64,000 nt of DNA. Origin: Patescibacteria group bacterium (GTDB lineage: Bacteria > Bacillota > UBA4882 > JAAYXC01). The stretch lies in contig JBLNBS010000156.1 of the NCBI GenBank assembly GCA_050260175.1, positions 6,098 to 70,097 on the forward strand, in the 5' to 3' direction. The notes under the pieces were generated by a model. It was given only the letters and a program-made list of their open reading frames with translations. It ran no database searches and had not been told where the DNA came from. The position numbers and the translations under genes are program-made. Shown in pieces: positions 1-64,000 of the stretch (position 1 is its first letter; the number at the start of each line of letters is the position of its first letter).

Positions 1-485
1 GGGTTTTCCGCGGCGACAGACTGGTGGGCGAGTTGACCGGACGCGAGACACAGGCGTTCGGCCTGCTAACGGCCAGGGCGGACAATGCGGTGCTGCGCGT
101 GCCCATGGGGCGCGATGGTCAGATGATCGTTTGCTTCATCAAGGCAAGGACCAGTGTGAGGATCGCGCCCGGCAACCGCCCCCGTTTCCTGACCACTGTG
201 CATGCCCACGGCTTCATGTCGGAGATGAGCGTGCCCCGTTCACCTTTGCCTCCCGCGCGCCTCAGGGGCATCACCCAAGCCGCCGCCCGCACGCTCGGAA
301 AGGATCTTCGCCACGTGGTACGCCGCCTCCAGCAGCTGAACGCCGATATCCTGGGTTACGGGGAGCTGCTCCGCGCGAAGCGGCCCGATCTCTGGCGGCG
401 GATCGACTGGCAAAAGGAATTCCCGCGAACGAAGATCCGGGTCCGGGTCGATTTCGAGATCGGGCGGACCGGGAGACATCGATGA
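1..485 (+). CDS. Spore germination protein, Ger(x)C family lipoprotein, C-terminal part (5' end outside window)
   Basis: Frame 3 is open from the window edge (VFRGDRLVGELTGRETQAFGLL...). The C-terminal pattern ...LNADILGYGELLRAKRPDLWRRIDWQKEFPRTKIRVRVDFEIGRTG matches the Ger(x)C C-terminal domain as I recall it. Confidence 0.7.
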   Translation, partial: VFRGDRLVGELTGRETQAFGLLTARADNAVLRVPMGRDGQMIVCFIKARTSVRIAPGNRPRFLTTVHAHGFMSEMSVPRSPLPPARLRGITQAAARTLGKDLRHVVRRLQQLNADILGYGELLRAKRPDLWRRIDWQKEFPRTKIRVRVDFEIGRTGRHR

Positions 486-674
486 ATCGAATGGCCGGAT
501 GCGAAGCCTGCTGCGCCTTTGGCGCGTGAGGTCGACCAAGGTCGCAGGCAACCAAGGTACCTTTAAATCCGGGAAGAATGCCCGAGTCCCGCCGGGTCAA
601 AGACACTGGTCCGCCGGCCGCCCTTCCGCTGTACTCTTGTAACAAAGAAGAGAGTGAGAGGAGCGCCTGACGGG

Positions 675-1256
675 ATGCCCGCACCAGAACCCAAGCCGGA
701 ATCCACCCAACTGACCTTCGTCGGCGCCGGCAGACAGGGGAGCGTCTACCGCCTCGACGCCGGCCGGTGCATCAAGTATTACGCGCGCCGCAAGTTCCTC
801 CGCCGCGAGCTGGCCGCTCTGCAGCAGGCGGGCGGAGATCCCCTCCTCCCCCGCGTCCTGGCTTTTGGCGACGACTTTATCATCAGGGAGTACCTGGAGG
901 GGACGCCGCTCGACCGATACCTCTCCCTCGAGGGGCGCGGACTGACCCAGGCCCTGGCCGTCAAGCTCCTGCGGGTCTATGAAACCCTGGTCAGATTGGG
1001 CTATCGCCGCGCGGACCTGAGGCTCGCCCATGTCATCCTCACGCCCGCCGGCGATCTCCGGGTTATCGATCCCACCAACATGATGAAGGAAGACCGCAGG
1101 TTTCCCAAAAAGCTCCTCCACGACCTGGCGAGGCTCGGCGGGCTGGAAGTCTTCATGGCCGTCCTGGCGCGCCACCGGCCGGATCTCCTGCAATCCTGGC
1201 GTAAACGCCTGTCATACGCACCGGGGGGAGAGACAGCCCCAGAGATGGGAGCTTGA
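675..1256 (+). CDS. Small protein-kinase-fold protein (RIO/Kdo/Bud32-like), function unknown
   Basis: About 190 aa. G-rich loop VGAGRQGSVY, a conserved-looking K in CIKYY, a catalytic-loop-like ADLRLAHVILTPAGDLRVIDPTN. ATG at 675 is preceded by GAGAGGAG. Confidence 0.45.
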   Translation: MPAPEPKPESTQLTFVGAGRQGSVYRLDAGRCIKYYARRKFLRRELAALQQAGGDPLLPRVLAFGDDFIIREYLEGTPLDRYLSLEGRGLTQALAVKLLRVYETLVRLGYRRADLRLAHVILTPAGDLRVIDPTNMMKEDRRFPKKLLHDLARLGGLEVFMAVLARHRPDLLQSWRKRLSYAPGGETAPEMGA

Positions 1257-1345
1257 AGCTCGAATCCGCGGCCATCGTTCACATCAGGTTCGTCCAAAGG
1301 TGTCGCGGATTCGGGGGATAATAGCCCCGGAGGTGGCGATGCGAG

Positions 1346-2215
1346 GTGGGCGAAAGCGACGAGATGATATCCAGCAGGATCAAAACCCGCCTGGATGAGG
1401 CCGGGCTGGGGCGGTACGGCTTGCGGGTGAGGTGTGTCGAGGGCCTCGTGACCCTGCAGGGGATCGTGGATGTCTTGGCGGACAAGCAGGCTGCAGGACG
1501 GGTGGCCAGGGAGATCGCGGGGGCCGGACGCGTGGAGAATGCCATCACGGTTTGCACGGACGGCCGCGTGACTGACGGAGACGTGGCCATGGAGGTCGCC
1601 CAGGAATTGGCGGCGGGTCCCGCGCGGGGCATCGGCGTTGAAGTGAGCGGCGGCCGGGTAAAGCTGGTCGGGCAGGTGGCCACGGCGGGCGAGGCGGCCT
1701 TGGCGATCAGGACGGCCAGCAAGGCGCGGGGCGTGCGCGAGGTCCAGAGCGGCCTGGCGATGACTTCCGAGGCACTCATGGACGATCCGAGTCTCGTCAA
1801 CCTTGTCGAAACGGCCCTGGCGGATCTCCTGGGACCGCCGGCCCGGCGGATCATGGTCTCGGCCAGGAAAGGCGCGGTAACCCTCGCCGGCAGGGTGGCC
1901 GACGGACAGACGGCCGAAAAGGCCGCACGCGTCGTCATGTCGATCCCCGGCGTCAGGAAAGTGGAGAACAGACTGCTGCCCCATATCGAGCCGCACGATC
2001 TGGTCATCCGCGAGCTGCAGGAGCGCATCGGGGCCAATCCCTTCCTGAACGGGGCGCCGCTGCGCTTCACCGTGCGCGATGGCCGCCTGGTGGTCGAGGG
2101 GGAGGTTCCGGATCTCAAGGCCAAACGCGCTTTGGAACAGGCCATCCGCGACGTATGGTCGGAACGCCGCGACATCCTGCGCGGCCTGGACAACCGGGTG
2201 CGCGTCTCCCGGTGA
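1346..2215 (+). CDS. BON-domain protein (OsmY-like, several BON repeats)
   Basis: Repeated units of the type V..G.VTL.G.V......A...A..I.GV..V.N.I (VEGLVTLQGIVDV, GGRVKLVGQVAT, KGAVTLAGRVAD, DGRLVVEGEVPD). The start could instead be ATG 1364. Confidence 0.75.
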   Translation: MGESDEMISSRIKTRLDEAGLGRYGLRVRCVEGLVTLQGIVDVLADKQAAGRVAREIAGAGRVENAITVCTDGRVTDGDVAMEVAQELAAGPARGIGVEVSGGRVKLVGQVATAGEAALAIRTASKARGVREVQSGLAMTSEALMDDPSLVNLVETALADLLGPPARRIMVSARKGAVTLAGRVADGQTAEKAARVVMSIPGVRKVENRLLPHIEPHDLVIRELQERIGANPFLNGAPLRFTVRDGRLVVEGEVPDLKAKRALEQAIRDVWSERRDILRGLDNRVRVSR

Positions 2216-2360
2216 TCCGGAACAGGATTATTCCGTTCAAAGGCGAAAGGGTGACAAGGTGAGGGCGGGTTCTCCGGTGATTCCCAGCAGGATGCTCCTC
2301 CTGATCGTCGAAGCCACAGTTAGAAGCCATTTGCATGACTGCCAGAAGGAGGTAGGACCG

Positions 2361-2984
2361 ATGCATCGTTTCCTGACCCGTACTCTCCCTCTCGTGACTC
2401 TCCTGCCGGCCGTGCTTCTGCTGGCCTGTGCCCCGGCCGCCCTGGGCGCGGGCCGCTTTGGCGCCACCGACGTGATGGACGTGCCGACCAGCGGCATCCT
2501 GAACGACGGCGCTTTCGGACTGTATGCCAACGCCGAGGACGGCCTGACCGTGCTGGGGATGGATTTTGGCCTCCTCCCCAACCTCGAAGCGGGCTTGCAG
2601 GCCCTGCTCTCGGGCGGTTGGACCAGCGCCGGCCTGCGTCTCAAGTACCACCTGCTCTCCGAGAAGAGGGACGGGTTCGGCCTGGCCGTCGGGCTCCAGG
2701 ATATCGGCCAGACGTTTACCACGCCGTACATCGTCGCCGGCAAGACCCTGGGCCGTGGTTTCCAAGGCTACCTCGGCATCGGCGGCGGCTGGCTCGATGG
2801 GGTCTTTTTCGCCCTGACCAAAAGGCTCGACACCTCGCTGGGAGCCGATCTCTTCCTCGAGTACGACGGCTCGGGAGTGAACGCCGGCGCCCGGCTGCCC
2901 CTCACCCCCGGGCTCAACCTCGACCTGGGCGCGCCCGACCTCGACCATTTAGTCGTGGGCGTTTCGTACGTGAGCAGGTTCTAA
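2361..2984 (+). CDS. Exported beta-rich protein, candidate small outer-membrane barrel
   Basis: RBS AGGAGG lies upstream of ATG 2361. Signal peptide MHRFLTRTLPLVTLLPAVLLLACAPAALGA. Alternating Gly/aromatic beta-like segments. C-terminus ...VGVSYVSRF ends in Phe, as in OM barrel sorting signals. The 2079 start in the ORF track would overlap the BON gene. Confidence 0.5.
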   Translation: MHRFLTRTLPLVTLLPAVLLLACAPAALGAGRFGATDVMDVPTSGILNDGAFGLYANAEDGLTVLGMDFGLLPNLEAGLQALLSGGWTSAGLRLKYHLLSEKRDGFGLAVGLQDIGQTFTTPYIVAGKTLGRGFQGYLGIGGGWLDGVFFALTKRLDTSLGADLFLEYDGSGVNAGARLPLTPGLNLDLGAPDLDHLVVGVSYVSRF

Positions 2985-3006
2985 TCCAGGACCCTCACCC
3001 CTCCGG

Positions 3007-3037
3007 CCCCCTCCCCCGCGCCGAGCGGGGGAGGGGG
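3007..3037 (+). terminator. GC-rich hairpin after the 2361-2984 gene
   Basis: CCCCCTCCCCCG / CGGGGGAGGGGG 12-bp stem with a 7-nt loop, followed by TGTGTGG (weak U-tract). Confidence 0.4.
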
Positions 3038-3146
3038 TGTGTGGCCGGTTTTCCCCTCCCTGCGCCGAAAAAGAGGGAATCGAAGAGGTGAGGGGACACG
3101 CTTTACCCGGACAAGGCAGGATTCCCCGGGCTGGGCAGCGAAAAGG

Positions 3147-4880
3147 ATGGCATCACCAAGACAAAGGGTGAAACGTGTGACCCTCCTCGCCGACTGCGAA
3201 GCTCTGGGAGCGATCCTCGTGCGCCGGGGATCGATCGACGCGGACCAGCTCGAGCGGGCCCTGGCCGAGCAGAAGGAATCCGGCCGCCCGCTCGGCGCCG
3301 TCCTCGTGGAGAGGGGCTATGCCGCGGAGACCGCCGTGGCGCAGGCCCTCGCCGAGCAGCTCGGCCTCGAATACTGCGAGCCCGCCGCGATGGAGATCCC
3401 GTCCGCGGCCCTGGCCGCCCTCACTCCCCGCCTGGCCGAGCGTTTCAAGGTGGTGCCGCTGCGGTTGGAGGAAGGCCGCTTGACCGTGGCGGTCTCCGAT
3501 CCGTTCGACCTGGAGCGGCTCGACCTCCTGCGCGACCTGACGGGCCTGGCGCTCCGCCCGGCCCTGGCCACCGGCCAAGCCATCGAGGACGCCCTCCGGC
3601 GTTATTACAGGGGTGGCGGCGAAACGGTCGCGGCCGTGCTGGAAGGACTCGACGAGACGGACCTCCTCATCCTCCAGAACGAGGAAGGCATCTCGGATCT
3701 GGCCGCGCTCGAGTCCATCGCCAACGAGGCGCCCATCATCCGCCTGGTCAACCTGCTCCTGGTCAACGCGGTCAAGGCCGAGGCCTCCGATGTGCATCTC
3801 GAGCCCTTTGAGGACGAGGTCAAGGTCCGATACCGCATCGACGGCATCCTGTACGAGGTCGACGCCCCGCCCAAACGCCTCTACCCCGCGGTCCTCTCCC
3901 GCATCAAGCTCATGGCGGGCATGGACATCACGGAAAAGCGCCTGCCCCAGGACGGCCGCATCCGCCTGCGCATGGCCGAGCGGGACCTGGACCTCCGTGT
4001 GGCCGTGGCGCCCACCCTCCACGGCGAGAGCGTCGTGCTGCGCATCCTGAACCGCCAGAACATGCTCTTTTCCCTCGAGACGCTGGGGTTTTCCCCCCAT
4101 ACGCTCGCGCAGTTCACCAAGCTCATCGAGCGGCCCCACGGCATGATCCTGGTCACCGGGCCCACCGGCAGCGGCAAGACGACCACCCTCTACGCGGTGC
4201 TCGCCAAGCTCAACATCACGGGCCGCAAGATTATCACCATCGAGGACCCGGTGGAGTACGAGCTCAAAGGCGTCAACCAGATGCAGGTCAACCCCAAGAT
4301 CAACTTCGGCTTTGCCCAGGGTATGAGGACCATCGTCCGCCACGACCCAGACGTCATCCTGGTGGGCGAGATCCGCGACCGCGAGACGGCCGAGGTGGCC
4401 ATCCAGTCCGCGCTCACCGGCCATCTCGTCTTTTCCACCCTGCACACCAACGACGCGGCGGGCGCCTTTACCCGCCTCTTGGACATGGGCATCGAGGAGT
4501 ACCTGGTGGCCTCCACCATCCGCGGCGTCCTGGCCCAGCGCCTGGTCAGGCGCATCTGCCCGGCGTGCCGGACCAGCCGGTCCATCACCGCGGAGGAGTT
4601 GGAGCGCCTGGGCGCGGAGATTCCCCCCGGGCAGACGGTGCATTGGGGCGCGGGATGCCCGCGGTGCAACCGGATCGGCTACCGGGGCCAGGTGGGCCTC
4701 TACGAGCTGCTCCTGACCTCCCCGGAGATCGAGAGTATGGTCATGGCCAGGACCAGCAGCAGCCGCCTGCGGGAGCAGGCCGTCAAGGAGGGGTTGGTGA
4801 CGTTGCGCCAGGACGGCGTGGCCAAGGTCAGGGAAGGCGTCACGAGCGTCGGCGAGGTGCTGCGCGTGACCCAGGAGTGA
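3147..4880 (+). CDS. gspE: Type II secretion / type IV pilus assembly ATPase GspE
   Basis: N-terminal MshEN/T2SSE_N-like domain (LGAILVRRGSIDADQLERALAEQKESGRPLGAVLVERG). Walker A GPTGSGKTT, Walker B ILVGEIRD, His box GHLVFSTLHTNDA. Tetracysteine motif CPAC...CPRC, typical of GspE-class ATPases. Confidence 0.93.
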   Translation: MASPRQRVKRVTLLADCEALGAILVRRGSIDADQLERALAEQKESGRPLGAVLVERGYAAETAVAQALAEQLGLEYCEPAAMEIPSAALAALTPRLAERFKVVPLRLEEGRLTVAVSDPFDLERLDLLRDLTGLALRPALATGQAIEDALRRYYRGGGETVAAVLEGLDETDLLILQNEEGISDLAALESIANEAPIIRLVNLLLVNAVKAEASDVHLEPFEDEVKVRYRIDGILYEVDAPPKRLYPAVLSRIKLMAGMDITEKRLPQDGRIRLRMAERDLDLRVAVAPTLHGESVVLRILNRQNMLFSLETLGFSPHTLAQFTKLIERPHGMILVTGPTGSGKTTTLYAVLAKLNITGRKIITIEDPVEYELKGVNQMQVNPKINFGFAQGMRTIVRHDPDVILVGEIRDRETAEVAIQSALTGHLVFSTLHTNDAAGAFTRLLDMGIEEYLVASTIRGVLAQRLVRRICPACRTSRSITAEELERLGAEIPPGQTVHWGAGCPRCNRIGYRGQVGLYELLLTSPEIESMVMARTSSSRLREQAVKEGLVTLRQDGVAKVREGVTSVGEVLRVTQE

Positions 4881-4890
4881 CCCAGAAGAA

Positions 4891-4980
4891 CCCCCGGGTT
4901 GAAACCCGGGGAAGCTTTGGTACATCCGTGTACGTCGCTTACCCTTTAGCCCATCCTGGGCGGGGGCGGCTTTGGTACAT
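4891..4980 (+). repeat. Copy of modular REP family (modules H+G+partial G)
   Basis: CCCCCGGGTTGAAACCCGGGG hairpin followed by AGCTTTGGTACATCCGTGTACGTCGC...GGGCGGCTTTGGTACAT. Near-identical to the units at 16241, 17127 and 17939. Confidence 0.85.
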
Positions 4981-5019
4981 AGAATCGCATGAAATCGGTA
5001 TGTTGCCTGATCTGCATAA

Positions 5020-5175
5020 TTGCTTTACGTGATTAGAAATGATTTAACAAGATTAACATGATTTCATGATTTACACAGATTATTTGTCTATTAGTTTATC
5101 TTTATTAATGATTTTAATCTTAAATCTTGTTAATCCCATTAATCATGTAAATCATGTGATGTCGTTTCCTGTTTT
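5020..5175 (+). repeat. AT-rich island with phased TAATC/GATTA repeats and a GTTAATCC core
   Basis: ...TTTTAATCTTAAATCTTGTTAATCCCATTAATCATGTAAATCATGTG... in an otherwise GC-rich context. Lies between gspE and gspF. Confidence 0.7.
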
Positions 5176-5259
5176 ATGTGTTTATCAGTCCAAGAACGGT
5201 TTTTCACAGCGCTTCTAGTATGTGTAATACTAGTTTGTACCAGGGGTGGTCTTTGCTCC

Positions 5260-6465
5260 ATGGCGGACTTTACTTACCAGGCGGCGGACGCGGGCGGCCG
5301 CACCACGAGCGGTCGCATCAACGCGCCGTCGCGGCACGAGGCCATGGACGCCCTCCGCGCCAAGGGGCTTATTCCGTTACGTCTGGCCGAAGCCGCGGCC
5401 CGAGAGACGCGGCGCGATTCCGCGGGCAAGCCCAAAAGCCGGGATGTGCTCGCCTTTACCCAGCAGCTGGCGACCCTGGTGGGAGCGGGCCTGCAGCTGG
5501 ACCGGGCGCTCGCGATCATGGCGGGGCTCGCGCGCGGGGACCGGATGGGCGCCACGCTCGCCGCCATCCGCCGCGACGTCCAGGAAGGGGTCGCGTTTTC
5601 CACTGCGCTGGAGCAGCATCCGCGGCTTTTCAGCCGGATCTACGTCAACATGGTGCGCGCCGGCGAGGCGGGCGGCGTGCTGCCCGTCGTCCTGCGGCGG
5701 CTGGCCCAGACCATCGAGGAGGAACGCGAACTCCGTTCCTTCGTTATGGGCGCCCTGCTCTATCCGGCGGTTGTGGCCGCGGTCAGTTTTCTCGCCGCCT
5801 GCGTGCTGCTGCTCGTCGTCGTCCCCTCCTTCGAACGGATTTTTGCCAAGATTAACCAGGATCTCCCCGCCATCACCCGTCTGACCGTGGCGGTCAGCCA
5901 CGGCCTCAAGGCATACGGCCTCTGGATCGCCGGGGGCCTAGCCGCCGCGGCCCTCGCGGCCTGGCGGGCCGTCCGGCAGCCGGCGGGCAGGGCGGTCCTG
6001 GACCGCGTTTACCTGCGTTTTCCTTACTTCGGCGTCCTCTACCTCAAGGTGTTGACCGTAAGGTTGACGCGGACCATGGCCATGCTGGTGGGAGCCGGGG
6101 TCTCCGTGCTGCAGACCTTTGCCGTGGTCAAGGAGACGGTGGGCAACAGTGTCGTGGCCGCCGCCCTGGCCCGCGCCGGGCAGGAGATCAAGGAGGGCGG
6201 CGGCGTCGCCAGGCGGCTCGAGGCCCAGCGCATCCTCCCCCCCCTGGCCGTGCAGATGATCGCCGTGGGCGAGGAGACCGGGGAACTGGCCTCCATGCTC
6301 GACCAGGTCGCCAAGGGCTACGACGCAGAGGTCCGCCTGGCGGTGAGGAACCTCCTTTCCCTGATGGAACCGGTTTTGATCCTCTGCCTGACGGCGATGA
6401 CGCTCCTCATCGCCCTCTCGATCCTTATCCCCCTGGTGAGCATGAATACGGGCGGTGTTTTTTAG
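5260..6465 (+). CDS. gspF: Type II secretion inner-membrane platform protein GspF
   Basis: N-terminus MADFTYQAADAGGRTTSGRINAPSRHEAMDALRAKGLIPLRL is typical of GspF/PilC. Two GspF-type repeats (LATLVGAGLQLDRAL, MLVGAGVSVLQTF). Hydrophobic TM segments. Confidence 0.92.
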   Translation: MADFTYQAADAGGRTTSGRINAPSRHEAMDALRAKGLIPLRLAEAAARETRRDSAGKPKSRDVLAFTQQLATLVGAGLQLDRALAIMAGLARGDRMGATLAAIRRDVQEGVAFSTALEQHPRLFSRIYVNMVRAGEAGGVLPVVLRRLAQTIEEERELRSFVMGALLYPAVVAAVSFLAACVLLLVVVPSFERIFAKINQDLPAITRLTVAVSHGLKAYGLWIAGGLAAAALAAWRAVRQPAGRAVLDRVYLRFPYFGVLYLKVLTVRLTRTMAMLVGAGVSVLQTFAVVKETVGNSVVAAALARAGQEIKEGGGVARRLEAQRILPPLAVQMIAVGEETGELASMLDQVAKGYDAEVRLAVRNLLSLMEPVLILCLTAMTLLIALSILIPLVSMNTGGVF

Positions 6466-6500
6466 TCCGGAACAAATCGGCATAATGGGGTGTGATCGTG

Positions 6501-6938
6501 ATGCGTCGTTCCGAGCGCGGGTTTTCCCTGATCGAGATCACCGCGGTATTGCTCCTCATGGCCGCTTTCGCGGTGATCGTGGCGCCCCAGGTCATCCGGT
6601 CGGTGGAAAAAGGCAGGGTCAACGCGGGCAAGTCGCAGATCCAGAGCCTCAAAAGCGTCCTGAACCAGTACAAGCTGGAAAACGGAGCCTACCCCACAAC
6701 GGAGCAGGGCCTCGACGCCCTCTACGAAAAGCCCACCGTGCCGCCGGTCCCGGAGAACTGGGACGGGCCCTACGTCGAGGACCCGGTCAAGGAGGACCCC
6801 TGGCACCACCCGCTGGTATACAGGTGCCCGGGATTGCACAACAAGAACGGCTACGACCTCATGAGCTACGGCGCTGACGGCGTCGAGGGCGGCACGGGTT
6901 ACGACGCAGACATCACCAACTGGACGCAGACCAGATGA
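6501..6938 (+). CDS. gspG: Major pseudopilin GspG
   Basis: Class III signal MRRSERG|FSLIEITAVLLLMA with Glu at +5. GspG body: QIQSLKSVLNQYKLENGAYPTTEQGLDALYEKP...WDGPYVE...DPWHHPLVYRCPG...YDLMSYGADGVEGGTGYDADITNW. Confidence 0.92.
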   Translation: MRRSERGFSLIEITAVLLLMAAFAVIVAPQVIRSVEKGRVNAGKSQIQSLKSVLNQYKLENGAYPTTEQGLDALYEKPTVPPVPENWDGPYVEDPVKEDPWHHPLVYRCPGLHNKNGYDLMSYGADGVEGGTGYDADITNWTQTR

Positions 6939-7360
6939 AGGTGCATCCCGGCGGTTTCACCCTGCTGGAGGTCACGGCGGTCCTGGTCGTCCTGGCCCTG
7001 TTGACGGTCTTTGCCCTGCCGGGCCTCGTCAGGGGCACGGCAGGAGCGGAGGTGCGGCTCTGCCGCGACCAGCTCCGCCGCGATCTCCGTGCGGCGCGGG
7101 CCGAAGCGGTAGGCAAGATGCGCGAGACGGCCGTGTTTTTCCAGGGCACCGTCTATACCATGGATCTCGGCGGTGAACCACTCGAGCGAAGCCTGCCGGG
7201 AGGGTTCTCCTTCGTGCGGGTGGCCCTGGGGGGAGAGGTGGAGGAGGGGCTGAGGTTTTGGCCGGACGGGCGCAGTAACGGCGCGGCCATCGAGGCGGCG
7301 GCCGGGGGGCGCGTCTGCCGGGTCACGGTGCGGGAGGACGGCAGCCTTGTCTTTGAATAG
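6935..7360 (+). CDS. gspH: Minor pseudopilin, GspH-like
   Basis: Prepilin-type N-terminus GGFTLLEVTAVLVVLALL. Size and operon position after gspG. Start overlaps the gspG stop. Confidence 0.7.
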   Translation: MKVHPGGFTLLEVTAVLVVLALLTVFALPGLVRGTAGAEVRLCRDQLRRDLRAARAEAVGKMRETAVFFQGTVYTMDLGGEPLERSLPGGFSFVRVALGGEVEEGLRFWPDGRSNGAAIEAAAGGRVCRVTVREDGSLVFE

Positions 7361-7706
7361 GGGCACCCGCGGCTTTACCCTGCTCGAGGTGGTGGCGGCC
7401 ATGATGCTGCTCGGCGTGGGCCTCGCCATCCTCTACACCGGCTACATGCAGGCGGCAAACCTCGAGGCCAAAGCGGCCGAGACGGGCACGGCCTATATCC
7501 TGGCCCGGGCAAAGCTGGCCCAGGCGGAGGCGGGCGAGGAGACGGGCGCCGCGGGGCGATGCGAGGGCGCGCCCGGCTTTGCCTGGAAGCTGGAACGCGC
7601 GCCGCTCCCCGGCACAGGGCTGGCGCGCCTGTCGGCCACGGTCTCCTGGCAGGACGCGCGGGAGCGCTCCGTGACGGTCTGGACGCTGGTGAACGATGGC
7701 ACGTAG
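7347..7706 (+). CDS. gspI: Minor pseudopilin, GspI-like
   Basis: RGFTLLEVVAAMMLLGVGLAIL N-terminus, about 119 aa, overlaps both neighbours. Confidence 0.7.
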   Translation: MSLNRGTRGFTLLEVVAAMMLLGVGLAILYTGYMQAANLEAKAAETGTAYILARAKLAQAEAGEETGAAGRCEGAPGFAWKLERAPLPGTGLARLSATVSWQDARERSVTVWTLVNDGT

Positions 7707-8292
7707 AGGGCAAGAAGGCATGACCCTGCTCGAGCTGAACGCCGCGCTCCTCGTCACGAGCCTGGTCGTGCTCACCGTGGCCTCGTCGCTGGGGGCGATC
7801 TCCGGGGCCTGGGACCGGAGCGAGCGCCAGGCGGCGGGCAGGGAGGCCACCAGGGTCCTGGCCCGCCGTCTGGGCAGGGAACTGGGCTCCCTGAGCCGGG
7901 GCCCCTTCGGCTTGGAGCCCGGGTTCAGCGGCGAAGCGGATGGCATGAGTTTTACCGCCGTGGGCGACGAGGGCGCGCGCCGCGTCTCGCTCGCCCTGCG
8001 CGCGGGAAGGATCGTGCTCACGGAGACCCTGCTCCTGCGCGCCGATGATCAAAACGTCAAGGAGATCCCCCTGGCCGACGGGGTGAGGGAGTGGCGGCTC
8101 GCCTATTACGATCCAGCCGCAAAGCAGTGGCGGGACCGCTGGTCCCCGGAGGAGCGGGGGCGCCCCCCCTCGCTCGTGCGGATCGAGGTGTTCCTGACCG
8201 GGGCCGCAAGGACGCGCCGCGCGCCCGTCCTGGTCGTCCCCCTTTACATGGGCGGCATCGCGGCCGCCGGGGAGGCGGATCCCGGTGGCTGA
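7696..8292 (+). CDS. gspJ: Minor pseudopilin, GspJ-like
   Basis: EGMTLLELNAALLVTSLVVL N-terminus, about 198 aa, position between the I-like and K-like genes. Confidence 0.65.
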   Translation: MARRGQEGMTLLELNAALLVTSLVVLTVASSLGAISGAWDRSERQAAGREATRVLARRLGRELGSLSRGPFGLEPGFSGEADGMSFTAVGDEGARRVSLALRAGRIVLTETLLLRADDQNVKEIPLADGVREWRLAYYDPAAKQWRDRWSPEERGRPPSLVRIEVFLTGAARTRRAPVLVVPLYMGGIAAAGEADPGG

Positions 8293-9508
8293 ACGGAACC
8301 GCGCAAGCGGCGCCGCGCTGCTCGTCGTCATCTGGGCGCTGGCCGTCATCGGCGCGGTCGTCGCAGCCTATTTCGGCCGCGGCCTGCTCGAGGTCAAGCT
8401 AGCCCAGGACCTGCGGCAGGAGATGGAGGCCAGGGCCCTGGCCCAGGCGGGCCTCGCCTGTTTCATCCGCCGCTTCCTGGACGACCGGGACGGGACGGAC
8501 GATGCGGGTTCGGCCTGGCTGTTCGCCGGGGACGACGCGCCGCCTGATTTTCCCGAGGGCAGCGTCGAGGTGAGGGTGGCCGATCTCGGCAGCAGGATCA
8601 ACCTCAACCTGGACGGCGAGGACGGGCTCCTGCAGGCCTTTGGGGGCAGAAGAGAGCCGGTCGACGCCATCCTGGACTGGCGCGACGCCGATGACGAGCC
8701 GCGCACCGGCGGCGCCGAGGCGGACTACTACGCCGGGCTGACCCCTCCCATGCGGGCGGCCAACGGCATGTTCCGCAGCCCCGAGGAGGCGCTCCTCGTC
8801 AAGGGTCTGGCCAAGTTCCCGAGGACCCTGGCGAACGAGACCACGGTCTTTGGCCGGGCCAATCCCAACCTGATCGGCACGGAGACCTGGACCGCGATCC
8901 TCGTGGCCGCCGGTTTCGACGAGCTCCGGGTCGAGCTGCTCTCCGAGCAGTTCACCCAGGTCCGGGGCGACGCCATCAAGGCGGGCCGCGTACCCTTTGC
9001 CCAGCCGGACGATCTAAAACAGCTCCAGAGCGCCACCTACCTGACGCTGGAGCGGTTGCTCCCCTATCTCACCTTTACGGGGCGGATCAATCCCAATCTG
9101 GCGAGCGAGCGGTCCCTGCGGGCGGCCCTGGCCGTCCTGGGGGTACAGGCGGATAAAGCTAAGGCCATCGTCGCGGCCAGGGACGCCGCCCCATTTCGAG
9201 AGCTAGGCGCGCTGCAGGGCTTTCTGGTCAAGACCGATCAAAAATTAGTCAGCAAGGACTGGACCGACCAGGTCTTTACCCTCCAGACGACCCTGGCGGG
9301 CGTGGAGATCGTCGGCAAGACAAAAAGCGGCGCCCTCCACCGCCTCGTGGCCGTGGTGGAGAGGTTTCATCCGCCGCGGGAAACGGAGCTTTGGCAATGC
9401 CGGTTCCTCTACTGGCGCGAGTGGCCTGGCGAGGGCTTCCCCGTCCTGCCCGAGGAGGACGGGGAACAGGGCGCCGGGGAGCCGGAACTCGAGGAAACGG
9501 CGGGCTGA
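8285..9508 (+). CDS. gspK: Minor pseudopilin GspK
   Basis: N-terminal hydrophobic segment without Glu+5 (SGAALLVVIWALAVIGAV), as in GspK. Signature ILDWRDADDEPRTGGAEADYYAGLTPPMRAANGMFRSPEEALLVKG. Confidence 0.85.
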   Translation: MAERNRASGAALLVVIWALAVIGAVVAAYFGRGLLEVKLAQDLRQEMEARALAQAGLACFIRRFLDDRDGTDDAGSAWLFAGDDAPPDFPEGSVEVRVADLGSRINLNLDGEDGLLQAFGGRREPVDAILDWRDADDEPRTGGAEADYYAGLTPPMRAANGMFRSPEEALLVKGLAKFPRTLANETTVFGRANPNLIGTETWTAILVAAGFDELRVELLSEQFTQVRGDAIKAGRVPFAQPDDLKQLQSATYLTLERLLPYLTFTGRINPNLASERSLRAALAVLGVQADKAKAIVAARDAAPFRELGALQGFLVKTDQKLVSKDWTDQVFTLQTTLAGVEIVGKTKSGALHRLVAVVERFHPPRETELWQCRFLYWREWPGEGFPVLPEEDGEQGAGEPELEETAG

Positions 9509-9535
9509 GCCGGTCTTGCAACCGGCTCCCCGCGC

Positions 9536-11065
9536 GTGATCGGAGGTCGCAAGGTGCGCCCACACTCTTTCTTTGGCTCTCGCGCCCATCCTGGCGGCGT
9601 GGTGGGATTCGACTGCGACGGCGATGAACTACACGCCGCGGAACTCCGCCTGACCGCGGGCGGCCCCTGCCTGGTTGCGGCCAGATCCATGCGCGTGGCG
9701 GGTGAGGTCTCCTCCCGCGGTGAACTGCTCTCCACCTACCTCCTGGAGATGCTCCGCGAGGGCGGCTTCCGCGCTGCGGCCGGGGCCATGGCCGTCCCCC
9801 GCGCCGGGGCCGTCGCCCGCGTCCTGGACCTCCCCCCGCTCAAGGCGGAATCGACCGGGCTGGCCGCGGCCGCCGCGCTCGAGGACCAGCTCCCCTTCCC
9901 CCCGTCCGAGCTCTGCCTGGGCTGGCGACGACAGGCCGGAAGCCGGGTGGTGCGCGCCGCCGCCGCCCGCCGCGCCGCGGTCGAGGAATGCCGGGCCGCC
10001 ATGACGGCCGCGGGTCTTTCCCCATCCCGCGTCGACGTGCGGCCCCTGGCAGCCGCCGCCGCTTTACATTACTGGCACGGCAGGAGTCTCGGCAATCGCA
10101 CCGCCGTCCTCCTGGAGCTGAGGCGCGCGGAGTCGGCCTTGATCTGCCTGCGCAAAGGCGAGGTTACTTACTCCCGTGCCCTGCCGGGCCTGGGGGAGGA
10201 GCCCGCGGCCGGCCTGCCGGGACTCGCGGCGGAACTCTCCTCCAGCCTCGCCATCCTGCGCGCCCGGCCGGACTGGGACGACCCGGGTTGCCTCTGGCTC
10301 GCCGGGATCTGTGCCGCGGATGCGGAGGTCCGCCGGACCTTGGCCGGGCTGCTCGGCCTGGCGCCCGAGGTCTGCCGGGCGGCATCGATCCCCGTCGCGG
10401 AAGGATCCCGCTTTGTCCAGGGAGCCGCGGCCGATCGTTTCGGTATGGGCCCCGAGGCCCCCCGGGAACTGGGGCCCGAGATGCTGGTCCCAATCGGGCT
10501 CTGCCTGGGCGCTCTGGGCCTGGCGGACATGGGACCTGACCTCCTGCCGGGGCTTTCCACGGACAAGCGGACCCGCCATCCCTTCCTCTCCCTCGCCGTC
10601 CCCCTGGGACTGACCGTGATCCTCGCCCTGGGCGGCCTCAGGTTCCTGGCGGCGGCCGGGCGCAGGCGGATGGAAGTGCGGCGGGCATGGCTCTCGGCCA
10701 ACGCCGGGCGGATCGCCGCCCTGGAGCGGCTGCAGGCCGAGACGGCGTCGCAGGCGCGCAGCTTTGCGCATCTCGACGGGTACGGGAAGGAATCCGCGGC
10801 GTATCTGGACTTTCTCCTTGCGCTGGACCAGGCCCTGCCGGCCGAGACCATCGTGACCCGCCTCTCGCTGGCCGGCGGGCGCGTGCAGACCCTCGAGGGC
10901 TACACGCCGTCGGTCTCCGTCCTTTTACGGCGGCTCAAGGCCGATCCGTCGCTCGCCCGCCTGAACCTGCGCGGCCAGGCCGTGGCCAGGACCGTCGGCG
11001 GGCGCACCATGGAGGTATTCGCGCTGGCGGGACCCATCGGCCGGGGTGGGGAGGAAAAGCCATGA
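9536..11065 (+). CDS. GspL-like assembly protein (PilM-like cytoplasmic actin-fold domain + TM + PilN-like periplasmic domain)
   Basis: About 500 aa in the position after gspK. N-terminus VGFDCDGDELHAAELRL... resembles PilM/GspL cytoplasmic domains. One TM (FLSLAVPLGLTVILALGGLRFL) followed by a roughly 130-aa tail. The start codon is uncertain. Confidence 0.6.
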   Translation: MIGGRKVRPHSFFGSRAHPGGVVGFDCDGDELHAAELRLTAGGPCLVAARSMRVAGEVSSRGELLSTYLLEMLREGGFRAAAGAMAVPRAGAVARVLDLPPLKAESTGLAAAAALEDQLPFPPSELCLGWRRQAGSRVVRAAAARRAAVEECRAAMTAAGLSPSRVDVRPLAAAAALHYWHGRSLGNRTAVLLELRRAESALICLRKGEVTYSRALPGLGEEPAAGLPGLAAELSSSLAILRARPDWDDPGCLWLAGICAADAEVRRTLAGLLGLAPEVCRAASIPVAEGSRFVQGAAADRFGMGPEAPRELGPEMLVPIGLCLGALGLADMGPDLLPGLSTDKRTRHPFLSLAVPLGLTVILALGGLRFLAAAGRRRMEVRRAWLSANAGRIAALERLQAETASQARSFAHLDGYGKESAAYLDFLLALDQALPAETIVTRLSLAGGRVQTLEGYTPSVSVLLRRLKADPSLARLNLRGQAVARTVGGRTMEVFALAGPIGRGGEEKP

Positions 11066-11616
11066 AACTCAGCCATTCCGAGCGGCGCACGCTGGGCGTG
11101 GTCGGCGCCGCGCTTTTCCTGCTCCTCGTCTTTACCTATGGCATACAACCCCTCCTGGGCGCCGGGTTGAGCGGAGAGGACAAGGCGCTGGCGAACCGGG
11201 TGGCGCGGGCAAGGCTCCTCCTTGCCAAGGCGGCGGGCATTCACGCTCGCCACGCGGCGCAGGCCGAGGCGCTCGCCGGGGCAATGGCCCATTTCCCGCC
11301 CGACGCCAAGACGGATCGGGGCGGCCTCTCGCTCCTTGCCGGCGTGGAAAAAGCAGCGCTTGCCGCGGGGCTGACCCTGACCGCCAAGGGCCTCGGCCCG
11401 GCCGGGCGCGGCACCCCGCCCGAGGTCAGCGTGGCCATAGCCGGCCAGGGCGAACCCGCCGCGGTCTTTGGCTTTCTTTACAGGCTCCGCGCCGGCGCGG
11501 TGCGAGTGGAGATCAAGCGCCTGGACCTGGCGGCGGGCGAGGAGCGCATCCTCCAAATCCAGGCGGAGATCGCCACCATCCTGCCGCGGGCCAAGGGGGT
11601 TCCGGCTGATGAGTAA
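11062..11616 (+). CDS. GspM/PilO-like bitopic assembly protein
   Basis: ATGA overlap with the upstream gene. N-terminal TM (LGVVGAALFLLLVF), a coiled segment and a small C-terminal domain. Called from position and topology only. Confidence 0.5.
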   Translation: MKLSHSERRTLGVVGAALFLLLVFTYGIQPLLGAGLSGEDKALANRVARARLLLAKAAGIHARHAAQAEALAGAMAHFPPDAKTDRGGLSLLAGVEKAALAAGLTLTAKGLGPAGRGTPPEVSVAIAGQGEPAAVFGFLYRLRAGAVRVEIKRLDLAAGEERILQIQAEIATILPRAKGVPADE

Positions 11617-12076
11617 GCTTTTATCCCCGCGCCTGCTGTGGCTGGCGGCCGCCCTCGCCGCCGCGTTCTGCGCCTACGGGTTTTGGTCCTATGCGGTCGC
11701 CGGCCGGCCGGTCGAGCCCGTCAAACCCCGCGCCGCAACAGCGGCGGGCCCCGTCCGCGCCGCGAAGAACGTGCCCGGTCCCGGCCTTTACGCGGGCCTG
11801 GCCGGGGGGAGGATGTTCTTTGGCGAGGCGCAGACCGCCGCGGGCGGGGACGGGAGTCCCGGCGTCTACGTCTCCGCGCTGGTCCTGCGGGGCATCGTGC
11901 TCGGCGGGGGGCGGAAACCACTGGCCATCCTGGCGCGGGCCGGTTCGCCGCCCGAGGCGGAGTCATGGACCGTGAGCGTGGGCCAGACCGTGGAGGGCGA
12001 GACGGTGGTCGCCATCAACCGGGACAGCGTGACCCTGGCGCGCGGCGGCCAGGTGACCGTGCTTTTTCTACAGTGA
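11609..12076 (+). CDS. GspC/PilP-like protein
   Basis: N-terminal TM (LLWLAAALAAAFCAYGFW). C-terminus VLRGIVLGGGRKPLAILARAG...WTVSVGQTVEGETVVAINRDSVTLARGGQVTVLFL resembles the GspC HR / PilP secretin-binding domain. Confidence 0.55.
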   Translation: MSKLLSPRLLWLAAALAAAFCAYGFWSYAVAGRPVEPVKPRAATAAGPVRAAKNVPGPGLYAGLAGGRMFFGEAQTAAGGDGSPGVYVSALVLRGIVLGGGRKPLAILARAGSPPEAESWTVSVGQTVEGETVVAINRDSVTLARGGQVTVLFLQ

Positions 12077-12213
12077 CGGCTTTCTTTCGGATCAAGTTTA
12101 GAGAGGTTTGACAACCCAAAAAAACTGTTCTCGCGCGGAGACGCGGATTACCATGAGTTCCAGTAAGATAAAATCCTGTTAATCCTGTCCATTTCTATGC
12201 GGGAGGCACAAAA

Positions 12214-12990
12214 GTGCAACAGGCTGTGGAACTGGCGGTCGGCGGACGGACGCTCCGGGGCATGCTGCACGTCCCCGCGGCTGGCGGACGCTGCCCGGTG
12301 GCCGCGATCTATCACGGCTTTACCGGCCAGCGCATGGAGCCCCATTTCATCATGGTCAAGCTCTCGCGCGCCCTGGCGGCCGCGGGCATCGCCAGCGTGA
12401 GATTTGACTTTGGCGGCAGCGGCGAGAGCGACGGTGAATTCGCGGAGATGACCCTCACAAGCGAGGTCGCCGAGGCCAAGGCCATCCTGGACTATGCCCG
12501 GGCCCTGCCCTTTGCCGATCCTTCGCGCGCCTTCCTGGTCGGCCTCTCCATGGGCGGGGCCGTCGCCAGCGTCGTGGCGGGGGACGAGCCTGACAAGGTG
12601 CGGGCCATAGCCCTCTGGTCCGCCGCCGGCAACCTGCCGGAGCTCTTCGCCGCCCGCCAAAGCCCGGAAGGACAGGAGGCCCTGGCCAGGCTGGGCAGGG
12701 TGGATCTGGGCGGCCTGTGGCTGGGCAAGGGGTTCCTTGACGACCTGGCCCAATGGGACATCTACCGGCGGGCTGCTCCCTACCGGGGCCGCGTCCTCCT
12801 TTTGCACGGCGGCGCGGACGAGACCGTGCCCCTGTCCGCCTCGGAAAGGTACCGGGAGATCTACGGCGGCCGCGCCGAAATGCACGTCATCGCCGGAGCG
12901 GACCATACCTTCAACCGTTGCGACTGGGAGGAGGAGGTCATCGGGAGAACGGTGGAGTTTTTCACTTCAATCTCAGGCGGATCGTCTTGA
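12214..12990 (+). CDS. Alpha/beta hydrolase (serine hydrolase)
   Basis: Nucleophile elbow GLSMGGAVAS. Late D and H (LLLHGGADETVP, GADHTF). GTG start preceded by GGGAGG. Confidence 0.85.
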   Translation: MQQAVELAVGGRTLRGMLHVPAAGGRCPVAAIYHGFTGQRMEPHFIMVKLSRALAAAGIASVRFDFGGSGESDGEFAEMTLTSEVAEAKAILDYARALPFADPSRAFLVGLSMGGAVASVVAGDEPDKVRAIALWSAAGNLPELFAARQSPEGQEALARLGRVDLGGLWLGKGFLDDLAQWDIYRRAAPYRGRVLLLHGGADETVPLSASERYREIYGGRAEMHVIAGADHTFNRCDWEEEVIGRTVEFFTSISGGSS

Positions 12991-15900
12991 TCTCGAACGG
13001 CCGGAAATCGAGCGCGATCTCCTCTCCGCCGGGGAGTGACCGGATCGGGCGCTCGAGCATGTCCGCTTCCGCCGCCCCGCCGGCCGGCAGGGAGGTCCGC
13101 AAACGACAGTTGGTCGCCGTGCGCATGGCCTCGTAGAGGCGGACCACGATGTCACCGGAACCGTCGTCCGCCGGCTTGACGGTCTCGATGACCACGTTGG
13201 GCGCGGAGAGCGCGAAGAGGGATGCCTCGCCCGCCGCTCCCGGGGTTACCGTCACGGGGCAGTTGAGATCGTAAGCCTCCCGCGGGACGCCGCTCTCCAT
13301 GAGACTCCCGCCCCAAAAGTAAAAGGCGTACGCGAACTCCTGCCTGCCCCGGTCGGCGTCCATGTCCGGCGCCAGGGGTGAGCGGAGCAGGGTCAGGGAG
13401 ATGGTCCGCCCGAGGACGCTCACGCCGTACTTGCAGTCGTTCAGCACCGCGGCGCCCCGGCCCTCCTCGCAGAGGGCGGTCCACTTGTGGTTGCAGACCT
13501 CGAAACGGTCGGCGTCAAAGGGCCGCGAGCGGTGGTTGGGCCGGCGGATGTGGCCGAACTGGATCTCGTGCACGGCCTCGTGCGCGTGCACGTCCACGGG
13601 GAAAGCCACCTTGAGGAGCTTGTGCCGCTCGCGCCAGTCGATCGTGGTCCAAAAGTCGATGCGCCGGCTGCCGCGGCGCAGGACGATCTCCTGCGTCATG
13701 CGGGAATCGTGCAGGCGCCGCGCCACCCGCACCGCGGCCCAGAGCGGGCCCGCGGCGACGGCCTCGACCTCGGCCTCCTCCGGCAGATCGACCGGACACA
13801 GCTCGTACTGGCTGTCGATGTCCCACGCGTCGAACCAGGCGGGGATGTCGCGAAACATGCGGAACTCGTTGCAGACACCGGCTGAGATCTCCCGGCCCGT
13901 CTCTTTGTCAAGGATGCTTCTGATCCCGCCCCTGGCATCTATCTCCACGCGGATGAGCTCGTTCTCCAGGCAGTCCGGCGCGGCCCGCAGCGCATGAGCG
14001 GGGGCCGCCGCGAGGGCCGCCGGCCACAGCGTGGCCCAGCCGCAGGCGGGCACCGCCGCCTCCGCGTATTTGCCGTCCCCCGTCTCCTGCACGGGCAGGG
14101 GATTGCCCGCCCCATCAGCCGCGCCGTCCCAGCCCGCCGGCAGCCGCACCAGCGCCCGCCGCGCCCAGGATAGCGAGTTAAAGACCGCCGCCGCCTCCCC
14201 CGGCGCCGCGAGGGAGGCCCTGGCCGCGCCCGCCGTCATTTCGGCAAAAGCGAGTACCCGGGCCTGGGCGGCCTCCGCTTCCTCGTAGACGCGGTGGATC
14301 GAGGAGCCGGGCAGGATGTCGTGGAACTGGTGGAGCAAGAGTTCCCGCCAGGCCTCGTCCATGGCCGCGGCGGGATAGGCGAAGCCGCGCAGGGCCCCGG
14401 CCGCCGCCCCCCATATCTCCGCCTCGCGCAAGGCGAATTCGCACTTGCGGTTCCCCCGCTTGGTCCGGGCTTGCGTGGTGTAGGTGCCGCGGTGGGCCTG
14501 GAAATACAGCTCGCCCACGTAGCGTTCGCCGGGCGCGCCCCGCGCCTCGAGATCCCTGAAGAACTCGGCCGGCCCCGCCATCCTCGTCCTGGGCGCGCCC
14601 TCGAGATCGCCGAGCCGGCGCAGGAACTCCAGGTGGTTCCTGGTGGCGCCGCCGCCGCCGTCGCCGTGGCCAAAGGGATAGAGCCGCGTACTGATGCCGT
14701 CTTTTTGCACCCTCTCGCGCCAGCGGCCGATGACGGAGGCGGGATCGGTCATGGCGTTGTAGTCGTTGTGCAGGTGCGTCAGGATCGTGCTGCCGTCGAT
14801 CCCTTCCCAGAGGAAGGTATTGTACGGGAAGGGCTCGCCGCCGTTGTAGTTCCAGAAGATCTTTTGCGTCGAGAAATACCTGATGCCGCAGCCCCGCATG
14901 ATCTGGGGCAGGGCGCCGGTATAGCCAAAGACGTCGGGCAGCCAGAGGAGCTCGCAGTCCACGCCGAACTCCTCCCGGAAGAACCGCTTGCCCAAGAGGA
15001 GCTGCCGGATCAGGCTCTCGCCGCCCGTGACGTTGGTGTCCGCCTCGACCCACATGCCGCCCTCGGGGATGAAACGCCCGGACGCGGCCGCCTCCTTTAT
15101 GCGGGTATAGAGCCCGGGGTAGCGCTCCTTGACCATCCGGTAGAGGAGCGGCTGGCTCTGGAGGAAACGGTACTCCGGATATTCCTCCATGAGCGCGAGC
15201 TGGGTGCCAAAGGTCCGCGCGCACTTGCGCATCGTCTCCGCCAGGGGCCAGAGCCAGGCCACGTCGATGTGGGCGTGGCCGAAACAGAAGAAAAGCGGCG
15301 CCGTGGAGCCGTTGACGCAGGCCAAAAGCGGCGCCAGCCTCTCCCGGCACCGCCGGCACGCGGCGAGCATCTCCTCCCGCGGCAGCTCGAGATCGGCGAT
15401 GAGGGTAAAATCCCGCAGGCCCCGGTCGATCTCGGCCGCGCGCAGGGACTCCTGGTCGATATTCATCCTGAGCTGGTAGAGCGTCTCGACATCCAGCCAG
15501 AGCTGATAGACGTCCTCCTGCCAGACGCCGTAGGTCGACTCGCCCACCATCCGCTGCGCCGGCCCCGGGTCGGGCACGGTCACCCGCTCCGGCGGCGCGG
15601 GCCCGCCCTCGCAGGGCGTTGGGCCGTGGCCCGCGTAGGCCTCGAGCAGAATCTCGTACCGCGCGCCGGGCGCGCCCGACCGGCTGAGCGTGATCTCCGC
15701 GTGCTGGCTGTCGACAGCGCCCGCGTGCCGCCCGTTCACGAGCACCATGGCCTCGGCGCCCACGTCGGGGCGGAGGACGATCCGCTCCCCCGCAACTTCC
15801 GGCGGCAGGACCACCTCGCCTTTGAACCAGGCATACTCCCACTTGCCGCCCCAGGCCGTGCCGGGGGGCATGGGGGCGAAGTCCCCCCGCGCCGCCAGGT

Positions 15901-16024
15901 CCGGATCGAGCTGCTCGCTCGTCACGAAACCCCGGAGCGGCACGGTGCCCAACGGACGGTAGAAATGGCGCGTAAGTTCGTTGCGCCAGGCGTCGATGCG
16001 GTGGAGCCATTCGGGCGTGAACAT
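12962..16024 (-). CDS. Glycoside hydrolase family 38 alpha-mannosidase
   Basis: 1020 aa. GH38 N-terminal motifs FGHAHIDVAWLWP and EGGMWVEADTN, followed by central and C-terminal GH38-type regions. Confidence 0.9.
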   Translation of the reverse strand: MFTPEWLHRIDAWRNELTRHFYRPLGTVPLRGFVTSEQLDPDLAARGDFAPMPPGTAWGGKWEYAWFKGEVVLPPEVAGERIVLRPDVGAEAMVLVNGRHAGAVDSQHAEITLSRSGAPGARYEILLEAYAGHGPTPCEGGPAPPERVTVPDPGPAQRMVGESTYGVWQEDVYQLWLDVETLYQLRMNIDQESLRAAEIDRGLRDFTLIADLELPREEMLAACRRCRERLAPLLACVNGSTAPLFFCFGHAHIDVAWLWPLAETMRKCARTFGTQLALMEEYPEYRFLQSQPLLYRMVKERYPGLYTRIKEAAASGRFIPEGGMWVEADTNVTGGESLIRQLLLGKRFFREEFGVDCELLWLPDVFGYTGALPQIMRGCGIRYFSTQKIFWNYNGGEPFPYNTFLWEGIDGSTILTHLHNDYNAMTDPASVIGRWRERVQKDGISTRLYPFGHGDGGGGATRNHLEFLRRLGDLEGAPRTRMAGPAEFFRDLEARGAPGERYVGELYFQAHRGTYTTQARTKRGNRKCEFALREAEIWGAAAGALRGFAYPAAAMDEAWRELLLHQFHDILPGSSIHRVYEEAEAAQARVLAFAEMTAGAARASLAAPGEAAAVFNSLSWARRALVRLPAGWDGAADGAGNPLPVQETGDGKYAEAAVPACGWATLWPAALAAAPAHALRAAPDCLENELIRVEIDARGGIRSILDKETGREISAGVCNEFRMFRDIPAWFDAWDIDSQYELCPVDLPEEAEVEAVAAGPLWAAVRVARRLHDSRMTQEIVLRRGSRRIDFWTTIDWRERHKLLKVAFPVDVHAHEAVHEIQFGHIRRPNHRSRPFDADRFEVCNHKWTALCEEGRGAAVLNDCKYGVSVLGRTISLTLLRSPLAPDMDADRGRQEFAYAFYFWGGSLMESGVPREAYDLNCPVTVTPGAAGEASLFALSAPNVVIETVKPADDGSGDIVVRLYEAMRTATNCRLRTSLPAGGAAEADMLERPIRSLPGGEEIALDFRPFEIKTIRLRLK

Positions 16025-16240
16025 GGCGGCGGCCTCCGATCGGTGAGGGATGTGTATGGACGGGAATGGATGGATGAAGATGGGGTGTTCGGGATCAAAT
16101 TAGATGTCTGGGCGTGGATCCCCTTCCTTGATCGGGTCCGCTTGTCAGAGGTGTCACCCTCAGGTTGGGCAATTCACACTGAAATTCCGCGCTTCTGACG
16201 CTAATTCAGCGGATAGGTCTCGAATTCGTGAATAACCACG

Positions 16241-16478
16241 TTCCCCGGGCTGAACCCCGGGGCGGCTTTGGTACGTCCTTGTACGTCGCTCGCCCTTTAG
16301 CCCTTCCTGGGCGGGGGCGGCTTTGGTACGTCCTTGTACGTCGCCGCTTTTATGCCCATCCTGGGCGGAGCTAATCTCACCAACCCATCCATGGGTGATC
16401 CGGCCCATCCGTTCCCAGGGCCATTCATGGCCCTTCGTGAGATTAGCGCCGGTTTTTAGGCCGGCGTCGACCCATAAC
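16241..16478 (+). repeat. REP array (modules H, G, G, L, T)
   Basis: H = CCCCGGGCTGAACCCCGGGG. G = CGGCTTTGGTACGTCCTTGTACGTCGC (twice). L = GCTAATCTCACCAACCCATCCATGGG...CAGGGCCATTCATGGCCCTTCGTGAGATTAGC (long hairpin with a nested hairpin). T = GCGCCGGTTTTTAGGCCGGCGTC. Confidence 0.9.
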
Positions 16479-16794
16479 ATCCTGCCCAAATATCGGAAAA
16501 TTCGCCCGCTCGCTCCCCGACTCCTGCCAATCACCTGCCATTTGATGACAATGACAAACGAGACCGCCATATGCTGACGGCCTTCCAAAAAACAGTCATG
16601 AGTCGCGGGTCAGTCCCCAGTCACAGTCTCCGGTCCCCAGTCAAAAGCCTAAAAGTCGAAAGTCATAAAGCCCAAAGCCTAGATTCAACTAGGTGCCCCA
16701 TTGGCAAGCCGGAATCAGCGACCAACATTCCCGACTTGAAAACATCATCGGCGAGTCCTTATTATGTTTTAAGGCCCGCAAAACACAATAAGGA

Positions 16795-16960
16795 TTATCG
16801 TCCTTGATTTTGGTCCCTAAAGACCTGTAAGTATTGGTCAAAGACAAACAGCCGATTGCGCCGCCAGCCGGTGATCTCCTTCAGAGTCCCCATCTCAACC
16901 AGCGTGGCCACCAATTGATTGGCCGTGACATACCGCGATTCCTCATTTCGACTTCCTGTC
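16795..16960 (-). pseudogene. Remnant of a Fic-family-like protein C-terminus (winged-helix tail)
   Basis: Minus-strand frame reads ...EESRYVTANQLVATLVEMGTLKEITGWRRNRLFVFDQYLQVFRDQNQGR*. There is no upstream body and the frame is cut off by the REP array at about 16965. Lower-GC segment. Confidence 0.35.
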
Positions 16961-16965
16961 TGAAT

Positions 16966-17472
16966 CCCGGGGCTAATCTCACGAACCCATCCATGGGTGA
17001 TCCGATCTATCCGGTCTCTTAGTCCATCCGGCCCCAGGGCCGTTCACGGCCCTTCGTGAGATTAGCGCCGGTCTTTAGGCCGGCGTCGACCCATAACGCC
17101 GTTGGCCCAAAACCATCCCACATCTCTCCCCCCGGGTTGAAACCCGGGGCGGCTTTGGTACGTCCGTGTACGTCGCCGCTTTTATGCCCATCCTGGGCGG
17201 AGCTAATCTCACGAACCCATCCATGGATGGATCCGTTCCATCCGTTCCCAGGGCCGTTCACGGCCCTTCGTAAGATTAGCGCCGGTCTTTAGGCCGGCGT
17301 CAGCCAAAAATGCCGTTAGCCCAAAAACCATCCCACATCCCCCCCGGGTTGAAACCCGGGGCTAATCTCACGAACCCATCCATGGGTGATCCGGTTCATC
17401 CGATCTCAGGGTTCCATTCCCAGGGCCGTTCACGGCCCTCCGTAAGATTAGCGCCGGTCTTTAGGCCGGCGT
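16966..17472 (+). repeat. Three tandem, variably composed REP units (L+T; H+G+L+T; H+L+T)
   Basis: Units start near 16966, 17127 and 17340. The spacers themselves are repeated (GCCGTTGGCCCAAAACCATCCCACATC). The last T module contains the transposase stop codon. Confidence 0.9.
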
Positions 17473-17895
17473 CGATTCCCCGTCATCCCCGGTAATCTCC
17501 AACTCCTCCCTCAAAGTCCCCTTCCGATGGTGCATTTCCTGGTCAAGAACGTAATCCGTCACGTCTTGTTGGTCGCCGGGCGAGACGGTGAAAAGGCCGT
17601 AGCCGCTCTGCCAGGCGAATCCGCCGTTCGGCTCGGCCACATGGTTGACCCAGTGCGAGCTGGCGCCTTTCAGGTTGCCGATAAACTCAGCCACGGCGAG
17701 CCGCGGCGGGATGAAGACCAAACAATGAACGTGATTCGCTATGCCTCCCACGGCATAGGGGATGCCGTCCATCTGCCGGATCTTGGTTTTCATGTAATCA
17801 TGCAGCGCGCCCCGGTAGTGTTCGCCGATCAGCTTCTCCCGCATCTTTGTGCTCCAGACCACGTGGTACAATAGGCGGCAGAATTGCTTGGGCAC
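17461..17895 (-). CDS. IS200/IS605-family Y1 (HUH) transposase, RAYT-like
   Basis: YHVVWSTKMREKLI N-terminal motif. HUH motif HVHCLV. C-terminal catalytic Tyr motif YVLDQEMHH. 144 aa. Confidence 0.9.
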   Translation of the reverse strand: MPKQFCRLLYHVVWSTKMREKLIGEHYRGALHDYMKTKIRQMDGIPYAVGGIANHVHCLVFIPPRLAVAEFIGNLKGASSHWVNHVAEPNGGFAWQSGYGLFTVSPGDQQDVTDYVLDQEMHHRKGTLREELEITGDDGESTPA

Positions 17896-17938
17896 GATCG
17901 ATACCCCTCTCCCCCGCCTTCCATGGATTTATTCCATT

Positions 17939-18110
17939 TCCCCGGGTTGAAACCCGGGGCGGCTTTGGTACGTCCGTGTACGTCGCTCGCCCTTTAGCCC
18001 TTCCTGGGCGGGGGCGGCTTTGGTACGTCCGTGTACGTCGCCGCTTTTATGCCCATCCTGGGCGGGGCTAATCTCACCAACCCATCCATAGGCCGGCGTC
18101 AGCCCATAAC
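17939..18110 (+). repeat. REP array (H, G, G, internally deleted L, T)
   Basis: Near-identical to 16241-16478 except for a deletion inside module L (CCATCCAT|AGGCCGGCGTC). Confidence 0.9.
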
Positions 18111-18276
18111 ATCCTCGCGGGTCGCGAGTCAGCCGCTCACCCCGGTGTTTGAGATACCACCACTCTCTTACATAAAAGCGAGTGGCCTCATTTGCTTACG
18201 ATCTCGGTTCTCGCTTGCGCAAAAGGCCGCGGGACTCAAGATGCTCCCTGGCCAAACGGTTGAGAATGGCAAATAA

Positions 18277-19707
18277 TTACCCTCGTCCCATCTCCACCCC
18301 GGCGATCCCCAGCCGCTCGCATTCACGCCGCCATTCCTCGCGGGACAGCCGGCCGGCAACCGCGTCCTCGACCATCGCGTGAGGGTCGATGTCCCTGCCG
18401 CCGATCTCGACCAGGATCGGCTCCCCCGGCATGGCATGCGGCCGTCCACCCTTCCTGGCCAGGGCCAGGCCGAACGCCATACCAAGCGTCTGTAGGGCAA
18501 GCTCGCTCGCCTTCGCCTCGGGCAGGTTGGGCGAGAGGAGACGGCCCAGCCGCGCCAGGTCCCCGGCCAAACCCGGGATGGACTCGGGCGTCAAGCCCCT
18601 GAGGATGGCCGCCCGCTCGCGGACGCACCTTTCCCACCCCGTGACAAAGACCTTACCCGGTAGTTCCTCCCAGGCCACGGCCTGCAGGAGCCGGCCGTCC
18701 GCGATGTAATTGGCAAAGAGCTCCGCCTCAAGCCCGGGCACATTCTCGAGCAGAGTGGCGGCGCTGGCCGTGTCGTCCTTCAAGTCGCCGGGAGGCAGGT
18801 GCCTGACGGCCATGATCCGTTCCTGGTCCGAGGGATGCGTGTCATAGGGGCCGGCCGACGGCACGAGGGCCGGGGTGCGGGCCAGCGCCGCCGCCACGCG
18901 CGGCGCCCGCAGATATCGGCTGAAACCCTCGGCATACGGCGGCCGGAACCCCGCTTCCAGCACCGGCGCCATCTCCTCCTGCCAATAACTGCGGATCGCC
19001 CAGGCCATGTGGCGTATGGGGATCCGGCGCTCGATCGCCGCCCGCGAGCCCGCGTAGCGCGCGGCCAGGACATCGGCCGCTAGTTCCTGCTCGCGTTTTA
19101 TGGCGGAGGTGGTGCGGAGGAAGAACCGCCCATACCAGACAAAGGGCCAGCGCAGCGCCGAACCCCGCCGACTTAGACCCGCCAGGGTTCGCTCGATTCG
19201 ATCGCGGGTCTTGAAGATCCAGGGGCCCAGCGCGACATCGCCGCCGCAAAAATGGCCGAACTCATGGGCGATGACGGCGCGGAACTGGGAGACCGTCAAC
19301 TCCTGGACCATGAGCAGGCCGAGGAACATCACCCGGCGGGCGCCGATCCCCATCCATCCCCCGTAGTGAGCCACCCCGGCATTGTAATCCGCCGTCAGGT
19401 AGATCTCGGACGGCAAAGGCTGCCGCAGAGCCTCCGCGACCCGCCGGATCTCGGCAAAGAGCCGTGGATGCTCGGACGGCTTCAATACCGGTCCCGGCGG
19501 CACGAATCGATCCCACCGGGGGATGATGGACCAGAGGATCGTGAGCGCGCCGGCCGCGCAGAGAAGAGCGGACCGGGCGTGGATCCGTCCGGCATAAACG
19601 TATTGAGCGTAGGGGATGTACAGCAACAGGCCCGCCAGGCCCAGGGCCAGGAGGTAGAAACCGGAGACGAGGAGTAGCACCAGAAAAGCGCGGGCGGCCA
19701 GTTTCAT
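18277..19707 (-). CDS. Membrane-anchored M48-family zinc metallopeptidase
   Basis: HEXXH motif in VIAHEFGHF with a downstream E (REQELAAD). Two N-terminal TM segments. Long C-terminal extension of unknown function. Confidence 0.8.
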   Translation of the reverse strand: MKLAARAFLVLLLVSGFYLLALGLAGLLLYIPYAQYVYAGRIHARSALLCAAGALTILWSIIPRWDRFVPPGPVLKPSEHPRLFAEIRRVAEALRQPLPSEIYLTADYNAGVAHYGGWMGIGARRVMFLGLLMVQELTVSQFRAVIAHEFGHFCGGDVALGPWIFKTRDRIERTLAGLSRRGSALRWPFVWYGRFFLRTTSAIKREQELAADVLAARYAGSRAAIERRIPIRHMAWAIRSYWQEEMAPVLEAGFRPPYAEGFSRYLRAPRVAAALARTPALVPSAGPYDTHPSDQERIMAVRHLPPGDLKDDTASAATLLENVPGLEAELFANYIADGRLLQAVAWEELPGKVFVTGWERCVRERAAILRGLTPESIPGLAGDLARLGRLLSPNLPEAKASELALQTLGMAFGLALARKGGRPHAMPGEPILVEIGGRDIDPHAMVEDAVAGRLSREEWRRECERLGIAGVEMGRG

Positions 19708-19899
19708 GGGGATTCCCCTTTCACGGCGCCAATCGTGCGCAAATTACGCGAACTTTCGCCACATTTCCCTTGGTTTCCTGCCAAAAGGAAGCGGAAACGA
19801 CGCCATCGCATATGCCGGGCGGCGGCAGGATTTGCGACCGCGGCGGTGTAATCCTAAGCTCCGTGGCAAAATCCAGATCGGCACGACACGGAGGTACAG

Positions 19900-20766
19900 A
19901 TGCGCACCAGACCCGAATGCCTGCCCTGCTCGCTCCGGCAGATCGTTACCATCGCGGACCGCGTGACCAGGGACGATGACCTGCGGATGGATCTCCTCCG
20001 CCGGGGTATGAGGTACCTCGGGGAAGCCTCCCCGGAGCGCACCCCGGCCGAGCTCTCCACGGATCTCTTTCACCTCGTGGCGGAGGCCCTGGGTTCGCCC
20101 GACCCCTACGGCCCGGAAAAGGAACGCTACAACCGGGAAGCGATGGCCCTCTATCCCGTTCTGCGAAAGACCATCGCGGACAGCGCGGACCCGCTGCACA
20201 CGGCCGTGCTGGTCTCCGTGGCCGGCAACCTGATCGACCTCGGCATCCTGGCGCCCGTGGCCGTGGAGGAGGCGGTTGCAGGGATCTTAAAGAAGGGCCT
20301 GGCCCGCAATGACCTGGCGGCGCTCCGCGAGGATCTGGCCCGGGCGGAGAGCCTGCTCTTCGTGGGTGACAACGCGGGGGAGATCGCCTTTGACCGGCTG
20401 CTCGTCGAGGAGATCAGGCGGGAGTATCCGGCGGTCGCGGTCACCTTTGCCGTCAAGAGCGGCCCCTGCATGAACGACGCCACGCGGGCCGATGCCGAGG
20501 CGGTCGGGATGGGGGAGATCGCGGCGGTGATCGAGACCGGCGGGGCGCACCTTGGCGCGCCGCGGGCGGGCCTCTCGCCCGCCTTCCGGGAGGCCTTCCG
20601 CCGGGCCGGCGCCGTCATCGCCAAGGGCCACGCCAACTACGAGACCCTGGACGAGCAGCCCCGCCCAGCCCTCTACTTCCTCCTCACGGTCAAATGCGCC
20701 GTCGTGGCCGCGGCGCTCGGGGTGCGGGAGGGCGACTCCGTGCTGGCCGGGGCGGCCGCCCGCTGA
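19900..20766 (+). CDS. DUF89 (ARMT1-like damage-control phosphatase family) protein
   Basis: N-terminal CLPC motif, FVGDNAGEIAFD, AKGHANYETL, about 288 aa. Confidence 0.75.
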   Translation: MRTRPECLPCSLRQIVTIADRVTRDDDLRMDLLRRGMRYLGEASPERTPAELSTDLFHLVAEALGSPDPYGPEKERYNREAMALYPVLRKTIADSADPLHTAVLVSVAGNLIDLGILAPVAVEEAVAGILKKGLARNDLAALREDLARAESLLFVGDNAGEIAFDRLLVEEIRREYPAVAVTFAVKSGPCMNDATRADAEAVGMGEIAAVIETGGAHLGAPRAGLSPAFREAFRRAGAVIAKGHANYETLDEQPRPALYFLLTVKCAVVAAALGVREGDSVLAGAAAR

Positions 20767-21575
20767 TGCGACCCGTGCTTGCGGCCAACTACTCCGCGGC
20801 GCTCGCGGGGCTCTTGGCGGAGGAGCCCGGCATCGTGGACGCGGTCAAGGTCTCCGAGTTCAACCCGGAGTACCTGCAGGACTACCGTCTCCTTCGCGCG
20901 GCCAAACCCCTCATCCTCCACGGTCTGGCCCAAGGGGCGATGCCGGGCAACCCCGGGTTTCGGGCCGTCTTCGATCCGGAGATCCTTGAGGCGGCGATCC
21001 GTGAAACCGGTCCCGCCTACCTCTCCGTCCACCTCGAATACTGGGCGGACGGCGGTCAAGAACAAGGCCGCGAGGCGTATCTCTCCCGTCTCGCGGAGGA
21101 TCTGACCCTGCTGCGCGCGACGACCGGCCTCCCAATCCACCTGGAAAACGCGCACGCTATGCGGCCCGAACCGGGCGGGCTTTGCCTCGCGGCTTTTGTC
21201 ACCGATCCTGGTTTCATCACCCATGCCTTGGATGCGACCGGTTCGCGGTTCCTGCTGGACTTGGCCCACGCCCGGATCACCGCCTGGCACCTCGGGGTGC
21301 CCCTCCGCTCATACCTGCGCGATCTGCCTCTCCACCTCGTGGACGAGGTCCACCTCGTCGGGGTGGAGGAGATCGCCGGCGAGCCGCGCGATAAACACGC
21401 GGAGATGGGCGGGGAAGACTACGCGCTCCTCTCAGCGCTGCTGCAGGAGACCCCCGTGCGAACCGTCACGCTGGAGTACGGCGGCGTCGGCCCGCTTTTC
21501 GCGGCGCGATCCGACCGCGACGCCCTGCGCCGCCAGCTCCTGAGGCTGCGGGAGATCTGCGAGAGATCAGCCTGA
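20766..21575 (+). CDS. DUF692-like TIM-barrel protein (MbnB/TglH-type multinuclear non-heme iron enzyme family), divergent
   Basis: ATGA overlap with the DUF89 stop. The motif order SVHLEY ... PIHLEN ... LLDLAH ... EVHLVG ... DKHAEM ... TLEYGG parallels the DUF692 metal-ligand blocks as I recall them. Confidence 0.5.
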   Translation: MRPVLAANYSAALAGLLAEEPGIVDAVKVSEFNPEYLQDYRLLRAAKPLILHGLAQGAMPGNPGFRAVFDPEILEAAIRETGPAYLSVHLEYWADGGQEQGREAYLSRLAEDLTLLRATTGLPIHLENAHAMRPEPGGLCLAAFVTDPGFITHALDATGSRFLLDLAHARITAWHLGVPLRSYLRDLPLHLVDEVHLVGVEEIAGEPRDKHAEMGGEDYALLSALLQETPVRTVTLEYGGVGPLFAARSDRDALRRQLLRLREICERSA

Positions 21576-21606
21576 TGCCGCGCGCTGAAGCGGGTTGCCT
21601 TTCGAT

Positions 21607-21631
21607 CCACCAAGGGTTATACTATTGGTGG
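21607..21631 (+). promoter_or_regulatory. Palindromic operator overlapping a -10-like box upstream of the antitoxin gene
   Basis: CCACCAA-GGGTTATACTA-TTGGTGG. The TATACT lies inside the loop. It sits 18 nt upstream of the GTG start. Confidence 0.5.
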
Positions 21632-21648
21632 AAAGGATGGTATGAACA

Positions 21649-21900
21649 GTGCCCAACATCAAGACCGCGGTTTCTTTGCCCGGCCCTCTCTTTACCAAGG
21701 CGGAACGCCTGGCCAAGGAATTGAAGATCTCGCGCAGCCGGCTCTTCGCGCTGGCGTTGGAGGACTTTCTGGCGGCGCGGGAAAACGCCGCCCTCCTCTC
21801 GCGGATCAACGCCGTTCATGACGAAGCGGGCGACGGGGACGATTCTTACCAGGCACGGAGGAAGGATGCCCACCGGCGGCTGGTGAGGGGTGAATGGTGA
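21649..21900 (+). CDS. Ribbon-helix-helix (CopG/MazE-type) antitoxin
   Basis: IKTAVSLPGPLFTKAERLAKELKISRSRLFALALEDFL is an RHH fold pattern. Acidic/disordered tail. Overlaps the toxin gene by 7 nt. Confidence 0.75.
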   Translation: MPNIKTAVSLPGPLFTKAERLAKELKISRSRLFALALEDFLAARENAALLSRINAVHDEAGDGDDSYQARRKDAHRRLVRGEW

Positions 21901-22268
21901 TCGCGCAGGGCGATGTCTACTGGATCGACCTGGGGCCGCCCGAGGGCTCGGGGCCCGGCTACCTGCATCCCCACGTCGTGGTCCAGAACAATCTCTTCAG
22001 CGGCAGCTCGATCCGGACCGTGGTGGTATGCGCGTTGACCTCGAACCTGCGGTTCGCCAACTCCCCGGGGAACGTGCTCCTGGAACCGGGGGAGGCGGGG
22101 TTGCCCAAACAGAGCGTCGTGAATGTAACCCAGATCTTCACCGTTGACAAGCGGGACCTCAGGGAAAAGATCGGCTCGCTCTCGCCGCAGAGGGTGGGGG
22201 AGATCCTGGACGGGATCAAGCTGGTGCTGGAACCGAGGGAGGTGAGAGGGTCTCGCTCTCTCGGTTAA
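21894..22268 (+). CDS. mazF: MazF/PemK-family endoribonuclease toxin
   Basis: GDVYWIDLGPPEGSGPGYLHPHVVVQNN...VVVCALTSN...NVLLEPGEAGLPKQSVVNVTQIFTVDKRDL. Confidence 0.85.
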   Translation: MVIAQGDVYWIDLGPPEGSGPGYLHPHVVVQNNLFSGSSIRTVVVCALTSNLRFANSPGNVLLEPGEAGLPKQSVVNVTQIFTVDKRDLREKIGSLSPQRVGEILDGIKLVLEPREVRGSRSLG

Positions 22269-22353
22269 GCTTCTTCGATCAACCTTTGCTCCCTCTGGGA
22301 GAAAGAGGGCTTCTTCGTCGATCCACCCCGACAGTTCCACGGCTGCAAAGGTG

Positions 22354-22929
22354 TCAACGCATCCCGCAGCACTCCTCGAGAAAATACCTGTGCAGCCGCG
22401 CGTCCTCCGTCAGCTCCGGGTGGAAGGCGGCCGCCAGGCAGCGCCCCTGCCTCACGAGGACGATGCGCCCCTCGTGGCGCGCCAGGATCTCAACCCCCGG
22501 CCCGGCCGCGAGCACCTCCGGCCCGCGGATGAAGACGGCCCGCAGGGGCTCGGGCCCCAGGGCGGGCACGTCCAGATCGGTCTCAAAGCTGTCGACCTGG
22601 CGGCCGAAGGCGTTGCGCCTGACGGTCATGTCGATCAGGCCGAGCCGCGGCTGGTCCGAGCTCTCGATGTAGGACGCCAGCAGGATCAACCCCGTGCAGG
22701 TGCCAAAGATCGCCATGCCGGCCCGTGCCTTTTCCTTTACCGGCTCGAGCATCCCGTAGCGGACGAGCAGCTTGCCCACGGTGGTGCTCTCCCCGCCGGG
22801 GATGACGAGCCCGTCCAGACCGGCGAGCGCGGCGGGCGTCTTGACCGGCCTGCCCTCGACGCCGCAACGCGCCAGAGCCCAGAGGTGTTCGCGGACCGCG
22901 CCCTGCAGGGCCAAGACGCCGATTTCCAC
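22354..22929 (-). CDS. pdxT: Pyridoxal 5'-phosphate synthase glutaminase subunit PdxT
   Basis: MEIGVLALQGAVREH..., GLVIPGGESTT, C-terminal AAFHPELT. Confidence 0.93.
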   Translation of the reverse strand: MEIGVLALQGAVREHLWALARCGVEGRPVKTPAALAGLDGLVIPGGESTTVGKLLVRYGMLEPVKEKARAGMAIFGTCTGLILLASYIESSDQPRLGLIDMTVRRNAFGRQVDSFETDLDVPALGPEPLRAVFIRGPEVLAAGPGVEILARHEGRIVLVRQGRCLAAAFHPELTEDARLHRYFLEECCGMR

Positions 22930-22932
22930 CGC

Positions 22933-23820
22933 CTACCAGCCCCGCCCCGCGATGCGTTCCTTGTCCGGCATGCCGCCGACGAAGGTGCCGCGCATGGGCT
23001 CGCCGATGCCCCGCGAAATCTCGGCCAGGAGCGCGGGGTCGTCGTGATGCGTGGTAGCTTCCACGATGGCCTTGGCCCGGGCCGCGGGATTGTCGGACTT
23101 GAAGATGCCGGAGCCGACGAAGACGCCGTCGCAGCCGAGCTGCATCATGAGGGCCGCGTCCGCGGGCGTGGCGATGCCTCCCGCGGCAAAATTGACCACC
23201 GGCAGCCGGCCCAGGCGCTTGACCTCGAGCAGGAGCTCGTACGGGGCGCCCAGTTCCTTGGCCATGGTCATGAGCTCCTCGGCGGGCGCGTTCTGGACGG
23301 CGCGGATCTCCTCCATGACCGTGCGCACGTGCCGGACCGCCTCGACCACGTCGCCGGTGCCCGCCTCACCCTTGGTCCTGATCATCGCCGCCCCCTCGCC
23401 GATGCGGCGCAGGGCTTCGCCCAGGTTGCGCGCGCCGCAGACAAAGGGGACCGTGAACCGGTGCTTGTCGATGTGGTACCGCTCGTCCGCCGGCGTCAGG
23501 ACCTCGCTCTCGTCGATGTAGTCCACGCCCATGGCCTCCAGGATCCGGGCCTCGACGAAGTGGCCGATCCTGCACTTGGCCATGACCGGGATGCTGACGG
23601 CGTCCATGATCCGCTGGACGATCTCCGGGTCCGCCATGCGGGCCACACCCCCGGCGGCCCTGATGTCGGCGGGGACGCGTTCGAGGGCCATGACCGAGAC
23701 CGCGCCGGCCTCCTCGGCGATCTTGGCCTGTTCCGGCGTGGTGACGTCCATGATGACGCCGCCCTTTAACATCTCGGCCAAGCCCGACTTGACGGTCAAC
23801 GTGCCTTTTTCGGCCATCAC
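22933..23820 (-). CDS. pdxS: Pyridoxal 5'-phosphate synthase lyase subunit PdxS
   Basis: [46 protein letters not shown] and FVGSGIFKS. Confidence 0.95.
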
Positions 23821-24051
23821 GCATTCCCCCCGGCATTTGCCATGGTTTGTAACCTATTTTACACCACCGTGCCTGTACGCGCAATCCACCGCCGTCGCCC
23901 CGGCGCACATAAAGGAGAATGCATTTTCCTGCCGAACCATGTCTTGGGAAGAAAGATGCGAGAGGTGGGGAAAGGCGGAATCTCTTCGTGGAATCCCCGT
24001 CGGATGACCTTTGCCATATAAGCGGACTTGACCCAATAGGAGGTTTTGGCG

Positions 24052-25098
24052 ATGAAGCGCTTGCTCGGCATCCTTCTCGGCCTGCTGCTCGTCCTGGCGC
24101 CGGCCCACGCGGTTCTGGCAGATGCTGTTCTGGCAGATTTCGGCGACGAGCTCGGCGTGGGCGCCCGCGCCCTGGCCATGGGCGGGGCCTTTGTCGCCGT
24201 GGCCGACGACGGCACGGCGGCGTACTGGAATCCGGCCGGCATCACCCAGCTAAAGGTCTTCGGCCTCACGCCCTCCATCTTCCTGGCCGGAGACTGGATG
24301 GACTTCTCCATGGACATCGGCGAGCAGTGGCCGCCCAATCTGGGCAATCTCGATCTGCAGCTCGGCGGGATGTTCGGGGTCAACTTCAGCCACGTCGGTT
24401 TATCGCTGCTCGTCTTCGCCGACGGCTGGAGCGTCTACCAGGATGGCCCGAGCATCGACATGAGCGGGGGTTACGTGGAGGTCTGGGCGGCCGGCATGGT
24501 CACCCTGGCGGCGGAGTTCACGGACTTTTTGTCGGTCGGCGTCAATCTCAAGTATATCTATGGCCAGGACCTCTACTTCTCCGGCCACGGCATTCCCGGG
24601 GACGTAGGCTCCCAGGACGGCCACTATTCCATGGGCGAAGCCACGGGCTACGCCGCCGACGCTGGCGTCATGCTCAAGCTCGGCAAGCTCTTCCGGCTCG
24701 GCGCCGTCGTTCAGAACTACGGCCGGGTCGACTGGACAGACCAGAATTATCGTCCCGACGGCTCGGAGAGCGGCCCCCCTTCCGATACCGTGGAGGAACT
24801 CACGCCCATCCTCCATGTGGGCCTGGCCTTCCAGCCGCCCGTCATCGGCACCCTGATCGCGGTCCAGGCGGACAGACCGCTCGAGGGCGGAGACATCAAG
24901 TACCGGATCGGCATCGAGCAGAGCATCCTCATTCTGAAGCTGCGCGCGGGCGCCATCATGGAGGAGGATTTCGCCGTCGATTACTACACGGCGGGTCTCG
25001 GCCTCAAGCTCGGCCCGGTGGTTCTCGACCTGGCGGCCATGGCCGACGCCGGCCTGAACCTGGAAGCAGCCGTGCTGACGGCGGGATTTACCTTCTAA
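24052..25098 (+). CDS. Outer-membrane beta-barrel candidate (PorV/FadL-like N-terminal motif)
   Basis: Signal peptide MKRLLGILLGLLLVLAPAHA. GVGARALAMGGAFVAVADDGTAAYWNPAGI motif. Alternating beta pattern. C-terminus ...VLTAGFTF ends in Phe. Confidence 0.6.
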   Translation: MKRLLGILLGLLLVLAPAHAVLADAVLADFGDELGVGARALAMGGAFVAVADDGTAAYWNPAGITQLKVFGLTPSIFLAGDWMDFSMDIGEQWPPNLGNLDLQLGGMFGVNFSHVGLSLLVFADGWSVYQDGPSIDMSGGYVEVWAAGMVTLAAEFTDFLSVGVNLKYIYGQDLYFSGHGIPGDVGSQDGHYSMGEATGYAADAGVMLKLGKLFRLGAVVQNYGRVDWTDQNYRPDGSESGPPSDTVEELTPILHVGLAFQPPVIGTLIAVQADRPLEGGDIKYRIGIEQSILILKLRAGAIMEEDFAVDYYTAGLGLKLGPVVLDLAAMADAGLNLEAAVLTAGFTF

Positions 25099-25126
25099 CA
25101 AGTATTACCTGAGCAGTCTTTTACGC

Positions 25127-25158
25127 ATGCGGCGGTCGCGGGACCGCCGCATCTTTTT
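25127..25158 (+). terminator. Rho-independent terminator
   Basis: ATGCGGCGGTC-GCGG-GACCGCCGCAT 11-bp stem followed by CTTTTTGA. Confidence 0.75.
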
Positions 25159-25240
25159 GAAGGTTTCCAGCCGCTTTTGGCGAAAAGCACCGGAGGATGC
25201 CGATCGCGGCGGGGCGCACCGCGCCCGCCGGAGATCGCGC

Positions 25241-26173
25241 ATGGGGAAAGAGTGGTGCCAGACGAAAGCAAAACGCTACCTCCTGCTAGGAGGCGGAGCC
25301 CTTCTATTGGCCGCCGGCGTCATCGCCTTCCTTTTCCTGACGCGGCCGGCGCGGCCCCGCGCCAAACCGGCGGCGGCGCGCCTGGTCAGAACCACCAACA
25401 TCCTGATCATCGGCACGGACAAACCCACCATCGGCAAGAAGGGCACCGTGGAAAAACGCACCGACGTCCTGCTCCTGGCTTCCTGCGATCCGGGCAGGGG
25501 CAGGGTTGCTTTGCTTTCCATCCCCAGGGATACCCTGGTGGACATCCCGGGGCACGGGATGGACCGCATCAACGCCGCCAACGTCTATGGCGGCCTGGAA
25601 TTGACGAGACTGATGGTGGAAAAGCTCACCGGCCTGACGGTCCATAAGCACCTGGCCGTGGACTTCAACGCCTTTGTCGAGCTCGTGGATCTCCTGGGCG
25701 GCGTGGAGATCGAGGTGGACAAGCGCATGCACTACCGCGACAGCTCCCAGGGCCTCCTCATCGACCTGCGCAAGGGCCGCCAGGTCTTGAACGGCCGCCA
25801 GGCGCTGGGTTTCGTCAGGTACAGGCTCGATCCCATGGGCGACATCTCGAGGATACAGCGCCAGCAACGCCTCATTCAGGCGATCGTGGCCAAGGCCGCC
25901 AGGGAGCGCCTCTGGAACAAGATCATCGCCCTGTACCGGCTCAAGCGGCGCTATATCCGCACGGATCTCAACCTGATCGATCTTTACCGGCTCAAGAGTT
26001 TCAGCAGTTGCCTGAACGATCCGGCCGGGCTGGCCGGGTTCACCGTGCCGGGCTGGTTCGCCGGGCCGGCCTGGCGCGCCGATGCCAAATCCCTGGCCGC
26101 GTTGATCGCCCGCGAGTTCCGGCCGGTCCCGCCGAACGCGGCGACGAGAAAGGAGATGCCCGGTGCATCTTGA
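25241..26173 (+). CDS. LytR-CpsA-Psr (LCP) family protein
   Basis: N-terminal TM. NILIIGTD...RTDVLLLASC...LLSIPRDTLVDIPGHG...NGRQALGFVRYR. The ATG chosen lies downstream of the terminator at 25127. Confidence 0.88.
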   Translation: MGKEWCQTKAKRYLLLGGGALLLAAGVIAFLFLTRPARPRAKPAAARLVRTTNILIIGTDKPTIGKKGTVEKRTDVLLLASCDPGRGRVALLSIPRDTLVDIPGHGMDRINAANVYGGLELTRLMVEKLTGLTVHKHLAVDFNAFVELVDLLGGVEIEVDKRMHYRDSSQGLLIDLRKGRQVLNGRQALGFVRYRLDPMGDISRIQRQQRLIQAIVAKAARERLWNKIIALYRLKRRYIRTDLNLIDLYRLKSFSSCLNDPAGLAGFTVPGWFAGPAWRADAKSLAALIAREFRPVPPNAATRKEMPGAS

Positions 26174-26888
26174 CGTCGTTTTCCTCCCGGGGGGGATCGG
26201 GGGGCTCTCCGGCCGCACCGGCGTCGTCATCGACGTCCTGCGCGCCACGACCACTGTCATCAATGCCCTTGCCAACGGCTGCCCCGGGGTCCTGCCCGTG
26301 GATCAGCCCGAGGAGGCCATCGAGCTCGCCCGGCGCCTGGGGCGCGACAGCCACCTCATCGGCGGCGAGCGCAAGGGGGAAAAGGTCGAGGGCTTTGACC
26401 TCGGCAACTCCCCCCTGGAGTACGGCCGTGTAGCCCTGGCGGGCCGCAAGGTCATCCTTTGCACGACCAACGGCACCCGCGCCGTCAAGCGCGCCGCGGC
26501 CGCCGGAGCCCGGCCCCTTCTTTTGGCCGCCCTGACCAACGCCCCCGCCGTGGCCGCCCACCTGCTGGGGGCGGGTGCGCCCGCCACGCTCGTCTGCGCC
26601 GGGCGCGAGGAGGCGTTCTCCCTGGAGGACGCCCTCTGCGCCGGCCTGATCTGTGACGCGATCCTGCGCGACAGGCATTGGACCGGCACCGACGCGGCGC
26701 GCGCCGCGGCGGCCCTCTGGGCCAGGTTCGGCCGGGCAAGAACCCCCGCGGCCCTGGCCGGCTCCGATCACGGCCGTTATCTCCTCTCGCTCGGCTATGC
26801 CGGAGATCTCGATTTTGCCGCGCGCGTGGGGAGCACCGCTCTCATACCGGCGCTGCGGGACGGGTACCTCGTCCCGCTTGGGGGGTGA
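26163..26888 (+). CDS. comB: 2-phosphosulfolactate phosphatase family protein (ComB)
   Basis: VIDVLRATTTVINAL, GGERKGEKVEGFDLGNSPLEY. Confidence 0.85.
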   Translation: MHLDVVFLPGGIGGLSGRTGVVIDVLRATTTVINALANGCPGVLPVDQPEEAIELARRLGRDSHLIGGERKGEKVEGFDLGNSPLEYGRVALAGRKVILCTTNGTRAVKRAAAAGARPLLLAALTNAPAVAAHLLGAGAPATLVCAGREEAFSLEDALCAGLICDAILRDRHWTGTDAARAAAALWARFGRARTPAALAGSDHGRYLLSLGYAGDLDFAARVGSTALIPALRDGYLVPLGG

Positions 26889-27259
26889 TGTGCGTGCCGG
26901 GCGATTGCGTCCGCCTCTTGAACATGGTTTTCTACACCTACCACGGCGCTTATGCCGCGGAAAAGGAACTGGGGCAGCGCCTGGAGGTGGATGTGGAGCT
27001 GACGCGCGATCTTTCACAGCCCGGGACGAGCGACGACCTGGAGACGGCCGTCAATTACGCGGAGGTATACGCCCTGGTCCGCGAGATCGTGGAGGAACGC
27101 GAGTTCGCCCTCCTCGAGGCCATCGCCGAGACCGTGGCCGCCGAACTACTCGCGGCCCACGAGCTCGAGGAAGTCGCCGTCCGCGTGCGCAAGCCCAACC
27201 CACCGGTGGGCGGACCGGTGGATTGCGCGGAGGTGGAGATCAGGCGGCGGCCCAGGTGA
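26888..27259 (+). CDS. folB: Dihydroneopterin aldolase FolB
   Basis: VFYTYHGAYAAEKELGQRLEVDVEL...VNYAEVYALV...LLEAIAETVA...VRVRKPNPPV. ATG overlaps the comB stop. Confidence 0.85.
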   Translation: MCVPGDCVRLLNMVFYTYHGAYAAEKELGQRLEVDVELTRDLSQPGTSDDLETAVNYAEVYALVREIVEEREFALLEAIAETVAAELLAAHELEEVAVRVRKPNPPVGGPVDCAEVEIRRRPR

Positions 27260-27260
27260 C

Positions 27261-27440
27261 TTGCGGCGCGCGTGCGCCGGTGGTATAATCTGCATGTCGG
27301 CGCCAAAGGACGGTATCCAAAAACGGGAACCGTACCGTATTGGGTGTTGTGTTCAGTGACAGGATTCCGCTTGGATCCCTTGGACCGAGACGGAGCAGAG
27401 GGTAGGCCGCGCCTTCCGCACGTGTCGGAGGGCTTTTTTG
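27261..27440 (+). promoter_or_regulatory. Candidate promoter plus a roughly 145-nt terminated leader or small RNA upstream of the pan operon
   Basis: TTGCGG, 17 nt, then extended -10 TGGTATAAT (27281-27289). Hairpin GCCTTCCG-CACGTGT-CGGAGGGC (27411-27433) followed by TTTTTTGTTT. Confidence 0.45.
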
Positions 27441-27539
27441 TTTATCCCGGCGGTACCCTCACCCCCAACCCCTCTCCCGCGTGCGGGAGATGGGTGCATG
27501 GCGGGGTGAGGCCGCAAGCCGGGCCAAAGGAGGCACGGG

Positions 27540-28412
27540 ATGAAGATCGGCATCATCGGCGCGGGACGGGCCGGATCCGCCATGGCTCTGGCCCTGGCCG
27601 GGGCCGGGCACCAGGTGGCGGGTGTGGCCGACATAGCCCCGGAGCGGGCCGCCGCCCTGGCGCGGGAGGTTTCGGCAGAGGTCCTGGACCCCGCCGGCGT
27701 GGCCGGCGCGGCCGAGGTGATCGTTCTCGCCGTGCCCGACGGCGCCGTCGGTGAGGCCGCTCTCCGGCTGGCGCAAGAGGTGGAAGGCCTCGCGGGCCGA
27801 ACTTTCCTCCACCTCTCGGGCGCCCTCCCGGCGGAGGCGCTCCGCCCCCTGGCGCGCGCCGGCGCCATCGGTTCCTGCCATCCACTGCTCGCCGTGGCCG
27901 AACCGCGCGGCGCCGCCCTGATGCTCTCCGGCTGCCATTTCGCGGTCGAGGGTGAACCAGCCGCGGTCGCCGTGGCGGAGGAACTGGTGCGCAGCCTCGG
28001 CGGCAAGGCGATCCGCCTGCGGCCGGAGGATAAAGCGCTCTATCACGCCGCCGCCGTGATGGCCTCCAATTATCTCGTCACTCTCCTGGACGCGGCCCTC
28101 TCTCTTTACGAAAGCCTCGGCCTGGAGCGGGCCGGGGCGCTGGAGGCCATCCGTCCGCTCATCGAGGGCACCCTAACCAATGTGTACGCGCTGGGCCCCG
28201 AGGCGGCGCTCACCGGACCCATCAGCCGCGGGGACGCGGGCACGATCGCCGCCCACCTGGCGGACCTGGCGCGCCGCGGGCGGCCCGCGAACGGCCTCTA
28301 CCGGGCCATGGGCCGCGCCACGGCCGCCCTGGCCCTGCGCGCGGGTAGGATCGACGCCCGGCAGGCGCGGACCCTGGAGGAGATGCTGGCGGACTCGGGG
28401 GTTGGGTTCTGA
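27540..28412 (+). CDS. Rossmann-fold NAD(P)-binding protein with DUF2520-type C-terminus (candidate ketopantoate reductase substitute)
   Basis: MKIGIIGAGRAGSAMALAL dinucleotide-binding motif. C-terminal ...GPISRGD... block. First gene of the panBCD operon. Confidence 0.7.
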   Translation: MKIGIIGAGRAGSAMALALAGAGHQVAGVADIAPERAAALAREVSAEVLDPAGVAGAAEVIVLAVPDGAVGEAALRLAQEVEGLAGRTFLHLSGALPAEALRPLARAGAIGSCHPLLAVAEPRGAALMLSGCHFAVEGEPAAVAVAEELVRSLGGKAIRLRPEDKALYHAAAVMASNYLVTLLDAALSLYESLGLERAGALEAIRPLIEGTLTNVYALGPEAALTGPISRGDAGTIAAHLADLARRGRPANGLYRAMGRATAALALRAGRIDARQARTLEEMLADSGVGF

Positions 28413-28505
28413 TCCGGCATCCCGGTCGTTTAAACTTGCCTTATTGCCAAAGATCGGATATCTCGAAGATTCAAGGCAACGCCGCACGCGGGAGGATGAT
28501 TGTCG

Positions 28506-29372
28506 ATGAGCGAGACAGGGCGCGTCACGGTGGAAACCTTTCGCCGCAAGAAGGCGGCGGGGGAAAAGATCGTCATGCTCACGGCCTATGACTACACCGC
28601 GGCCCAACTGGTGGACGGAGCCGGGGTGGACTGCATCCTGGTCGGTGATTCCCTGGGCATGGTCATGCTGGGGCATGAGACCACCCTGCCCGTGACCATG
28701 GAAGACATGCTCCTCCACGTCAAGGCCGTGGCGCGGGGCGCGCGCCGCGCCCTGGTCGTGGCCGACATGCCGTTCCTCTCCTACCAGGTCAACGCGGACG
28801 AGGCCTTGCGCAACGCCGGGCGCTTCCTGCAGGAGGCGGGCGCGGCCGCGGTCAAGCTCGAGGGCGGCCGTGAGATCGCCCCCCTGGCGGCGCGCCTCGT
28901 CTCGGCGGGCATTCCGGTCATGGGCCACCTGGGCCTGACGCCGCAGTCCATCAACCAGTTAGGGGGCTACGGACTCCAGGCCAAGGAGGCGGGACGGGCC
29001 GCGGCGCTGCTCGAGGACGCTGAATCACTGGCGGGCGCGGGCGTTTTCGCCGTGGTGCTGGAAAAGATACCCCGCGAGGTGGCGGCGGAGGCCACCCGGC
29101 GGCTCGCGGTGCCGACCATCGGCATCGGCTCGGGGTCCGACTGCGACGGGCAGGTGCTGGTCTACCACGACATGCTGGGGTTATACACGGATTTCCGGCC
29201 GAAGTTCGTCAAGCAATACGCCGCCGTGGGCGAGATAATCCGGAGCGCGGTCGGGCAATACGCGGTGGAGGTCAGAAACGGCGCCTTCCCCGCCGCGGAG
29301 CACGCCTGGTCCATGGACCCCGGCGAGCTTGCCGCCTTTCGCGGCGCGCTGGATTCCGGCCGGAACGCATGA
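28506..29372 (+). CDS. panB: 3-methyl-2-oxobutanoate hydroxymethyltransferase PanB
   Basis: MLTAYDY, ILVGDSLGMVMLGH, VKLEGG. GGAGG lies 10 nt upstream of ATG 28506. Confidence 0.95.
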   Translation: MSETGRVTVETFRRKKAAGEKIVMLTAYDYTAAQLVDGAGVDCILVGDSLGMVMLGHETTLPVTMEDMLLHVKAVARGARRALVVADMPFLSYQVNADEALRNAGRFLQEAGAAAVKLEGGREIAPLAARLVSAGIPVMGHLGLTPQSINQLGGYGLQAKEAGRAAALLEDAESLAGAGVFAVVLEKIPREVAAEATRRLAVPTIGIGSGSDCDGQVLVYHDMLGLYTDFRPKFVKQYAAVGEIIRSAVGQYAVEVRNGAFPAAEHAWSMDPGELAAFRGALDSGRNA

Positions 29373-29395
29373 TCCGTCGTTACCTGCACTAATTT

Positions 29396-29443
29396 CAGGG
29401 CCATTCATGGTCCTTCGTGAGATTAGCGGCGTCCTTTAGGGCA
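29396..29443 (+). repeat. Partial, diverged REP unit (3' half of module L + T)
   Basis: CAGGGCCATTCATGGTCCTTCGTGAGATTAGCGGCGTCCTTTAGGGC. Followed by a TAATC-phased AT-rich stretch (29461-29527). Confidence 0.8.
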
Positions 29444-29573
29444 CCGTTGGCAGAAAAGCAGTTATTACAACATCTATGCCTGGTTTATTGGAATCTGTGT
29501 TAATCCGTGTAATCTGTGGTTAAAAACCGGCTCTCGGTTTCGTTTCCTGTCTCTTGAAAAGGGGCGACTAAGC

Positions 29574-30440
29574 ATGAAGGTCTGCCGGACCATCGCCGAG
29601 CTGAGGGAAGCCCTGGCCCCGTCCCGTTCCGCCGGGCGGAGCATCGGCTTCGTGCCCACCATGGGCTACCTCCACGCGGGCCACCTCGCCCTCGCGGCTC
29701 GGGCCCGTACGGAGAACGACGTGGTGGTGGTGAGCATCTTCGTCAATCCGACGCAGTTCGGTCCCGCGGAGGATCTGGCGCGCTACCCCCGCGACCTGCC
29801 GCGCGATCTAAAGCTCTGCGAGGAAGCGGGGGTGGATCTCGTCTTTGCCCCGGAGCCCGGGGAGATGTACCCCGCCGGCTTTCAGACCCACGTGGAGGTG
29901 GAAAACCTCAGCAGGGGGCTCTGCGGCGCCAGGCGCCCCGGGCACTTTCGCGGCGTGGCCACGGTCGTGGTCAAGCTCTTCAACATCGTCCAGCCTACGC
30001 GGGCCTATTTCGGCGAAAAGGACGCCCAGCAACTCAGGGTCATCAGGCGCCTGGTCCGCGACCTGGACCTGCCGCTCGCGATCGTGCCCGTGCCCACCGT
30101 GCGCGAGCCGGACGGCCTGGCCATGAGCTCGCGCAATGTCTACCTGAGCGCCGAGGAGAGACGGGCGGCCCTGGTCCTCTACCGCGCCCTGCGCCTGGCG
30201 GAGGATCTTTTCGCCAGAGGCGAACGCGACGCCGCCGCCATCGCGGCCGGGATGGAGGCCCTGATCGCCGCCGAACCCCTGGCCAGGATGGACTATCTGG
30301 AGGTTGTGGACGACGAGACCCTTGAGCCCGTGCAAAAGCTGGAGCGGCCCGCGCTGGTCGCACTGGCTGTGTATATCGGCAAAACGAGGCTGATCGACAA
30401 CACGGTATTGAGGGAAAAGGGGAAAGGGGAAAGGCAATAG
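29574..30440 (+). CDS. panC: Pantoate-beta-alanine ligase PanC
   Basis: VPTMGYLHAGHLAL (HxGH). VSIFVNPTQF. The C-terminal tail REKGKGERQ is encoded by the start of the purine-rich repeat array. Confidence 0.95.
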   Translation: MKVCRTIAELREALAPSRSAGRSIGFVPTMGYLHAGHLALAARARTENDVVVVSIFVNPTQFGPAEDLARYPRDLPRDLKLCEEAGVDLVFAPEPGEMYPAGFQTHVEVENLSRGLCGARRPGHFRGVATVVVKLFNIVQPTRAYFGEKDAQQLRVIRRLVRDLDLPLAIVPVPTVREPDGLAMSSRNVYLSAEERRAALVLYRALRLAEDLFARGERDAAAIAAGMEALIAAEPLARMDYLEVVDDETLEPVQKLERPALVALAVYIGKTRLIDNTVLREKGKGERQ

Positions 30441-30750
30441 GCAATAGGGGAAAGGCGCGTATAGGGAAAAGGCAAAAGGCAAAAGGGGAAAGGGGAAAGG
30501 CAACTATAGAAGGCAATAGGGGAAAGGCATTAGGCAATAGGGAAACTACGAAGGCAATCGGCAATAAGGGAAAGTAAACAACGCTAACACCGCACGCCTT
30601 GCGGCTCACGCCTAATGGCTCGGCATATTGCCTATTGCCTCGTGCCTATTGCCTACCGGGGGTCAATTGCCTCAAGCCTATTGCCTGCTACGGCTATTGC
30701 CTCATGCCTATCGCCTACTATTGCCTATTGCCCATTGCCTATTGCCAAAG
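30405..30750. repeat. Mirrored short-repeat array: purine-rich GGCAATAGG/GGAAAGG arm and complementary CCTATTGCC arm
   Basis: Left arm about 30405-30572 holds at least 4 perfect GGCAATAG plus variants. Right arm about 30620-30750 holds at least 7 perfect CTATTGCC plus variants. A central unique segment of about 50 nt separates them. Confidence 0.9.
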
Positions 30751-30760
30751 GAGGGATCGC

Positions 30761-31111
30761 ATGCTAAGACACATGTGCAAGTCGAAGATACACCGGGCCG
30801 TGGTGACCGAGGCCAACCTGAGCTATGTCGGGAGCATTACCGTGGATGCGGATCTCCTCGCGCTGGCCGACATCCTCCCCTACGAGCAGGTGCAGGTGGT
30901 CAACGTCAATAACGGCAGCCGTTTCGAGACCTACGTCATCCCCGGGGCCGCGGGCTCGGGCACGATCTGCGTAAACGGCGCCGCCGCGCGGCTGGCCATG
31001 CCGGGCGATCTCGTCATCATCATGGCTTATGCCCTGTACGGCCCCGAGGAACTGGCCGGCTTTCAGCCCCGCGTCGTGCACGTGGACGCGGCCAACAAGC
31101 CCCTGGCCTGA
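30761..31111 (+). CDS. panD: Aspartate 1-decarboxylase PanD
   Basis: [29 protein letters not shown], with the Gly-Ser self-processing site. RBS AAAGGAGGG precedes the ATG. Confidence 0.95.
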
Positions 31112-31115
31112 GGCC

Positions 31116-31592
31116 ATGCGCATCCGCATCCTCGCCGTGGGCAGGCTCCGGGAGGACTACCTCCGCGCCGCCGCGGCCGATTACGCCGGGCGGTTGCGCC
31201 CCTACGCGCAGCTTGAAGTGGTGGAGGTGCCCGGCCTCCCCGACCCCGCGCGTCCCACCGCAGCCGCGGTGGCCAAGGTCCGCGGCGAGGAGGCCGCCCT
31301 TCTCCTTCGCCGCATGAAACCCGACGAGACGCTTGTGGCCCTGGATCCCGGGGGGAGGACGCTGACGTCGGAGGAGTTCGCGGCCTTCCTCCAGCCCCAC
31401 GAGGCGGCCGGCAAAACGCTCGTCTTCGCCGTGGGAGGGTCCTGGGGTTTGGGCCGGGAGCTCCTGGAACGAGCGGCGGCGAGGATCTCGCTCTCCGCCA
31501 TGACCTTCCCGCACGGCCTGGCGCGGGTCATCCTCATGGAACAGCTCTTCAGGGCGTTCAGGATCATGCGCGGCGAGGTGTACCACAAGTAG
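31116..31592 (+). CDS. rlmH: 23S rRNA (pseudouridine1915-N3)-methyltransferase RlmH
   Basis: MRIRILAVGRLRE...Y..R. C-terminal SPOUT knot FAVGGSWGL...SLSAMTFPHGLARVILMEQLFRAFRI. Confidence 0.9.
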   Translation: MRIRILAVGRLREDYLRAAAADYAGRLRPYAQLEVVEVPGLPDPARPTAAAVAKVRGEEAALLLRRMKPDETLVALDPGGRTLTSEEFAAFLQPHEAAGKTLVFAVGGSWGLGRELLERAAARISLSAMTFPHGLARVILMEQLFRAFRIMRGEVYHK

Positions 31593-31649
31593 GCCGGGGC
31601 ATAACACCCTCCCTCCCTAGGCATATTAAGCCTCCGGAGGGATCGCGGT

Positions 31650-33011
31650 ATGCGCATACGCGAACGACTGCTCTGGCCTTTTTTGGGCCTGGCCATCCTG
31701 CTCGTGGGGGCCTGGGGATTCAGCCAGTACTCCGCGCGGCGGCTGTGGGAGAACCGGGTGGAAACCCAGTACCAGCGGGCTTTTAACGACCTGACCCAGA
31801 ACCTGGGCGGGCTCGAGACGCAGCTCGCCAAGGCCTCGGTCAGCGGCACGCCGCGGTTTCTACGCTCCACCCTGGCCGAGATCTGGCGGCTGGCGTACGC
31901 GGCCCAGGAAAAACTGGGGCTGCTGCCGCTCGGCGCCGTGGAGCTGACCAGGATGAAGATGCTCCTGGCCAAGGTGGGCGCTTTTTCCTACCGCGTCACC
32001 GACCGGCCGGCCGAGGAGATCCGCCTCACGGATCAGGAATGGAACACCCTGCAGGGCCTGCGCAGTCAGGCCCGGTACGTCTCGGGCCAGCTCACGTCCA
32101 TGCAGACCAACATCATCCAGAACAACCTGCGTTGGGTGGACGTGGACCGCCTGGGCCGCGGCACGCGTCTGACCGCCGCTGCCCTGGCGCGGCGCGTGGG
32201 CGTCAACAAGGTCACCAAGAGCCTCGTCATGGTCGAGAACGGCCTGCGGCGCATGCCCGAGCCTGGTTTTCCCGAGAGCGAGGTCATTTTCCCATATAAA
32301 CCCAAGGGCCTGACCGGCGCGAAGATCACGCCGGCCGCGGGCCGCCGCATCGCCTCCACCTTCGCCGGCGGGGGCGAGGCGCGCTATCTCGGCCGGACCA
32401 GGGGTGACTTCCCGACCTTTATCTACTCCGTCGCCAAGGGCGGCAAGGCGGGCGCCGCCGCTCCCACCAGGATCAGCGTGACCGAAAAGGGCGGCCACGT
32501 GGCCTGGATGCTCTCCGAGCGCATACTGGGTCCGCGCAGGATCAACCTTGCCAGGGCCACCGCGGCCGCGCGGGATTTTGCGGAAAAGAAGGGCCTGCGC
32601 GACATGGCCGTCGTCTCGCGGGAGGAGTTCGGCGCCGTCGATGTCATCACCATGGTTCCCTGCGTGGACGGCGTCTGGTACTACCCCGAGATGGTCAAGA
32701 TCTCGGTCGCCATGGACGACGGCCGTGTGGTGGGGTATGAGGGCGTCCCGTACCTGACCTTTCACGATCCCGCCCGGCGCCCCCAGCCCGCGCGGCTCAC
32801 CGAGGAGGACGCGCGGCGCCGCGTCAACCCTCGCCTCGTGGTGAGGGGCGTGCGCCGGGCGGTCACGCTCGGCCAAAAGAACAAGGAGGTCATGGCCTAC
32901 GAGGTGGACGGCACCATGAAGGGGGAGCGTTTCCTCGTTTACATCGACGCCGCTGACGGCAGCGAGGTCAAGATCCGCCGGGTCGACGCGAACGGGGTGG
33001 AGATCGACTGA
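31650..33011 (+). CDS. ypeB: Germination protein YpeB
   Basis: N-terminal TM. YpeB-type N-domain (ENRVETQYQRAFNDLTQNLGGLETQLAKA...). C-terminal PepSY-like repeats. Confidence 0.85.
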   Translation: MRIRERLLWPFLGLAILLVGAWGFSQYSARRLWENRVETQYQRAFNDLTQNLGGLETQLAKASVSGTPRFLRSTLAEIWRLAYAAQEKLGLLPLGAVELTRMKMLLAKVGAFSYRVTDRPAEEIRLTDQEWNTLQGLRSQARYVSGQLTSMQTNIIQNNLRWVDVDRLGRGTRLTAAALARRVGVNKVTKSLVMVENGLRRMPEPGFPESEVIFPYKPKGLTGAKITPAAGRRIASTFAGGGEARYLGRTRGDFPTFIYSVAKGGKAGAAAPTRISVTEKGGHVAWMLSERILGPRRINLARATAAARDFAEKKGLRDMAVVSREEFGAVDVITMVPCVDGVWYYPEMVKISVAMDDGRVVGYEGVPYLTFHDPARRPQPARLTEEDARRRVNPRLVVRGVRRAVTLGQKNKEVMAYEVDGTMKGERFLVYIDAADGSEVKIRRVDANGVEID

Positions 33012-33014
33012 ACA

Positions 33015-33039
33015 CCGGGCGGCAGCCGCCCGGGCTTTT
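33015..33039 (+). terminator. Hairpin terminator after ypeB
   Basis: CCGGGCGG-CAG-CCGCCCGG followed by GCTTTTA. Confidence 0.5.
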
Positions 33040-33217
33040 ACCAGGGCCCGTTCCCGGGTTCCCTCGGGGGAAAACCGAAACGGGCCTTTTCGCCTGCATC
33101 GGGCGCAAACACGGTGCGCGGGGGATGGGTTTGGCTGTAAACCGTTCCCAGCGCAAGGGATCCCTCCGGGCGATGTCGAACCCCCTTTCGGATTGACGCA
33201 TCCGCCGGAGTGATCGC

Positions 33218-34918
33218 ATGCCTCTCACGCTGCGGGAAGCGCTGACCGTCGCCGAGCCCCTGCGCCGTTCGCGCGTGGTCGCCGGATCGCGCGGGCTCGA
33301 CAACGTGGTGCGGTTCATCAACGTCATGGAAGTACCGGACATCCTGGACTGGGTCCACCCCGGCGAGCTCCTGGTGACGACGATGTACCCCCTCCGAGAC
33401 GACGCGGCCGCCGTGGAGGATTTGATTCCAAAGCTCGCCGGCAAAGGCCTGGCCGGCCTGGCCATCACCCCGGGCTACATCGGCCGGATCACGTCCGGCA
33501 TGATCGAAGCCGCGGACAGGCTGGATTTCCCCCTAATCGAGCTCCCCAGGAACGTCTCCTTCAGCGAGATCATCCTACCGCTCACCGGCAAGATCCTCGA
33601 CCTGCAGGCCCAGGAGCTCATCCAGTCCGAGAACATCCACCGTGAATTCATCGACCTCGTGCTCGGCGGCGGGGGCTACCCCGAGATCGCTCAGGGCCTG
33701 GCCCATCTCTTGCAGCGGCCCGTCTCCATCGTCGACCGGTTCCGCCGCATCCTGGCCAACGGCCTCCTGCTCGGGGAGGCGCTGCCGCTGGCGCGGCAGG
33801 CGAGGGACGAGGCGACCGGCGATACGTATCTCACCGAGGATTTCCGGCCGGATTCCCAAAAAGAAATCCCGGGGAGCGCGGCAAGGCTCGAGGCGGTAGC
33901 CGCCGGGTCGGCCGAGGGGGACCTGCACCTGGTCTACCCCATCAAAGTCGGCGCGCAGACATTGGGCCGCATCATCGTCTGGGGGCCGCTCGCCCACCCG
34001 CCACAACCCGCCGACCTCGTCGCCATCGAGCACGGCGCCACGGTGACGGCTCTGAAGATGATGGAGGAACGCTCTGTCCGCGAGATGGAGCAGCGGTTCC
34101 GCAACGAGATCCTCGAGGGCCTGCTCTCCGACCATCCCGCCTCGCACGACCGGGCCGTCCGCCAGTTGCGTGAGACGGGCCAGAGCCTGGACCCGCCCTT
34201 CGCCCTCGTCATGGTCTCGCCGGATCTGCCCCCGGGGACGCTCCTCATGCGCGCCGAGCGCGCGGAACAGGCCAACGTCAGCTCGAGCTTACATCTGGCG
34301 ACGAGGTACATCCGGTCCGTCTGGCCGGGAGCCGCGTTCTGGCACCAGGGCCCGCGCCTGGTCGTTTTCCTCCCCCTGCAGGCCGGCCGGGCCCCGGCGG
34401 CCAAAGCCTTCCTCACCGACGAACTGCGCAAGGTCTGCCGCCGCATCGAGGCGGAGAACGCCCCCTACACGGTCTCCATGGGGATCAGCGGCCCCGCCGC
34501 GGAACTGGGACGCTTTCGCGAGGCATACGACTGTGCCAGGCAGAGCCTGGAGATGGGCCGGACGCTCAGGGATGAGGCGCGCAGCCTGGTCACGCACTAC
34601 GAGGACCTCGGCATCTTTCGCGTCACGTCGCTCTCCGCGTCCCCATCCAGCATGGAGCGCTTTTGCCGGGAGACGATCGGCCCCCTCCTGGAGTACGACC
34701 GCCAATACGGCGCCGATCTCGTCCGGACGCTCCGCATCTACCTCGAGCAGAACCAGAATGCGGCCCGGGCCGCCAAGGCGCTGCATATCCACTACAATAC
34801 GCTCCGCTATAGGCTGGAGAAGATCAAGGAACTCCTGGGCGACGTCCTGGCTAACCCGCAAGAGAGGCTGGTCCTGGAAGTGGCCCTGCAGATCCGGAAC
34901 CTGACCGCTCCGGCATGA
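33218..34918 (+). CDS. PucR-family transcriptional regulator
   Basis: N-terminal purine catabolism PurC-like domain pattern. C-terminal HTH AARAAKALHIHYNTLRYRLEKIKELLG. Confidence 0.88.
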   Translation: MPLTLREALTVAEPLRRSRVVAGSRGLDNVVRFINVMEVPDILDWVHPGELLVTTMYPLRDDAAAVEDLIPKLAGKGLAGLAITPGYIGRITSGMIEAADRLDFPLIELPRNVSFSEIILPLTGKILDLQAQELIQSENIHREFIDLVLGGGGYPEIAQGLAHLLQRPVSIVDRFRRILANGLLLGEALPLARQARDEATGDTYLTEDFRPDSQKEIPGSAARLEAVAAGSAEGDLHLVYPIKVGAQTLGRIIVWGPLAHPPQPADLVAIEHGATVTALKMMEERSVREMEQRFRNEILEGLLSDHPASHDRAVRQLRETGQSLDPPFALVMVSPDLPPGTLLMRAERAEQANVSSSLHLATRYIRSVWPGAAFWHQGPRLVVFLPLQAGRAPAAKAFLTDELRKVCRRIEAENAPYTVSMGISGPAAELGRFREAYDCARQSLEMGRTLRDEARSLVTHYEDLGIFRVTSLSASPSSMERFCRETIGPLLEYDRQYGADLVRTLRIYLEQNQNAARAAKALHIHYNTLRYRLEKIKELLGDVLANPQERLVLEVALQIRNLTAPA

Positions 34919-35144
34919 CGGCGTCCCGGCGAAAGCCGCGCGCCGCCGTGACGCTTGCGCGGCCTGGCTCACGGGATCCCTTGTAGAGTTGTCACAAAAA
35001 CATCCTGCCGGATCGTCAGGTTTTTACATTTTCCCTTCTTCGCGGACCTGCTAGGATGGGATCGGGAAGAGGCCGCCGGCCGGCGGGACCATGGTTTTGA
35101 AACACGGACTCGATCCGGCAGGGAAAGGAATTGAGGCCGGAAAG

Positions 35145-36686
35145 ATGAATACCGCCGCGGTTCATGAACCGCTCGTCGCCATGCGGGGGATCACCAAGAG
35201 GTTTCCCGGCGTCCTCGCCAACGACCGTGTGGACCTGGAGATCCGCCCGGGTGAGATCCACGCCCTGTTGGGCGAGAACGGGGCCGGCAAGAGCACGCTC
35301 ATGAAGGTGCTCTATGGTTACTTCAGGGCCGACGCGGGCGAGATCCGCCTGGACGGGCGCCCCGCGCGCATCCTGTCCCCCAACGACGCGCGCCGCCTGG
35401 GGATCGGCATGGTCTTCCAGAGTTTTACCCTGATCCCCGCCCTGACCGTCGCAGAGAACATCGCTCTCTATCTGCCGAAACTCCCCGCCGTCCTGAACAG
35501 GCGGCACATCAACGAGCGCATCAGGGAGACGGCGGAGCGGTACGGCCTGGCCGTGGACCCGCAAGTCGCTGTCAAGCACCTCTCCGTGGGCGAGCAACAG
35601 CGGGTGGAGATCGTCAAGCTGCTCCTGGCGGAGGCGCGCATCCTCATCTTTGACGAACCCACCAAGGTGCTGGCCCCCCACGAGGTCGAGGGGTTGCTGC
35701 GGGTCTTTGACAATCTCAAGCGCGACGGTTACGCCGTGGTCTTTATCACGCACAAGCTCCAGGAGGCTCTGCACTGCGCGGATCGCATCACTGTGATGCG
35801 CGGCGGCAGGGTCGCGGGGACGCTGCCCGGCGCGGGGGCCACGGAGAGCGGGCTCGTCTCGCTCATGTTCGAGGCGGCCGTGCCCGAACCCGCCTATCAC
35901 CGCGCCGCGGCCGGATCCGGCACGCCCCTTTTGGAGTTGAGGCGGATCGGCACCCGCGGCGCCGGCGGCACCGTCGCCCTGGAGGAGATCGACCTCGCGG
36001 TCCAGCCCGGCGAGATCGTGGGCGTGGCCGGCGTAGCCGGCAACGGCCAGCGCGAGCTGGGCGATGTCGTCTTGGGCGTTCTGCCGTGCACGCGCGGAGC
36101 CAAGCTCATCGCCGGGCGTGACGCCACCCGCTGGCCCGTGGCCCAGGTTCGCGCCGCCGGTGTGGCCTTTGTGCCTGAGGATCCGTTCATGGCCGCCGTG
36201 CCGGGCATGAGTGTGCTCGAGAACATGGCGCTCGGCGCGACACGCGCCTACGCCCGCCGGGGCGGATTCGCCATGGACTGGCGCGCGGTTCGCGTGGATA
36301 CCACGAGTTTCCTGCAGCGCCTGGGGATGAGGATCCCGCCCCTGGAGAGCCGCGCCGCGGCTCTCTCCGGGGGCAACCTGCAGCGGATCGTCCTGGCCCG
36401 GGAGCTGTCCCGCGGCCCAAAGCTGATCGTGGCCTTTTATCCCACGCGCGGCCTCGATGTGCCGAGCGCCGCCAGGGCCCGCGAGCTGCTCATGGCGGCC
36501 CGGGACGGCGGCGCGGGCGTGCTCCTGATCTCGGAGGACCTGGGCGAGCTGTTCTCCCTCGGCGACCGGCTCGTCGTCCTCCACCGCGGCAGGATCGCCG
36601 GGGTTTTCCGGCCGGAGGAGACTACCGTCAACGCTGTCGGACACCTGATGACGGGCTCGAGGAGCAGAGATGGAAACAGCGCCTAG
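35145..36686 (+). CDS. ABC transporter ATP-binding protein, duplicated ATPase (sugar/nucleoside CUT2 type)
   Basis: Walker A GENGAGKST and GVAGNGQRE. Signatures LSVGEQQR and LSGGNLQR. Confidence 0.92.
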   Translation: MNTAAVHEPLVAMRGITKRFPGVLANDRVDLEIRPGEIHALLGENGAGKSTLMKVLYGYFRADAGEIRLDGRPARILSPNDARRLGIGMVFQSFTLIPALTVAENIALYLPKLPAVLNRRHINERIRETAERYGLAVDPQVAVKHLSVGEQQRVEIVKLLLAEARILIFDEPTKVLAPHEVEGLLRVFDNLKRDGYAVVFITHKLQEALHCADRITVMRGGRVAGTLPGAGATESGLVSLMFEAAVPEPAYHRAAAGSGTPLLELRRIGTRGAGGTVALEEIDLAVQPGEIVGVAGVAGNGQRELGDVVLGVLPCTRGAKLIAGRDATRWPVAQVRAAGVAFVPEDPFMAAVPGMSVLENMALGATRAYARRGGFAMDWRAVRVDTTSFLQRLGMRIPPLESRAAALSGGNLQRIVLARELSRGPKLIVAFYPTRGLDVPSAARARELLMAARDGGAGVLLISEDLGELFSLGDRLVVLHRGRIAGVFRPEETTVNAVGHLMTGSRSRDGNSA

Positions 36687-37725
36687 CCGTATGTGGAAGA
36701 CCATCCTCACCCGGGGCGGAACCGCCGGGATCCTCCGGTTCCTCCTCGCTTTCGCCCTGGCTTTCCTGGCTTTTGCCCTCGTCCTCTTACTCGCGGGCAA
36801 GAATCCGCTCCAGGCCTACGTCGATATCTTCGCCGGCGCCTTTAGCAACACCTACGGCTTTTCCGAGGTGTTGGTCAGGATGATCCCGCTCATGCTCACG
36901 GCCGTGGCCGTGGCCCTGCCGGCCAGGATCGGGCTGATTAACGTCGGCGCGGAGGGGCAGCTGTACATCGGCGCCCTCTTTGCCACCTGGGGCGCCCTCA
37001 ATCTCAGCGGCCTGCCGCAGGCCGTCCTCCTGCCCGCCATGTTCGTCCTATCCTTTCTGGGCGGCGGCCTGTGGGCCGCCATTTCGGGTTTCCTGCGCGC
37101 CCGCGGCTGGGTCAGCGAGACCATCTCCACCCTCCTCTCGAACTACGTCGCCATCCTACTCATCAACTTCTTCGTCTTCGGGCCCTGGCGGGATCCGCTG
37201 AGCGCCAATTATCCCCAGAGCCCGGAGTTCACCGCCGCGGCCAGGCTGCCCATGCTCGCCGGCACAAGAATCCACCTGGGCCTGGTCTTTGCCGTGGCGG
37301 CCCTGATCCTTTTCCATCTCCTGCTCAAAAAGACCAGGTGGGGCCTTGAGATGCGGGCCATCGGCGGCAACCAGGATGCCGCGCGTCGCAACGGCATCAA
37401 CATCGGCCGGTACATTCTCGGCGTCATGCTGGCCGGCGGCGGGATCGCGGGCTTGGCCGGCCTGGGCGAGGTGGCCGCCATCCAGGGCCGCCTCCGTCCC
37501 AGCCTCTCGCCGGGTTACGGCTTCATCGGCTTTCTCGTGGCCTGGCTTTCGGGCGGTTCACCGCCCGGGATCGCGGCTGCCGCTTTCCTCATGGCCGTGA
37601 TCAGCGCGGGCGGGGATACCCTCCAGATCGTGCACGGCTTGCCCGGCGCGGCGGTGGACATTCTTATGGCCCTCATGCTTTTCGTGGTCCTGGCCCAGCG
37701 CGGACGGAAGGCGGGTGTCCGATGA
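36670..37725 (+). CDS. ABC transporter permease (BPD_transp_2 type)
   Basis: Multi-TM protein. INVGAEGQLYIGALFATW block. Overlaps the ATPase gene 3' end. Confidence 0.88.
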   Translation: METAPSRMWKTILTRGGTAGILRFLLAFALAFLAFALVLLLAGKNPLQAYVDIFAGAFSNTYGFSEVLVRMIPLMLTAVAVALPARIGLINVGAEGQLYIGALFATWGALNLSGLPQAVLLPAMFVLSFLGGGLWAAISGFLRARGWVSETISTLLSNYVAILLINFFVFGPWRDPLSANYPQSPEFTAAARLPMLAGTRIHLGLVFAVAALILFHLLLKKTRWGLEMRAIGGNQDAARRNGINIGRYILGVMLAGGGIAGLAGLGEVAAIQGRLRPSLSPGYGFIGFLVAWLSGGSPPGIAAAAFLMAVISAGGDTLQIVHGLPGAAVDILMALMLFVVLAQRGRKAGVR

Positions 37726-38621
37726 CCATCAATTTCTGGGCGAGCGTGCTTGCTGGCTCGATCCTCTCCGCGACCTCGGTCCTCTACGCCACACTGGGCG
37801 AGGTCATCGAACAACGCGCGGGAATCGTCAACCTGGGCCTCGAGGGGATCATCCTCATGGGTGCCGTGGCCGGCTTTGCCGTGGCCGCGCGCACCGGCGA
37901 CGCCACCCTGGCCGTACTGGCCGCGGCCTTGGCCGGGGTGCTCTTCAACATGATCTTCGGCTTTCTCGTCATCACCTGCCGCGCCAACCAGTTGGCCAGC
38001 GGGCTCGCCCTGATGTTCTGCGGCTTCGGCCTGAGCGCCCTGCTCGGCACGGACTACGTCGGCAGCCAGATCGACGGGCTCGCCGCCATCAGGCTCCCCT
38101 TTATCCGTTCCGGTATCTTTGACTATGACATCCTGGTATACCTGGTGGTCCCCGTGGCCGTCCTGGTATACCTCATGCTCTACCACACCCGTTTCGGTCT
38201 CCGCTTGCGGGCTACGGGCGAGAACGCCGCCGCCGCCTTTGCCGCGGGCCTCAATCCCACGGTCCTTCGCTACGAGGCCCTGATCCTGGGCGGCCTCCTG
38301 GGCGGCCTGGGCGGCGCCCACCTTTCACTGGCCTTTACCAAGACCTGGGCGGAGGGAATGTCCGCCGGCCGCGGCTTTATCGCCGTCGCGCTGGTCATCT
38401 TCTCCAAATGGCACCCGCTACGGGCGATCTTCGGCGCGCTGCTCTTTGGCGGGGCCGTCGCCCTGCAGTTGCAACTCCAGGCGCGCGGCGCCCGCATCTC
38501 GCCTTTTCTCCTGGATATGCTGCCCTATCTCCTGAGCCTGGGCGTGCTGCTCGTCTGGGGCGGCTCGCGCAGGCACACGGCGCCCGCGGGATTGGGCCAG
38601 GTCTATAGGGGAACCGAATAG
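37722..38621 (+). CDS. ABC transporter permease (second subunit)
   Basis: EVIEQRAGIVNLGLEGIILMGAV block. Multi-TM protein. ATGA overlap with the previous gene. Confidence 0.88.
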   Translation: MTINFWASVLAGSILSATSVLYATLGEVIEQRAGIVNLGLEGIILMGAVAGFAVAARTGDATLAVLAAALAGVLFNMIFGFLVITCRANQLASGLALMFCGFGLSALLGTDYVGSQIDGLAAIRLPFIRSGIFDYDILVYLVVPVAVLVYLMLYHTRFGLRLRATGENAAAAFAAGLNPTVLRYEALILGGLLGGLGGAHLSLAFTKTWAEGMSAGRGFIAVALVIFSKWHPLRAIFGALLFGGAVALQLQLQARGARISPFLLDMLPYLLSLGVLLVWGGSRRHTAPAGLGQVYRGTE

Positions 38622-38705
38622 GCGCGGAAAGGGGTGGGAGCGCATCGCGTACGGAACCGGGGGGCAAAAAGCGTATAAATCAAACGAAGGAGGTTTGCGG
38701 AGAAG

Positions 38706-39788
38706 ATGAGACGTAAAGTTTTTCGGGCGGTTTTCCTCATCGGCATCGTCCTCATGGCCGCCGTGGTATGCGGGCAAGCCGCGGCGCCAAAGCTGATCGT
38801 CGGCATCCTACATGTGGGTTCGGTCACGGACGCCGGGTACAACCAGGCTCACCACGAAGGCGTCACCGTCATGAAGAAGAACCTCCCCTGGGTCAAGGTG
38901 ATCTCCGCCGAGAAGATCCCCGAGGGAGCCGAGGCCGAACGGGTCATGGAAAACATGATCCAGCGCGGCGCCAAGCTGATCATCCCGGCCAGCTACGGGT
39001 ATATGGACCCCGCGCTCAACGTGGCCAAAAGGCATCCCAACGTCTTCTTCGAGCATCCCGGCGGCTACAAGCTGGCCCCGAACATGGGCGTCTACTGGGC
39101 CGACACCACCGGGGCCTTTTATCTCATGGGCATCGCAGCGGGCCTGACGACCAAGACCAACAAGCTCGGTTTCGTCTGCGCCATGCCCATCGCGTTCCTG
39201 CTCGGCAACATCAACGCCTTCCAGCTCGGCGCCAAGTCCGTCAATCCCCAGGTCACGACCCGCGTGGTCTTTACGGGCGGCTGGGTCGATCCTGCCAAGG
39301 AGGCCATGGCGGCCAACGCCCTGATCGACGAGGGCGTCGACACCGTGGGCGCGATCGTGGACTCGCCCATCTCGGTTGTCAAAACGGCTGAAAAACGGGG
39401 TGTCTTCTCCGTCGGCTACCATTACGTGGGGGTGCGCAAGTTCGCCCCCAAGGGCTGGATCAGCGGCGTGGCCTTTAGCTGGGGCGAATTATACACCAAG
39501 TTCGCCAAGCAGGTCGTGGAGGGCACCTGGAAGAGCCAGAACATCAACGGCAACCTCGGCGACGACTTCCTCGTTATCGCGCCGTTCGGACCGGCCGTCC
39601 CGACCAAGGCCGAGGACCTGGTGAACCAGAAGAAGAAGGAGCTCATCCAGGGCAAATTCCATGTCTTCCAGGGGCCGCTCAAGGACAACCAGGGCGTGGA
39701 GCGCGTCCCAGCGGGCAAGGCCTATCCCCTCTGGGAACTGTACAAGCTCGACTGGCTGGTCGAAGGCGTGATCGGCCAGGCTAAGTAG
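38706..39788 (+). CDS. BMP-family (Med/PnrA-like) substrate-binding protein
   Basis: Signal/anchor VFLIGIVLMAAVVCG. ILHVGSVTDAGYNQAHHEGV. Typical BMP layout. Confidence 0.88.
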   Translation: MRRKVFRAVFLIGIVLMAAVVCGQAAAPKLIVGILHVGSVTDAGYNQAHHEGVTVMKKNLPWVKVISAEKIPEGAEAERVMENMIQRGAKLIIPASYGYMDPALNVAKRHPNVFFEHPGGYKLAPNMGVYWADTTGAFYLMGIAAGLTTKTNKLGFVCAMPIAFLLGNINAFQLGAKSVNPQVTTRVVFTGGWVDPAKEAMAANALIDEGVDTVGAIVDSPISVVKTAEKRGVFSVGYHYVGVRKFAPKGWISGVAFSWGELYTKFAKQVVEGTWKSQNINGNLGDDFLVIAPFGPAVPTKAEDLVNQKKKELIQGKFHVFQGPLKDNQGVERVPAGKAYPLWELYKLDWLVEGVIGQAK

Positions 39789-39796
39789 GTTTTTCC

Positions 39797-40828
39797 ATGC
39801 CAAGCGGTGATCCGTTCCCCGTCCTTCCCACCCCGGGGTTGAATACCGTCGCCACCGGGGGGGAGGGGCGGGGAACCCACCGCCGGGCGAGGCTAGTCGG
39901 GGTAGCGGCCCATGGGCTGCTCGTACGGGCGGCGACGTTTTCGGGCCGCGTCGCGGCGGCCGTCACCGGTGCTGTTTATCTGGAGGGCAGAGGCGGCGAG
40001 ATCCTGTGGATCGCCCCGCCCGGCTCGCCGGCCCACGCGCGCGCCGCGATCGCCAGCCTGCCCCCGGGCATCGCGCGAACCGGGATGGCGGCGGCTTCGG
40101 AAAGCGGCATCCTGCGTATCGGCCCGGCCGTGCTCGACCTGAACGCGGCGGTGGTCTGGGATCCCTGTACGCTCCGGCCGCGGGAGGCGGCGCCGCCCGC
40201 CCGGGTGCACGCCCAGGCGAGGCGCGCTCTGCAGGGCTTGGCTTCCCGGGCCGGGGCGGACTCTTTCGGCCGGATCACGCCCCTGTTCATCGACGGAGCC
40301 GACGGCGGCCTTGGATTTACGCAAGAAATACCGCCCCATGTTGGTATGGCTCTGCCTGTCTTGGCGGCTCTCCGCCGCGCCTGCCTCGCGCTTGACGCCG
40401 AGGCGGTGGCGCGGCAAGGCGAGGAGCTCATCGGTCTCGGGCCGGGGCTGACTCCCGCGGGGGACGATTTCCTTGGCGGCCTGCTCTTTGCCGCGCACCA
40501 TCTGATGCTGACTTATCCCGCCCGTATCCGTTGGGATGCCCGGCCTCTCCTGGATCTGACGCAAAAGGCCTGCGCGCGGACCAACCCGATCAGCCGCGCC
40601 ATCCTCGGTGACCTGATCCTCGGCCGCGGGCCCGAGCCGCTCCACTCCTTTTTCGCCCGCCTCCTCGGGGGCAAAGCGGCGAATCCGGACGGCGGCGCCG
40701 CGGCCCGCTTGGCCCGCATCGGCCACACGACGGGCCGGGACATGATGACCGGAGCTCTGGCCGGCGCGCTCCTTTTGACCGGAGCCGCGCTCGGGCGCGG
40801 CGCGCCATGCGAACACAGCGGCCGATGA
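39797..40828 (+). CDS. DUF2877 protein (YlbF/AllH-like)
   Basis: GLGPGLTPAGDDFLGGLLFA motif. Position upstream of the DUF1116 and FdrA genes. The start codon is uncertain. Confidence 0.65.
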   Translation: MPSGDPFPVLPTPGLNTVATGGEGRGTHRRARLVGVAAHGLLVRAATFSGRVAAAVTGAVYLEGRGGEILWIAPPGSPAHARAAIASLPPGIARTGMAAASESGILRIGPAVLDLNAAVVWDPCTLRPREAAPPARVHAQARRALQGLASRAGADSFGRITPLFIDGADGGLGFTQEIPPHVGMALPVLAALRRACLALDAEAVARQGEELIGLGPGLTPAGDDFLGGLLFAAHHLMLTYPARIRWDARPLLDLTQKACARTNPISRAILGDLILGRGPEPLHSFFARLLGGKAANPDGGAAARLARIGHTTGRDMMTGALAGALLLTGAALGRGAPCEHSGR

Positions 40829-40880
40829 AGGGCTGATCCGGGGAGGCGCGAAAGCCGCCCCGCTGCAAAGGAGAATAACC

Positions 40881-42143
40881 ATGTCAGAGGAGCTAAAGCG
40901 CAAGATCGAGAGCGCCAACGCTGAGGTCGCCAGGCGCATCATCGCCGCCGAGCCTGTGCTCGTCGATATCGCCCCGGCGCGGGAGGTCATCCCCGGCCTG
41001 CGTGACCGGATGATCCTGCACTCGGGCCCGCCGGTGGACTGGGAGCACATGTGCGGCGCCCAGCGGGGCGCGGCGATCGGCACGGCCATCCTCGAGGGCT
41101 GGGCCAGGGACGCGGGCGAGGCGGTAAAGCTCTTGCAGAGCGGCGCCATCACTTTGGAGCCGAACCACCACCATCAGGCCGTGGGGCCCATGGCCGGTAC
41201 GATCGCCGCCTCGCAGCCCGTCTTTGTCGTGGAAAACAGGGCCTTCGGCAACCGGGCCTTCTGCCGGCAGGTCGAGGGCCGCCAGCAGTTTGGGGATTAC
41301 AGCGACGAGGCCCTGCAGGCCCTGCGCGCCTGGCGGGATGTCTTTGCACCCGCCCTCAGGAAGGGCCTGCGCTGGATGAAGGGCCTGCCGCTCAAACCCA
41401 TCATCGCCAAGGCCCTGCATATGGGGGACGAGTTGCACAACCGGCAGACGGCCGCTTCCAGCCTCTTTGCAAACGCCATGGCCGCGCCCATGCTCTCGGC
41501 GGGCGTGGGCAAGTCCCAATTCCTGAAGACCATGGACTTGCTCACCCACCACGAGCTCTTCTTCCTCGGGCTTGCCATGGCCGCGGGCAAGGCCGCCGCC
41601 GATCCCGCCCTGGGCGTCGAGTACGGCACGGTCGTGGTGGCCATGGCCCGCAACGGCACCGAGTTCGGCATCCGCGTCGCCGGGCTAGGCACGGAGTGGT
41701 TCACCGCGCCCTCGCCGCGCGTCGAGGGGCTTTTCCTGCCCGGTTTCAGCGAAAAGGACGCCGGTTTTGACATGGGCGACTCGGCCATTACCGAGACCGT
41801 GGGCTGGGGCGGGTTCGTCCTGGCGGGGGCCGCAGGCATCCTCAGCCTGGTCGGCGGCACGCCCGAGGAGGCCGTGGCTTACTGCCGCGACATGCGCCAG
41901 ATCACCGTCGCCTCCCATCCCGTCTATTCCACGCCGGCCCTCGGCTTTGCCGGCGCGCCGGTCGGCATCGACATCCGCCGGGTGGTGCAGACGGGCATCC
42001 TCCCCGTCATCGACACCGCCATGGCGCACAGGGAGCCGGGCCATCCCATCATCGGCGCCGGCCTGGTCCGTCCCCCCATGGATTGCTTCAAGAAAGCCCT
42101 GGCAGCGTTCGGCCGCAAATACGGTCTCGCGGGCGGCGCCTGA
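40881..42143 (+). CDS. DUF1116 protein (YlbE/AllG-like)
   Basis: About 420 aa. ILHSGPPVDWEHMCGAQRGA block. Conserved synteny with fdrA and carbamate kinase. Confidence 0.7.
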   Translation: MSEELKRKIESANAEVARRIIAAEPVLVDIAPAREVIPGLRDRMILHSGPPVDWEHMCGAQRGAAIGTAILEGWARDAGEAVKLLQSGAITLEPNHHHQAVGPMAGTIAASQPVFVVENRAFGNRAFCRQVEGRQQFGDYSDEALQALRAWRDVFAPALRKGLRWMKGLPLKPIIAKALHMGDELHNRQTAASSLFANAMAAPMLSAGVGKSQFLKTMDLLTHHELFFLGLAMAAGKAAADPALGVEYGTVVVAMARNGTEFGIRVAGLGTEWFTAPSPRVEGLFLPGFSEKDAGFDMGDSAITETVGWGGFVLAGAAGILSLVGGTPEEAVAYCRDMRQITVASHPVYSTPALGFAGAPVGIDIRRVVQTGILPVIDTAMAHREPGHPIIGAGLVRPPMDCFKKALAAFGRKYGLAGGA

Positions 42144-42215
42144 GCCGCGGAGGCCCGGTAGCCCCGGAGCGCGGTCGCGTTGCGAAACGGTTATGGCGGG
42201 AGCGGAGGGGTGCGC

Positions 42216-43778
42216 ATGCAGTCCGGCTACATCGTCAAGAGGAACGAGTACAAAGACTCCGTCTTTCTCATGCGCGTGGCCAAGGAATTGGCGAGCCAGG
42301 ACGGCATCACGGGGACCGCGGCCCTCATGGCCACCGCGAAAAATAAGCAGCTCCTGGCGGAGATGGACGTGGCGGGGCCGGAGATCGAGACAGCCGGCCC
42401 CAACGACCTCGTCCTGGCCGCCAAGGGCGAGAGCATGGAAAAGATCGAGGCCGCGCTGGCGCGGGCCGAAGTCTTGCTTCACCCGGAGCCGGGGCGGGAC
42501 GGGGTCTCCTCCTCCTTTCGCACCCTGGACGCGGCCCTGGCGAGCCAGCCCCGGGCCAACCTGGCGGTCATCTCCGTGCCCGGCGAGTATGCCGGCGCGG
42601 AGGCGCAGAGGGCCCTGGAGCGCGGGCTGAATGTCTTTCTCTTTAGCAACGGCGTACCCCTCGAGGACGAGCTTTCCCTCAAGCGATACGCGCGGGACCA
42701 CGGGCTCATCGTCATGGGGCCCGATTGCGGCACAGCCATCATCGGCGGGGTGGGCGTCGGCTTCGCCAACGCCGTCAGAAGGGGGCCCGTCGGCGCGATC
42801 GGTTCCTCCGGCACGGGCCTGCAGGAGTTCACCACCCTGGTCCACAACGCAGGCGCCGGCATCTCCCACGCCATCGGCACGGGCAGCGCCGACCTCTCCG
42901 ATGCGGTGGGCGGCCTCTCCACCCTGTCCGCCCTCGACGCCCTGGAGTCGGATACCGGCACCACCGTGATCGCGGTCATCGCCAAGCCCCCCGGCGCGGA
43001 GACGCTGGCCCGCCTCTTGGACCGGATCGGCCGGGCGCGCAAACCGGTCGTCGCCTGCCTGCTCGGCGCGGGCACGGCGCAGGCCGGGCCGTGCAAGGGA
43101 TGCACGATCGTGCGGACGCTCGACGAGGCGGCCTTGCTCGCCCTTGGGCTCGCGGCCGGCCGTCCATCCCCTCCTTTCCCCGGCGGCGCCGTGGAGCTGG
43201 AGGCTTTCGCCGCCCGCGAGCTTTCGGGCATGAGCCCGGCGCAACGCTACCTCCGCGGCCTTTTCGCCGGGGGCACCCTGTGTTACCAAGCGCAGCAGAT
43301 CCTGGCCGACGCCGGCCTCGCGGTCCATGCCAACGCCCCCCTGCCGGGCAATCCAGTCCTGCCCGACCCAAGGCGCAGCCAGGGCCACAGCCTGATCGAC
43401 ATGGGGGCCGAGATCTTTACCCAGGGCAGGCCTCACCCCATGATCGACCCGGCGCTGCGCCGCGAGCGCCTGCTCGAGGAGGCCGCCGATCCGGAGACGG
43501 CCGTGATCCTGCTCGATTTCATCCTGGGTTACAACGCCTCCCCCGACCCAGCGGGCGAACTGGCCGGCGCCATCAAGGAGGCCAGGGCCTTGGCGGCCGG
43601 GCGGGGCGGTTACCTGAGCGTGGTGGCCTCCGTCTGCGGAACGGACGGGGATCCGCAGGGCCTGCGGGGCCAGATCGAGGCGCTCGAGGGCGCGGGGGCG
43701 GTCGTCCTGCCTACCGGCGCGCGCGCTGCCATGCTCTGCCGGGATATGGTCAAGCTTCTCGAGAAAAAAGCGGGGTGA
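42216..43778 (+). CDS. fdrA: FdrA-family acyl-CoA synthetase-like protein (succinyl-CoA ligase alpha-like folds)
   Basis: VISVPGEYAGAEAQRALERGLNVFLFSNGV, IVMGPDCGTAIIGG, GAIGSSGTGLQE. RBS GGAGGGG precedes ATG 42216. Confidence 0.85.
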   Translation: MQSGYIVKRNEYKDSVFLMRVAKELASQDGITGTAALMATAKNKQLLAEMDVAGPEIETAGPNDLVLAAKGESMEKIEAALARAEVLLHPEPGRDGVSSSFRTLDAALASQPRANLAVISVPGEYAGAEAQRALERGLNVFLFSNGVPLEDELSLKRYARDHGLIVMGPDCGTAIIGGVGVGFANAVRRGPVGAIGSSGTGLQEFTTLVHNAGAGISHAIGTGSADLSDAVGGLSTLSALDALESDTGTTVIAVIAKPPGAETLARLLDRIGRARKPVVACLLGAGTAQAGPCKGCTIVRTLDEAALLALGLAAGRPSPPFPGGAVELEAFAARELSGMSPAQRYLRGLFAGGTLCYQAQQILADAGLAVHANAPLPGNPVLPDPRRSQGHSLIDMGAEIFTQGRPHPMIDPALRRERLLEEAADPETAVILLDFILGYNASPDPAGELAGAIKEARALAAGRGGYLSVVASVCGTDGDPQGLRGQIEALEGAGAVVLPTGARAAMLCRDMVKLLEKKAG

Positions 43779-43784
43779 GACGGT

Positions 43785-43955
43785 ATGGCCGGGGTGGACG
43801 ATCTCCTGGCGCGCGGCGTGACCGCGATCAACGTGGGGCTGCCGGGCTTTGCCGAGAGCCTCAGGTCCCAGGGAGCGCAGGCCGCGCAGGTGGACTGGAT
43901 CCCGCCTGCCGGCGGAGACCGGGAGATGCTCGATCTCCTGGCGGAGCTGCTCTGA
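43785..43955 (+). CDS. 56-aa ORF, possibly a detached FdrA C-terminal module
   Basis: MAGVDDLLARGVTAINVGLPGFAESLRSQGAQAAQVDWIPPAGGDREMLDLLAELL. Tightly packed, 6 nt after the fdrA stop and 1 nt before the carbamate kinase ATG. Codon usage looks like that of its neighbours. Too short for the ORF track. Confidence 0.5.
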   Translation: MAGVDDLLARGVTAINVGLPGFAESLRSQGAQAAQVDWIPPAGGDREMLDLLAELL

Positions 43956-43956
43956 G

Positions 43957-44898
43957 ATGGCCCGCCTGGCCGTGGTGGCCGTGGGCGGCAACGCGCTGAT
44001 CAGGGACGCGGGCCACCAGTCCATCCCCGACCAGTGCGTGGCAGCGGCCGCCGCCTGCGGGCAGATCGCCGCGATGGTCGCGCGCGGCTGGCAGATCGTG
44101 CTCACGCACGGCAACGGGCCCCAGGTCGGTTTCATCCAGCGCCGCGCCGAGCTCGCCCTCTCCGAGCTTCCCCCGGTGCCCCTCGACCATTGCGGCGCGG
44201 CCTCCCAGGGCGATATCGGCTACATCCTCCAGCGCGCGCTCGGCAACGAGCTGCGCAAGAGGGGTTGCCGCAGGCAGGTGGTCTCCCTCGTCACCCAGAC
44301 GCTCGTGCAAAGGGACGACCCGGCTTTTGCGAACCCCACCAAGCCCATCGGCTCTTTTATGGATGCGGCGGTCGCCCGGAGGCGCGGCGAGGAAGAGGGC
44401 TGGCAGGTCGGGGAGGACGCGGGCCGCGGTTGGCGGCGCATGGTGCCCTCGCCCCTCCCGCGGCGCATCGTCGAGCTGGACGTCATCCGCACCCTGGTGC
44501 GCGCGGGGGCGATCGTCATCTGTCTAGGCGGCGGGGGCATACCCGTTTGCGAAAACGAGGCGGGGGAGCTCGAGGGCCTCGAGGCGGTGATCGACAAGGA
44601 TCGCGCCAGTTCGCTCCTGGCGCGCGGCCTCCGGGCCGATCTCTTCCTCATCACGACCGGGGTGGAAAAGGTGGCGCTGCGCTACAACCAGCCGGGCGAA
44701 ACTTGGCTGGATCGCCTCACCCTGGCCGAGGCCAGGCGCCTCCTGGGTGAGGGCCACTTTCCCCCGGGCTCGATGGGGCCAAAGATCGAGGCCGCCGTCG
44801 GCTACCTGGAGTCGGGCGGCAGGGAGGTCCTCATCACCAGTCCGGACAGCCTGGCGCGCGCCCTGCGCGGCGAGACGGGCACCAGGATCACGGCCTGA
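43957..44898 (+). CDS. arcC: Carbamate kinase
   Basis: VVAVGGNAL, LTHGNGPQVG, VIDKDRAS, FPPGSMGPKIEAA. Confidence 0.93.
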   Translation: MARLAVVAVGGNALIRDAGHQSIPDQCVAAAAACGQIAAMVARGWQIVLTHGNGPQVGFIQRRAELALSELPPVPLDHCGAASQGDIGYILQRALGNELRKRGCRRQVVSLVTQTLVQRDDPAFANPTKPIGSFMDAAVARRRGEEEGWQVGEDAGRGWRRMVPSPLPRRIVELDVIRTLVRAGAIVICLGGGGIPVCENEAGELEGLEAVIDKDRASSLLARGLRADLFLITTGVEKVALRYNQPGETWLDRLTLAEARRLLGEGHFPPGSMGPKIEAAVGYLESGGREVLITSPDSLARALRGETGTRITA

Positions 44899-45117
44899 GG
44901 CATTCGCGAAGGCGACTACCTGCAGGTTACCCTGGATGGGAGCGGCATCCATATGAGGAAGATCGAACCGGTGCAGCCGTTGAGCGCGGGCGATCCCATC
45001 TGGCGGCTGATTGGCGCCGGCGTAGGCGGGCGGGAGGATGTCTCGGCTAATCACGACAAATATCTGGCTGCGGAGGAAACCAGGCTTCCCCTCATTTCTA
45101 CCCCCATATGCGGCTGA
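44899..45117 (+). pseudogene. 5'-truncated AbrB/SpoVT-type antitoxin remnant
   Basis: The frame opens directly after the arcC TGA: GIREGDYLQVTLDGSGIHMRKIEPVQPLSAGDPIWRLIGAGVGGREDVSANHDKYLAAEE... This is the second half of a swapped-hairpin domain plus tail. The N-terminal half is absent. Confidence 0.45.
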
Positions 45118-45286
45118 ACTCGTCCACCAACGCCCGATCGTACCGGAAACCGGAGCAAGCGCCCGCGGCCTCGTTGTAGAGCGGCAGGAATGAAGGCAGC
45201 CGCTCCACGCAGGCCACGATCCTATCCTTTTCGTAGAATGAGGCCATGGTTTCAATAACGCCATCGCACTCGATCCTGACTGCCAT
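45098..45286 (-). CDS. Small hypothetical protein (62 aa)
   Basis: Good RBS (AAGAAGGAGATCAGAATG). MAVRIECDGVIETMASFYEKDRIVACVERLPSFLPLYNEAAGACSGFRYDRALVDEFSRIWG. I do not recognise a family. Confidence 0.4.
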   Translation of the reverse strand: MAVRIECDGVIETMASFYEKDRIVACVERLPSFLPLYNEAAGACSGFRYDRALVDEFSRIWG

Positions 45287-45317
45287 TCTGATCTCCTTCT
45301 TTGACGGCGTTGAGATC

Positions 45318-45341
45318 AGGGGCGCAGCATGCTGCGCCCCT
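45318..45341. repeat. Perfect 24-nt palindrome with flanking GTAG (minus-strand sense)
   Basis: AGGGGCGCAGCATGCTGCGCCCCT followed by AC. It reads GTAGGGGCGCAGCATGCTGCGCCCCT on the minus strand. Confidence 0.85.
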
Positions 45342-45389
45342 ACGCGAGAACGGGATGCCGCGGTTACGTAATCCAACGGTCCTCTGTAG

Positions 45390-45411
45390 GGGCGTAATAT
45401 ATATTACGCCC
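45390..45411. repeat. Perfect 22-nt palindrome preceded by GTAG
   Basis: TGTAG-GGGCGTAATATATATTACGCCC. Shares the GTAGGGGCG head with the neighbouring palindrome, in inverted orientation. Confidence 0.85.
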
Positions 45412-45425
45412 GGCCGGAATCGGGT

Positions 45426-45716
45426 TCAAGTGAGCCGCAAATACGGCTGGAAACGCGGGTCATTCCTGTTCACGCAGGCGAAAAACCCGAAAGGATTCGG
45501 GATATCGGCCGCCCTGCCGACGACGGCGGCGAGATAGGCCGCGAATCCCCGCCACCACTCGTAATCGAGCCCGGTATCGGAAAAGAGGATCGCCGCACGG
45601 ATCTCACCGGCCCTAGCCTCGGGGAGGCTCCTCTGCCGGGCCCAGGCCGAGAGCAGACGATCGAGTTCTTCGTCGACCTCGGCGGGCAGGCCGCGGTTTG
45701 TTTCGTCCTTCTTCAT
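45426..45716 (-). CDS. Hypothetical protein, possible non-canonical anti-sigma factor
   Basis: 4-nt overlap with the upstream ECF sigma gene. 96 aa. No zinc-binding anti-sigma motif. One weakly hydrophobic stretch (WWRGFAAYLAAVVG). Confidence 0.4.
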   Translation of the reverse strand: MKKDETNRGLPAEVDEELDRLLSAWARQRSLPEARAGEIRAAILFSDTGLDYEWWRGFAAYLAAVVGRAADIPNPFGFFACVNRNDPRFQPYLRLT

Positions 45717-46267
45717 CTAGTCATACCCCCGTCCAAGAGGCCGATCTCTTTCGCCAGGCGCCGGCGCGCCTCGTGGAGGCCGTAACGGACGGAGCCGGCG
45801 GGTTTGCCGAGCGCCGCGCCGATCTCCCCGCTTTTCATCCCGCCGAGCGTTCCGAGGAACAAGATCGTGCGCAGGTCCTCGGGAAGCCGCCGGATCGCGC
45901 CGTCAAGGAGCGCCAGCTCTTCTCTTGCCAAGGCTTTCGCTTCCGGGGTTTCGGCGAGGGTGGCCGGGTCCTCGGCGGCGAGGGCCATCTCCTCCTCCGT
46001 CATGGGCCTGGCCGCGCGCCGCCGGTAGTGGTCGGCCAGGATGTTCTTTGCCACCGCGAAAAGCCAGTACCGCACCCGCTCGGCTTCGAGCCCGCGCAAG
46101 GCGCCGATGTGCCGCCACGCCCTGAGGAATAACTCCTGCAGGAGATCGGCGGCCGTCTCGGATTCGCCTGTTCTGGCAAGGAAGTATGCGTAAAGCGCCC
46201 GCCGATGCAGGTCGTATACCACATCGAAGAGAGCCTCGGCACCGGCGGACTCATGATCCTTGGCCAT
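45713..46267 (-). CDS. ECF-type sigma-70 family sigma factor
   Basis: Region 2 (LYAYFLARTG...AADLLQELFLRAWRH...YWLFAVAKNILADHYRR). Region 4 HTH (SGEIGAALGKPAGSVRYGLHEARRRL). Confidence 0.88.
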   Translation of the reverse strand: MAKDHESAGAEALFDVVYDLHRRALYAYFLARTGESETAADLLQELFLRAWRHIGALRGLEAERVRYWLFAVAKNILADHYRRRAARPMTEEEMALAAEDPATLAETPEAKALAREELALLDGAIRRLPEDLRTILFLGTLGGMKSGEIGAALGKPAGSVRYGLHEARRRLAKEIGLLDGGMTR

Positions 46268-46273
46268 GGCCGC

Positions 46274-46990
46274 TCACGCTTCGGCTTCTTCCGCCGGTAT
46301 TTCGTCCATGTCCACGATTTTTCCGTAAGCCTCCGTCAGCATCTGCAGCATGGGCAATAACGCCTTTGGCGCCGCGAGGTTGCCCATGAGGATGATCCCC
46401 GCGAGCTTCTCCTTGAGGAGTGCCGCCGGCACATCGCGCTCCACTGTGCAGTTGCCCATGATCACCAGGGTCGCGGGCGCGTCGAGCAGCTCGAGAAAAT
46501 CCCTCGAGAAGCACGTGTCCCCGGTAAAGACGCGGGGGTTCCCGTTGTGGTACGCCACCATGCCGGTCAGGCGCGTGATCCCCGCCGTCAGGGCGGCCTC
46601 GCTACCCTTGGGGGCCAAAAGCTGCCCGATGACGTGCAGTTGTTTGTAGCCAACTTTTTCGACCGGCGAGGTGATGACCGTGATGCCCGTGACGACCAGG
46701 ATGTCGTCCTCCCGGCCGCCCGGATTGGCCAACACTTTACCGGGGATCTTCGTGATGCCGGTCTGCATCCTGACGTTCGCGCCCTCGGGTACCGGCGCGA
46801 TGCATCCCACGCACTCCATGGGCACGCCCATCAGGGCCTTGTTCAAGCTCTCCGGCACGAGGATCAGGCCCACGTTCTTGATACCGGTGACATCCTTCAG
46901 GTTGTCCGGGGATTTCATGCCGGTGAGGTCCAGGAGGCCGATGTTCTGAATCAAGCCGTCGGGACGGGTTTCCAGCTCGTTTGGTTCCAT
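46274..46990 (-). CDS. Hypothetical protein with internal repeats, first gene of the ECF sigma operon
   Basis: RBS GGGGAGG is followed by a second ATG (MEPNELE...). Recurrent blocks VGLILVPESLNKAL / VIGQLLAPKGSEAAL / LVIMGNCTVERDVPAAL / IILMGNLAAPKALLPML. Acidic tail. I do not recognise a family. Confidence 0.55.
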   Translation of the reverse strand: MEPNELETRPDGLIQNIGLLDLTGMKSPDNLKDVTGIKNVGLILVPESLNKALMGVPMECVGCIAPVPEGANVRMQTGITKIPGKVLANPGGREDDILVVTGITVITSPVEKVGYKQLHVIGQLLAPKGSEAALTAGITRLTGMVAYHNGNPRVFTGDTCFSRDFLELLDAPATLVIMGNCTVERDVPAALLKEKLAGIILMGNLAAPKALLPMLQMLTEAYGKIVDMDEIPAEEAEA

Positions 46991-47083
46991 CTCCATCCTC
47001 CCCTTTGCGCGCGGGCGCAAGCCATCGCCCTTCATCAGTTAAGACGATGGAACGGGCCGGGTGTTGGGTCCGCCCAAGACAAA

Positions 47084-47105
47084 GCGCCGCCCGCTTGGGC
47101 GGCGC
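47084..47105 (-). terminator. Hairpin terminator downstream of the secretin gene
   Basis: GCGCCGCCC-GCTT-GGGCGGCGC. On the minus strand it is followed by TTTGTCTTG. Confidence 0.55.
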
Positions 47106-47224
47106 CCGTATTCTCATGCCAAGTGCTCAGTTCGTGGTGGTGATTGATCTTTTTTAGGACGTGTATTTGGGCCAAGGGTGCAGCCCGACCCGGATGCATG
47201 GCTAGCAACATAAGCGGTCCTGCG

Positions 47225-49744
47225 TCATTTCTTATCCTCGTCCATGTCGATGACGATGGGGCCCGCGGTGCTGCCCGTGCCCTGTATATCGGCCACGATC
47301 TGGTTGATCTGCGCGGGATCCTCGATCAGGCGCGGCGTGATGATGATGACGAACTCGTCCTGGCGCTTGACCCGCTTCGTGTTTTGAAAGAGCTTGCCGA
47401 TGATGGGGAGGTAGCCGAGGATGGGCACCTTGGAAACGTTGATGTCCTCGGATTCCTGGATAAAACCGCTGATGACCACGGTGTAACCGTCCATGATCCG
47501 CACGGTGCTCTGGGTGGAGCGCTCCATGACGCCGGGCAGGGCCGCGATCTCGCTGCTCACCTCGGGGCTCGTGGTGAACTGGCTGATGCTGGGCTTGAGC
47601 TCCAGCGTGATCTCCTTGTTCGCGGAGACCCAGGGGGTCATGGTCAGCTGGATACCGGAGTCGATGGTGATGTAACGGTACTCCGTGGTCGTGGTCGTCG
47701 TGGAGCTGCTCGTCGTGGGCACGGGGTAATTGTATTTCGTGACGACGTTGAACTGGGCCGCGAAACCGCTCAGGGTGGCGATCTTTGGGTTGGCCCTCAC
47801 CCTGGCCCGGCCGCTCGTGATGGCCGCGTTGATGCTGGCCGTGAGCTGGGCCGCGGCCGGCGTGTTGGGGCTGATGATCGTGCCGATCAGGCTGCCCAGG
47901 TCCCATTTGAGCGTCTGCCCGTCGAGGGTGAGCGTGGCCGAGGAGAGACCGCCGCCCTTGGTCTCGGTCTCTGAAAACTGCAAAACCAGCGTATCGAAGA
48001 GGATCATCGGCGCCATGACGTCGATCTTGGCCAGGAAATCGCGGACCTGCGCCCGGTATCCCTCGTTGCCGGTCACCACGATGCTGTTCGTCTCCTTGAC
48101 GAGCACCAGCTCGGTCTTGGGAATGCCCGGCGGGAAGAGCTTAAGGGCGTCCTCGGCCTTCATGTGCCTTAACGCCACGACTTCCGACCTGATCGTCTCC
48201 TGGGGCACATCCACCTTGGCGAGGAAGGCCTTGAGCGCCGCGATGAGCTTGGGCGTGCCGTTGACGAGGAGGGAGTTGGTCTCCTTGAGCAGGATGATGT
48301 TCTGCCTCGGGTAGACCGTCGGCAACGAGTTCCAGATGCTCTCGGCCGTGATGTAGCGGAGGGGGATGACCTCGGACTGGATGAAATCCGTGTCGCCCTG
48401 GCGGAAATTGACGCCCTCCCCGACCAGGTAGGTGTCGCCGTCCTTGCGGAACGTGAAGGTGGTTCCCGCCAGGAGCCTGCCCAGCGCCTCCTCGAAACTA
48501 GCGTTCACCAGGCGGACGCTGGTGACGTTCCAGTTCACGTTGGCGTAGATGACGAGGTTGTAGTTCTTCTTCTTGGCCAGTTCGGTGGCTGCCGTGGCCA
48601 GACTGGCGTTGTTGACCTCGAGATCGATCGTGCCGTCCTCGTTGATGGAGATGACGATGCTCTGGCCGGTCATGAGCCTCTTTACCGTAAAGGCGTTCCC
48701 CTCGCGTTCGAGCACGAAGCCGTTGGCCTCCAGGAAGGCCGAGAGGCCCTCCACCAGGCCGGCTTGGGCGATATTGCCGCTGGCGCGGCCGCTCACGTCA
48801 CGATCCGGCAGGATGGTGATGCCGGCCTGCCGCGCCACCTCGGAGAGGATCTCCGTGATCTCCGCGTTGCGCACGTCCAGGGTTAATAGGCCCCCGCTGA
48901 CCTTGACGCCCCCCGTGCTCTCGCCCCGGGAGAAGCGGTAGTGCCCGCCTTCCTTGAAGACGCGCAGCCCGTTGGCGGCGGCGATGGCGCCCAGCGCCTC
49001 GTCCAGGGGCAGAGGCGCGAAAAAGACGTTCACCTGCACGGCCGCGGCAGCCTGGTCGCAGATGACCGCCAGGCCCGTGCGGCTCGACAACTCCCGCACG
49101 AGGACGCTCAGGGGCACGCCCGACAGGTCGGCGCTGAGCCGGCCCTCCTCGTATTTGACGGACATGCTGCCGAGGCTGGCGACCTGGCGGAAGATATAGG
49201 CGCCGCTGCGCTTTTCCACCTGGCAGCGGGCGCTCTCCGCCAAAAGCGAGATGAGATCTGCCAGGGGGAGCCTGCCCAGAACCAGGTTGAGGTGTTCGGT
49301 GGGCTCCTGCCCGGTGAGGGTGAGGTTCACGCCGGTGACGCGGGTCAGCTCGGCCAGGACCGCGCGGAGCTTGGCCATCTGTAGCTCCAGCGAGTAAAGG
49401 CCCTCGGCCTCTTTCGTCACCTTGATAATCTGGCGCGTGACCGTGTAGAACCTGCCTTCCTTTTTGACCTGGAGGCGGTACATGGCGGCCAGCCTGTTCA
49501 GGCAGTCCTCAAAGGTCACGTTCTCGAAATGGAAAGAGACCGCGCCGGTCACGGTCTCGTCCATGAAAACGCTCACCCCGGCCTGGGCCGCCAGGGCGTT
49601 CAGCACGTCGCGCAGGTCGGCGTTCTTGTAGTTGACGGAGTCCAGGACCTGGTTCGCAGCGGTCACGGAAAGGGAGACGATCAGCAAGCCGAGGAGCACC
49701 AGGCCCAAAAGGCGCCGCAAATAAGGACTGGCACTGTTACGCAT
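47225..49744 (-). CDS. gspD: Secretin (GspD/PilQ family) with five N0/STN-like modules
   Basis: Signal peptide. Five roughly 70-aa modules of the pattern ...A.L..VL..LA...G....... Two N1-type domains (IPLRYITAESI..., VVALRHMKAEDA...). C-terminal secretin domain with VSKVPILGYLPIIGKLFQ. Confidence 0.88.
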   Translation of the reverse strand: MRNSASPYLRRLLGLVLLGLLIVSLSVTAANQVLDSVNYKNADLRDVLNALAAQAGVSVFMDETVTGAVSFHFENVTFEDCLNRLAAMYRLQVKKEGRFYTVTRQIIKVTKEAEGLYSLELQMAKLRAVLAELTRVTGVNLTLTGQEPTEHLNLVLGRLPLADLISLLAESARCQVEKRSGAYIFRQVASLGSMSVKYEEGRLSADLSGVPLSVLVRELSSRTGLAVICDQAAAAVQVNVFFAPLPLDEALGAIAAANGLRVFKEGGHYRFSRGESTGGVKVSGGLLTLDVRNAEITEILSEVARQAGITILPDRDVSGRASGNIAQAGLVEGLSAFLEANGFVLEREGNAFTVKRLMTGQSIVISINEDGTIDLEVNNASLATAATELAKKKNYNLVIYANVNWNVTSVRLVNASFEEALGRLLAGTTFTFRKDGDTYLVGEGVNFRQGDTDFIQSEVIPLRYITAESIWNSLPTVYPRQNIILLKETNSLLVNGTPKLIAALKAFLAKVDVPQETIRSEVVALRHMKAEDALKLFPPGIPKTELVLVKETNSIVVTGNEGYRAQVRDFLAKIDVMAPMILFDTLVLQFSETETKGGGLSSATLTLDGQTLKWDLGSLIGTIISPNTPAAAQLTASINAAITSGRARVRANPKIATLSGFAAQFNVVTKYNYPVPTTSSSTTTTTTEYRYITIDSGIQLTMTPWVSANKEITLELKPSISQFTTSPEVSSEIAALPGVMERSTQSTVRIMDGYTVVISGFIQESEDINVSKVPILGYLPIIGKLFQNTKRVKRQDEFVIIITPRLIEDPAQINQIVADIQGTGSTAGPIVIDMDEDKK

Positions 49745-50120
49745 GACAAAAGCCTCCTGCCGATGCGCCGGGGTCGCCGGCGCGATTACGCTAATAAAAA
49801 GGATTATTATGGCCGTCGATCCAGCCGTTCGTCAAGGGGTCCGTCCCAGAGTTTGTGCTCCATTGGCGTTAATCGGGTTTGTCGTACAAACTCCAAGGTG
49901 AATGATTCGCGCCGCGGGGAGCCGATTCCTGCCCTGGAAAACGCGGATCGTGCCGACCGGCCGCCGCGTCCCCGCAAGGCAGGGGGTTTGCCGCGGATTC
50001 GCGCGGCCGCAGCGGGCGGCGCCGGCCGCAGGAATGAACTGGGGACGGGCCGCGGCAGGAATAGCGGCCACGGGGGCGAATGATGGGGAAGGTTCACCAA
50101 ACTGCGGCATATTGCGGGGT

Positions 50121-51818
50121 ATGGACTTGTATAAGAGGCTATTCGCTCCCCTGATCGCGGCCTTGCTGATCGCGGCCGGCCCCCCGGCCATGGCGAAGCT
50201 CTCCTATGTTCCCCTGGCCCAGATCAGGGCCGGTCAAAAAGCCACGGGTTACACGGTCGTCTCCGGCACCAGGATCCGGCCCTTTGCCGTGGAGATCCTG
50301 GGGGTCCTCCAAAACCAGGCCCGCGACCGCAGTTTCATCCTCGTCAGGGTCTCGGGCTCCCTGCTCCGCGAGAGCAAGGGTATCGCGGCGGGTATGAGCG
50401 GCAGCCCGGTCTATATCTCCGGGAGGCTGGCCGGGGCCGTCTCGTATGCTTTTGACAGGGCCGATCCCAGTTACGGCCTGGTCACGCCCATCGAGGACAT
50501 GCTCCGTCTCTGGGAGGGAGAGGGCGCCGCGGAGGTGGCCCTGGCCCCCTCGCGGCTGCTCCCGGCGGGCGCGGCCCGTGCCGTGCCGGTCGCCACCCCG
50601 CTCCTCGTCAGTGGCAGGAGGGCGCCGCCCCTCCTCGCCGAGGCGGCCGCGCGGGCGGGGATGAGCCTCGTGGCCGCGGGCGAGGCCATGGGGGCCCATG
50701 GCGGAAGTACGCCGCCCCTCAGGCCCGGCGGCGCCGTCGCGGCCGTTTTTGCCCTGGGCGATTACAGCGCGGCCGCCATCGGCACCGTGACGTGGGTGGA
50801 CGGGGGGCGGTTCCTCGCCTTTGGCCATCCCGTGGCCAACCTGGGCAGGGTGGATTACCCGGCCACGGGGGCCTATATCCACGCCGTCGTGCCCAGCGCG
50901 GACCTGCCGTTCAAGATCGGCTCCCCCCTGGAACCGGTGGGCCGTTTCGCCCAGGATCGGGGCGCCGGGGCCGCCGGCCTGGCGGGCGAACGGGCGGAGA
51001 CCGTCCTCGTCAAAGCCTCGATCGAGGACGCGGGCACCGGGCGCCGCCGCGCCTACGAGACCAGGGTGGTCAGAGAGCCCGCGCTGCTCAAGGCTGTGGC
51101 CGTCGCGGCTCTGCTCGACGCCTGCGACCAGACGTTCGACCGGTACACCGGGGGCACCGCCGAGGTCGGCCTGACTTTGACCGCCGATGGTCTCAAGGAA
51201 CCCTTGACGCGGCGAAACGTCTATTATGATGCCAAGGACGTGGCCAACGCCGCCCTGGCCGAGGTGGGCGAAGCCGTCGACCTGGTGCTGGGGAACGCCT
51301 TTTTGGATCTCCGCCTGCGGACGATCGAGCTCGAGGTCAGGATGCGGCCCGTGACGCTCCTGGCCAGTATCGCCGGGATACGCGCCGACCGCGAGCAGGT
51401 GAAGCCCGGCGACGAGGTCAAGCTGGACGTCTCGCTCCGGCCTTTCCGCGCCGAGCCGGTCACGGCGGCCTTCACCTTTACCGTGCCCAAGACGGCCCGC
51501 CCCGGCAAACTGGTGGTGACCGTCCGCGGCGGGTTCGTGGAGCGCCGGGAGGAGAACGGCAAGGAGCTCGGCCTGGGGCAGATTTCTTTACCCGGCGACG
51601 AGCCGGGCAGCCTTGCCGAGGCGCTCACCCGCTTTACCAACCGTCCACGCAACAACGACCTGCTGCTCGAGTTCCTGGCCTTGCCCGCCGAACGCGGCAA
51701 CGGGGACGAAGCTGGGGCGGAAACGATCAAACTTGTCAAGAGCTGCGATTATGTCGTCAAGGGCCAGTCGCAGCTCATCCTCACCATCCAACCCACGAAC
51801 GGAAGCGGTGCGGGCTGA
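50121..51818 (+). CDS. Peptidase S55 (SpoIVB-type) domain protein
   Basis: Signal peptide MDLYKRLFAPLIAALLIAAGPPAMA. GTRIRPFAVEILGVL...FILVRVSG...AAGMSGSPVYISGRLAGAVSYAF serine-protease block. No obvious PDZ domain. Confidence 0.75.
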   Translation: MDLYKRLFAPLIAALLIAAGPPAMAKLSYVPLAQIRAGQKATGYTVVSGTRIRPFAVEILGVLQNQARDRSFILVRVSGSLLRESKGIAAGMSGSPVYISGRLAGAVSYAFDRADPSYGLVTPIEDMLRLWEGEGAAEVALAPSRLLPAGAARAVPVATPLLVSGRRAPPLLAEAAARAGMSLVAAGEAMGAHGGSTPPLRPGGAVAAVFALGDYSAAAIGTVTWVDGGRFLAFGHPVANLGRVDYPATGAYIHAVVPSADLPFKIGSPLEPVGRFAQDRGAGAAGLAGERAETVLVKASIEDAGTGRRRAYETRVVREPALLKAVAVAALLDACDQTFDRYTGGTAEVGLTLTADGLKEPLTRRNVYYDAKDVANAALAEVGEAVDLVLGNAFLDLRLRTIELEVRMRPVTLLASIAGIRADREQVKPGDEVKLDVSLRPFRAEPVTAAFTFTVPKTARPGKLVVTVRGGFVERREENGKELGLGQISLPGDEPGSLAEALTRFTNRPRNNDLLLEFLALPAERGNGDEAGAETIKLVKSCDYVVKGQSQLILTIQPTNGSGAG

Positions 51819-51947
51819 ACCTGGCTGGAACCGGTGCACGCAGATTACGCAGATCTTAATCTGCGTTAATCCCCATAATCTACGTTCCGTTACCTTTTCA
51901 CGCTCTTTAGTAACCTGGCATCGAAGGGCGGGAAGCCGGTAAGCTTT

Positions 51948-54900
51948 ATGAATAGAAAGCTCGTGCGCAACGCCAAGGTGCTCGTGCTGGCCCTGGGTCT
52001 TTTGTGGCTCGCCGCGCAAGCCGGGGTCTATTTCCTGCTGCGCCAGGACCGGCTGCTTGACCGGATTGAGCACAGCCTCACCCGCGGCTTGGCCGAGCCA
52101 TACGGCATCGGCCTGCGTGTGGAGAGCCTCAAGGCCGGCCCCGGCCTGGGCCTGGAGGCGGCCGGGATCGCGCTTGCCGATCTGCGCCAGCCCGGGAGCC
52201 CGGTCGTCGCCCGGGCGGCGCACGCCTACATCAGGCTCAATCCATTCAGGCTGATCACCGGTTTCCGCCATCCCGAGAGCGCGGTCGGCGAGTTCCTGCT
52301 CGACCGGGTCGAGATCCGCATCGACCGGGGCCGCGACGGCTCATGGCTCTGGGAACGGTTCACCGCCTCCGGCCGCAAGCTCTTGATCCACCCCGTCATC
52401 AGGCTGCACGAGGTCGTGGTGGATTTTCGCGCCGCGCCCCTACCCCACCCCATCGGCCGCGTCAGACTGCCCGAGGCGGTGGTGGATCTCCGCGCGCATC
52501 CCCGCATCAGAGCCGGGGGCGTGCTGCGTACCGATCTCGATCCCGCGCTGCGCCTGGAGTTCAATGGCATCTACGATTTGGCGCGGCGGGCCGGCTGGGC
52601 GGACTTGGCCTGGCAAGAGGCGTCCCTGCCGCGCTGGCAGGCGTCGGGGTGGCTGCCCGCCGGGGATTTGCAGATGCTGGGAGGCGCGCTGCGCGGCCGG
52701 GCGCGATTAGCGCTGGGGCCCCGGCCGGGCCTGGAAAGCGGCTTTGCGGTATTGGCCGGCGGCCGGGTGCGGATCCCCGGGCTTGTCCCTGGCACCGTCG
52801 CCGTGCAGGGCAGGGCGGACCTCGCCGGCCGCAGGCTGCGGATCCGGGATCTCGCGCTGCAAACCTCCCGAGGGGGCCTGGCGGGAACGCTCCAATGCGA
52901 CCTGGAAGCCAAGAATCCCATGGTACGAGGGGATCTACAGCTCAAGAACCTGGAACTGGGGCAGTTCGCTGCGGTCCTGAACCTGCCGCCAAAGGCCAGC
53001 CTCGGGGGCAGGGTCTCCGGCCGATTGGCCGTTGCCGGCCGGCTGGCCGGACCGTCAATGTCCGGCCGGCTCTCCCTGTTCGGCGGTACGCTCTCGTACC
53101 CGCCCCTGCCCGCGGCCGAGGAGGGCGGGTTGCGGGGACGCTTTGCCGGCAGGGCCCTCCGCGTGGATTCCATCCGGGCCCGCCTGGGCGGCGGCCGGGT
53201 GACGGGCAGCGGCAGCCTGCTTTTCCTGCCCTCGCTCAATCTGGAGATGGACCTGCGGGCGACGGGCATCACCGCCGGCGAGCTGCTGGACGGCCTTGGC
53301 CAGCCGGGCTGGCGGGGCCGGATCGACGCAAAGGGCCGCCTGGCCTTTGCCGCCGGGCGATGGAGTATCGGCGCCGACCTGGACTGGGCGGGGCTCTCCT
53401 GGCGCGGCCGGGCCCTGCCGGGCGGGAACGCCTCGGTGAAATGCACCTCCAGGGGCGGGGAGATGGATTTTGACCTCACGGGCCGGATCGGGCGGGGCGG
53501 GATCGAGGCGCGGGGGCGGAAGACGAACGGCCGGTGGCACGCGACCGGCCGTATCCGTGACGTGGGGCTGGGGCCTTTGGCTTCATTCATGCCCGCCGGC
53601 CTGCGGGATCTGGACGGTACGGCCACCGCCGATCTTCTCTGGCGCTCGGGCGAAGGGGATCCAGATCTGAGCATCACAGGCAGAGCCCGCACGGTACGGA
53701 TAGGCGGACGCGTCCTCGACGAGGTGATCGGCAGCCTCCGCTGGCGCGGGCGCGAGATCATCGTCCAGGCCGGGCAGGCCAGGATGGGCCGGGCGAGCGC
53801 CTCCCTGAGCGGCCGGTTCGACACGGAGCGGGACGAGATTTCCCTCGATCTTGCCCTGCATCGCTTCCCCCTGGCCTCGTTCGTGGACGGCGCCGGGGGC
53901 CTCGCCGAGGGCCGCCTGCGGCTCATGGGGCGCTGGCCGTCGGGGCTTTCCGGCGCGGGCTGGGCGCACTTGCAGGATCTCTCCTGGCAAGGCACGCCCC
54001 TGGGCCTGGCCGATCTCGACCTGGAGCTGGCGGGCGACCGGGTGCGCCTGCGCCGCGCGCACCTCGAATCCGCGGACGGCCGGGCCGATCTCTCCGGTGA
54101 ACTGCCCCTCTCGGATCGGGGCGCGCTCGATCTGGTGATCGGCGGGTTCGACTGGGAGGCCGCGTCTTTGGCGCGCCTTTTTACCGCCCCGGCCGATCTG
54201 CGCGGCAGGATCAAAGGTGAAGGCCGCGTAACGGGCACGTGGCGGGCTCCGGCCGCCGAGGCCCATCTTGAGGCCGGTCCCGGCGAAGTCTACGACCTGC
54301 AATGGCGGAAAGCCTCCGCCGATCTACGCCTCGCCGGGCAAAGAATCATCGTCGAACGAGCCTCCGCCACCCTGGCCGGGATGGAGGTCATCGCCCGCGG
54401 CGCCTTTGGCCCCGCCGGCTGGGATCTGAAGGTCGAGGCGCCCGGGGCGGATTTGGCCGCGGTCATGGCGACGCTACCGTACGAGCCGCCCTACCCGTTC
54501 AGCGGCCTGGGAGGCCAAGCCGCGATCAGCGCCCGGATCGGCGGCCCCCTGTCCCGCCCCAGCCTGGCCGGGGAGGCGGCGGTAAAGGATCTCGTCCTGG
54601 GGGGGTTCGTCAGCGAGCACTTAGCCCTGCGCTTCAGCCTCGATGGATCCCGGCTCCAAATCCAGGCGCTGCAAGCCAGTACCGGCGAGCAGCAATACAC
54701 CGCGTCGGGATCCGTGGATCTGGCCACCCTCGAGGCGTCGCTCGTCTTTACCGCGGCGAGGGGAGATCTGGCCGGCCTCCTGGCCCTCTCCGGGCAGCGC
54801 CTGCCCTGGCCGGTGCGGGGGCGGGTCACGGGCGAGGCGAGGCTGGAAGGCAGTTTGCGCAATCCGACGTGCAACGCCTCGCTCACCCTGGCCGAGGGCA

Positions 54901-56603
54901 TGATCGGCGAAATGGCGGTCTCAGGCGAGCTGGGCATGCGGTACGACGGCTCCACTCTCACCCTCGACGGCCTGCGCCTCGAGCATGAGCAGGGGGAGCT
55001 GACGGCCGTGGGCAGATTCGCCGCTGCCAAGTTCAGCCTGGCCGTGGCCGGCAGGGATCTGCCCCTGGGGGAAATCGCCTCACTGGCCGGCCTGCGCGAT
55101 ATCCAGGGCCGGGGAAACCTCCAGATCCTCCTCGATCGATCCGGCGGCGCGATGCAGGGCCGGTTCCAGCTCCAGATCCACCCCGGCAGTCTGTGGGCGG
55201 GCATTCCGCTGGAGAGCGTGGCAGTGGAGGGGGAGATCAAAGACCGCGCTATCGTGCTCACCCGCGGAGAGATGGCGTCCGGCGGCCATCTCCTCTCCGC
55301 CGCCGGGCGGTTTCCCCTGCCGCCGCTCGGCTCCCTGGAACGCTTCCTGCAGGGCGTGCCGCCCGGCCCGGATCGCCTGGAGCTGCGGATCGACGGCACG
55401 GATCTCCCGCTGCCCATCCTCAACCCGATCCTGCCCGGCGCCGGCTTGCTAAAGTTTACCAGCGGCAGAATCACCCTCGCGGCCGTGGTGGGCGGGACCT
55501 GGAACAGGCCGGAGGTCGAGGGCGCCGTGTATCTGAGCGAGGCCGAAGGCCGCGCGAGTGTCCTGCCCGACCCGTTCAGACATCTCAATATCGAGGCCAG
55601 GCTGGCCGGCCAGACCCTGCACATCGAGGAAGCCCGCGCCGAACTGGGCACGGGCGCGGCCGGCGCCGCCGGCACGATCGCGCTCGGCTCCGCTGGGCTG
55701 GCATACGACCTGCGCATCCAAGGGAACGCCATCCGCTACAAGAACTCCTTCTTTGACGGCAGCATTTCCAGCGCGCGGCTCGCCCTAAAAGGCTCGCCGC
55801 TGCCGGCCGTCTCCGGCACGCTCGAGATAGGCGAGGGCAAGATCACCCTCGGTCCGGCCGAGCCCAAGGCCGCGATTCCGCCCCTGCCTCTCGACGTGCG
55901 TCTCGTGGCCGGCGGGGACGTCAGGTTCTCATTTCCGGCAGTGGCCGACGTGCCCGTCAGCGGCGAGCTGCGGGTCGGCGGCACGCTGAGCTCCCCGACG
56001 CTGGACGGGATGATCACCGCCACGCGGGGCTCGATCTACGTCTACGGCGAGCGGTTCAACCTCACGGCGGGCATCGCGACCTTCGCCCCGAGCCGGGGAT
56101 ACCTGCCCTACGTGGAATTACAGGGCAACAAGGCTGTCAGGGACTTCAAGATCTTCATGTCCGCGCGCGGCGAGATCACCGCGGCGGGACTGCCCATCAC
56201 CCTCTGGTCCGAGCCACCCCTGAGCCAGCAGGAGATCCTCGACCTCTTGCGCTGGTCGGCGCCGCCCGGCATCGGCGAGAGCGCGCCCGAGGTCGGCAAG
56301 TTCTTCCTCGGAGGCCTGGAGCTGGTCATGGATACCGTATTCGGCGAATTATCCGAGGATTTCCGCCGCCTGCTGGACGCCGACAGCGTCGAACTGGGCC
56401 TGGATCAATCGGGCGCCCTCAGCCTGCAGATGGGCAAGTATGTGCTGGAGGATTTCTACCTTTCCTACCAGATGCTGTTTGACCAATTCTCGACGCGGAT
56501 CTGGTCGTTCAACTTCTACATCACCCCCCAACTCGTCCTGAACGGCGTCTTCAGCACCACGGAAGGGACTGAATGGAGCCTGACCTACCAATACGCTTTC
56601 TAG
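51948..56603 (+). CDS. tamB: TamB/AsmA-like translocation and assembly module protein
   Basis: 1551 aa. N-terminal anchor VLVLALGLLWLAAQAGVYFLL. Long repetitive beta-rich body. DUF490-like C-terminus ...GKYVLEDFYLSYQMLFDQ...WSLTYQYAF. Confidence 0.85.
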   Translation: MNRKLVRNAKVLVLALGLLWLAAQAGVYFLLRQDRLLDRIEHSLTRGLAEPYGIGLRVESLKAGPGLGLEAAGIALADLRQPGSPVVARAAHAYIRLNPFRLITGFRHPESAVGEFLLDRVEIRIDRGRDGSWLWERFTASGRKLLIHPVIRLHEVVVDFRAAPLPHPIGRVRLPEAVVDLRAHPRIRAGGVLRTDLDPALRLEFNGIYDLARRAGWADLAWQEASLPRWQASGWLPAGDLQMLGGALRGRARLALGPRPGLESGFAVLAGGRVRIPGLVPGTVAVQGRADLAGRRLRIRDLALQTSRGGLAGTLQCDLEAKNPMVRGDLQLKNLELGQFAAVLNLPPKASLGGRVSGRLAVAGRLAGPSMSGRLSLFGGTLSYPPLPAAEEGGLRGRFAGRALRVDSIRARLGGGRVTGSGSLLFLPSLNLEMDLRATGITAGELLDGLGQPGWRGRIDAKGRLAFAAGRWSIGADLDWAGLSWRGRALPGGNASVKCTSRGGEMDFDLTGRIGRGGIEARGRKTNGRWHATGRIRDVGLGPLASFMPAGLRDLDGTATADLLWRSGEGDPDLSITGRARTVRIGGRVLDEVIGSLRWRGREIIVQAGQARMGRASASLSGRFDTERDEISLDLALHRFPLASFVDGAGGLAEGRLRLMGRWPSGLSGAGWAHLQDLSWQGTPLGLADLDLELAGDRVRLRRAHLESADGRADLSGELPLSDRGALDLVIGGFDWEAASLARLFTAPADLRGRIKGEGRVTGTWRAPAAEAHLEAGPGEVYDLQWRKASADLRLAGQRIIVERASATLAGMEVIARGAFGPAGWDLKVEAPGADLAAVMATLPYEPPYPFSGLGGQAAISARIGGPLSRPSLAGEAAVKDLVLGGFVSEHLALRFSLDGSRLQIQALQASTGEQQYTASGSVDLATLEASLVFTAARGDLAGLLALSGQRLPWPVRGRVTGEARLEGSLRNPTCNASLTLAEGMIGEMAVSGELGMRYDGSTLTLDGLRLEHEQGELTAVGRFAAAKFSLAVAGRDLPLGEIASLAGLRDIQGRGNLQILLDRSGGAMQGRFQLQIHPGSLWAGIPLESVAVEGEIKDRAIVLTRGEMASGGHLLSAAGRFPLPPLGSLERFLQGVPPGPDRLELRIDGTDLPLPILNPILPGAGLLKFTSGRITLAAVVGGTWNRPEVEGAVYLSEAEGRASVLPDPFRHLNIEARLAGQTLHIEEARAELGTGAAGAAGTIALGSAGLAYDLRIQGNAIRYKNSFFDGSISSARLALKGSPLPAVSGTLEIGEGKITLGPAEPKAAIPPLPLDVRLVAGGDVRFSFPAVADVPVSGELRVGGTLSSPTLDGMITATRGSIYVYGERFNLTAGIATFAPSRGYLPYVELQGNKAVRDFKIFMSARGEITAAGLPITLWSEPPLSQQEILDLLRWSAPPGIGESAPEVGKFFLGGLELVMDTVFGELSEDFRRLLDADSVELGLDQSGALSLQMGKYVLEDFYLSYQMLFDQFSTRIWSFNFYITPQLVLNGVFSTTEGTEWSLTYQYAF

Positions 56604-56835
56604 TTCTAGCGCGCCGGAACCATTCCCGCGCCACGCGCGTTGGCCTAGCCGGGATAACTTGCGCATAAAGCTCCTTCCCCTTTGAAAGCGGCGCTATTCT
56701 CTGGTGGAACCTTCCGCTGGTCCCTGCAAGTGCCGGGAGATCGAGGCAGGAGAAGAGGCGGGGGAAGGAGAAGCCTCGAAGGCGACTTAAGCGGCTGGTA
56801 TTCTTCCGGGTCCTTGACATCGGGGTGGTGGCCGT

Positions 56836-57483
56836 TTGTTCCAGGAGTACCTGGCAGAACTCAGTAAACTGCGGCTGCTGGGCGCCGAGGAGGAACGGGC
56901 TCTCTGGCATTCCTTCAAGGAGGAGGGAAAGCGCGAGAGCCGTCAATGTCTGATCGAATCATATCAGCCGCTGGTGCTCAAGCTCGCCATGCGGTTCGCC
57001 ACGGACGAACCGCTCTGTCTCGAACTCATCCAGGAGGGCACCCTGGGATTGATCGAAGCCGTGGAAGGATTCTCCCCGGCCCGGGATATCAAGTTCAGCA
57101 CCTACGCCCAATACCGTATCCGCGGGCGCATGCTCGATTTCCTGCGCCGGGCGGCCCGTCCGTCCCAATCCGCCCTGATGCTCGCCTCGTTTGACGGGGA
57201 GATCGACGAATTCCTCTCGCTCGTCCATGACGATCGGGCGGAGGTGGAGGAAGAGGTCGACCGGCGGGCGATCCTTTCCGCCTTGCGCCAGGCCCTGTCC
57301 CGGCTGACCGACAGGGAACGCCAGGTGGTGGAGGGCATTTACCTGGACGGGCTAACCCCGTTGGAAGTGGCGGCCAGGCTCGGCATCAGCCCTTCATACC
57401 TGTACAAAACGCAAAAGAAGGCCCTCCGCCGCCTGCGGGGCCTTTTGGTCAGGGTCAGGGCGGAGCTGAAGGCGCCGGGGTGA
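56836..57483 (+). CDS. Sigma-70 family sigma factor (group 3-like: regions 2, 3 and 4)
   Basis: LIESYQPLVLKLAMRF, ELIQEGTLGLIEAVEGF, KFSTYAQYRIRGRMLDFLRR. Region 4 TPLEVAARLGISPSYLYKTQKKALRRLR. Putative TTG start. Confidence 0.8.
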   Translation: MFQEYLAELSKLRLLGAEEERALWHSFKEEGKRESRQCLIESYQPLVLKLAMRFATDEPLCLELIQEGTLGLIEAVEGFSPARDIKFSTYAQYRIRGRMLDFLRRAARPSQSALMLASFDGEIDEFLSLVHDDRAEVEEEVDRRAILSALRQALSRLTDRERQVVEGIYLDGLTPLEVAARLGISPSYLYKTQKKALRRLRGLLVRVRAELKAPG

Positions 57484-57712
57484 CTACTTTTTCGGGTTTT
57501 ACGGCGATGATCCGCCTGAAGGGGATGGAGGGGGCAAACCGTTCAGAAAATGGGCCATGGACGGGTCCCTGACGGCGGCATGGTGCCGCAGGGCCGGCAG
57601 ACGGCCGAGGATGGCGCGTGAGGTCTGGACGAAACCGGAACGGCGCCGCAGACATTATGATCGGCGGGATCGCGTTGCCCCGCCCAAAAAGACCGTGGAA
57701 GGGTGTTCGAGC

Positions 57713-58360
57713 ATGTCCGGCACGCAGCAGGAAGCGGTCCTGGCCCACATCGACGACGCCGCTTCCTGGCTCTCACGGGCCAGGAACGCTTACCGGGCGG
57801 CCAACCGCGCCCGCGCCGAACTCGATCTCTGCCTGGCCCAGGCCGAGGTGAGATACGCCTGGGAGATCAGCCGCGGGCCGCGGCGGATCTCCCATCCCGG
57901 GATCGCCCGCGACGGCGGCAGATGGCGGCTGGCGCTCGCCGCCTGCCTGGGTCTGGTATTGACGGCCTCGGCCCTCGCGCCGTTTCTCCTCGCCCGCCTG
58001 GACAAGCCCGGCGGGCGCGGGCGGACGGACACGGCCGCCGGGCGCGCCGGGGCGCGATCCGCGCCGCGGAGCCTTGCTCCCACCGTGGCAAAGAGCCAGG
58101 ACGAGGCGGCCCAACCCGGTAGAGCGCAGAGCGAGATTCAGGCCGGCGCGCGCGATCGCCGCGCCCCATCGCCCGTGGTCGCCGTGCGGAATACCGGCGC
58201 GGCGGCGGCCATCGGCCCGAAAGACCGCGCCGCGGCCCCGGTTGCCGGCGGCCAACCCGCCCCCGCGGAGGGCCGCTTGATGGTGGATATGGGTGAATTG
58301 GCAAAACTGGCCCAGGAGACACTGATCAAAGGCGATGCTACCGCAGAAACACAACGCTGA
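57713..58360 (+). CDS. Bitopic membrane protein, Ala/Pro/Arg-rich C-terminal region (possible anti-sigma partner)
   Basis: N-terminal helical region, one TM (WRLALAACLGLVLTASALAPFLLA) and a low-complexity exported tail. Directly follows the sigma gene. Confidence 0.5.
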   Translation: MSGTQQEAVLAHIDDAASWLSRARNAYRAANRARAELDLCLAQAEVRYAWEISRGPRRISHPGIARDGGRWRLALAACLGLVLTASALAPFLLARLDKPGGRGRTDTAAGRAGARSAPRSLAPTVAKSQDEAAQPGRAQSEIQAGARDRRAPSPVVAVRNTGAAAAIGPKDRAAAPVAGGQPAPAEGRLMVDMGELAKLAQETLIKGDATAETQR

Positions 58361-58395
58361 TTGGTGCTGCCTGACTTGGTAAAGGAGGCAACAGA

Positions 58396-60213
58396 ATGCG
58401 TTCTCGATCCTTATCCCTGCGACTCAGAGGCATACTGGCCTTTTTGGCCGCGATCCTGGCCCTGGCGGCCGCGGCGCCCGCCGGCCGCGCCGAGGACCAG
58501 AGCCCCATGGTGATCATGGTGGCGATCGAAGGCAACAAGGAAGTGCCGACCGACGAGATCCTGGCGGCGGTCAGGTCCACCCAGATCGGCGCCCCGCTCA
58601 ACCTGGACGCGGTCAGAGCCGACCAAAAGGCCATCTACGACCTGGGGTATTTCACCGAGGTCCTGCCGCCCGAGTTCCGCAAGGTTCTCGGGGGGGTCAA
58701 GGTCGTCTTCCGGGTGGTCGAGTTCCCCCTCCTCAAGGAGATCAAGATCACGGGCCTGACCAGGATGCCCCTGTCAAAGGCCCTGGCGGTCTTTGCCAGC
58801 AAGCCGGGGCTCGTCATCAACCGGCTCACCCTGGCCAAGGACCTGCGCGAGCTGCAAAAGGTGGCGCAAGAACAATACGGCCTCCTGCTCAAATCGCCGC
58901 TGCCCCGCATCAGCCCGGACGGCGTGGTCGAGATCAGCCTCGTGGAAATGAAGCTGCGCCGCCTGACCATCACCGGCCTGGAAAAGACCAGGGAGGAAGT
59001 GGTCCGGCGCGAGATCACGGCCGTGGAAGGCGAGATCTTTGACATCAAGACCTTCGGCCAGGATCTCCAGGACCTGTTCATGCTGGGGTACTTTGAATCG
59101 ATCAAGCCCACGATCACCGAGAGCGAAGAGGACGACAAGGTCGATGTGGCCCTCGAATTCAAAGAGCGCAAGACCGGCTCGATCATGGGCGGCATCTCAT
59201 ACAGCACCAAGGACGGGGAGCTCTCCGGCCTGCTCAAGGTGGGCGACGCCAACCTCTTTGGCACCGGCAACAGGCTGAGCCTCGCCCTGGAGATCAACCC
59301 CGACCTGCGCAACATCGATCTGGAGTATGTGGACCCCTGGCTGGATTCCCGCCACACCTCGCTGACTCTCCACCTCTACAGCGATTTTGACGGCTACCTG
59401 GTCGCCCTCGACCACGGCCTGATCGTGGTGGCCGAGGAGAACCGCTACGGCGGGGAGATCGGGCTCGGGCGTCCGCTGACCAGGAACACGACCCTCACGG
59501 TCTTTACCAAGCACGAGTACCTCAACGTGACGAAGATCGCCGATTGGCCGCCCGAGGAGATCGAGGATCCCGATAACCCGGGCGAGATGATCCCCAATCC
59601 CGACTACACCGAGCCGCCGGAGAACCCGCCCGACCTGACGAACGGCGGCATCGTGACGAACAGCGTCTCGCTGCAGCTCGACTACGCCAAGCTCACGCCC
59701 CAGGAAGCCAAGTACGTCTACGTGGCGGACGGGCTAAAGCTCAAGCTGAGCACCGAGTTCGCCGGGGGATGGCTGGGCGGCGACACCCAGTACAACCGCT
59801 ACCTGGCCGAGGGCGCCTATTTCAAGTCCGTCTCGCCCCGGGACGTCTTTGCCCTGCGGCTCATGGGCGGCATCGTGGACGCGCCCCCGGGCGGAGACCC
59901 GCTGGGCACGGCCGATTTCATCTCGGGTGGCGCGGAGACGTTGCGGGGTTATTCCTATCGCGATTTCGTCTCGACCCAGATGGCCCTCGGCAACCTGGAA
60001 TTCAGGCACAGATTCAGCGACACCATCGAGGGCGTCCTCTTTTACGACATCGGCCAGTTCTACTCCGTGGACACCGGGTGGCAGACGGCCAGCGGTTACG
60101 GCCTGGGCGTCCGCGTCTGGGTGCCCTACCTCGGCCAGCTCCGCTTCGATTACGGCTGGCCTACCAACGGGGAGGGCGCGCAGTTCTATTTCTCCATCGG
60201 AGAGGTCTTTTAG
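58396..60213 (+). CDS. bamA: Outer membrane protein assembly factor BamA (Omp85)
   Basis: RBS AAAGGAGG. Signal peptide. POTRA-type repeats (IEGNKEVPTDEI..., ITGLTRMP..., ITGLEKTREEVVRREI...). Omp85 barrel. C-terminus ...FYFSIGEVF. Confidence 0.9.
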   Translation: MRSRSLSLRLRGILAFLAAILALAAAAPAGRAEDQSPMVIMVAIEGNKEVPTDEILAAVRSTQIGAPLNLDAVRADQKAIYDLGYFTEVLPPEFRKVLGGVKVVFRVVEFPLLKEIKITGLTRMPLSKALAVFASKPGLVINRLTLAKDLRELQKVAQEQYGLLLKSPLPRISPDGVVEISLVEMKLRRLTITGLEKTREEVVRREITAVEGEIFDIKTFGQDLQDLFMLGYFESIKPTITESEEDDKVDVALEFKERKTGSIMGGISYSTKDGELSGLLKVGDANLFGTGNRLSLALEINPDLRNIDLEYVDPWLDSRHTSLTLHLYSDFDGYLVALDHGLIVVAEENRYGGEIGLGRPLTRNTTLTVFTKHEYLNVTKIADWPPEEIEDPDNPGEMIPNPDYTEPPENPPDLTNGGIVTNSVSLQLDYAKLTPQEAKYVYVADGLKLKLSTEFAGGWLGGDTQYNRYLAEGAYFKSVSPRDVFALRLMGGIVDAPPGGDPLGTADFISGGAETLRGYSYRDFVSTQMALGNLEFRHRFSDTIEGVLFYDIGQFYSVDTGWQTASGYGLGVRVWVPYLGQLRFDYGWPTNGEGAQFYFSIGEVF

Positions 60214-60306
60214 GATCGGCGCCTGCACGGGCCGCCGCCGGGGCCCGCGCCCCGGCGGCGGTGCCGCGGATGGGAACGGACGGACGGGGTGGGGGCGGTG
60301 AGCGCG

Positions 60307-61605
60307 ATGCCGCGCGCGGCGTTCTTTTTTCTCATACCCCTTTTGCTCGTGGCGGGGAACGTGCTCCGGCCCGCCGGGGCCGCGCCCCCGTTGCCCGAGC
60401 AGGAAACAAGGCGGGTGGAGCGCGTAGCCGTGGCCGTGCAGACCGCGGCGCGCCTCCCCGCCGTGCTCCGCGCCCGGCTTGAAACCAGCGTGGCCAAGGT
60501 CGCGGAGCGCATCATGCTGGGGCGCCCGGTGCATGTGATACATAGCCAGGAGGAGTATTGCGCCCGCATCATCAGGGATGTCTTTACTAAGATACTGACC
60601 GGTTTTTACCTGGACGAACTCGCGGTCGAGGTCGACGTGGAGACGCGCATCACCATCCGCCTCTCCCCCGACGGACCGGTCATCGAGCGGATCGAGATCC
60701 CGCTCGACCTGCCCGGGCTGGCCGGCCCGGCCCGCGCCCTGCTCGAGGAGGAGATCTCGGCTCTATACCCTGAACTCTCGGATTTTCTCCTGGGCCTGCC
60801 CATCGCGTCGATGGCCTGGGCGGACCCGATCCTGACCGCCGCCATCGCGGACCGGCTGCGGCTGGAGTTCCCGGGATTCGAGCCTGGCGTCTCCATCCGG
60901 CCGGGCGCGAGCGCGGCCCTGGATCTGACCATGGTGCCAGACCGGCCGGCGGTGGAACGGATCGTGGTCGAGATTACCTCGGAAACCCTGCCGCGGTTTC
61001 TGGCCAGGACATGGACCGGACGCGCGGCGAGCCATTTCCAGGCCTGCAAGGGGTTGCCCCTGGCCTTTCTCCGCCGCAGGCTGATCCGCCTGGAGAACCT
61101 GGGGCAACGGCTGCTGCAGGAGGATCCCGCCTCGACCAGGCTGGGGCTTCGCTGGGAGGTGGCGCTCTACCCGGGCGAGACCACCGTGGCCAGGCTGGCC
61201 GTGGAAGCCGGGGCCTGCTCCCTGCAGACGCAGGCAAGGCTCACGTTCTCCGATCCGCTCGTCTTTGGGTTCGCGCTGTGCGTCGGATACCGGCCTTACG
61301 CGGGTTGGGAGATCTCCGGCCGGCTGGGCCTCGACACGGGCGGCGCCGGGGCCGACTGGTCTGGCTCGCTCAGCTACGCCATGTCTCCCGCGATGAGCCT
61401 GGGTTTTACCTACTCGACGCTGGCCGCCGAGCATCTTCTCTGGTTGCGCTATGAGGAAGAGGGTTACCTGCTTGTGCTGGGGGGGGAAGTGGGCTCGGGC
61501 AGGCTCCTGGCTGCCATCGGTATCGCGACCGCGGAGGATCTGATGCTGATCCTGTCCGTGGATTCGCTGCGGCAATACCGGCTCGCGCTGGAGATGAACC
61601 TCTAA
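60307..61605 (+). CDS. Exported hypothetical protein of the OM cluster
   Basis: Signal peptide MPRAAFFFLIPLLLVAGNVLRPAGA. The C-terminal third has alternating beta-like segments. I do not recognise a family. Confidence 0.55.
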   Translation: MPRAAFFFLIPLLLVAGNVLRPAGAAPPLPEQETRRVERVAVAVQTAARLPAVLRARLETSVAKVAERIMLGRPVHVIHSQEEYCARIIRDVFTKILTGFYLDELAVEVDVETRITIRLSPDGPVIERIEIPLDLPGLAGPARALLEEEISALYPELSDFLLGLPIASMAWADPILTAAIADRLRLEFPGFEPGVSIRPGASAALDLTMVPDRPAVERIVVEITSETLPRFLARTWTGRAASHFQACKGLPLAFLRRRLIRLENLGQRLLQEDPASTRLGLRWEVALYPGETTVARLAVEAGACSLQTQARLTFSDPLVFGFALCVGYRPYAGWEISGRLGLDTGGAGADWSGSLSYAMSPAMSLGFTYSTLAAEHLLWLRYEEEGYLLVLGGEVGSGRLLAAIGIATAEDLMLILSVDSLRQYRLALEMNL

Positions 61606-61705
61606 GCCCTGGAAGAGTCGGGATCTGCGTCGGTATCAGGGTCGATTCCGATGCGATACCGACACCGGTCCATACGACTGGAGCAAGGAAAGGAGTGGTT
61701 GTGCC

Positions 61706-62269
61706 ATGATCGAACGCAGGATGGCGGTGATCCTGGCGGGGGCGATCATGCTCGCCGTGGCGGTGCTGGGTCCGATGGGCCTGAGCGCCCAGGGCAAAAC
61801 CGGCGGGCTCACGGCGGCGGCCATCGCCGTGATCGATCCCGCCACGATCCGAGCCAAGATTCCGGAATACGCCCGCTTGAAGGATCTCAAGAAGGCCTAC
61901 GAGAACGAGCTGAACGGCTATATGGTCTACCTGCAGAGCCAGTTGGACAGCTTTGTCGCTGAGCTGAAAAAGAAGGAAGAGGTAGAGATCGAGGGCAAAT
62001 CCTCCGAGGAGCAAAAGGCCATCAAGGCCAGGTATACCAAGGAAGCCCAGGCCAAACAGGCGGAGAGCAACCAGCTGATCAAGGCGAAAAGCAAGGAACT
62101 GCAGGACAAGCTCAATGCGGAGATGGCAAAGGTCGACCAGCGGGTCAAGGAGATCATCGCCGCCGTCTGCCGGGAAAAAGGGCTGGCCATCGCCTTGAAC
62201 AAGGACATCGTCCTTTTTGGCGGCACCGACATCACCGGCGAGGTCGTCGCGCGGAGCGGCAAAAAGTAA
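61706..62269 (+). CDS. skp: Periplasmic chaperone Skp/OmpH
   Basis: Signal peptide. IAVIDPATIRAKIPEYARLKDLKKAYENEL... Lys/Glu-rich coiled arms. C-terminus REKGLAIALNKDIVLFGGTDITGEVV. Confidence 0.85.
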   Translation: MIERRMAVILAGAIMLAVAVLGPMGLSAQGKTGGLTAAAIAVIDPATIRAKIPEYARLKDLKKAYENELNGYMVYLQSQLDSFVAELKKKEEVEIEGKSSEEQKAIKARYTKEAQAKQAESNQLIKAKSKELQDKLNAEMAKVDQRVKEIIAAVCREKGLAIALNKDIVLFGGTDITGEVVARSGKK

Positions 62270-62293
62270 ATATGGGGAAAAGGAGAGAATGAC

Positions 62294-62887
62294 GTGTCCA
62301 AGAAGAAACTCCTGCTGACCATCGTGACGGCCATCGTCATTTTTACGGCTATCCTTGCCTTTGTGGCCAGCGGCGCGAGCAAATCCTCGGCGAACCCGAT
62401 GACGGCCGAGTCGATCGGGATCGTCGATACCGCCCAGGTCTATGAAAAGCTGAACGATTACATCCGCATCAAGGATCTCCGCAAAGCCTATGACGGGGAG
62501 TTGAATAACTACACCACCTACCAGCGTCAGGTTCTCGCGAGCTACGTGACTGAGTTGGAACAGAAGAAACAGGAAGAGGAAAAAGGCAAGACAGACGCGG
62601 AAAAGCAGGAGATCAACCGCAAGTACGAGACGCTCGCCAGGGACAAGGCCACGGAGATCCAACAGCTCATCCAGGCCAAGATGAAGGAACTCCAGGACAA
62701 GCTCAGCGCGGAGATGGCCAAGGCCGACGAGCGCCTGCGCCAGGTCATCGCCGCGGTCGGCGAGGACAAGGGGCTCCAGCTCGTGCTGGCCAAATCTTTC
62801 GCGGGCAGCGGCGCGGTGGTTTATTACGGTGGCACGGACGTTACCGCCGATGTCATCGCCAAGGGCAATGAGCCGCCCAAGAAGTGA
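62294..62887 (+). CDS. skp: Periplasmic chaperone Skp/OmpH (second paralogue)
   Basis: Same architecture as the first: IGIVDTAQVYEKLNDYIRIKDLRKAYDGEL ... EDKGLQLVLAKS...YYGGTDVTADVI. Confidence 0.85.
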   Translation: MSKKKLLLTIVTAIVIFTAILAFVASGASKSSANPMTAESIGIVDTAQVYEKLNDYIRIKDLRKAYDGELNNYTTYQRQVLASYVTELEQKKQEEEKGKTDAEKQEINRKYETLARDKATEIQQLIQAKMKELQDKLSAEMAKADERLRQVIAAVGEDKGLQLVLAKSFAGSGAVVYYGGTDVTADVIAKGNEPPKK

Positions 62888-63749
62888 GTTAATCCCGCGC
62901 CTCAAGCGCCTCGGCGCCGTGGCGCTAGACAACCCCTTGCTCACGGCCGCGGCCCTGCTCGTGGCCTGTCTGGCCCTGTTGCCCTTTTCAGGCGCGGGGC
63001 CGCGGCCTGTATGGGCACGCGCCTGGCGGCTCACCCTGCCGTCCGCCAGGTGGGCCGCGGCCGGGCCGGCCTTTGGCCGGGATGACCTGGCGGGTTTGCG
63101 GCTTCCCCGGCCCGCGGCGCGGAATCATGCGGACACCGGCGCGGATCGCGCGGCTTTGGCTCCGCCGGGCGACCCGGGCCTCATCGCCGGCATCTTTGCC
63201 GAGGTCAGGGAGACCGAGGACTTGCAGCGCCGGGCTGCCCTGGGCGACTGGAGCGGCTATCTCAGGGCGCTCACCGCCCGGCGCCTGAGCGAGGCGCGGT
63301 CATGGTGGGAGGAGCGGCTGCGGGATCTGGCCATCGAGTTCGGCCAGGCCAACGATAGCCTGCTCGCGGCCTTTGCGGCCCAGGCCAGGCAGGAATCGCT
63401 GCCCATGGTCAGCGCCCTGCAGATCGAGATCACGCTCTGCGACGATCCCGAGTACCGGCCGGTGCTCGAGGAAAAGCTGAGACGGGTCTTTAGCGATATG
63501 GAGGACCGCATCGCCATGCGCCGCGAGGAACTCTCCCGGCAGTGCGCCGCGGAACTGGAGAACCTGCGGGAACAGGCCAGTAAAGCCCTGGACGATCTCG
63601 CCGCGCAACTCCTGGAGATGGAGCGCCGGTCCCTGGATGAATTCCGCGCCGTGCAGGAAAGCGCCTACGCCGAGTGGTCCCGGACACTCGCGGAAGCTGA
63701 GGCGTCGGCACTGGCTGCCTGGGGAGAATTAGCCGATGATGAGAGATGA
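62868..63749 (+). CDS. Membrane-anchored coiled-coil protein (OmpH-like?)
   Basis: TM LLTAAALLVACLALLPF, then an Arg/Glu/Ala-rich helical region. Start uncertain (62829, 62850 or 62868). Confidence 0.45.
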   Translation: MSRPRSELIPRLKRLGAVALDNPLLTAAALLVACLALLPFSGAGPRPVWARAWRLTLPSARWAAAGPAFGRDDLAGLRLPRPAARNHADTGADRAALAPPGDPGLIAGIFAEVRETEDLQRRAALGDWSGYLRALTARRLSEARSWWEERLRDLAIEFGQANDSLLAAFAAQARQESLPMVSALQIEITLCDDPEYRPVLEEKLRRVFSDMEDRIAMRREELSRQCAAELENLREQASKALDDLAAQLLEMERRSLDEFRAVQESAYAEWSRTLAEAEASALAAWGELADDER

Positions 63750-63810
63750 GACGTAACTGTAACTGCGAGCAGTTGTGATAAGAGGACCAAAAAAGAAGGG
63801 GGCCAATATC

Positions 63811-64000
63811 ATGGGCCGGTGGTGGCAATTGGCGATCGCGGCCGCGGCAGGTTTGGCAATCGGGATCCTGGCGGTCTCGCTCCTGGGTCTCGGCGGCGGC
63901 CAGCGGATCGGTATGGTCGATCTCGACCGCGTGCTGCGCGAGTCAGAGCCGGGTAAATCCTACCAGAAAAAGCTGGACGAACGCACGGCCGAGATCAAGG
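63811..64000 (+). CDS. Skp/OmpH-like protein, N-terminal part (3' end outside window)
   Basis: RBS AAGAAGGGGG. MGRWWQLAIAAAAGLAIGILAVSLLG... IGMVDLDRVLRESEPGKSYQKKLDERTAEIK matches the Skp N-terminal pattern. Confidence 0.65.
   Translation, partial: MGRWWQLAIAAAAGLAIGILAVSLLGLGGGQRIGMVDLDRVLRESEPGKSYQKKLDERTAEIK

Follow-up and report, generated by a model that had tools for sequence, protein, structure and literature searches.

What is the 320-nt sequence that lies between panC and panD in the 64-kb window (the whole stretch of DNA analyzed here), how might it have arisen and does it serve the operon that contains it? Both flanking genes are on the + strand and are readily identified: panC (pantoate-beta-alanine ligase, positions 29574–30440) matches Pfam PF02569 with E = 7e-115, and panD (aspartate 1-decarboxylase, 30761–31111), whose homologues begin MLR, matches PF02261 with E = 2e-51. 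The sequence between these same-strand ORFs is non-coding and lacks the marks of a curated cis-regulatory RNA (riboswitch, attenuator or terminator): Rfam searches at gathering and permissive thresholds return no covariance-model match in the spacer and only chance-level matches in 30300–30900, and a promoter and terminator scan finds no promoter-like or terminator-like site within the spacer. The sole Rfam match in the window is a pan motif 3 kb upstream. Given the lack of promoter-like and terminator-like sites, the spacer is probably transcribed as part of the pan operon mRNA. What it contains is a convergent pair of heptanucleotide SSR arrays, a real feature of an already described kind rather than a new type of element.

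The repetitive character of the spacer is evident from its perfect units. There are exactly four copies of GGCAATAG on the + strand (30433, 30440, 30512 and 30533) and exactly seven copies of CTATTGCC (30632, 30646, 30678, 30694, 30718, 30725 and 30739), in agreement with an original prediction of at least four in the left half and at least seven in the right. All 11 matches to these sequences in the window fall within the spacer, for an expectation of 1.13 matches; none of 100 shuffles reached 11, and the description of this ~320-nt region as non-random is thus borne out. The 8-nt unit that had been proposed is not. Identity autocorrelation at lags of 7, 14 and 21 is 0.60, 0.49 and 0.51 in the left arm and 0.54, 0.49 and 0.35 in the right arm, TRF gives periods of 7, 14 and 21 for the array and both arms contain head-to-tail tandem 7-nt units, as heptameric SSRs do. 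The repeat unit is a 7-mer, GGCAATA facing TATTGCC.

The G-type arm (30411–30576, + strand) comprises ~21 units in 7-nt phase, among them GGCAATA, GGGGAAA, GGCAAAA, GGCATTA and GGCAATC, with a few longer irregular ones. This arm had been described as almost pure purine, but its purine content is 82% and its longest pure-purine runs are 25 nt (30410–30434) and 20 nt (30481–30500). The C-type arm (30593–30746, + strand) has ~20 units in 7-nt phase and is 64% pyrimidine. Its outer units are TATTGCC, TCGTGCC, TCATGCC, TATCGCC and CATTGCC, and its inner units (CACGCCT, TGCGGCT and AATGGCT) are degenerate. A unique center of about 50 nt had been assigned between the two halves, but the 7-nt phase continues through CACGCCT TGCGGCT CACGCCT AATGGCT at 30593–30620, and the real non-repeat center, which is the predicted loop region, is only ~16 nt long (30577–30592). 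Similarly, the right half does not end 10 nt before the ribosome-binding site but at 30746, 14 nt upstream of the panD ATG and directly against the Shine–Dalgarno sequence AAAGGAGGG (30747–30755), which is predicted to be single-stranded. The arms are opposed arrays, as their description as mirrored implied, but they are not mirror images unit by unit; the best gapless arm-to-arm complementarity is 72% across 53 nt.

At its outer end, the G-type arm extends into panC. The final 8 codons and the stop codon are encoded by the repeat array, with array units supplying the tail REKGKGERQ as had been noted, and the first GGCAATAG unit provides the stop as its TAG (30438–30440). PanC ends ...RLIDNTVLREKGKGERQ here and ...RLIDNxVLRP in relatives. 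The tail is unchanged in a 99% identical PanC variant (P0001), and a contig from an independent short-read sample (L001, SRR24035586) is identical through the panC TAG, terminating exactly there, at the first unit. Neither exact-protein look-ups nor a metagenome scan with PanC yielded a second allele spanning the array, in which length polymorphism, the hallmark of slippage, might be seen: exact look-ups of PanC and RlmH return only fragmentary contigs from the same sample, none of which spans it, look-ups of PanD with two start variants return no match, and contig L519 begins inside panD.

The junction looks quite different in other genomes. The comparison of panC–panD spacers that the original prediction had suggested gives 32 nt in the close relatives L003 and L005, and in L003 the spacer is a proto-array of four heptamers, GGCGTGA GGCGTGA GGCGGAA GGTGAAC, starting 2 nt past the stop. 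The metagenome scan with PanC, in which all matches are ≤64% identical and which served as a background for spacer length, includes 21 other loci with panD after panC, and the spacer is −26 to +56 nt in 19 of these. The locus offers a clean natural experiment: a biosynthetic operon junction that spans 32 nt in relatives is ten times longer here, owing to two opposed arrays that recode the panC terminus and go no further than the panD ribosome-binding site. The relative L002 shows the reciprocal situation at another junction, where a convergent heptamer pair (TGGAAGT... / TTCTAAC...) lies between 2-ph_phosp and folB, with the stop codon inside the G arm and the C arm adjoining the Shine–Dalgarno sequence; in the window, these two genes overlap at GTGATG and there is no array. 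Another relative, L006, carries CGCAGAG/CTCTGCG arms twice, at separate junctions and around different centers. Array position thus varies among relatives, and the junctions without arrays are overlapping or very short.

The feature belongs with the cyanobacterial STRR, the heptameric long SSRs and the G-rich heptamers of Xanthomonas and Nostoc, a repeat class seen since 1990 and surveyed in 2007–2015, and the locus is ordinary in kind. The architecture had been thought to match no described family, but convergent pairs of G-rich heptamer arrays are known in Xanthomonas, where 70–75 per genome lie between aligned ORFs (PMC4692102). The repeats described by Rehm et al. in 2015 for Xanthomonas (GGGAATC / GGGANTN) and Nostoc PCC 7120 (GGGGAYT) resemble ours in several respects (PMC4692102): (i) they are tandem, G-initial 7-nt units that are heterogeneous within each array; (ii) they are non-coding and located between aligned ORFs, also inside operons (pecE–pecF in their case); (iii) convergent pairs on opposite strands, capable of forming a stem-loop, are frequent; (iv) they vary widely between close relatives and (v) the G-rich strand is sense within 50 bp after a stop and antisense within 50 bp before an ORF. 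The arrays here are likewise close to one another, on opposite strands and convergent, and they follow this positional rule, with the panC stop held in the G arm and the C arm ending 14 nt before the ATG. They differ from the Rehm repeats in their host, a GC-rich spore-forming member of the Bacillota, in having ~20 units per arm where 4 are preferred in those systems, and in their dominant unit, GGCAATA, which has GG only, so that the defining quadruplex property (four or more G3+ tracts) fails here.

Other described repeats share some of these features. The STRR of Calothrix PCC 7601 and the long SSRs of Mrazek (2007), as cited in PMC4692102 and PMC4679880, are also intergenic tandem heptamers, but in those accounts they are defined as single arrays, unlike the mirrored pair that fills the interval from stop to Shine–Dalgarno here. 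The TAACTGA repeats of Beggiatoaceae, cyanobacteria and Bacteroidetes (MacGregor 2015, PMC4679880) provide a precedent for one heptamer occurring in distant phyla with no known transfer mechanism. Like the arrays described here, they are intergenic, adjoin start codons, carry stop codons on the forward strand with the reverse strand open and are missing at the same junction in relatives; they differ in their unit, in having mostly 2–6 copies and in being direct rather than inverted, and their proposed role is the binding of a translational regulator (PMC4679880). The arrays of Geobacter metallireducens (Aklujkar 2009, PMC2700814) similarly consist of short tandem units in opposite-strand sets with multiple intergenic copies, but have 4–5 units of different sequence (GTTGCTYN, MTYCTGA) and have been read as putative regulator sites.

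The GGCAATA unit itself is widespread. Arrays turn up in at least 120 stretches taken from species-representative genomes across many phyla, compared with an estimate of ~4 matches for random sequence, and 86% of the unit spacings in these genomes are multiples of 7. Examples are found in Nostoc, Planktothrix, Moorena, Lyngbya, Scytonema and Coleofasciculus, and pairs are also present in a Geobacteraceae MAG (L036, L079). The original prediction had itself named such an occurrence, as plain microsatellites, as the finding that would speak against a structured element, and this is largely what is observed. Viral contigs give a different perspective on these numbers: the real 8-mer yields a raw count of 117 there, versus 77 and at least 118 for two scrambled versions, whose matches are mostly coding repeats with multiple-of-3 spacings. 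Because scrambled 8-mers score similarly in viral contigs, raw counts carry little weight, and we rejected recurrence across phyla as proof of a special sequence. The share of multiple-of-7 spacings in viral contigs is nevertheless 21% for GGCAATA and 8% and 3% for the two scrambled controls, which may point to some preference for the sequence itself, something not expected under purely neutral evolution.

Many GGCAATA arrays sit between a stop codon and the start of the next gene, and about three-quarters of the arrays elsewhere are unpaired. Where they are paired, the order is G→C at 20 loci and C→G at 2 (~10:1). In a crude census based on the longest ORFs of at least 100 aa, unpaired arrays after stops show a G:C ratio of 67:30; the corresponding ratio upstream of ORFs is 39:28, and the upstream half of the published rule is not reproduced. 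We also considered stop codons in all frames as a general cause of the orientation rule, but rejected this idea because many units of the class, such as GGGGAAA, GGGAATC and GGCAATG, are without any stop.

An obvious consequence of two opposed arrays is that the transcript could fold on itself. The MFE of the spacer RNA is −138.5 kcal/mol, compared with −114.5 ± 5.6 kcal/mol for dinucleotide shuffles (z = −4.3), and that of the spacer DNA is −73.4 kcal/mol (z = −6.4); flipping the right arm to direct orientation weakens the fold by ~70 kcal/mol. In the predicted structure, the outermost long-range pair is 30419/30746 and the panC stop, contained in a 15-bp perfect helix (30433–30447/30718–30732), is near the hairpin base. 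The panD Shine–Dalgarno has a predicted mean unpaired probability of 0.97, and the panD AUG (unpaired probability 0.12) is predicted to pair with panC codons at 30404–30408 through a short helix of 5 + 3 bp. The base of the hairpin is located −34 to +5 nt from the stop and −15 to +25 nt from the ATG at six loci belonging to different phyla. The long hairpin that had been anticipated thus folds better than dinucleotide shuffles, but it is generic rather than tuned because structures just as stable arise when the order of the heptamers is permuted inside each arm (−138.0 ± 5.1 kcal/mol, with 95 of 200 permutations as stable or better). On the evidence of this folding model, the long imperfect hairpin is a by-product of the opposed arrays and not a tuned structure, and nothing in the permutation control indicates the RNase III target, attenuator or coupler that had been put forward.

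We consider it likely that the spacer is a convergent heptamer SSR pair that grew by slippage after the lineage split and whose self-folding allows it to be tolerated. The arrays would have grown within the panC–panD spacer after the split from the sequenced relatives, starting from a short G-rich heptamer run such as that present at the same place in one of them. Slipped-strand mispairing is the most likely process; heptamers are the commonest long SSR in many bacteria, and polymerase slippage has been proposed as their cause (Mrazek 2007, as summarized in PMC4679880). Growth would have halted where selection bites: the G-type arm may have overrun the old panC stop, supplying a new TAG in its place, and growth of the C-type arm would have stopped at the panD Shine–Dalgarno. 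In the pan mRNA, the arms could then pair to form a ~150-bp imperfect hairpin that would collapse the 320-nt spacer and bring the panC stop beside the panD start, while leaving the Shine–Dalgarno single-stranded. We read this predicted folding as the reason why a junction that is usually under tight coupling may have tolerated such an expansion.

It is possible, though unlikely, that the hairpin is instead a functional intercistronic element of the pan mRNA, acting as a target for RNase III or other processing enzymes, as a barrier to 3′-exonucleases or as a coupler. As a barrier, it would set different panBC and panD levels in the manner of REP/BIME in E. coli operons, of which the malE–malF REP reportedly stabilizes the upstream mRNA; as a coupler, a ribosome stopping at the panC TAG would melt the hairpin base and free the panD AUG. 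The likeness to enterobacterial REP/BIME is a functional analogy only, that of an extragenic hairpin in an operon transcript able to decouple cistron stabilities. REP/BIME are ~35-nt conserved palindromes mobilized by RAYT transposases, and REP/REPIN elements in general are recognized as conserved imperfect palindromes of ~20–40 nt that form inverted doublets, whereas the arrays here are built of 7-nt units that are not individually palindromic and have no sequence relation to them. A functional role is consistent with a stability far above that of shuffles, with the position of the panC stop in a perfect helix near the hairpin base, with an exposed Shine–Dalgarno and a paired AUG, with the location of the base near the stop and ATG in different phyla and with the overlapping or very short form of the same junctions where arrays are absent. 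However, the permutation result leaves no signature of selection on the structure, the differing unit variants of the arms point to independent turnover, the helix closing the AUG is very short and Rehm et al. found no regulatory effect of the Xanthomonas and Nostoc repeats (PMC4692102). We do not regard the hairpin as a dedicated regulator, since neither selection of unit order for pairing nor conservation of array position among relatives is seen. It is quite unlikely that the arrays are two facing sets of sites bound by a protein whose footprint is 7 nt. Candidates would include a single-strand binder of the cold-shock/OB-fold or S1-like type, an RNA-binding protein of the HutP/TRAP type that reads UAG and a nucleoid or global regulator acting on duplex DNA. 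The strict 7-nt register and the invariant GG and conserved A positions, which are common to GGGANTN, GGGGAYT and other units, would suit such a protein, and GGCAAUAGGCAAUAG sets UAG triplets 4 nt apart, which is the spacing read by HutP. In addition, CspB binds one heptamer per protein, according to the review in PMC4679880, and the paired tandem hepta- and octanucleotide arrays of G. metallireducens are annotated as putative global-regulator sites (PMC2700814). These published proposals are, however, without experimental support (PMC4679880, PMC4692102, PMC2700814), and units vary, both from locus to locus in one genome and among close relatives (GGCAATA, GGAAGTT, CGCAGAG and an AT-rich 9-mer), which makes one specific binder unlikely.

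Absence from relatives, an inverted-repeat architecture with consistent G→C orientation, a copy of a dispersed repeat family in the neighboring panB–panC spacer and a nested long inverted repeat in the center of locus L013 might together suggest a MITE-like non-autonomous mobile element that was inserted in the panC–panD spacer and has terminal inverted repeats composed of heptamers. The original prediction had raised this idea, but we find it hardly probable. The center is unique, as neither the window nor any of 500 fetched loci contains another copy, and it is the arms that recur across examples while centers differ. The two arms are unlike in length and unit variants, most arrays elsewhere are unpaired and a short proto-array occupies the same position in a relative. 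The only candidate for a target-site duplication, a 6-nt GAGGGA on both sides, is not convincing because excision between the copies would leave panC without a stop. A non-B structure of the DNA itself (cruciform, H-DNA triplex or G-quadruplex) acting on replication or transcription is extremely improbable. The stability of the DNA hairpin would favor a cruciform, but imperfect arms disfavor its extrusion. Of the H-DNA that had been suggested for the left arm, what stands is a potential for triplex formation in the two short, mirror-symmetric (G4A3)n pure-purine runs; H-DNA calls for an unbroken homopurine/homopyrimidine mirror repeat of about 15–20 bp or more, and at 82% purine the arm as a whole has too many interruptions to support a long triplex. 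G4 formation in vitro is described for the related repeats GGGAATC and GGGGAYT (PMC4692102), but the dominant unit here has GG tracts only, and the canonical G3+N1–7 ×4 motif is absent on either strand, leaving one long-loop candidate at 30412–30466.

Slippage alone accounts neither for the inverted partner arm nor for the ~10:1 G→C bias. An alternative view of the arrays, in our opinion very unlikely, is that they are scars of break-healing or end-extension and not products of slippage. The two 3′ ends of a duplex that had been broken or processed would each receive G-rich heptamers in repeated rounds, after which head-to-head joining would link them, occasionally with filler DNA caught in between. 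Such a process would place the G-rich strand 5′ to 3′ toward the center on both strands, as at the 20 loci versus 2, and would give nearly abutting arms of unequal length with their own unit variants. It would also yield centers that are unrelated from case to case and a recurrence of a few GG-initial heptamers in unrelated phyla. The product would formally resemble a head-to-head telomere fusion.

The strong G→C bias, the filling of the interval from stop to Shine–Dalgarno and the recurrence of the heptamer across phyla sharpen the question of how these repeats originate and why operons tolerate them. There are also practical consequences. Such arrays break short-read assemblies, as illustrated by the sole independent contig ending at the first unit, and they generate long spurious ORFs on the pyrimidine-type strand. 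The window contains further short-unit arrays at 5036–5168 and 29492–29523, and another run in heptamer phase at 16611–16681 consists of repeats of the type CCCCAGT, the STRR1 unit.

The 320-nt panC–panD spacer of the window holds two opposed heptamer arrays, a G-type arm (GGCAATA, 30411–30576) facing a C-type arm (TATTGCC, 30593–30746), and the element is best read as two heptanucleotide SSR arrays paired convergently. The original prediction counted at least four and at least seven perfect 8-mers in the two halves, and GGCAATAG indeed occurs exactly four times on the + strand and seven times on the − strand of the window, with all 11 matches falling within 30433–30746 (expected number 1.13; 0 of 100 shuffles reached 11). 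The repeating unit, however, is 7 nt rather than 8, as seen by TRF and by identity autocorrelation at lag 7 (0.60 in the left arm and 0.54 in the right; lags 14 and 21 also peak). Other dimensions also need revision: the left arm is 82% purine rather than almost pure; the right arm directly adjoins the Shine-Dalgarno AAAGGAGGG, ending 14 nt upstream of the panD ATG, instead of stopping 10 nt before the ribosome-binding site; and the 7-nt phase enters the supposed 50 nt of unique centre, leaving only ∼16 nt between the arms (30577–30592). The dominant unit is common to both arms and the variants differ (GGGGAAA and GGCAAAA on the left; GGCATGA, GGCACGA, GGCGATA and GGCAATG, as complement, on the right).

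As predicted, the left arm starts within the last panC codons, and repeat units encode the PanC tail REKGKGERQ plus its TAG stop. At least this edge of the array is no assembly artefact, because L001, a contig assembled from short reads of an independent run (SRR24035586), has the same sequence up to the TAG, where it ends, and because the tail is retained in a PanC variant of 99% identity. Read in the pyrimidine-type sense, the arrays lack stop codons and therefore generate long spurious ORFs, at 30043–30609 and 29808–30503 on the − strand and at 30599–31111 on the + strand, the last of which gives panD a false N-terminal extension of 54 codons, in frame, from TTG 30599; such array-made ORFs are a hazard for annotation.

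The surrounding pan operon (window G+C, 66.8%) comprises a DUF2520 oxidoreductase gene (27540–28412), panB (28500–29372), panC (29574–30440), panD (30761–31111) and rlmH (31116–31592), with ypeB listed after rlmH. The closest PanC proteins (73–78% identity, full length) come from Bacillota MAGs, and the host is a GC-rich spore-former, the latter because ypeB is present. Upstream of DUF2520–panB–panC–panD lies a pan-motif RNA (RF01749, 27307–27397; 51 bits, gathering score 36), and a terminator-like hairpin with a T-run (27411–27433) directly 3′ of it; together (27307–27433) they look like a cis-regulatory leader with its expression platform.

The junction is normally short. Among 21 other loci with panD after panC, the spacer is −26 to +56 nt in 19, and it is 32 nt in the close relatives L003 and L005. 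The L003 spacer consists of four heptamers (GGCGTGA GGCGTGA GGCGGAA GGTGAAC) that begin 2 nt after the stop and include the Shine-Dalgarno, a plausible seed for expansion. Two further relatives, L002 (4846–5022) and L006 (4828–5509), hold other insertions here: a cupin gene in L006 or its 3′ remnant in L002, plus GGTATC runs. A GGGGTC/GGTATC hexamer run just 3′ of panC is common to both. In L002, a 132-nt convergent pair of TGGAAGT-type and TTCTAAC-type heptamers (1531–1661) separates 2-ph_phosp from folB; the upstream stop codon falls within its G arm, and its C arm adjoins the Shine-Dalgarno. These genes overlap at GTGATG in the window (26886–26891), which makes L002 the reciprocal case. L006 has opposed CGCAGAG/CTCTGCG arms around different AT-rich centres at two junctions (4828–5509 and 1135–1394). 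The architecture thus recurs within the clade, with units and junctions that differ from case to case and no positional conservation.

The original prediction of a long imperfect hairpin stands as far as stability is concerned. The RNA fold of 30400–30770 reaches −138.5 kcal/mol, where dinucleotide shuffles give −114.5 ± 5.6 (z = −4.3); the DNA fold reaches −73.4 kcal/mol (z = −6.4), and the predicted shape is a single long imperfect hairpin. In the predicted structure the panC stop lies inside a 15-bp perfect helix (30433–30447 with 30718–30732), the panD Shine-Dalgarno is unpaired (probability 0.97) and the panD AUG pairs weakly with panC codons at 30404–30408. The decisive control was permutation of the heptamer units within each arm: permuted arms give −138.0 ± 5.1, with 95 of 200 permutations folding at least as well and no sign of selection on unit order, and putting the right arm into direct orientation weakens the fold to −68.4. 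The modeled hairpin thus follows generically from two arrays with related units facing each other. No positive support emerges for a dedicated RNA function (processing, stability or coupling), although one is possible. An Rfam search gave no match in the spacer, and since neither promoter-like nor terminator-like sites were found there, read-through transcription from panC to panD is the default expectation.

We favor convergent SSR arrays that would have expanded locally, bounded by the panC reading frame and the panD Shine-Dalgarno. This junction is normally tightly coupled, and folding of the arms onto each other is the probable reason why the arrays are tolerated there. In six loci of different phyla, the base of the hairpin falls −34 to +5 nt from the stop codon and −15 to +25 nt from the start codon. 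Putative protein-binding and non-B DNA roles of the arrays remain alongside this reading, and paired hepta-/octanucleotide arrays in Geobacter have been annotated as putative regulator sites (Aklujkar 2009, PMC2700814). A mobile element is unlikely, and an origin in which two 3′ ends, each extended by G-rich heptamers, were joined head to head is highly improbable.

A scan of a single genome for each species, requiring three CTATTGCC separated by short gaps, returned at least 120 stretches. Those listed come from cyanobacteria, Bacteroidota, Chloroflexota, Planctomycetota, Myxococcota, Geobacteraceae, Rhizobiales, Clostridia and others, and among them unit spacings are multiples of 7 in 86%, an inverted partner lies no more than 400 nt away from about one-quarter of the arrays, and paired GGCAATA arrays place the G-type arm first in 20 loci versus 2 in the reverse order (L067 and L048). 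Many listed arrays run from a stop codon to just short of the following start, and period-7 arrays built from many other units are found close by. Raw recurrence of the unit is not special, because scrambled 8-mers match about as often in viral contigs, mainly in coding repeats. Spacings of 7 nt make up 21% there for the real unit versus 8% and 3% for the scrambled controls, and GG-initial heptamers seem to be favored. Arms often nearly abut, as at the L030 junction GGCAATTGCGTATTGCC. In L013 (1990–2190), a Clostridiales MAG locus, GGCAATA/GGCATTA and CCTATTG/CCTAATG arms enclose a ∼200-nt long inverted repeat (GTCATCCCGACCGAAGCGGAG ... CTCGGGATGAC) that looks like a separate small element nested in the middle of the pair.

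The original prediction saw no resemblance to any described repeat family, but convergent G-rich heptamer pairs are already published in Xanthomonas, and the element belongs to this known kind of repeat; the initial observation is confirmed and its interpretation supported in part. Rehm et al. (2015, PMC4692102) described Xanthomonas genomes with 186 and 183 GGGAATC/GGGANTN arrays, including 70–75 convergent pairs per genome, and GGGGAYT arrays in Nostoc. These prefer aligned ORFs, with the G-rich strand sense within 50 bp after a stop or antisense within 50 bp before an ORF; most are transcribed, they vary extensively between close relatives and no function was identified. The window element agrees with this class in every structural respect except quadruplex potential, a canonical G4 motif being absent from it. 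TAACTGA heptamers are common to distant phyla (MacGregor 2015, PMC4679880), and Mrazek 2007, as summarized there, found heptamers to be the commonest long SSR and proposed slippage as the cause.

Other repeats populate the window. Relatives have a 4-nt panB/panC overlap, whereas 200 nt separate the two genes here (29373–29573); this spacer holds a dispersed two-hairpin repeat of ∼52–90 nt (29396–29447; further copies at 16416, 17035, 17249 and 17421), AATCTGTGTT-like units in three tandem copies (29492–29523) and a weak terminator-like hairpin (29524–29540); L001 starts at 29413 and is identical from there to panC. An apparently non-coding ∼2 kb (16200–18100) interleaves at least four repeat families, including a 55-nt tandem duplication (16259–16368 and 17956–18067), and one of these families has a 155-nt relative at 4890–5044; Rfam gave no match for the repeats of either region. 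The very AT-rich segment 5036–5168 (G+C down to 19%) repeats the mirrored design of the panC–panD spacer in ∼9-nt units, with AACATGATT-type units in the left arm facing AATCATGTA-type units in the right and 28-nt arms 79% complementary; its right-hand units resemble the AATCTGTGT units of the panB–panC spacer. Finally, the 64-kb window contains a second heptamer array, which runs in 7-nt phase at 16611–16681 (CAGTCCC CAGTCAC AGTCTCC GGTCCCC AGTCAAA AGCCTAA ...) and includes the CCCCAGT unit, the cyanobacterial STRR1 heptamer.
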